In this document: positions 1 through 4,910 of the stretch, piece after piece
How the letters are laid out: each line of letters starts with the position of its first letter
Numbering within the stretch: position 1 is the first letter of the stretch
DNA from: a virus
Lineage: Duplodnaviria; Heunggongvirae; Uroviricota; Caudoviricetes
Virus record (IMG/VR): IMGVR_UViG_2671180439_000002
Location: 1-4,910 of that record
DNA length: 4,910 nt
Strand: one strand, 5' to 3'
The notes under the pieces: model-generated
The model's database searches: none
Seen by the model: the letters and a program-made list of their open reading frames with translations, nothing else
Told to the model about the DNA's origin: nothing
Program-made: the position numbers and the translations under genes

Positions 1-267
1 TGTTCAGCAGATTATCAGGCGCAACTGAAGCGGCATAATCTGCGTGGAAGTATGAGCGCAAAAGGTTGCTGCTACGATAATGCCTGCGTGGAAAGCTTCT
101 TTCATTCGCTGAAAGTGGAATGTATCCATGGAGAACACTTTATCAGCCGGGAAATAATGCGGGCAACGGTGTTTAATTATATCGAATGTGATTACAATCG
201 GTGGCGGCGGCACAGTTGGTGTGGCGGCCTCAGTCCGGAACAATTTGAAAACAAGAACCTCGCTTAG
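1..267 (+). CDS. insF: IS3 transposase OrfB (InsF-type, DDE integrase domain), C-terminal fragment; 5' end outside the window
   Basis: The reading frame is open from nt 1 with no stop until TAG at 265-267; the track ORF 52..267 is the same frame from an internal Met. The C-terminal motif ...[24 protein letters not shown] is characteristic of IS3 OrfB. Confidence 0.85.
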
Positions 268-297
268 GCCTGTGTCCATATTACGTGGGTAGGATCA
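259..297 (+). repeat. IS3 right terminal inverted repeat (IRR), approximate extent
   Basis: The last ~39 bp of the element end in ...CCATATTACGTGGGTAGGATCA at 297, the reverse complement of the TGATCCTACCCACG... type IS3 terminus. The left IR is not in the window, so the extent is from memory of IS3 only. Confidence 0.55.
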
Positions 298-507
298 GTT
301 CAATGTGATTTTTAAGACGTACTTTGAAGTTTTCCATGCATCCTCCATGCAAAGTGAAAACCTGCTGTTAAATCAAAGCAAGTCACAATCCCGGATAGGC
401 TTCATACAAGCCAATCCCCCACAGGGATTGAGTTATGCAAGCGAATCAATCTCAGAGCTTTTAACATGTATGGAGCTTAGAGATATTGTCCGTTAGACCA
501 TATAAGC

Positions 508-984
508 TTAAGCTCTGGCTTTCGTTTGTTTTTTTCCATCTTCCTCCTGCTCTGCCCATCTCCTTATCTTCATCTCTAATGAGTCTAAATATGCTTTAGC
601 ATCGCTATCTACCCAGCCAGGTATACGCTGTCCTTGCTCTAAGAGGACAAAATCAATGATAGCCTTTTTTTCTCTCGAAGCCTTATTATAGAGCTCGTCA
701 ATAGAACCATTTTTAACTATGGGATCTGTTGCGGGCTCACATGTATCAGTTAGCGGGTATCCCTTTAGTCCCCAGTGCTCGGGGCCCACAACATCAGAAA
801 AGTAGTTCCAAAGCTCTGGTAGCTTCTCTTTCGATATGGAGCCTTTATTGATCCAGTCATGGATTGATGGGGGTTTTATTTTGAAATGACGTGCGATTTC
901 CGCCTTACTCTTGGCAGAACCTATTGAAAGCTTCTTGTCTATGGCCTGCTCGATCGCTCGGCCCAATTCTTTACCACTAAGCAT
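508..984 (-). CDS. racR: RacR-like prophage repressor, 158 aa, N-terminal HTH and no S24 peptidase domain
   Basis: ATG at 982-984 (complement) with a GAGGA Shine-Dalgarno upstream; stop TAA at 508-510. The N-terminus carries a CI/XRE-like helix-turn-helix (SKAEIARHFKIKPPSIHDWINKG). It is transcribed divergently from a Cro-like and a CII-like gene, matching the racR-ydaS-ydaT arrangement of the E. coli Rac prophage, and has the same length as K-12 RacR (from memory). Confidence 0.7.
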   Translation of the reverse strand: MLSGKELGRAIEQAIDKKLSIGSAKSKAEIARHFKIKPPSIHDWINKGSISKEKLPELWNYFSDVVGPEHWGLKGYPLTDTCEPATDPIVKNGSIDELYNKASREKKAIIDFVLLEQGQRIPGWVDSDAKAYLDSLEMKIRRWAEQEEDGKKQTKARA

Positions 985-1085
985 TGCCTAATAATCCTCA
1001 TAACCTATAGCTTAGGCAATTCCTATTGATTGTTTATTAGGCTTAGCCTAATATCTGCTTGTGTGGAAATCATAGGAATCCGTTT
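985..1085. promoter_or_regulatory. Divergent promoter/operator region between the repressor gene and the cro-like gene
   Basis: A 101-bp AT-rich intergenic region between divergent start codons. Candidate rightward promoter: -35 TTGATT (1026-1031), 17-bp spacer, -10 TAATAT (1049-1054). The 8-mer GCCTAATA or its complement occurs three times (986-993, 1035-1042, 1046-1053). A second inverted pair is AATTCCTAT (1018-1026) and ATAGGAATC (1072-1080). Confidence 0.5.
1035..1053. promoter_or_regulatory. Candidate operator: perfect 8-3-8 inverted repeat TATTAGGC-tta-GCCTAATA
   Basis: The two arms are exact reverse complements in the sequence. The repeat lies in the spacer and -10 of the putative rightward promoter, where a repressor operator would be expected. 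Confidence 0.5.
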
Positions 1086-1349
1086 ATGAGAAGTAGCCTT
1101 GAAGCAATCAGTGAAGCCTGCCGCATTGTTGGGGGACAAGCCGCTTTGTCAAGGAATCTAGGCATCTCATCACCAACAGTGAATCAATGGACAACGGGCA
1201 TTAGGCAAATACCTGCGGAACGATGTCCTGCGATTGAGAAAGCTACTGGTGGTGCTGTCACCTGCGAAGAGCTTCGTCCTGACATTGACTGGGCCTATTT
1301 AAGAGGTGCAGCAATGCGAAAGCTTAATGTCACTGCATCAAATTTGTAA
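1086..1349 (+). CDS. ydaS: Cro-like HTH regulator of the YdaS family, 87 aa from ATG 1086
   Basis: ATG at 1086 is preceded by AGGA (1074-1077); the track ORF begins at an upstream TTG (1059) with no Shine-Dalgarno, so 1086 is preferred. The motif GGQAALSRNLGISSPTVNQWTTGIRQIPAERCPAIEKATGG is typical of YdaS/Cro-like prophage proteins. Stop TAA at 1347-1349. Confidence 0.7.
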   Translation: MRSSLEAISEACRIVGGQAALSRNLGISSPTVNQWTTGIRQIPAERCPAIEKATGGAVTCEELRPDIDWAYLRGAAMRKLNVTASNL

Positions 1350-1377
1350 CTACCACCCGAGTTTGAAAGGAGTAGGT

Positions 1378-1830
1378 ATGAACCTCAAAGAAGTCGTGAA
1401 ATCTATGTGCAAAGCATATCCAGGTGGGCGCGAAGCAATGGCTGGCGCACTGGGAATGACGGTGACGCAGTTTAACAACAACCTTTACGAGAAAAACGGC
1501 TGTCGTTTCTTCGAAGTCAGCGAACTGGAAGCGATGGAGGACATCTCGAATACATCTCACCTGGCTGAATATTTTGCCCGCCGTCGTGGTGCTCTGCTGG
1601 TGGATGTTCCGCACCTGGAAGAACTGGACCGCGTGGACTTGTTTAGCCGGGCAATGCGTACCTCTGCCGCCAGGGGGCAGGTTGATCAGATTATCGAACA
1701 GGCGCTTGAAGATGGCGTTATTGAAAGGCACGAGGCCGAAGAAATCATGGTGCATCACCGCCGTCACCTGGCAGCTCGTGAAGAAGAGATTGCCGCAATC
1801 ATCACGCTTTTTTCACGCAAAAAGAAGTGA
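1378..1830 (+). CDS. CII-like / YdaT-like prophage regulatory protein, 150 aa
   Basis: ATG at 1378 follows a strong Shine-Dalgarno AAGGAG (1367-1372) with 5-nt spacing; the track ORF from 1306 overlaps the upstream gene and lacks an SD. It sits immediately after the cro-like gene as cII does in lambdoid switches. The N-terminal region (GGREAMAGALGMTVTQFNNNLYEKNG) is HTH-like; the C-terminus is helical and charged. Stop TGA at 1828-1830. Confidence 0.65.
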   Translation: MNLKEVVKSMCKAYPGGREAMAGALGMTVTQFNNNLYEKNGCRFFEVSELEAMEDISNTSHLAEYFARRRGALLVDVPHLEELDRVDLFSRAMRTSAARGQVDQIIEQALEDGVIERHEAEEIMVHHRRHLAAREEEIAAIITLFSRKKK

Positions 1831-1858
1831 CGCCAGCGAGTTGCAGCTCCTGGCGTCG
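1828..1858 (+). other. Stem-loop between the CII-like gene and dam; no U-tract
   Basis: GACGCCAG (1829-1836) pairs with CTGGCGTC (1850-1857), with an inner GAG/CTC pair (1838-1840 with 1847-1849). It overlaps the stop of the upstream gene and the GTG at 1858. No T-run follows, so it is not a canonical intrinsic terminator. Confidence 0.3.
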
Positions 1859-2697
1859 TGGCGTGTCGTTATCAGTGGAGATTACTAACGCATGAACAGT
1901 TTATCAACACAATACCGCAGGTCGCAACTTGTAGCGCGGCCAGTTCCTGGTGGAGCAGGGCCGGTGCAGTTCGTGTAGAGCCATTCGTTGGTGGTGGGTC
2001 GGTATTCCTGAACAGCGAAAAGCACGCAGATTACCTGCTGGCGGACGTTAACCCGGACCTGATTAATCTGTATCAGATGTTAGCGGTCGTGCCGGATGAA
2101 GTGGAATTGAAGGCCCGCTGGATGTTCGAGCACATGCGGTCACCAGAGCGCTATGAGCTGATCCGTTCCGAGTTCAACTCTCAGACGCTGGATGCTACTG
2201 AACGCGCAGCTGCATTCCTGTATCTCAACCGGCATTGCTTCAATGGTCTGATGCGCTACAACCAGGCGAACAAGTTCAATGTGGGCTGGGGAGGCTACAA
2301 GGCTCCGTATTACCCGATGGATGAGATGAAAGCCTTCGCGGCTATGGCGCATAACTGCGTATTCATGACGGCTGATTACCGCCGGACAATCAGCCTGGCC
2401 GGGAAAGGGGATGTGGTTTACTGCGATCCGCCTTACGAACCGATGCCGGGAACAACCGGATTCACCGCCTACGCCGCTGGTGGTTTTAACTGGGAGAACC
2501 AGGTAGACCTGGCGAAGCAATGCGTATCAGCCTTTCACCGTGGGGCTCGGGTAGTGATTTCTAACTCATCTGCACCGAAGGTTCTCGACCTGTACCGGGA
2601 GCATGGTTTTAACCTGCAATTCATCAACGCGCGCCGTTCGATCTCCTGCAAAAGCAGTACGCGGGAAGTCGCAAAAGACGTTGTAGCGATCCTTTAA
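1858..2697 (+). CDS. dam: Dam-family N6-adenine DNA methyltransferase (prophage-borne); 5' end uncertain, possibly frameshifted
   Basis: From ~nt 1973 the translation aligns well with E. coli Dam: VEPFVGGGSVFLN (AdoMet motif I), AFLYLNR, and the catalytic DPPY motif in VVYCDPPYEP. The track start is a GTG (1858) without a Shine-Dalgarno, and the conserved N-terminal KWAGGK-type motif is absent in this frame. An SD-preceded ATG at 1892 is in the +2 frame and hits a stop at 1976-1978. Stop TAA at 2695-2697. Confidence 0.75.
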   Translation: MACRYQWRLLTHEQFINTIPQVATCSAASSWWSRAGAVRVEPFVGGGSVFLNSEKHADYLLADVNPDLINLYQMLAVVPDEVELKARWMFEHMRSPERYELIRSEFNSQTLDATERAAAFLYLNRHCFNGLMRYNQANKFNVGWGGYKAPYYPMDEMKAFAAMAHNCVFMTADYRRTISLAGKGDVVYCDPPYEPMPGTTGFTAYAAGGFNWENQVDLAKQCVSAFHRGARVVISNSSAPKVLDLYREHGFNLQFINARRSISCKSSTREVAKDVVAIL

Positions 2698-2706
2698 GGG
2701 GGCTAA

Positions 2707-3549
2707 ATGAAACTGACTTTACCATTTCCACCGAGCGTAAATAGTTACTGGCGCGCCCCGAGCAAGGGACCGCTGAAAGGCAGGCATCTGGTAAGCGAGA
2801 CAGGGCGCAAGTTCCAGCAGGCAGCGAGAGCGGCGATTATTGAGCAACTGCGGGCCGTTCCCCGGCCATCCTCAGATCTGGCCGAGGTTCACATAAACGT
2901 TGTTGAGGGCGCGGGGCTTGAGCTTGATCCTGATGATGATTCACAGGTTCTTAAAGCGATTGGTGGCGGTCGCCTGCTTAATATTGTCACCTTTACTAAG
3001 TCAGGGACTTACACTCCAACTAAAGGGACGAAAAGAGTGCGGGTGAAAGTTTGGGGAGCGGGGGGAGGTGGCCAGAATGCTCCAGTTAGTGTGGGCGCAT
3101 CTGGAGGTTGTGCTGGTGGATTTTCGGAAGGGTTATTTAATATTTCTGATAACGAAACTATATCTGTGACGATAGGTACTGGTGGCAGTGCTGTTGCTGC
3201 TGGTGTCTCGTCTAAAGGCGGGAATGGTGGTGATACAAGGTTCGGGAGTTTAATCTCAGCTACTGGAGGGAGTGGTGGCGGGGCTACAGTTCCTGCTGGA
3301 GGTATCGGAAGTGGCGGGAACATTTTAAATATTACTGGCGGAATATCTCAAGGTGGTCTGTATTATGGTTCTGATGCTTTTATTGGCGGGGCTGGAGGAT
3401 CTGCATTTTCATCAACGGGTGGCAATGGCCACTTCGGTAGTTCTGGCGATGATGGCGGTTTCCCCGGCTCAGGTGGTGCCGGGGGGAATGGTAACTATTC
3501 ATCAGGAAAAGGAGCGAATGGTTTAGTTTACCTTGAAGAGTTTTCCTGA
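2707..3549 (+). CDS. Chimeric ORF: RusA-like N-terminus (about aa 1-85) fused in frame to a glycine-rich tail-fibre-type domain (about aa 95-280)
   Basis: ATG at 2707 follows AAGGGGG. The N-terminus (LTLPFPPSVNSYWR ... LELDPDDDSQVLKA) resembles RusA (LPWPPSNNRYYR ... DLDNLQKA), but the downstream catalytic Asp region is missing. From ~nt 2975 the ORF is glycine-rich (TYTPTKGTKRVRVKVWGAGGGG ... GANGLVYLEEF), like phage tail-fibre glycine-rich domains. Codon usage becomes A/T-rich at third positions after the junction. Stop TGA at 3547-3549. Confidence 0.6.
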   Translation: MKLTLPFPPSVNSYWRAPSKGPLKGRHLVSETGRKFQQAARAAIIEQLRAVPRPSSDLAEVHINVVEGAGLELDPDDDSQVLKAIGGGRLLNIVTFTKSGTYTPTKGTKRVRVKVWGAGGGGQNAPVSVGASGGCAGGFSEGLFNISDNETISVTIGTGGSAVAAGVSSKGGNGGDTRFGSLISATGGSGGGATVPAGGIGSGGNILNITGGISQGGLYYGSDAFIGGAGGSAFSSTGGNGHFGSSGDDGGFPGSGGAGGNGNYSSGKGANGLVYLEEFS

Positions 3550-4619
3550 TTATTTTTGCTTTGAGCGTCCGCCCTTATTTTTGCTCTAATTTTAATTAGT
3601 GGCTTGTCTATTAATATTACACAAACGATCCCAAGTGCAATTGATATTGGGTAGCCTAATAAAAAGATGGATAAGCCACGATTTTCACCACCAATAGCAA
3701 GCCATGCTAGAAATCCACCAAAATATTGACAAAGAAAAATTGGATAGGCCAGGTCACCAAACCACTTGAGTATTTTCTCAAGATGTATGTTTGTCTTTAT
3801 TTTTAATAATACCAGGGTTGTAAACAATGCTATTACATTATTGGTGTAGTAAAGTATTATGTTGTACTGACCTAATGGATTAATTGTATATAAATGCCAA
3901 TTGGTAATAAAAATCCCGATGCAAATAAATGTTATTAAAAAAGCTTTGTGTGGAGAAAGATACATAGCTTTGAACTTTCTATGGGCAAAATAACCCAGAG
4001 AACCCATGCTAAAAGGAAGTGTTGCAGCAAGGAATGGGAAATACGCCATATCAAAAGAATGGTGTACTACATATACGTAAGCATGATAAAGCAGTGAAAG
4101 CAGAATCGACGTAATGGCTGTAAATTTATTTCGGGCTATGAAAAGCCACAATAAAAAATAACATGTTATCTCAACACCCACTGACCATGATGATGTGACT
4201 ATTCTGAATCTATTACCATCAATAGCAAAGTGATAAATGGATGAAAAGGCACCGAATGGATTTGCTACAGCATTATCAGAAAGGAAAGCCCAGGGGAAGA
4301 TTAAGAGGTTTCCTAATAAATCTCCAGGTAAGAAATTGCCTGTCCAGTTTGAGTGGAATTCCTTTGCGGATGGAATTAATTTTATAATAAGAAAGCCCAT
4401 GACGAGAAAAAATATATATGCCGGGAATAACCTCAGTATTCTATTTTTCCAAAACATAGAGAAGTTGAACTTGTATGTTTCATGCAAAATGTATGTTATT
4501 AAAAAACCACTAATAACATAGAAGCAATTCACTGCAAAGTTGCCAAGTGCAGGTATGCGAGCCGTTAAGTGAAAAGCAATGACGCACGATGCCAAAAAAA
4601 ACCTTATTAGGCCAAGCAT
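3528..4619 (-). CDS. Acyltransferase family 3 integral membrane protein, 363 aa; putative O-antigen/polysaccharide O-acetyltransferase (Oac/OafA-like moron)
   Basis: Highly hydrophobic with multiple predicted TM helices. The N-terminal VIAFH motif and the FWKNRILRLFPAYIFF motif fit the family consensus (conserved His in TM1; RxxRIxPxY loop). The gene is very AT-rich compared with its flanks. ATG at 4617-4619 (complement), stop TAA at 3528-3530 (complement). Confidence 0.75.
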   Translation of the reverse strand: MLGLIRFFLASCVIAFHLTARIPALGNFAVNCFYVISGFLITYILHETYKFNFSMFWKNRILRLFPAYIFFLVMGFLIIKLIPSAKEFHSNWTGNFLPGDLLGNLLIFPWAFLSDNAVANPFGAFSSIYHFAIDGNRFRIVTSSWSVGVEITCYFLLWLFIARNKFTAITSILLSLLYHAYVYVVHHSFDMAYFPFLAATLPFSMGSLGYFAHRKFKAMYLSPHKAFLITFICIGIFITNWHLYTINPLGQYNIILYYTNNVIALFTTLVLLKIKTNIHLEKILKWFGDLAYPIFLCQYFGGFLAWLAIGGENRGLSIFLLGYPISIALGIVCVILIDKPLIKIRAKIRADAQSKNNQENSSR

Positions 4620-4906
4620 TATTTTATCTCCGCGCCAATATCGCGCATTTTATTTATTACATTGTTAAGTTGCTCATCAGACAGAACAAGCTGAGCTGCA
4701 ATATAAAACAGTATGTGTCTTGACATTACCCTGGGGCTCTCTCCGCCAGTGTATTTCCGCCATTGGCTATCGCTGGCTACACCTGCGAGCCCTGCCATTT
4801 GGTTTCCGGAGTAATTTAGTGCGGATTTCAGTCTGGCTAAATCTTCCTGCGTTGGAGGGGTGTATTTATTTATTAAAATCATTCTCTTATTTAACCGTTT
4901 AAACAC
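4619..4906 (-). CDS. Small XRE-type HTH protein (HigA/YiaG-like); start uncertain and frame open to the window edge
   Basis: The HTH-like segment LNYSGNQMAGLAGVASDSQWRKYTGGESPRVMSRHILFYIAAQLVL is typical of XRE regulators. Its stop codon TAA (4619-4621, complement) overlaps the acyltransferase ATG as TAATG. The track start at 4904-4906 is a GTG and the next codon upstream is not a stop, so the true start may be the ATG at 4880-4882 or lie beyond the window. Confidence 0.5.
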   Translation of the reverse strand: MFKRLNKRMILINKYTPPTQEDLARLKSALNYSGNQMAGLAGVASDSQWRKYTGGESPRVMSRHILFYIAAQLVLSDEQLNNVINKMRDIGAEIK

Positions 4907-4910
4907 GTAA

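Follow-up and report, generated by a model that had tools for sequence, protein, structure and literature searches.

What keeps an immunity switch intact in a prophage that has lost almost everything between that switch and its right arm? The window analyzed here (the whole stretch of 4,910 nucleotides) raises this question. An earlier note on this DNA described it as a collapsed prophage whose switch could persist as an addiction-like module while the rest decays. The reading we favor, with a probability of roughly 70%, is a recently collapsed lambdoid prophage at serU in one E. coli lineage, with the switch intact through youth and the remnant persisting neutrally. The features of the window are listed below; KpF5 is a Klebsiella phage (OR327748).

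1..297, plus strand: right end of IS3 (transposase C-terminus at 52-267; the terminal inverted repeat ends at 297)
298..337, minus strand: first 13 codons of an HSDR_N/DUF450 endonuclease gene, MENFKVRLKNHIE, cut by IS3
508..984, minus strand: racR, RacR-type prophage repressor, 158 aa, intact (NF049929)
978..1050: three predicted RacR operators (TAGGC-n3-GCCTA search)
978-990: operator O3, TAAGCATTGCCTA, overlapping the racR ATG
1013-1025: operator O2, TAGGCAATTCCTA
1038-1050: operator O1, TAGGCTTAGCCTA, perfect
1026..1054, plus strand: putative rightward early promoter, TTGATT-17 nt-TAATAT
1086..1349, plus strand: ydaS-like Cro-type HTH gene, 87 aa, intact (PF15943)
1378..1830, plus strand: CII-like regulator of the YmfL/Phage_CP76 family, 150 aa, intact (NF041471, PF06892, phrog_101)
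1892..1978, plus strand: ymfM-like stump, 28 codons followed by TAG (KpF5 match)
1976..1977: deletion junction 1, 1,282 bp lost relative to KpF5, 2-nt TA microhomology
1978..2697, plus strand: dam, D12-class N6-adenine methyltransferase gene without its first 29 codons (PF02086)
2707..2895, plus strand: rusA codons 1-63 of 125, C-terminal half gone (phrog_34 over residues 1-63)
2894..2895: deletion junction 2, rusA codon 63 joined in frame to tail-gene codon 45, 2-nt TA microhomology
2896..3549, plus strand: residues 45-261 of a glycine-rich tail (fibre) protein (PF21722 Gly_rich_2, phrog_863, phrog_6202)
3528..4619, minus strand: Acyl_transf_3 membrane O-acetyltransferase, 363 aa, intact (PF01757, 57 bits)
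4619..4882, minus strand: 87-aa ORF, phrog_20491 (function unknown); the open frame reaches a GTG at 4906

The anatomy and the family memberships were observed directly in profile matches and alignments. They bear out the gene order described earlier (repressor, cro-like, cII-like, dam, rusA fragment, tail-fibre-type fragment and conversion gene), with every element present. The ymfM-like stump (1892-1978) and the 13 nuclease codons (337-298) had been overlooked.

Positions 298-4910 form the middle of a defective E. coli prophage of ~13.9 kb, which is integrated at a tRNA-Ser gene (serU) between mtfA and yodB. The earlier note had taken the whole of 1-4910 as prophage. This holds for 298-4910, as prophage homology begins exactly at 298, and fails for 1-297, which is 100% identical to IS3 copies and matches rve_2/rve_3 and NCBIfam transpos_IS3 (profile positions 305-369 of 369). 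The 4,613 bp of 298-4910 were found at 99.9-100% identity in 10 of 5,426 complete E. coli genomes, each time between tRNA-Ser/int and yodB. Hundreds of draft contigs also carry the remnant, and the junction-specific chimeric protein (the rusA-tail fusion) is encoded on at least 386 contigs. Clonality is a direct observation. Among the 5,426 complete genomes, all 10 with this racR allele are already collapsed, and no complete ancestor was found that combines the allele with this late region. It was concluded that the remnant is a young, clonally inherited defective E. coli prophage and a case of ordinary prophage decay.

At the left end, the reverse complement of 298-337 is the start of L009:6477-7631(-). 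The full nuclease, whose gene lies downstream of racR, has 384 aa and matches PF04313 HSDR_N and phrog_4225 "endonuclease". The racR product scores 254 bits against the NCBIfam RacR equivalog NF049929 (cut-off 200) and shows 56% identity to K-12 RacR. TAGGC-n3-GCCTA with at most one mismatch occurs at only three sites in the window, all within the 101-bp racR-ydaS intergenic region. The three predicted operators align with those of K-12 and fit the published consensus (T/A)TAGGC-n3-GCCTA(T/A), which was footprinted in K-12 with the racR ATG inside O3 (PMC9638921). O1 overlaps the spacer and the -10 element of the putative rightward promoter; this promoter, read from sequence, has 8 of 12 consensus positions and falls under the promoter-scan threshold. 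The ydaS-like product matches PF15943 (104 bits) and P22_Cro (30 bits) and is 56% identical to K-12 YdaS. The third switch gene had been called ydaT-like. YdaT was ruled out here: the product aligns nowhere with K-12 YdaT and belongs to the YmfL/CP76 family (NF041471, NCBIfam YmfL, 205 bits; PF06892 Phage_CP76, 54 bits; phrog_101 "CII-like transcriptional activator"), with 24% identity to e14 YmfL. Shine-Dalgarno-like motifs, also read from the sequence, precede all three switch genes.

The two deletion scars that confirm the collapse, at 1976/1977 and 2894/2895, were mapped to the base against the fuller relatives KpF5, HS, MLI106K4 and XYEH3314, and both junctions were seen directly. In blastn against KpF5, window 298-1977 corresponds to 6001-7681 and window 1976-2895 to 8964-9883. 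Junction 1 took away the ymfM-like gene beyond its stump, all of the O-type replication gene and codons 1-29 of dam. The stump, on the upstream side of the junction, consists of the first 28 codons of KpF5 gene L002:7596-7931 (111 aa), with a TAG stop that arose at the junction; the KpF5 copy of this protein shares 54% identity with YmfM, the cell-division inhibitor of e14. The dam gene reported earlier is present in truncated form. Its profile coverage runs over Pfam positions 23-253 and TIGR00571 positions 30-265, the 5' loss is seen in the alignment to KpF5 Dam, and homology to E. coli Dam (2g1p) starts at residue 28. The lost 29 codons hold the conserved FLKWAGGK motif, and the truncated product is probably inactive. 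PGAP calls this CDS from a non-canonical ATC at 1903.

Junction 2 is bounded by the end of the KpF5 match at 2895 and the beginning of the E. coli HS match at 2894. The rusA fragment upstream is, as the earlier note had it, genuine: residues 1-63 are identical in protein to KpF5 RusA. The tail fragment downstream matches HS L003:19871-20656 at 100% identity, beginning with residue 45, and together the two fragments form a 280-aa chimeric ORF (2707-3549). From the rusA-to-tail-gene distance in the XYEH3314 prophage, the loss amounts to ~23-23.5 kb. The normally intervening genes are indeed absent: KpF5 has 1,282 bp more at the first scar, and in fuller prophages rusA and the tail gene lie ~23 kb apart, with Q, lysis, head and tail genes in that interval. 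Going by their junctions, both deletions are illegitimate, each with 2-nt microhomology. None of the phages and prophages in the collections searched has this compact gene order as its native layout.

Beyond the tail fragment, the acyltransferase also matches phrog_3333 "O-acetyltransferase" and phrog_6705 "O-antigen acetylase", and the fuller XYEH3314 prophage has it in the same place after the tail gene. It is a right-arm cargo gene (moron) and a candidate O-antigen-modifying conversion gene. The right-arm cargo comprises O-acetyltransferase and sialate O-acetylesterase genes. The TAA stop of the 87-aa ORF overlaps the acyltransferase ATG as TAATG; this ORF is found as WP_024186701.1 in several genomes and is kept upstream of the acyltransferase in XYEH3314.

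The remnant might instead be a hybrid, in which a KpF5-like phage integrated in tandem beside an older HS-type serU remnant and one rusA-to-tail-gene deletion fused both. KpF5 and the MLI106K4 serU prophage have siphovirus tails, while the right half of the remnant comes from a myovirus-type late region. Integrases that target serU hardly differ from one element to another (99.5% identity over 929 bp for MLI106K4 and HS), so that a shared int end is no proof of common descent. Against such a fusion, the int end of the remnant is closer to HS (99.9%, 1 mismatch) than the 99.5% of MLI106K4. XYEH3314 joins a lambdoid early region (rusA, Q) to exactly this late region plus the acyltransferase, and e14 pairs ymfL-ymfM with a J/YmfQ baseplate. 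We regard a hybrid origin as improbable and return to the collapse of a single prophage.

The earlier note considered all three switch genes intact, and comparison with KpF5, in which no stops were found, agrees. That a live phage has the same switch was observed directly: RacR is identical to the KpF5 repressor at 158 of 158 residues (five synonymous differences), the YdaS-like protein at 85 of 87 and the YmfL-like protein at 146 of 150, and one of 101 bases differs in the racR-ydaS intergenic region. Among 19 copies of the remnant, 40 substitutions were found in 13.55 kb. Finding three short genes intact in copies so young is no more than the null expectation, and int, parB, the acyltransferase and the sialate esterase have stayed intact too. 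In the favored reading, the youth and vertical inheritance of the remnant account for the intact switch, with no need for a special retention force. The switch coding sequence carries one substitution where 3.5 are expected, which is no significant signal of constraint in these 19 copies (P=0.13).

The addiction-like retention proposed earlier holds that the derepressed ydaS-like/ymfL-like operon is lethal, so that racR can be lost only after or together with its partners. It is extrapolated from K-12 Rac, whose racR is essential and acts as the repressor of ydaS-ydaT; in 154 genomes, ydaS was never found without racR (PMC5700373, PMC5700377). The lesions are in keeping with it. In ~40 copies inspected, the nuclease gene beside racR was inactivated in at least six independent ways, and ydaS was hit independently by an ISEc52 insertion in AB66 and by a W69* nonsense mutation, with racR intact both times; no credible racR lesion was found in these copies or in 40 cluster members read. 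This pattern would also fit selection keeping racR. However, with nine disruptive events in 17 copies over ~13.9 kb, only ~0.3 chance hits are expected in the 477-bp racR, and the deficit of switch changes is not significant, as noted above. Toxicity in K-12 was assigned to YdaT, not YdaS, by Gucwa et al. (PMC11014345), and YdaT is absent here; with a YmfL/CP76-type third gene, the K-12 addiction premise does not transfer cleanly. Induction of e14 ymfL caused no filamentation (bioRxiv 10.1101/2020.11.19.390815), only 28 codons are left of the ymfM-like division-inhibitor homologue, and deletion of the replication gene precludes replicative killing. E. coli HS carries a complementary remnant at the same site from which the whole switch is deleted; since racR went along with its partners, such a co-deletion is allowed by the model. 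The data neither support nor refute addiction, which we consider an unlikely, minority possibility.

Host benefit is another conceivable reason for retention: RacR may confer superinfection immunity to KpF5-type homoimmune phages, cargo genes may give an advantage, or both. KpF5 and many Klebsiella prophages have essentially the same RacR and operators, and the resident repressor should accordingly silence homoimmune genomes that enter the cell. Between the acyltransferase and attR, the right arm is 99.95% conserved in switch-retaining and HS-type remnants (over 8 kb between the remnant and HS). The KpF5-type racR allele, however, is rare in E. coli: of 5,426 genomes, the 10 with collapsed copies alone have it. 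The known phages with this allele are Klebsiella phages, which makes exposure of E. coli uncertain, and the HS lineage manages without the switch. Retention through host benefit seems possible but doubtful.

For the favored reading, a recent collapse, the following course is proposed. The ancestor would have been a mosaic phage of ~45 kb with a KpF5-like early region and a late region of the E. coli HS/XYEH3314 type (lambda-like head, Mu-like baseplate). In the first deletion, the O-type replication gene would have gone together with the ymfM-like gene on one side and the 5' end of dam on the other; in the second, ~23 kb would have been lost between the middle of rusA and codon 45 of the last tail gene. 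The nuclease gene beside racR would afterwards have been struck by IS elements (by IS3 in the window), and an unaltered RacR-type immunity cassette would have remained. As in K-12, RacR would bind the three TAGGC-n3-GCCTA operators and silence the rightward operon, in which the ydaS-like and ymfL-like genes and dead remnants are now left. We infer that RacR is expressed and repressing here, and that persistence of the remnant is neutral.

Among known systems, Rac of K-12 shares the divergent racR/ydaS pair (56% protein identity each), the 158-aa repressor architecture and the three TAGGC-n3-GCCTA operators with the racR ATG within O3, and like the element in the window it is a defective prophage with the switch retained. 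Rac differs in its third gene (YdaT rather than a YmfL/CP76-type gene) and its site (ttcA rather than serU), and it retains the replication genes ydaU/ydaV, kilR, recET and stfR, whereas the window element has no replication genes and almost nothing left between the switch and the right arm. The e14 element of K-12 is a precedent for a comparable collapse, with repressor, cro, ymfL, ymfM, an O'-terminase' fusion and baseplate genes. Its operon is organized alike (repressor, cro, ymfL, ymfM, replication gene), and its YmfL (24% identity) and YmfM (54%, KpF5 copy) are homologues; a deletion from the replication gene fuses it to a late gene (oweE'-aaaE'), and baseplate, YmfQ and tail-fibre genes survive. 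Its repressor is the LexA-like YmfK, not RacR, and its ymfM, an SOS-inducible division inhibitor gene, is intact whereas 28 codons remain here. Over window 298-2895, KpF5 is 96.6-97.7% identical in DNA; its RacR protein is the same, and so, except for the deleted 1,282 bp, is its gene order. It differs in being a complete 38-kb genome with the full ymfM-like gene, O, dam, rusA, DUF968, Q, lysis and virion genes, and in lacking the arm with the glycine-rich tail gene and acyltransferase. The HS serU remnant and the XYEH3314 prophage are 98.6-100% identical to window 2894-4910 and share the order tail gene, acyltransferase, 87-aa ORF. HS has the same att site and int end and differs in having kept late genes while losing the whole early region, switch included; XYEH3314, a lambdoid-myovirus prophage, is apparently complete, lies at yecE/yecD and has a LexA-type repressor.

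Positions 298-4910 of the window, the prophage part, were found at 99.9-100% identity in 10 of 5,426 complete E. coli genomes. In all 10 the surrounding order is tRNA-Ser (serU), int, parB, the nuclease gene or an IS element, racR through to the acyltransferase, sialate O-acetylesterase, a partial tRNA repeat and yodB, with about 13.9 kb from att repeat to att repeat. The window itself stops short of the att sites; the att structure was seen in relatives with the same 4.6 kb, which carry tRNA-Ser and int on the left and a 78-bp tRNA repeat on the right. Compared with Klebsiella phage KpF5 (OR327748) and the prophages of MLI106K4 and XYEH3314, the element has lost O, Q and the genes for lysis, head and tail. 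With a tRNA site, an att repeat and an integrase, and with the lytic genes lost, it qualifies as a defective (cryptic) lambdoid prophage. The features of the window were assigned from the sequence and ORF reading, followed by Pfam, NCBIfam and PHROGs scans:

1-297 (+), right end of an IS3 element with the transposase C-terminus; the terminal repeat stops at 297
337-298 (-), initial 13 codons of an HSDR_N-type endonuclease gene (384 aa), interrupted by the IS3
508-984 (-), racR; NCBIfam equivalog at 254 bits (cut-off 200), 56% identity to K-12 RacR
1086-1349 (+), ydaS-like Cro; PF15943 at 104 bits, 56% identity to K-12 YdaS
1378-1830 (+), CII-like regulator; YmfL equivalog at 205 bits, PF06892 (Phage_CP76), phrog_101
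1892-1978 (+), ymfM-like stump of 28 codons
ending at 2697 (+), dam lacking its N-terminus
2707-3549 (+), 280-aa ORF; residues 1-63 RusA-like, from about residue 80 onward glycine-rich and tail-fibre-like
3528-4619 (-), O-acetyltransferase (Acyl_transf_3)
4619-4882 (-), 87-aa ORF, phrog_20491 (function unknown)

The gene order described in the earlier note was confirmed with four corrections: the IS3 end, a YmfL-like rather than a YdaT-like third gene, the truncation of dam and the ymfM-like stump. The TAA stop of the last ORF (87 to 95 aa; 4619-4906 on the minus strand at its longest) overlaps the acyltransferase ATG as TAATG (4617-4621), which suggests that the two genes could be translationally coupled. 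The same pair is kept in the XYEH3314 prophage (L026:42217-43571). PADLOC defence models gave zero matches for the nuclease, RacR, the YdaS-like and YmfL-like proteins, the acyltransferase and the small ORF.

The collapse was resolved to two deletions. KpF5 matches the window at 298-1977 (96.6% identity) and at 1976-2895 (97.7%), and in the phage the two pieces are separated by 1,282 bp. Lost at this first junction (1976/1977) are the remainder of a 111-aa ymfM-like gene, whose KpF5 product has 54% identity to the e14 division inhibitor YmfM, the entire O-type replication gene and dam codons 1-29. The missing dam codons include the FLKWAGGK motif; profile matches begin at 23-30 and homology to E. 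coli Dam (2g1p) begins only at residue 28. The complete N-terminal region expected of a functional Dam is lacking. RefSeq lists the truncated gene (1903-2697) as an intact 264-aa 'DNA adenine methylase' with the non-canonical start ATC, and other gene callers start it at GTG 1858 to give 279 aa; both annotations mask the N-terminal loss.

The second junction (2894/2895) fuses rusA at its codon 63, with the reading frame kept, to a glycine-rich tail gene at codon 45; E. coli HS has the complete 261-aa tail protein. Only codons 1-63 of the 125 of rusA are left, fused to the tail-protein fragment, and the full protein expected of a functional RusA is missing. In the XYEH3314 lambdoid-myovirus prophage, about 23.5 kb with Q, lysis, head and tail genes separates rusA from the glycine-rich tail gene; after the tail gene come the acyltransferase and the 87-aa ORF, as they do in the window. 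Since the overlap at each junction is only a 2-nt "TA", both scars are attributed to illegitimate recombination. The earlier claim of a collapsed prophage is thus supported, with both deletions mapped against KpF5, HS and XYEH3314, and no phage or prophage was found to have this compact order natively, which the earlier note had named as a refutation. Among phages, eight showed similarity to the glycine-rich tail protein, limited to the N-terminus and covering no more than 36% of the protein; the full-length native context of its gene is supplied by E. coli prophages. The chimera (2707-3549, 280 aa), which combines RusA 1-63 with tail protein 45-261 and retains the native rusA ribosome-binding site, is annotated 'phage tail protein' in public databases and is a handy exact marker for the remnant. 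The chimeric protein is present in at least 386 contigs, with 90 more for a one-residue variant. The remnant is a widespread lineage marker that is inherited vertically. For the window's own IS3/prophage junction, no exact match was found in a one-genome-per-species collection, and the junction is absent from the compared loci.

The serU site is also occupied by other elements. MLI106K4 has an apparently complete KpF5-like prophage there. E. coli HS has a second remnant at the same site (L003:7750-20656): its truncated int now borders on terminase, portal and baseplate genes, after which come the complete tail gene and an identical right arm. It carries an extra internal deletion running from the major capsid gene to the tail-tube genes, and the entire early region is missing. 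At the int end the HS and present remnants are 99.9% identical, and 8 kb of the right arm shows 99.95% identity; the simplest reading is that they represent alternative deletions of one ancestral mosaic prophage. An origin of the present remnant as a tandem hybrid seems improbable to us; it stays under consideration because serU integrases are near-identical among these elements, so that a shared int end would fit either history. On the left side, outside the window, the similarity of KpF5 to L009 (a remnant copy with the full nuclease gene) ends 6 bp inside the integrase start (L009 position 4701; CDS to 4707) and picks up about 150 bp further on (L009:4697-4855 versus L002:521-2053, L002 being KpF5). 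The KpF5 DUF4224 (excisionase-like) gene beside int has no counterpart in the remnant, and int encodes 324 aa versus 330 aa; excision may be impaired as a result.

The third gene of the immunity switch is YmfL-like. It gave full-length matches to NF041471 (YmfL equivalog, 205 bits versus a cut-off of 90) and PF06892 (54 bits, cut-off 26), as well as a match to phrog_101 'CII-like transcriptional activator' (154 bits), and it is placed after cro. Its identity to e14 YmfL is 24%. The gene had been described earlier as both cII-like and ydaT-like. The first description stands on the YmfL/CP76 and phrog_101 matches. The second falls away: Pfam YdaT (PF06254) gave no match, and BLASTP at E<=100 did not align the protein with K-12 YdaT. 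A search of solved structures with the YmfL-like protein found nothing significant. A type II toxin-antitoxin reading of ydaS/ydaT was also considered and ruled out: the third gene encodes something other than YdaT, and Jobling has argued that ydaS and ydaT are ordinary Cro/CII-type regulators, not a toxin-antitoxin pair (PMC5917428). A sharp mosaic boundary lies at 1380/1381: 22 of the 23 phages matching the prophage part share sequence only from 1381 (the ymfL start). Other repressors lie upstream of this point in those 22 phages and in 45 E. coli genomes, and 298-1380 is common only to KpF5 and the 10 collapsed copies. The racR-ydaS cassette is swapped as a unit, apart from the CII-like gene.

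From its sequence, the switch looks fully functional. RacR matches its curated equivalog NF049929 in full length (residues 1-148, profile 1-149 of 150), and the divergent YdaS-like protein matches PF15943 at 104 bits, above the gathering cut-off of 30 bits (residues 8-71, profile 1-64 of 65). RacR is identical to that of KpF5 at 158 of 158 residues, the YdaS-like protein at 85 of 87 and the YmfL-like protein at 146 of 150; the DNA differences are mostly synonymous, and one base differs in the 101-bp racR-ydaS intergenic region. The RacR operator consensus is (T/A)TAGGC-n3-GCCTA(T/A) (PMC9638921). At a tolerance of one mismatch, TAGGC-n3-GCCTA occurs at only three sites in the window (978-990, 1013-1025 and 1038-1050, with 1, 1 and 0 mismatches). 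All three fall between racR and the ydaS-like gene, and O3 (978-990) contains the racR ATG. These predicted operators match the consensus and align with the K-12 operators. Overlapping O1 (1038-1050) is a putative rightward promoter at 1026-1054, TTGATT-17-TAATAT, which scores below the threshold of a generic promoter/terminator scan and is hence unlisted there; in the window that scan gave 3 promoter-like sites, versus 2.4 expected from shuffled sequence, and zero terminators. By analogy with K-12, RacR of the remnant would be expressed and would repress the divergent operon through the candidate operators. In a survey of RacR loci across species, only three loci were found, too few to be of use, two of them N-terminal RacR fragments from MAGs that bear the names Alistipes senegalensis and Herbaspirillum frisingense (L024:8001-8219 and L025:1268-1498; 73-75% identity over residues 1-77). 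These are most likely mis-binned enterobacterial prophage DNA.

The nuclease gene (HSDR_N/DUF450; full at L009:6477-7631, minus strand) lies directly downstream of racR on the same strand, a position that corresponds to that of lambda rexAB/sieB. Among 17 aligned copies (the window, L009 and 15 others) it has been inactivated in at least six independent ways: ISKpn26 plus loss of 1,106 bp, IS1 insertions at two different sites, small deletions of 2 bp and of 1 bp, and, in the window, the IS3 at codon 13. This repeated loss may mean that the gene is an IS hot spot, or that it is expressed in lysogens at a cost and selected against. Further IS hits are one IS3 in the nuclease-racR spacer and one IS in a right-arm ORF. 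The ydaS-like gene was hit twice independently, by an ISEc52 insertion in the AB66 copy (L006:9789-11305) and by G1291A, which gives W69* (L027, L028); in each case racR and ymfL remain intact. The PF15943 domain is still complete in the 68-aa W69* product, and this variant is ascertainment-biased because truncated forms were specifically searched for. No lesion in racR or ymfL was found in the copies examined (for racR 0 credible and for ydaS 2 in about 40 copies, a difference that is not significant). A 126-aa RacR variant (P0012) was considered as a natural racR-null and rejected; its sole contig is a metagenome assembly with nearly every gene split, which indicates sequencing error. Across 19 aligned copies and 13.55 kb, 40 distinct substitutions were counted, of which the switch coding sequence has 1 versus 3.5 expected (P=0.13) and the 101-bp operator/promoter region 2 versus about 0.3 expected by length. 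The latter are single-copy changes: A1029G (L021) in the -35-like TTGATT hexamer and G1065A (L017) downstream of O1.

The earlier note had proposed that the switch persists as an addiction-like module, RacR being kept because its derepressed partners are lethal. The K-12 racR gene is indispensable and its product represses ydaS-ydaT; wherever ydaS occurs, racR is found as well (PMC5700373, PMC5700377). Gucwa et al. identified YdaT, not YdaS, as the toxic product (PMC11014345), and in e14 filamentation comes from ymfM, not ymfL (bioRxiv 10.1101/2020.11.19.390815). YdaT, the partner reported to be toxic in the K-12 module, is absent from the remnant; the ymfM-like gene is truncated, and the replication and lysis genes are gone. 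The suspects for lethality that homology would name are therefore missing, and this leaves the ydaS-like and ymfL-like genes as the only candidates. As it stands, the addiction reading is an extrapolation that lacks its key K-12 component. The two ydaS lesions with racR intact hint at a decay order in which the partner goes first. The lesion pattern as a whole is compatible with addiction, in which the partner decays first and the repressor last, and at these numbers it fits chance and youth of the element equally well. We put at roughly 15% the probability that RacR and the YdaS-like protein, whether or not the YmfL-type CII joins them, are enough to make the repressor indispensable, with no contribution from YdaT, YmfM, a kil gene or a replication origin. 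If true, the pair would be a minimal portable addiction cassette, it would account for immunity regions surviving longer than other parts of decaying prophages, and the predicted order of decay would be partner first and repressor last.

The value of the element lies in a clean, base-resolved case of lambdoid prophage collapse by two microhomology deletions and IS hits, with the complementary half retained in the sister lineage E. coli HS. It is also a natural test bed for a question from K-12 Rac: is a RacR-type repressor essential through YdaS, YdaT or something else? Here the K-12 suspects have already been stripped away (no YdaT, a truncated ymfM-like gene and no replication gene). The element would serve best as a system, pared down by nature, in which to study what makes RacR-type repressors essential. 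Phage geneticists will find these findings unsurprising. The element belongs to a well-known kind of prophage remnant, for which Rac and, especially, e14 of E. coli K-12 are the direct precedents.

Follow-up and report, generated by a model that had tools for sequence, protein, structure and literature searches.

Among the open reading frames of this locus, one carries the conserved core of a Dam-type DNA adenine methyltransferase behind an unusual 5' end, and the question is whether it is a complete gene with a small lesion, an enzyme with an altered N terminus, or what was left by a larger loss. The stretch that was analyzed, here called the window, comprises 4,910 nucleotides of the viral record IMGVR_UViG_2671180439_000002. 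The initial annotation, made from these letters alone, had proposed a small frameshift near positions 1950 to 1975 that turned the gene into a pseudogene or gave an enzyme with an altered N terminus. Comparison with intact relatives upholds the 5' damage, its place, and the probable pseudogene status but not the mechanism, as 1.26 to 1.54 kb of DNA are missing. The gene, referred to here as dam', is very probably a 5'-truncated remnant generated by one illegitimate-recombination deletion in a lambdoid prophage of the Klebsiella/Escherichia coli type, and it is probably an inactive pseudogene. As such, it represents routine prophage decay, the affected gene being a conventional phage Dam (D12 class, alpha group).

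Reading frame and start signals of dam'

The Dam frame is closed upstream by a TGA at 1828 to 1830, which is also the stop codon of an intact cII-like regulator gene (positions 1378 to 1830, plus strand) encoding 150 amino acids (Pfam PF06892, Phage_CP76, E=2.4e-14; YmfL family according to PGAP). This gene and dam' share one reading frame, with the TGA between them. The Dam-frame open reading frame that follows (1858 to 2697, plus strand) encodes a chimera of 279 amino acids, made up of 39 residues derived from an intergenic spacer, a junction codon in which native I30 has become V, and native Dam residues 31 to 269. The retained native codons, together with the stop codon, occupy positions 1978 to 2697 on the plus strand and are free of stops and frameshifts. 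They encode motif I, the AdoMet-binding loop (EPFxGxGxV, present as EPFVGGGSVF at 1978 to 2007), the region that aligns to the DNA-recognition hairpin of E. coli Dam (EcoDam; the TRD region), and catalytic motif IV (DPPY at 2425 to 2436). The core is therefore intact and open to 2697, as had been reported. Two properties of this open reading frame speak against a pseudogene: the 240 retained codons are fully open and are 97 to 98% identical to functional-looking alleles, and an in-frame GTG exists.

That GTG, at 1858, is the only ATG, GTG, or TTG codon in the Dam frame ahead of motif I, and the earlier description of it as a start without a Shine-Dalgarno (SD) sequence was borne out. Its upstream region pairs with the 3' end of 16S rRNA at -2.2 kcal/mol and a spacing of 16 nt, which does not amount to a usable SD sequence. 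An ATC at 1903, which has been used as a start in one database entry (see below), likewise has no SD sequence (anti-SD pairing of +0.4 kcal/mol). The only good SD sequence in the region is a GGAG at 1877 to 1880, which is separated by an 11-nt spacer from an ATG at 1892 (anti-SD duplex of -6.4 kcal/mol). This ATG opens a different frame of 28 amino acids that ends at a TAG at 1976 to 1978, again in agreement with the initial annotation. Further in-frame starts for Dam (CTG at 2008, ATG at 2077, and later codons) fall downstream of motif I.

In intact phages, the native dam gene starts with a GGGG SD sequence (about -6 kcal/mol) and an ATG that overlaps the upstream stop codon as ATGA, an arrangement that suggests translational coupling. 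The native SD sequence, the ATG, and the ATGA overlap are all deleted in the window, and dam' has no canonical start codon accompanied by either a ribosome binding site or coupling. The remaining 240 codons thus appear to be without a native or efficient initiation signal, and translation would be possible only via the GTG at 1858, the ATC at 1903, or starts beyond motif I. A scan of positions 900 to 2800 for promoters and terminators found sites no more numerous than in shuffled sequence. Were repression relieved, the early rightward promoter might still drive transcription of the dam remnant, a further point against a pseudogene.

Deletion junction and flanking arms

A megablast search of positions 1780 to 2720 against phage genomes returned 23 records, mostly from Klebsiella phages and including two Escherichia phages. 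In all 23 records the match opens at window position 1976, and each contains a second match elsewhere. Local BLAST comparisons were made against four intact relatives, namely, Escherichia phage vB_EcoS-733R5, Klebsiella phage ST101-KPC2phi6.3, and the prophages of E. coli ES4 and E. coli YJ4. The left arm of the window (1381 to 1977), whose last complete gene is the cII-like gene, is collinear with that gene and its downstream spacer in all four relatives, ungapped and at 94.5 to 99.3% identity. The right arm (1976 to 2895) follows dam in the same collinear fashion, starting at codon 30 and extending into rusA, also in all four, at ~97.6 to 97.8% identity. The breakpoints are the same in the four relatives, and the arms overlap by 2 nt. 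Between the arms, the intact genomes contain 1,329 bp (vB_EcoS-733R5 and YJ4), 1,538 bp (ST101-KPC2phi6.3), or 1,260 bp (ES4).

When the window was aligned simultaneously with both phage arms, it could be followed along the left arm up to ...GTGTA and along the right arm from TAGAGCC..., with only the dinucleotide TA (1976 to 1977) common to both. The junction connects the second base of dam codon 30 with sequence 147 nt beyond the end of the cII-like (YmfL) gene, and the codon has changed from Ile to Val. The break at 1976/1977 is a genuine homology discontinuity and not a chance pattern, and the comparison shows that dam lost its 5' end, and the prophage its replication module, through one deletion of ~1.3 kb with a 2-nt microhomology.

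The gene order annotated in the intact relatives is YmfL, DUF4222, replication protein, Dam, and RusA. Their Dam proteins, which include URC09953.1 (vB_EcoS-733R5), QBQ71614.1 (ST101-KPC2phi6.3), and WP_309779728.1 (E. coli ES4 prophage), are 269 to 274 amino acids long and begin MSKPFLKWAGGKY... The window resembles these lambdoid Klebsiella and E. coli loci in the DNA of codons 31 to 269 (1978 to 2697, ~97 to 98% identical), in having the same rusA gene downstream, and in having the same cII-like gene and spacer upstream. It differs from them in the deletion of the SD sequence, ATG, and codons 1 to 29 of dam (encoding MSKPFLKWAGGKYTQLADLFVHIPAGKRL), together with the DUF4222 gene and the O-like replication-initiator gene that precede dam. 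The O-like gene of the intact relatives holds 6.3 copies of a 15-bp iteron, which probably mark the replication origin.

The sequence now fused to dam as a foreign leader (1831 to 1977) is equivalent to the opening 147 nt of an intergenic spacer, ~240 nt long, that lies between the cII-like and DUF4222 genes of intact phages. It is 99 to 100% identical to the spacer that lies behind their cII-like gene, and their dam gene is found more than 1.2 kb further on. Nothing is annotated in the spacer of the ES4 and YJ4 prophages, and in vB_EcoS-733R5 and ST101-KPC2phi6.3 the Dam-frame open reading frame of the spacer ends at a stop after 63 codons. The 39 residues MACRYQW...AVR and the 28 residues beginning MNSLST both result from translating this spacer, to which no gene has been assigned in intact prophages. 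The 28-amino-acid open reading frame with the GGAG SD sequence (1892 to 1978, plus strand) is the remnant of a spacer open reading frame of 111 amino acids, which is open in three intact relatives and runs partly across the annotated DUF4222 gene in a different frame. Neither has a Pfam match. The longer one is left unannotated by PGAP and is probably spurious; the remnant is unrelated to Dam and probably noncoding. The TAG that ends the remnant is itself a product of the junction, because the window follows the left arm as far as its shared TA and takes the next base from the right arm.

The small-lesion model holds that a complete dam gene with its true start at ATG 1892 was frameshifted by an indel of 1 to 2 nt or ~35 to 40 nt near 1950 to 1975. 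It is favored by the sole good SD sequence of the region, which precedes this ATG, and by a frame that stops exactly where the Dam frame takes over. However, if positions 1831 to 1975 were the beginning of dam, they should resemble the 88 nt that the gene has lost, and no DNA similarity was found (local score of 16 against a shuffle mean of 14.3, with 109 to 121 of 500 shuffles scoring equally well or better). Protein frames 1 and 2 of the same stretch showed no similarity to the 29 lost Dam residues, and frame 3, which contains two stops, gave a marginal p of ~0.02 that is uncorrected. In intact phages the same positions form the spacer that follows the cII-like gene. The TAG was made by the junction, and the MNSLST frame opens a spacer open reading frame and not Dam. 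Alignment to intact dam shows that no indel of either size can restore one frame, the first 88 nt of the gene being gone. The frameshift was rejected on the basis of the collinearity with the upstream spacer and the lack of residual similarity to the dam 5' end, and we regard it as extremely improbable. The locus has instead what is expected of a 5'-truncated gene made by deletion: homology that starts internally, flanks that are collinear across the gap, and fused upstream sequence bearing no relation to what the gene lost at its 5' end. As this case illustrates, a large deletion junction and not a frameshift can lie behind an ATG that has an SD sequence and opens a different frame beside a conserved core.

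A sequencing or assembly error at the junction, which the initial annotation had also considered, has the oddity of the locus in its favor and nothing else. A junction-spanning query of 551 nt and the 4.6-kb stretch from 298 to 4910 each have matches of 100% identity in 10 of the 5,426 complete E. coli genomes; the 10 genomes are from isolates obtained from pig, dog, human, river water, and salad. The exact 279-amino-acid product is encoded on 619 contigs, and the 264-amino-acid version predicted by PGAP is encoded on 167. Independent metagenome contigs (L008 to L011) carry the junction in the same context. The 10 complete genomes and 619 contigs exclude such an error for all practical purposes. 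In about 45 further E. coli genomes the two arms are present at separate places, and 20 genomes match the intact arrangement of vB_EcoS-733R5 over at least 80% of its length.

It is also conceivable that the joint arose between two different phages by exchange of mosaic modules and not by deletion within one prophage. Lambdoid phages are mosaic, and the left arm is 99.3% identical to that of ES4, whereas the right arm is only 97.8% identical, so that the closest relatives of the two arms might differ. Against this, the order and orientation of the two arms are conserved across all intact relatives examined, and the outcome is the same either way, with dam cut at codon 30 and the replication module lost. 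We consider an interphage joint very unlikely.

A tRNA-like or other RNA gene at the breakpoint was considered as well, because the phage sequence immediately beyond the left breakpoint looked like the T-arm and acceptor end of a tRNA, and was rejected. ARAGORN detected no tRNA in the window or in the four intact loci. An Rfam E-value scan returned nothing in the window and, in the YJ4 prophage, only spurious matches of miRNA models to the iterons of the O gene.

Consequences of the lost N terminus

The Dam family profile (Pfam PF02086) is covered from position 23 to 253 of 253 by the window open reading frame and from 1 to 253 by the intact relative. The KWAGGK-type motif, the absence of which had been pointed out in the initial annotation, is indeed missing from the window. 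Of 120 homologue representatives, 115 carry it, and in all 113 in which both motifs were found, the distance from its start to motif I is exactly 24 residues. The five representatives without it are this allele (P0001 and P0014) and three shorter calls, whose first residues fall within motif I or immediately ahead of it. The full query is covered only by the cluster of this allele among the 120 representatives, with the others reaching at most 88%. Functional Dam homologues sharing the N terminus MACRYQWRLL would have argued against a damaged gene, but that N terminus occurs only in this E. coli deletion allele. Among 44 intact homologues (63 to 95% identical to P0002), 11 of the 29 lost residues are invariant (L6, K7, W8, A9, G10, G11, K12, L16, P24, R28, and L29), and 5 more are at least 90% conserved. 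By its sequence, the window dam departs from intact members of the family in profile coverage, N-terminal motif, and start signals.

The lost residues take in PFLKWAGGKY, a helix at residues 7 to 20, and half of strand beta1. In the AF2 model of the intact protein (pLDDT of 80.5 and pTM of 0.80), this helix and beta1 (residues 28 to 31) are formed. With the same homologue set, the window open reading frame was modeled with a pLDDT of 63.5 and a pTM of 0.49, with residues 1 to 53 and 55 to 64, including motif I, below 50; AF2 confidence should not be equated with stability, and five models of the intact protein spanned 62.7 to 80.5. The contrast between the two models is only suggestive of damage to the protein fold. 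The beta1 strand, which leads into motif I, is cut in the window open reading frame. Any product would be expected to lack the invariant LKWAGGK segment and the first helix, and the first beta-strand of its AdoMet-binding Rossmann fold would be interrupted.

The best-characterized point of comparison is EcoDam, a D12-class, alpha-group N6-adenine DNA methyltransferase of the same family (PF02086; PDB 2g1p and the 4rtj series). The intact phage relative aligns to EcoDam residues 5 to 267 (E=2.6e-61), whereas the window is without the segment equivalent to EcoDam residues ~1 to 31, K9 and W10 included. Presumably, W10 of EcoDam stacks on the cofactor, and W10 and the loop that follows it contact the cofactor. 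EcoDam K9, which corresponds to the deleted K7 here, is among the residues that recognize the first base pair of GATC (PMC4417163), and the K9A variant is active, with relaxed specificity (PMC6567924).

Changes that followed the deletion are few. Only 4 of 4,613 positions separate the window from L008, a deletion allele of ancestral-like character, and the event is therefore taken to be recent. All four differences lie within 34 bp of dam' (2148 to 2181) and change three residues. Two of the four differing states were found in the intact allele L012, and no exact donor of the 34-bp patch was found in complete E. coli genomes. The patch is probably the result of one short conversion or multinucleotide event, and it was therefore not counted as a sign of decay or relaxed selection. 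Relative to the four intact relatives, the window has three synonymous and three nonsynonymous private changes. Variants of the deletion allele include a G-to-R change in motif I (P0001), a change of DPPY to DPLY (P0134), and a frameshift before DPPY (P0014), each on one or two contigs and possibly due to assembly errors. These damaged variants are consistent with relaxed constraint.

An alternative to a pseudogene is that the chimera is expressed, from GTG 1858 or by readthrough of the TGA at 1828 to 1830, and is a working or neofunctional protein, such as a Dam whose specificity is relaxed by the loss of the K9 equivalent or a noncatalytic DNA binder. The 279 open codons, the intact motif I, TRD region, and DPPY, the activity of K9A EcoDam, and the persistence of the allele in hundreds of isolates would all fit such a protein. 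The loss, however, exceeds K9 and extends to the invariant W8-A-G-G-K12, helix 7 to 20, and half of beta1, and none of the 120 representatives looks full-length yet lacks the motif. In addition, there is no SD sequence, motif I, DPPY, or the frame has been lost in some carriers, and the persistence of the allele is explained by its recency. An expressed and working chimera is on these grounds very unlikely. The more specific proposal that it is made at a low level, from GTG 1858 or as a cII-like::Dam readthrough fusion, and confers methylation-independent DNA binding or, for want of the contact made by the K9 equivalent, relaxed adenine methylation is highly improbable. If it were true, a low-level active chimera would be an epigenetic or regulatory trait of the carriers and would explain why the open reading frame is open in hundreds of isolates.

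It is most likely that the dam remnant is an inactive pseudogene that is not made efficiently. Illegitimate recombination across the TA microhomology deleted ~1.3 kb within the prophage, taking with it the DUF4222 gene, the iteron-containing O-like gene, and the SD sequence, ATG, and codons 1 to 29 of dam. Without the native initiation signal, the remnant would be produced inefficiently, and any product would be inactive for want of the N-terminal part that binds AdoMet and DNA. The open reading frame would still be open only because the deletion is recent.

The surrounding prophage and the annotation of dam'

The sole noteworthy consequence of these findings concerns annotation quality, in that a truncated dam' is recorded as a complete methylase. 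RefSeq/PGAP lists a "DNA adenine methylase" of 264 amino acids (WP_047928994.1) that corresponds to window positions 1903 to 2697 on the plus strand (positions 10606 to 11400 of L003); it begins at the noncanonical ATC start and is not flagged as partial. Other pipelines start dam' at GTG 1858, giving 279-amino-acid entries such as AKM35534.1. PGAP flags the neighboring rusA' as incomplete but names dam' as a complete gene. Surveys of orphan or phage methyltransferases, interpretations of methylomes, and censuses of defense systems would count an enzyme that is almost certainly absent.

The rusA' fragment (2707 to 2895, plus strand) retains codons 1 to 63, forms the end of the right arm, and carries the PGAP flag "incomplete; missing C-terminus". 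It ends at a second deletion junction (2894/2895), again with a 2-nt overlap, at which rusA codon 63 is fused in frame to codon 44 of a Gly-rich tail-fiber-like gene. In E. coli HS, the same chromosomal site is occupied by a different prophage, in which this tail-fiber-like gene comes after the baseplate genes. The element has lost all replication, lysis, lambdoid structural, and late genes. Insertions of IS3, ISKpn26, or ISEc52 are present, with different IS elements upstream of the racR-like repressor gene depending on the strain. The surrounding element is a decayed mosaic prophage.

Remnants of this kind are familiar from E. coli K-12, in which prophage CPS-53 contains a methyltransferase fragment, yfdM, and replication-gene fragments that are 5'-truncated remnants. 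The element described here resembles such cryptic E. coli prophage remnants in its tRNA site, its internal deletions and IS insertions, and its gene fragments that are still called as genes. It differs from them in the unusual length of dam', of which 240 of 269 codons remain; the fragment still scores above the family thresholds, so that PGAP calls it complete, with an ATC start. In both of the genomes inspected, the element is located between tRNA-Ser/mtfA and yodB.

Spacer between the cII-like gene and dam'

The spacer between the cII-like gene (a YmfL-family regulator, 1378-1830, plus strand) and dam', the 5'-truncated remnant of the Dam methylase gene, occupies positions 1831-1977. In comparisons with two intact relatives, Escherichia phage vB_EcoS-733R5 and Klebsiella phage ST101-KPC2phi6.3, this 147-nt spacer differs at only 1-2 positions, whereas the neighbouring cII-like gene differs at 25-31, and the spacer may therefore be a conserved non-coding element. 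At 1828-1858, the minus strand can be read as a GC-rich hairpin, GACGCCAGGAG...CUCGCUGGCGUC, with UUCUUUUU after it. This looks like an intrinsic terminator whose position overlaps the stop codon of the cII-like gene, and a TTGATA on the same strand (1907-1902) is a possible -35 element. The arrangement of a terminator-like hairpin and a putative -35 element on the minus strand is reminiscent of the lambda oop antisense RNA. The candidate promoter/terminator unit was not flagged in a promoter scan of 900-2800, and an Rfam scan of the window returned no match.

The chimeric dam' open reading frame also continues in the frame of the cII-like gene (1378-2697). Only the TGA at 1828-30 and nine sense codons lie between the cII-like gene and the GTG at 1858, such that read-through of this stop codon would yield a fusion of the cII-like protein to Dam'.

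Clustered changes within dam'

Across 4,613 bp, the window and L008, a metagenome contig with an ancestral-like deletion allele, differ at only 4 positions, all of them inside 34 bp of dam' (2148-2181) and together changing three residues (D to E, G to R, and A to S). The chance of such clustering is P ~2e-6 under a model of independent, uniformly placed hits, and the patch is probably the product of a single short gene-conversion or multi-nucleotide event. An intact dam allele (L012) shows two of the four window states, and an exact donor was not found among complete E. coli genomes.

Deleted replication gene and the rusA' junction

Inside the O-like replication gene, which is deleted from the window, a 15-bp unit, TCTGACACGTCAAAA, occurs 6.3 times in tandem in the intact E. 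coli YJ4 prophage (L006, 2343-2437). The repeats code for an SDTSK repeat and are probably origin iterons. Rfam miRNA matches at this site were sub-threshold and spurious, arising from the repeats.

A second deletion junction lies at 2894/2895, within 2707-3549, where the two arms overlap by 2 nt. Codons 1-63 of rusA are joined in frame to a glycine-rich (PF21722), tail-fibre-like gene from codon 44 on, giving a chimeric open reading frame of 280 aa; the RefSeq annotation pipeline (PGAP) marks rusA' as partial. In E. coli HS, this chromosomal site is occupied by a different prophage, in which the tail-fibre-like gene comes after baseplate/YmfQ genes.

Insertion sequences and the immunity module

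Window positions 1-337 include the 3' end of an IS3 element, with the C terminus of transposase OrfB (52-267) and a terminal inverted repeat ending at 297. The element breaks a minus-strand HSDR_N "type I restriction endonuclease"-like gene some 13 codons past its ATG at 337; the gene is intact in L008 and in a complete-genome carrier (L004). Other carriers have an opposite-orientation IS3 near window position ~365, or ISKpn26 or ISEc52 nearby, and thus the region upstream of the racR-like repressor gene looks like a hot spot for insertion sequences.

The immunity module (508-1349) encodes a RacR-like repressor (158 aa, minus strand) and, facing it, a YdaS_toxin/Cro-like helix-turn-helix protein (87 aa; PF15943, E=2.7e-30). 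A repressor paired in this way with a toxic early gene can make a cryptic prophage remnant more stable, an effect that could be the reason the module has outlasted the replication and late genes.

Follow-up and report, generated by a model that had tools for sequence, protein, structure and literature searches.

Several prophages of Escherichia coli, Rac, DLP12, and e14 among them, are cryptic and in decay. The locus described here lies in a stretch of 4,910 nucleotides, the whole of which was analysed and which we call the window, and it resembles those elements and the prophage remnant of E. coli HS in that its immunity region and cargo genes have been kept and its replication, lysis, and virion genes are gone, through large deletions and IS insertions. 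Unlike such cryptic prophages, it contains a deletion that by chance fell in frame, leaving a long chimeric open reading frame (ORF).

Described systems offer a comparison for each part of this ORF. Klebsiella phage KpF5 matches window positions 298-2895 at 97% and conserves the gene order repressor, cro, cII, (O), dam, rusA; unlike in the window, the O gene of KpF5 is present, its Dam and RusA are complete, and its late region is that of a siphovirus; KpF5 contains neither the glycine-rich fibre nor the acyltransferase. The Holliday-junction resolvase RusA is known from the structure of the D70N variant of an E. coli cryptic-prophage RusA, and its activity depends on D70, D72, K76, and D90/D91, with R69 required for DNA binding (E. 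coli numbering; PMC1636454). The tail fibre has its counterpart in cyanophage Pam3, a minimal myophage with a solved fibre, gp24 (7YFW/7YPX), whose N-terminal region docks to the baseplate and whose type requires a chaperone for folding (PMC9608196).

Composition of the 280-codon reading frame

The window contains the following features, each given with the evidence for it.

1-297, + strand: right end of an IS3 element, which forms the remnant's left boundary in this strain (rve_2 and rve_3 matches for the ORF at 52-267)
508-984, - strand: RacR-type prophage repressor, apparently intact (racR in PGAP; 97% DNA identity to the 'prophage repressor' region of KpF5)
1086-1830, + strand: first genes of the rightward operon, Cro/YdaS-like at 1086-1349 and CII/YmfL-like at 1378-1830 (PF15943, E=2.7e-30; PF06892, E=2.4e-14)
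1858-2697, + strand: 5'-truncated Dam methylase (PF02086 match beginning at profile position 23; comparison with KpF5 Dam)
1976-1978, + strand: second deletion junction, with TA microhomology (KpF5 match split into two pieces)
2696-2702, + strand: Shine-Dalgarno-like AAGGGGG, the native rusA ribosome-binding site (read from the sequence)
2707-2893, + strand: 5' fragment of rusA, codons 1-62, of KpF5-like lambdoid prophage origin (protein identity to the RusA of prophage L004, phrog_34, PGAP)
2894-2895, + strand: deletion junction (left homology ends at 2894/2895, right homology begins at 2894)
2896-3549, + strand: 3' part of a tail-fibre gene, codons 45-261 of a 261-residue fibre plus the stop (nucleotide identity, PF21722, profile match)
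3528-4619, - strand: Acyl_transf_3 O-acetyltransferase (PF01757, E=2e-15; phrog_3333, E=5.8e-22)

The ORF runs uninterrupted on the + strand from the ATG at 2707 to a stop ending at 3549, 280 codons as an earlier note on this DNA had read it, and joins RusA residues 1-62, through a hybrid codon for Ile63, to fibre residues 45-261 (217 codons). Its ribosome-binding site overlaps the Dam stop TAA at 2695-2697 and lies 4 nt upstream of the ATG, an arrangement of Shine-Dalgarno sequence and dam stop that precedes the intact rusA genes of L004 and KpF5 in identical form; the fusion also sits directly after dam in the early-right operon, where rusA sits in both of those elements. On its sequence the ORF is a real chimera of two phage genes. 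PHROGs families divide it cleanly, with the RusA-like resolvase family phrog_34 matching residues 1-63 (E=1.8e-12) and tail-fibre families matching residues 79/81-280 (best phrog_863, E=2.8e-44), and the only Pfam domain found in the 280 residues is Gly_rich_2 (PF21722; residues 99-276, 37.9 bits against a cut-off of 24.3), in agreement with the glycine-rich domain of tail-fibre C-termini named by the earlier note. Third-position GC content (GC3) is 0.61 over codons 1-62 and drops to 0.33 over codons 64-280, a change located in sliding windows straddling nt 2890-2950. The compositional shift that had been described is real, but it belongs at 2894/2895 and not at 2950-2990, and the switch between the two parts, previously assigned to the same interval, likewise lies 60-100 nt further upstream.

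The first 63 residues of the fusion, which carry LTLPFPPSVNSYWR, are identical at 63 of 63 positions to the N-terminus of the intact 125-residue RusA of L004, a bona fide member of the family (PF05866), including the LPxPPSxNxYWR motif. Descent from RusA, as first proposed, is upheld by this identity and by phrog_34, over 62-63 codons and not the approximately 85 originally suggested. The PF05866 match that had been expected for residues 1-85 did not appear: the model gave no match to the 280-residue ORF or to residues 1-85 (E<=0.1), nor to residues 1-63 (E<=10), because the fragment spans just the first half of the model. We considered whether this silence might argue against RusA and ruled that out, as the segment is identical to a PF05866-positive protein (the intact 125-residue parent scores E=7.7e-16 and 59.3 bits against a cut-off of 22.8) and matches phrog_34.

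Compared with RusA, the fusion has no second half of the fold, the RusA sequence stopping at residue 63. In the parental allele the residues required for catalysis and DNA binding correspond to R73, D74, D76, K80, and D94/D95, all of them past the break, so that the entire set (the equivalents of R69, D70, D72, K76, and D90/D91) is absent from the fusion, and the statement that it had lost the catalytic Asp region of RusA is borne out. Judged by the residues it retains, the rusA piece is a gene fragment and not an enzyme. A 'DxDD' motif had also been assigned to RusA; the segment in question, LELDPDDDSQV (D74-P-D-D-D78), sits in the fibre-derived part and is unchanged in the intact fibre genes, and its likeness to the catalytic D-x-D and EDDSQV of RusA is, on this alignment, a matter of chance.

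Two coincidences of position accompany this likeness. At 74 and 76, the fusion has fibre-derived Asp residues exactly where the catalytic Asp pair of the parental RusA is found, and the DDSQV that follows them in the fusion is also found at RusA 94-98. Short acidic motifs such as DxD and DDSQV may thus imitate catalytic signatures by chance, a warning that applies to motif reading more generally.

Over 656 nt, the remainder of the ORF does not differ by a single base from the fibre genes that E. coli HS (L003) and 20KM2222 (L008) carry intact. The intact right parent is a 261-residue glycine-rich fibre (PF21722) of lambdoid prophages that combine a lambda-type head with a contractile tail; in the four prophages examined, the baseplate genes gp46, J/gp47, and YmfQ lie upstream of it, and the partly deleted HS remnant keeps the same order around its fibre gene. 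The earlier note had proposed alignment to intact Rac-like prophages; the phage is not Rac, the left arm being of KpF5-like lambdoid type, and the fibre comes from a contractile-tail late module. A profile of the fibre family (28 members) matches Pam3 gp24 with E=1.8e-17 at profile positions 45-271. Relative to fibres of the Pam3 type, fusion residues 64-280 are identical to residues 45-261 of the intact prophage fibre, and the fusion is without the first 44 residues and without baseplate or virion gene neighbours. Residues 2-82 of the intact fibre match N-termini that are conserved across many tail fibres (phrog_1858, 2617, and 6859), and by homology the deleted residues 1-44 would be part of the baseplate-docking region. 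Neither the window nor any of the carriers has virion genes near the fusion, its upstream neighbours being dam and the rusA fragment itself.

The junction and its carriers

The junction was mapped by megablast against 5,426 complete E. coli genomes and by base-by-base alignment with both parents. Identity to rusA runs through ...GTTCACAT and identity to the fibre gene starts from TAAACGTTG..., and the protein stretch that spans the junction lies within ...DLAEVHINVVEGAGLELDPDDDSQVLK. T2894 is common to both parents, as is A2895 if the rusA allele was that of KpF5 (ATA), which amounts to 1-2 nt of microhomology; the resulting hybrid codon, ATA at 2893-2895, encodes Ile63. The breakpoint is abrupt, little homology is shared across it, and both parents occur intact elsewhere, which together are the marks of a deletion scar. 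The intact prophage of 20KM2222 ends with a recombinase gene, and we considered a site-specific or invertase-mediated rearrangement; we rejected it on the 1-2 nt of homology and on a search in which no inverted repeats were found flanking or entering the fibre gene.

The fusion is present in 10 of the 5,426 complete genomes, which match window positions 298-4910 at 99.9-100%, all with both junctions, and the carriers always hold it in one and the same decayed remnant. Another 22 genomes match solely from nt 2894 rightward, where they have the 3' part of the intact 261-residue fibre gene, and some 40 further genomes match the Dam-RusA region just up to 2894/2895, where they have an intact 125-residue RusA. 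A search for full-length proteins of the same architecture in a database of 5.8 billion proteins returned only the fusion itself, as one 90% cluster of 63 members, and the single contig that was read for this cluster shows the same decayed context as the carriers. The many full-length orthologues in intact phages that, according to the earlier note, would have made this a conserved gene did not emerge. Several proteins that might be mistaken for such orthologues on query coverage (84-94%; P0011, P0021, and others) were rejected as ordinary fibres with spuriously aligned N-termini; the P0011 alignment has almost zero identities in the RusA part, and a RusA domain was found in none of the tested proteins.

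Variation among the carriers is slight, and the ORF is intact in 12 of 12 copies. Three carriers have one private G-to-A change each in the fibre part, and all three hit glycines (G120R, G199S, and G212E); for comparison, eight changes separate the intact fibre alleles of HS and ECCTRSRTH03, five of them synonymous and three non-synonymous. The higher share of non-synonymous changes among carriers comes from three events and is not significant (p about 0.12, hand calculation), and the pattern of substitution fits drift, with numbers too small for significance. The junction at 2894/2895, taken together with the second junction at 1976-1978, offers a clean marker by which this clonal E. coli lineage can be recognised.

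One ancestral prophage or two

We consider it very probable that the ORF is a scar of prophage decay, in which a large deletion fused rusA in frame to the tail-fibre gene. This is the large deletion or illegitimate recombination event favoured by the earlier note, which gains support from the intact state of both parents elsewhere, the 1-2 nt of microhomology, and the position of rusA relative to the fibre gene in intact prophages. In 20KM2222, rusA lies at 30808-31170 of the locus and the fibre gene, identical to that of the fusion over the shared sequence, at 7177-7962; in Ec1117 the corresponding positions are 20528-20890 and 44136-44921. Both prophages carry rusA in their nin region, in the same orientation as the fibre gene and 23-24 kb upstream of it, which makes an internal deletion the simplest way for the fusion to have arisen.

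The remnant in E. coli HS bears on the same question. HS shares with the carriers the chromosomal locus, the right-hand flank, and the integrase allele, and HS and one carrier (L001) have three SNPs in common relative to L004. The deletion in HS is a different one, running from mid-int to the gene upstream of the terminase gene. Different deletions against this shared background suggest two independent deletions from one ancestral prophage, and the remnant and the differently deleted HS locus together permit the reconstruction of most of that ancestral mosaic.

As reconstructed, the ancestor would have been a lambdoid prophage at tRNA-Ser between mtfA and yodB. Its early region would have been KpF5-like and would have comprised integrase, ParB, a RacR-type repressor, Cro/YdaS, CII/YmfL, O, Dam, and RusA; the order repressor, cro, cII/YmfL, O, dam, rusA is that of the left parent, as found in the L004 prophage at tRNA-Ser beside mtfA and in phage KpF5. 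Its late region would have contributed the lambda-type head, the contractile tail, the 261-residue glycine-rich fibre, and an acyltransferase cargo gene. A single illegitimate recombination event at 1-2 nt of microhomology would then have removed the approximately 23 kb that separated codon 63 of rusA from codon 44 of the fibre gene, with the reading frame preserved by luck, a one-in-three chance. Since the two genes lay on the same strand and the frame was kept, the native rusA ribosome-binding site and start codon would now head a 280-codon chimera.

That both parents resided in a single mosaic prophage is, we believe, probable, although an un-deleted ancestor of this kind did not come to light and the left-arm relatives have siphovirus tails, so that a deletion between two adjacent prophages stays a live alternative. 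According to this alternative, a KpF5-like siphovirus-type prophage at tRNA-Ser lay beside a resident contractile-tail prophage, and the scar arose through a deletion of more than 50 kb or through recombination between genomes. Neither the 5,426 complete E. coli genomes nor the phage collection, where matches were to the left half of the window alone, yielded an intact prophage combining a KpF5-like early region with the contractile-tail late module, and among the genomes that have the Dam-RusA region the fibre gene is confined to the 10 carriers. The intact left-arm relatives inspected all have an HK97-type head and a siphovirus-type tail and are without the glycine-rich fibre; one of the related prophages at the tRNA-Ser site, that of MLI106K4, has a complete siphovirus-type late region and no fibre/acyltransferase module. 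The locus from mtfA/tRNA-Ser to yodB moreover holds the remains of more than one element, with a second integrase fragment and PolV remnants inside attR. These observations lend the two-prophage origin some plausibility, but HS and this lineage would each have had to undergo a very large deletion, independently of the other and joining the same pair of elements, and an internal att copy was not found. The late module, furthermore, has already been seen with three other lambdoid early modules (it is combined with at least three different early modules and integration sites: kch-yciI, yecE-yecD, and tRNA-Ser in HS), so that a fourth combination would be unremarkable. On balance we regard an origin from two prophages as possible and somewhat unlikely, and a single mosaic ancestor as the better account of the locus.

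Neighbouring genes and the fate of the fusion

The genes around the fusion show how the rest of the prophage has fared. At its left edge, the IS3 part (1-297) accounts for thousands of E. coli matches that are confined to it, and the carriers match only from nt 298 onward. IS-free carriers have an HSDR_N gene to the left of racR, and other carriers have ISKpn26, or IS1 and ISEc52, at other positions. The genes at 1086-1830 include a CII-like activator by a further match (phrog_101, E=6.1e-45). At the second junction, located in the same operon as the fusion, 1,284 bp are missing relative to KpF5, comprising a small ORF, a replication-O-like gene, and Dam codons 1-28. The truncated Dam accordingly has neither its own start nor the FLKWAGGK motif, and the frame upstream of it is open by chance, through the out-of-frame sequence of another ORF. 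To the right of the junction, the O-acetyltransferase gene converges on the fibre remnant with an overlap of 22 nt and has a GC content of 35%; it follows the fibre gene in all intact prophages examined and is probably a cargo gene for lysogenic conversion. It was retained because the right deletion end point falls inside the fibre gene, just upstream. The biological weight of the locus is small: it adds another case of cryptic-prophage erosion by minimal-homology deletions and IS insertions, a process that spares the immunity region and cargo genes, here the O-acetyltransferase.

With respect to expression, the RacR-type repressor is expected to silence the rightward operon, including the fusion ORF. 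A promoter and terminator scan of the window gave counts within shuffle expectation, with none in the racR-cro intergenic region at 985-1085, the expected site of the rightward promoter. An intact ORF, a good ribosome-binding site, and a preserved frame would make translation upon derepression possible. Given that the parts for catalysis and docking have been lost and that the repressor is apparently intact, we conclude that the fusion is most likely silent and non-functional, and that it most likely persists solely because the event is recent and clonal.

The earlier note had entertained a new functional fusion protein as the alternative to a scar, and we found no support for it. In such a case the fusion would have been co-opted: it would be made on derepression, and either the glycine-rich receptor-binding trimer or the DNA-binding N-terminal half of RusA would be of use, such as in the exclusion of related phages or in interference with junction resolution. 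The integrity of every copy, the native ribosome-binding site, and the preserved frame speak for such a protein, and the retained fibre part does begin almost exactly where homology to the Pam3 fibre starts, with Asp at 74 and 76 as in the parental RusA. The distribution, however, is clonal, with essentially zero divergence where selection could show itself, and the three changes observed all replace conserved glycines. The fibre segment is 100% identical to the intact fibre genes, so that nothing in it has been adapted, and the RusA side has neither counterparts of R69, K76, and D90/D91 nor the latter half of its fold. The first 25 residues, MKLTLPFPPSVNSYWRAPSKGPLKG, are by eye unlike a signal peptide, so that the glycine-rich domain would remain cytoplasmic, and a fibre of the Pam3 type would further need its chaperone in order to fold (PMC9608196). 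We therefore hold co-option to be very improbable. Slimmer still is the chance that the chimera is made when the repressor is inactivated and functions either as a cytoplasmic glycine-rich trimer, titrating a fibre chaperone or a baseplate component of superinfecting relatives, or as an N-terminal half of RusA that disturbs junction resolution; if this were true, a deletion scar would have been turned into a small defence or interference factor. Finally, an assembly or sequencing artefact from a chimeric contig, for which nothing speaks except the abrupt change in composition, is refuted almost beyond doubt by the recurrence of the identical junction in 10 genomes that were finished independently and come from various hosts and countries, and also in one short-read assembly separate from these.

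We regard the locus as an ordinary deletion scar, and RefSeq already annotates its rusA piece as a pseudogene: PGAP labels the stretch corresponding to 2707-2896 a RusA pseudogene without its C-terminus, some PGAP records also contain a shorter 'glycine-rich domain-containing protein' with its start at 3037, and other gene callers, inconsistently with these, give a 280-residue 'glycine-rich' protein.

Chance likeness to RusA and substitutions in the fibre-derived part

The fibre-derived part of the fusion ORF contains a short stretch that resembles RusA at the protein level, in which the linear positions of fibre-derived D74 and D76 coincide with those of the catalytic residues D74 and D76 in parental RusA, and the sequence DDSQV mimics parental EDDSQV.

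Window 2926-2949 (aa 74-81): fibre-derived stretch with D74, D76 and DDSQV

Since the DNA of this stretch is 100% identical to that of intact fibre genes, we regard the likeness as chance; it accounts for the assignment of a 'DxDD' motif to RusA in the earlier note, which misattributed residues that come from the fibre gene. Among the E. coli genomes that carry the fusion, three have a private G-to-A change in the fibre-derived part, at window 3064 (G120R, L011), 3301 (G199S, L009) and 3341 (G212E, L010), and the residue replaced is glycine in 3/3 of these substitutions; none of the carriers showed a synonymous change.

Further deletion scars

The operon of the fusion ORF holds a second deletion scar upstream.

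Window 1858-2000: second deletion scar, with TA microhomology at the junction (1976-1978)

Relative to Klebsiella phage KpF5, 1,284 bp are absent at this junction, a loss that took a replication-O-like gene in its entirety, together with codons 1-28 of Dam, which encode FLKWAGGK among other residues, and left a small ORF reduced to 28 codons and ended by a TAG that the junction itself created. The remaining Dam sequence is nonetheless labelled an intact DNA adenine methylase by PGAP. The fibre gene also took part in another in-frame scar, in the database protein P0007 (ENA contig, 1,554 nt), which begins with 356 residues from the N-terminus of a DNA-circularisation protein (PF07157) and continues with the last 86 fibre residues, a segment 100% identical to window aa 195-280. 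E. coli HS (L003), which has a differently deleted remnant at the same chromosomal locus, passes at its deletion junction (L003 8325-8339) from an int fragment into the gene upstream of terminase, with ~15 nt common to both parents.

Immunity region and O-acetyltransferase, a probable cargo gene

Window 508-1349: RacR-type repressor and adjoining YdaS-family gene
Window 3528-4906, minus strand: Acyl_transf_3 O-acetyltransferase region (2793-7198 in intact prophage L008; 44900-49005 in intact prophage L013)

The gene beside the repressor belongs to the YdaS family (PF15943, E=2.7e-30). In K-12 Rac, RacR is required to silence the toxic ydaS/ydaT genes, and by analogy such silencing could be a reason that the immunity region survived in the remnant. 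The O-acetyltransferase gene, of low GC (35%), is convergent with the fibre gene, and the two share 22 nt. It is preceded on its own strand by a small ORF of 87-95 aa (phrog_20491), labelled a transcriptional regulator in W21, in which no significant HTH match was found (PF13560, E=0.051). Next comes a large gene annotated as SGNH/sialate O-acetylesterase, present in the carriers, in HS and in the intact prophages of ECCTRSRTH03 (L002) and Ec1117 (L013). The co-occurrence of acetyltransferase and esterase in one prophage suggests a putative pairing of receptor modification with a putative receptor-deacetylating tail protein.

Insertion sequences and the chromosomal locus

Window 1-297 (within region 1-337): IS3 right end
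L001 (a carrier) 21674-21751: attR, 78 nt that duplicate the 3' part of tRNA-Ser, annotated 'tRNA-OTHER'

At the left edge of the window, IS3 splits a gene of the HSDR_N/DUF450 type ('type I restriction endonuclease'), which in IS-free carriers starts at ~nt 337 on the minus strand. Other carriers have ISKpn26, or IS1 plus ISEc52, elsewhere in the remnant; the elements and their sites differ among carriers, which shows that decay went on after the deletions. In carriers, ~14 kb separate the attR copy from the tRNA, and a second integrase fragment and PolV/UmuD remnants directly inside attR indicate that the locus comprises the remains of more than one element.

Follow-up and report, generated by a model that had tools for sequence, protein, structure and literature searches.

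AT-rich acyltransferase morons that sit beside tail fibers are already known, including Oac of phage Sf6, NeaT of CFT073 and p24 of Serratia phage vB_SspM_BZS1. O-acyltransferases carried by phages alter the serotype of a cell, its vaccine epitopes and its susceptibility to phages; the substrate is known for few of them. NeaT, which promotes fitness in the bloodstream, is a PF01757 protein whose AT-rich gene follows the tail-fiber assembly gene of a P2-like prophage in antisense orientation (PMC3573123). In BZS1 (MT843275), an AT3 acyltransferase (p24), an HTH protein (p25) and a small membrane protein (p26) are encoded between tail fiber p23 and esterase fiber p27, a pairing of HTH and acyltransferase genes that was described without explanation; p27-p28 are virion proteins by mass spectrometry (PMC7556043). 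The motifs of AT3 proteins are R/K-X10-H in TMH1, an FFXISG-type sequence in TMH2 and RXXR after TMH2 (PMC7448272).

The window examined here is the whole stretch of 4,910 nucleotides that was analyzed, and sequence comparison traces its locus to a temperate myovirus that is related to BZS1 and has baseplate genes of the Mu type, and of which a remnant persists here. What survives in this decayed E. coli prophage is probably a lysogenic-conversion ("moron") operon, for which we infer autoregulation by an HTH protein and acylation of a surface glycan. Its layout consists of a rightward tail fiber gene, leftward acyltransferase and HTH genes, and a rightward second fiber gene with an esterase domain (Table 1). 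The cargo gene lies at the far end of the tail-fiber module. The fiber remnant is supported by PF21722 (E = 2.5e-9) and by PHROG tail-fiber families, and the N-terminus of RusA (2707-2893) is fused to it in frame. Apart from this fusion, the prophage is heavily deleted, with flanking IS elements and with head, tail and lysis genes missing. Because the fiber gene is truncated and the prophage is unable to make virions, any phage-side benefit in the window would be only historical. A fuller prophage is found in E. coli HS, where the baseplate genes gp46, gp47 and YmfQ and the fiber gene are followed by the AT3 and HTH genes on the opposite strand and then by a SASA-domain fiber. The divergent second fiber (PHROG 4201 tail fiber, E = 2e-66) carries its SASA esterase domain at residues 271-519. 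Its RefSeq name, "sialate O-acetylesterase", led us to consider a NanS-p-type metabolic esterase, which was rejected because the protein is a tail fiber.

Table 1. Features of the locus, with positions in the window.
Feature	Position	Strand	Extent and basis
Tail-fiber remnant, Gly_rich_2 domain	2894..3549	(+)	Residues 44-261 (tblastn) of the 261-aa E. coli HS fiber; HS match from 2894
Variable cassette: Gly-rich C-terminal fiber tip plus cargo gene	3030..4615		Pairwise identity versus L094 and L117
AT3-only acyltransferase gene, exchangeable cargo	3528..4619	(-)	363 aa, GC 35%; ORF list, PF01757, PHROG 3333
Convergent 3′ overlap of acyltransferase and fiber genes	3528..3549		22 bp; ORF coordinates
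TAATG stop/start overlap, right-hand recombination boundary of the variable cassette	4617..4621	(-)	Sequence; L094 identity drop
Small conserved gene, putative XRE-like HTH regulator	4619..4882	(-)	87 aa from ATG 4882; PHROG 20491
GGAG, Shine-Dalgarno-like, inside the end of the small gene	4628..4631	(-)	8 nt 5′ of the acyltransferase ATG; read from sequence

Measured in 300-nt windows, GC content is 0.33-0.37 across positions 3600-4650 versus 0.52-0.57 across 1350-3150. Individual genes have values of 0.352 (AT3), 0.42-0.43 (small gene), 0.498 (fiber remnant), 0.583 (N-terminal part of RusA) and 0.542 (dam). A preliminary description of this DNA had noted a sharp drop in GC content over the acyltransferase gene and a more GC-rich HTH gene, and both observations are borne out, the former with 35% versus 50-58% in the flanks. 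The same pattern recurs in all 32 of the related loci, where mean GC rises from 0.356 in the cargo through 0.462 in the HTH gene to 0.523 in the backbone. Judged by its sequence, the locus has the characteristics of a moron, namely deviant GC content, antisense orientation to the tail genes, replacement of the cargo in the same backbone and a promoter-like site upstream.

The acyltransferase-3 hallmarks initially ascribed to the AT-rich gene are readily recovered. The protein matches PF01757 with 57.1 bits (curated cut-off, 31 bits; E = 2e-15), residues 4-336 aligning with profile positions 6-323 of 326, and it also matches PHROG 3333 "O-acetyltransferase" (E = 5.8e-22); no NCBIfam family was matched. 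All catalytic-motif residues are present, as R6-X10-H17, F33-Y-V-I-S37-G38 and R60-I-L-R63, and H17, F33, S37, G38, R60 and R63 are invariant in an alignment (A1) of 16 sequences. An AF2 model (pLDDT 90, pTM 0.90) contains ten long helices, formed by residues 2-19, 25-49, 53-81, 144-161, 165-186, 196-213, 223-246, 253-272, 278-308 and 316-362, and thereby predicts the ten transmembrane helices that the AT3 family requires; a crude hydropathy scan gave 8 clear segments. Foldseek comparison of the model with the PDB was uninformative and yielded only meaningless transporter matches with TM-scores of 0.24 or less. The protein is a single domain with no fused SGNH. Sequence features thus identify the cargo as an AT3-only membrane acyltransferase that carries the functional motifs of its family. 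Allele comparisons reveal purifying selection on this gene, with a pN/pS of 0.09 versus the most diverged allele and with 23 synonymous and 7 non-synonymous differences from the allele of locus L082.

The enzyme belongs to an uncharacterized AT3 subfamily. No close acyltransferase was found by tblastn among 50,697 phage records, where the best match was a Vibrio phage (28%), and pairwise comparisons gave no significant full-length similarity to Oac, NeaT or BZS1 p24. Acyltransferases with 53% identity stand alone 3′ of fiber genes. Because these relatives occupy the same genomic position without an HTH gene, the enzyme appears to need no HTH protein. Among 5426 complete E. coli genomes, 32 carry the pair, one of them that of E. 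coli HS, a commensal reference strain. Both ORFs are intact in every carrier, and their DNA matches the query of acyltransferase plus small gene at 98.5-100% identity. The records of at least two carriers name the strain as O9, and O9 polymannan is not known to be O-acetylated. By analogy with the gene order of K-12, the prophage may lie no more than about 100 kb from the O-antigen locus.

The open reading frame of the small gene reaches a GTG at 4906 (4619-4906 on the minus strand, 95 aa). The gene most likely starts at ATG 4882 to encode 87 aa, because all 17 aligned homologues start there and because the GTG lies only 8 nt 3′ of the −10 element of the sole promoter-like site (see below). 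Its product belongs with PHROG 20491 (E = 3e-30), but it missed every curated HTH threshold, scoring 14.3 bits for HTH_31 against a cut-off of 27 (E = 0.05) and remaining sub-threshold for the NCBIfam family RstR (E = 0.06). Matches instead emerge at the levels of fold and profile. A model of the protein has five helices (mean pLDDT 70), and its top Foldseek matches are Aca10 (probability 0.99, TM-score on target 0.76), C.Kpn2I, HigA and Aca1/2, all with E of 0.19 or more. A profile of the family has the HTH domain of AcrIF24 as its best sequence match in the PDB (E = 0.06). In a library of 1.84 billion proteins it finds tandem HTH_3/HTH_31-repeat proteins with E between 1e-10 and 4e-5, scores that are sums over repeats; Pfam assigns HTH_3/HTH_31 repeats to P0258, P0280, P0318 and P0320. 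These searches indicate profile-level homology to bona fide HTH_3/HTH_31 domains. The XRE-type label given to this gene in the preliminary description therefore stands for fold and profile only, and we use it as a putative one.

The minus strand at the junction of the two genes reads ...GGCGCGGAGATAAAATAATGCTT, in which the TAA (4621-4619) and the ATG (4619-4617) have base 4619 in common, exactly the TAATG overlap first reported. A sequence scan found no promoter-like and no terminator-like site between the small gene and the acyltransferase gene. With overlapping codons and the GGAG located within the small gene, nothing argues against co-transcription of the pair. The sole promoter-like site upstream of the operon, TTGACG-17-TAACAT, would occupy positions 4915-4943, just past the end of the window, and fits the consensus at 9 of 12 positions. 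An intrinsic terminator was sought 3′ of the acyltransferase gene and not found, and the two terminator-like matches are no more than expected by chance. Phase variation of the Dam/OxyR type, as seen at gtr and oafB loci, was rejected because the 100-bp intergenic region 5′ of the small gene has no GATC.

The suspicion that the pair is itself a junction of different origins is confirmed by comparison with related loci. DNA identity to locus L094 stays at 100% across all of the small gene and on into the acyltransferase gene for 9 nt, and falls to about 55% directly after ATGCTTGG. In phages with the same backbone, identity recovers within the fiber gene. Because identity is lost at TAATG and regained inside the fiber gene, the fiber tip and the cargo constitute one variable cassette, whose boundaries are placed at about 3030-3060 and about 4610-4650 by identity profiles versus L094 and L117. 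The flanking backbone is conserved at 95-100%, and at least three cassette alleles reside in it: AT3-v1, AT3-v2 (48% identity) and a DUF1796/DUF4214 protein. At the level of the family, the sequence patterns place the small gene in the conserved backbone rather than with the cargo. We also correlated cargo similarity with fiber-tip similarity in 78 locus pairs; with a rho of 0.25 the relationship is weak, overall relatedness confounds it, and it was not used as evidence.

The pair of HTH and acyltransferase genes is not restricted to E. coli, and the HTH gene itself is carried by 269 viral contigs. The pair is present in BZS1, and among 80 viral loci with an HTH homologue the cargo behind that gene is an AT3 protein of one of several subfamilies in 28, a hexapeptide acetyltransferase in 9 and a GT25 glycosyltransferase in 1, with other genes or none at the rest. 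About half of the HTH homologues have no recognizable enzyme downstream, which implies that the HTH gene has a cargo-independent role. Most loci outside E. coli have a sigma-70 promoter (TTGACA-17-TATTAT) 5′ of the operon, with the palindrome TAGC(A/C)CC-N3-GGGGCTA in the promoter spacer. In 45 loci the motif is present in exact form a single time, always 5′ of the HTH operon, and none of the 144 other loci searched has it. This co-occurrence with the HTH gene lends indirect support to DNA binding and control by the putative regulator. The E. coli copy departs from the consensus at 3 of the 14 specified positions, and a search of the HS prophage for the canonical palindrome with up to two mismatches gave 0 matches; the candidate operator of E. 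coli is therefore degenerate. Directly 5′ of the HTH gene, most non-E. coli loci also have an ORF of the 57-aa type, whose product has a membrane helix at its C-terminus; a hairpin and T-run come after this ORF. The E. coli version has neither this small (p26-type) membrane-protein gene nor the hairpin.

These observations can be assembled into a model in which the operon would be transcribed in the lysogen from the TTGACG-17-TAACAT promoter with its degenerate palindrome. The small HTH protein would bind the palindrome and autoregulate the operon, as do Aca and restriction-modification controller proteins. Translation of the acyltransferase may use its own GGAG, with coupling or re-initiation at the TAATG, and the enzyme would then move an acyl (probably acetyl) group from cytoplasmic acyl-CoA to a surface glycan, most likely O-antigen or another phage-receptor glycan. 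Such acylation would alter antigenicity and phage adsorption; O-antigen acetylation, serotype conversion and exclusion are candidate roles for the enzyme. Several observations weigh against the model, namely the mismatches in the E. coli promoter and palindrome, the sub-threshold HTH matches with fold-search E-values above 0.1, the missing full-length similarity to a characterized enzyme, the O9 carriers, the loss of virion production and the many HTH homologues with no enzyme behind them. A broader and more tentative proposal, which we regard as possible though less likely than not, is that the small HTH protein is an autorepressor like Aca and C proteins that marks a hypervariable "receptor-modification" slot in hundreds of temperate myoviruses, from Enterobacterales to Burkholderia.

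Other arrangements of the same facts deserve consideration. The HTH protein might not be a dedicated cargo regulator at all, but part of an older module of small membrane protein plus HTH, serving for example immunity or exclusion, with the cargo having landed behind a lysogen-active promoter. The membrane-helix ORF and hairpin that precede the HTH gene in most non-E. coli loci fit this view, as do the many loci with no downstream enzyme gene, the AT3 relatives that hold the same position without an HTH gene, and Bordetella phage IFTN8, which has the membrane-protein and HTH genes away from any acyltransferase. We nevertheless find it somewhat unlikely. The E. coli version lacks the membrane-protein gene, and PADLOC matched no defense model to the acyltransferase, the small protein or the BZS1 homologues. 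Moreover, autoregulation would remain compatible with such a module, since whatever controls the promoter also controls the cargo. It is again unlikely, and slightly more so, that the acyltransferase is a NeaT-like factor for host fitness or virulence acting on a non-receptor envelope glycan, with the fiber link reflecting only a permissive insertion site. NeaT has a similar layout and a bloodstream fitness effect in CFT073 (PMC3573123), the acyltransferase has been kept intact under purifying selection even though the prophage lost structural genes, and the link between cargo and fiber-tip similarity is weak and confounded by relatedness. Against this, fiber tip and cargo are replaced jointly, with shared boundaries, in the only backbone where this can be judged, the classes of cargo match those with which converting phages typically modify surface glycans, and the enzyme has no sequence similarity to NeaT.

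Two further explanations carry less weight. The authors of the BZS1 study speculated that p24 and p27 act together (PMC7556043), and by extension the acyltransferase and the divergent SASA-domain fiber could form an acetylation/deacetylation pair on one receptor; esterase-domain fibers are indeed common in temperate phages (PMC13123978). This pairing is improbable and was rejected because the second fiber differs among genomes that have one and the same acyltransferase. In the 32 E. coli carriers it is annotated variously as SASA, SGNH/GDSL, TolB-like, CotH or hypothetical, only its N-terminal ~130 residues are conserved, and the acyltransferase travels with the Gly-rich fiber tip on its opposite side. 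Least credible is the view that decay of the prophage left the pair behind without a function. The extensive deletions, RusA-fiber fusion, IS elements and missing genes would suit this view, as would the small number of carrier genomes, but the intact ORFs in all 32 of them, the low pN/pS and the full set of catalytic-motif residues speak against it. We retain the conversion operon as the probable reading.

The small gene, whose function is listed as unknown in the literature, proves to be the constant part of a slot in which surface-modifying cargo is exchanged behind a promoter and palindrome that are themselves conserved. If the small protein is the regulator, it would offer a simple, testable account of how lysogens keep converting genes expressed, and it would help to find more such genes. 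Should the broader slot proposal also be true, the cargo, which includes acyltransferases of three unrelated folds, glycosyltransferases and unknown proteins, would be expressed in the lysogen, and new surface-modifying or exclusion genes could be sought through guilt by association with the HTH gene and its palindrome. Recombination would swap a receptor-binding domain and a receptor-masking enzyme as one unit, given that the slot borders on the fiber tip, and the shared boundaries of the cassette suggest a way in which host range and self-exclusion could be exchanged jointly.

Among described systems, BZS1 has the same layout, with Mu-like baseplate genes, a fiber gene, an antisense AT3 gene with, ahead of it, the gene for a small protein homologous to that of the window (67% identity), and a divergent esterase-domain fiber. 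It differs in having one copy of the canonical promoter palindrome, located 5′ of p26, whereas the E. coli version is degenerate, and p24 is unrelated to the acyltransferase past the family motifs. The gene for NeaT (moron position 2; ~30% GC) is likewise AT-rich and antisense to tail genes, and at its 3′ end it shares 17 bp with the end of the fiber-assembly gene, against the 22-bp overlap in the window. However, it lies in a different phage family with no upstream HTH gene, its virulence phenotype is demonstrated, and no pairwise similarity between the two proteins is detectable. Salmonella OafA and OafB have an AT3 domain with the same essential residues (PMC7448272) and modify phage-relevant O-antigen, but they are AT3-SGNH fusions, whereas the protein in the window has no SGNH.

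The resemblance to Oac claimed in the preliminary description holds for family, motifs and arrangement, but not for close descent. Sf6 Oac (OacA) is also AT3-only, prophage-borne and AT-rich, both proteins have the R-X10-H, FFXISG and RXXR motifs, and oac is convergent with, and directly 3′ of, tailspike gene 14, just as the acyltransferase gene is convergent with a fiber gene. By sequence, the locus has the Oac-type arrangement of an AT3-only protein in a temperate phage adjoining a receptor-binding-protein gene. Unlike the gene in the window, which follows an HTH gene, oac has, in its annotation, a putative promoter of its own and no HTH partner. BLASTP aligns only 44 residues of the N-terminal motif region (36% identity, pairwise E = 0.002) and hhalign 65 columns (probability 66%). 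Full-length relatedness to a characterized Oac was not found, and no Oac-carrying phage was recovered among the 50,697 phage records at E ≤ 1e-3. For the small protein, the nearest parallels are Aca repressors and the C proteins of restriction-modification systems, which are small XRE-type HTH proteins encoded in the same operon as a variable or dangerous partner and which bind an inverted repeat in their own promoter. The likeness is one of fold and genomic logic only, with E-values of 0.06-2. The partners of Aca and C proteins are anti-CRISPRs or nucleases, whereas the cargo of the slot described here consists of surface-modifying enzymes.

Both open reading frames of the acyltransferase and small gene pair are present as the preliminary description had them, down to the TAATG in which the stop codon of the small gene overlaps the start codon of the acyltransferase gene. 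The drop in base composition is likewise real: GC content is 0.352 in the acyltransferase gene versus 0.50 in the adjacent fibre remnant and 0.54-0.58 in dam and the RusA part, and the small gene (0.43) is indeed richer in GC than its partner. The acyltransferase gene has its own GGAG 8 nt 5′ of the ATG, within the end of the small gene, and no promoter-like or terminator-like site was found between the two. The start of the small gene is best read at ATG 4882 (87 aa), because all homologues start there. The sole promoter-like site upstream of it, TTGACG-17-TAACAT, lies just beyond the window and ends 8 nt 5′ of an alternative GTG start.

Proposed membership of the acyltransferase-3 (AT3) family is borne out by a PF01757 match far over threshold and by ten long membrane helices in an AlphaFold model (pLDDT 90) built from a 16-sequence alignment. 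The R-X10-H of helix 1 and the FFXISG-type and RXXR residues are essential in OafA, Oac and OafB (PMC7448272). Their counterparts here are R6 and H17, F33 with S37-G38, and R60 and R63, all invariant among relatives of the enzyme except R6. The protein contains no SGNH domain and is therefore of the “AT3-only” type, like Oac. Similarity to Sf6 Oac is confined to a 44-residue motif region, likeness to p24 of Serratia phage vB_SspM_BZS1 (BZS1) exists at the motif level only, and no similarity to NeaT was detected. Relatives of up to 64% identity occur in Lonsdalea, Pantoea, Klebsiella, Sodalis, Serratia and Legionella, with no characterised member among them; judged by sequence comparison, the enzyme is not close to any that has been characterised. 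The most diverged E. coli allele differs by 23 synonymous and 7 non-synonymous changes (pN/pS 0.09), indicating that the gene is kept by selection.

Features of the window and of related loci. Coordinates are those of the window unless prefixed by a fetched locus (L-number) or phage name.
Feature	Position	Strand	Remarks
IS3-family transposase 3′ fragment	1-297		rve_2/rve_3 domains
Immunity-type region	508-1830
racR	in 508-1830	-
YdaS-type HTH gene	in 508-1830	divergent from racR	PF15943, E 4e-30
YmfL/CII-type gene	in 508-1830		PF06892
Dam methylase gene	between YmfL/CII-type gene and chimeric ORF
Chimeric RusA-fibre ORF	2707-3549	+	junction near 2894
Very strong GC skew	2850-3450		+0.25 to +0.41
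104-aa Pro-rich ORF	3009-3323	antisense to fibre remnant	rejected
Acyltransferase gene	3528-4619, right end of window	-, opposite to chimeric ORF	363 aa
Small gene	4619-4882, right end of window	-, opposite to chimeric ORF	87 aa
Promoter-like site	L001 19646-19618
Second fibre gene	L001 19687-21681, just past window end	divergent neighbour	SASA esterase domain, residues 271-519
“tRNA-OTHER”	L001 24599-24735		137 nt
~57-aa ORF	in BZS1 (L187) 6790-7000, upstream of HTH gene		C-terminal membrane helix
AT3 fragment	L135/L136 1988-2182
AT3 fragment	L121 4811-5578

The window comes from an E. coli chromosome, and positions 298-4910 match ten complete genomes at 99.9-100% identity. There the region is a degraded prophage bounded by the tRNA-Ser/mtfA site and yodB; homology begins only at 298, where some of the genomes carry ISKpn26 or another IS. 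Near the right end of the remnant, the feature annotated “tRNA-OTHER” could be a tRNA duplicate or partial copy located at the attachment site. In the immunity-type region the YdaS-type and YmfL/CII-type reading frames overlap as listed, and RefSeq places both starts further in. In the chimeric ORF, the N-terminal ~63 residues of a RusA resolvase run in frame into the last 218 residues (44-261) of a Gly-rich tail fibre; RefSeq names the ORF partial RusA or “glycine-rich domain-containing protein”. The GC skew and the Pro-rich ORF were rejected as separate features, being by-products of GGN-rich coding for the glycine-rich fibre.

A less decayed version of the prophage is found in E. coli HS, where terminase, portal and head genes are followed by the Mu-type baseplate genes gp46, gp47 and YmfQ, and then by a 261-aa Gly-rich fibre. 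The RusA-fibre junction marks a deletion of genes that this strain retains, for late regulation, lysis, head and tail. After the Gly-rich fibre the acyltransferase and small genes lie on the opposite strand, followed by the gene for a 664-aa “sialate O-acetylesterase”. We rejected that name, since PHROG 4201 (E 2e-66) identifies the product as a tail fibre. The N-terminal ~130 residues of this second fibre are conserved and its C-terminal part varies among 32 E. coli genomes (SASA, SGNH/GDSL, TolB-like or CotH), making it a second hypervariable receptor-binding protein.

The small protein belongs to PHROG 20491 (“unknown function”), a compact family with 174 cluster representatives among 1.84 billion, in which a WRKYTGG..PR stretch is invariant. 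No curated HTH model matched it at threshold, which places it formally outside the XRE-type family to which it had been assigned, although the profile and, weakly, the modelled fold point to that family. The best folds for its five-helix model (pLDDT 70) are Aca10, the controller protein C.Kpn2I, HigA and Aca1/Aca2, with weak E-values, while the family profile aligns to the AcrIF24 DNA-binding domain (E 0.06) and matches tandem HTH_3/HTH_31 repeat proteins (E down to 1e-10). “XRE-like HTH” is thus a likely description.

The suggestion that the pair is a junction of different origins was settled by DNA alignment with L094, a locus with the same phage backbone. In a tblastn search of all fetched loci, only near-identical E. 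coli copies and L094 carry the small gene beside a homologue of this acyltransferase; the L094 enzyme is 48% identical and its small protein 100% identical. At the DNA level the two loci are 100% identical over the small gene and 9 nt into the acyltransferase gene; identity then falls to ~55% across the acyltransferase gene and the Gly-rich stretch of the fibre gene, and is back at ~100% to the left of about position 3030. The same boundaries recur in a third allele, L117, in which a DUF1796/DUF4214 protein replaces the acyltransferase. These shared boundaries indicate that fibre tip and cargo are exchanged as one unit, with the small gene as part of the backbone. Acyltransferase relatives of 53% identity occupy the same position in related myoviruses, after a fibre and an assembly gene, without any small gene.

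A search of the viral-contig collection gave 269 relatives of the small protein, and the analysis covered 80 loci. The gene directly after the HTH homologue, often overlapping it or starting within ~50 nt, encodes an AT3 acyltransferase of several mutually remote subfamilies in 28 loci, a hexapeptide-repeat acetyltransferase in 9 and a GT25 LPS glycosyltransferase in 1; in the remainder it encodes some other or an unknown protein, or no convincing gene follows. Cargo was the AT-richest component in 32 of 32 measured loci (mean GC 0.356, compared with 0.462 for the small gene and 0.523 for backbone), and the gene that comes next, on the opposite strand, almost always encodes a fibre or a fibre-assembly protein. 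Slot cargo also decays, as seen from truncated or fragmentary AT3 genes behind HTH homologues.

Most non-E. coli loci have TTGACA-17-TATTAT upstream of the operon, with TAGC(A/C)CC-N3-GGGGCTA in the spacer. The exact palindrome is found a single time in each of 45 loci, BZS1 among them, always upstream of the HTH operon, and was absent from the 144 other loci searched. Both it and the WRKYTGG..PR stretch of the HTH protein persist where the identity of that protein is down to 55-60%. Because this promoter-spacer palindrome is conserved together with the HTH gene of the same operon, we infer that the operon would be autorepressed through it. Between promoter and HTH gene, most loci carry a short ORF (~57 aa in L119-L176 and BZS1) whose product has a membrane helix at its C-terminus. 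A GC-rich hairpin and T-run, AAGCCCCGnAAGGGGCTTTTT, follows and stops 10-15 nt short of the HTH start codon; distant loci retain the hairpin with an altered stem sequence. This terminator-like element may attenuate the operon. Both ORF and hairpin have gone from the E. coli version, which has a weaker promoter and three mismatches in the palindrome.

By analogy with Sf6 Oac, oafB of BTP1 and phiV10 Oac (PMC9558356), the probable role of the enzyme is to acylate a glycan on the surface of the lysogen, which would alter phage adsorption and antigenicity. That its cassette is shared with the fibre tip suggests that the target could be the phage's own receptor glycan. A host-fitness role like that of NeaT (PMC3573123) is a serious alternative to such a function. 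That the enzyme works specifically with the esterase fibre is unlikely, as the same acyltransferase co-occurs with second fibres annotated SASA, SGNH/GDSL, TolB-like and CotH.

Two carrier records among the E. coli genomes are named O9:H10; E. coli HS is O9:H4, and PCN061 is O9. By analogy with K-12 gene order, the prophage site may be fairly near the O-antigen locus, and a correlation with serotype could then stem from function or from linkage.

Three items appear to be new, all resting on computation: the HTH gene as the constant element of the cargo slot, the conserved promoter and palindrome of its operon, and the recombination boundaries that alleles of the fibre-tip-plus-cargo cassette have in common. 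Cultured phages also carry the small-protein family, the closest being BZS1, which has the same gene layout. Its authors described genes for an AT3 protein, an HTH protein and a small membrane protein running antisense between a pair of fibre genes, showed p27-p28 to be virion proteins and could, by their own account, offer no clue to the HTH and membrane proteins (PMC7556043); the HTH-coupled layout is therefore already published. AT-rich AT3 morons beside tail-fibre genes are also established (Oac, NeaT), and Sf6 oac is likewise convergent with its tailspike gene.
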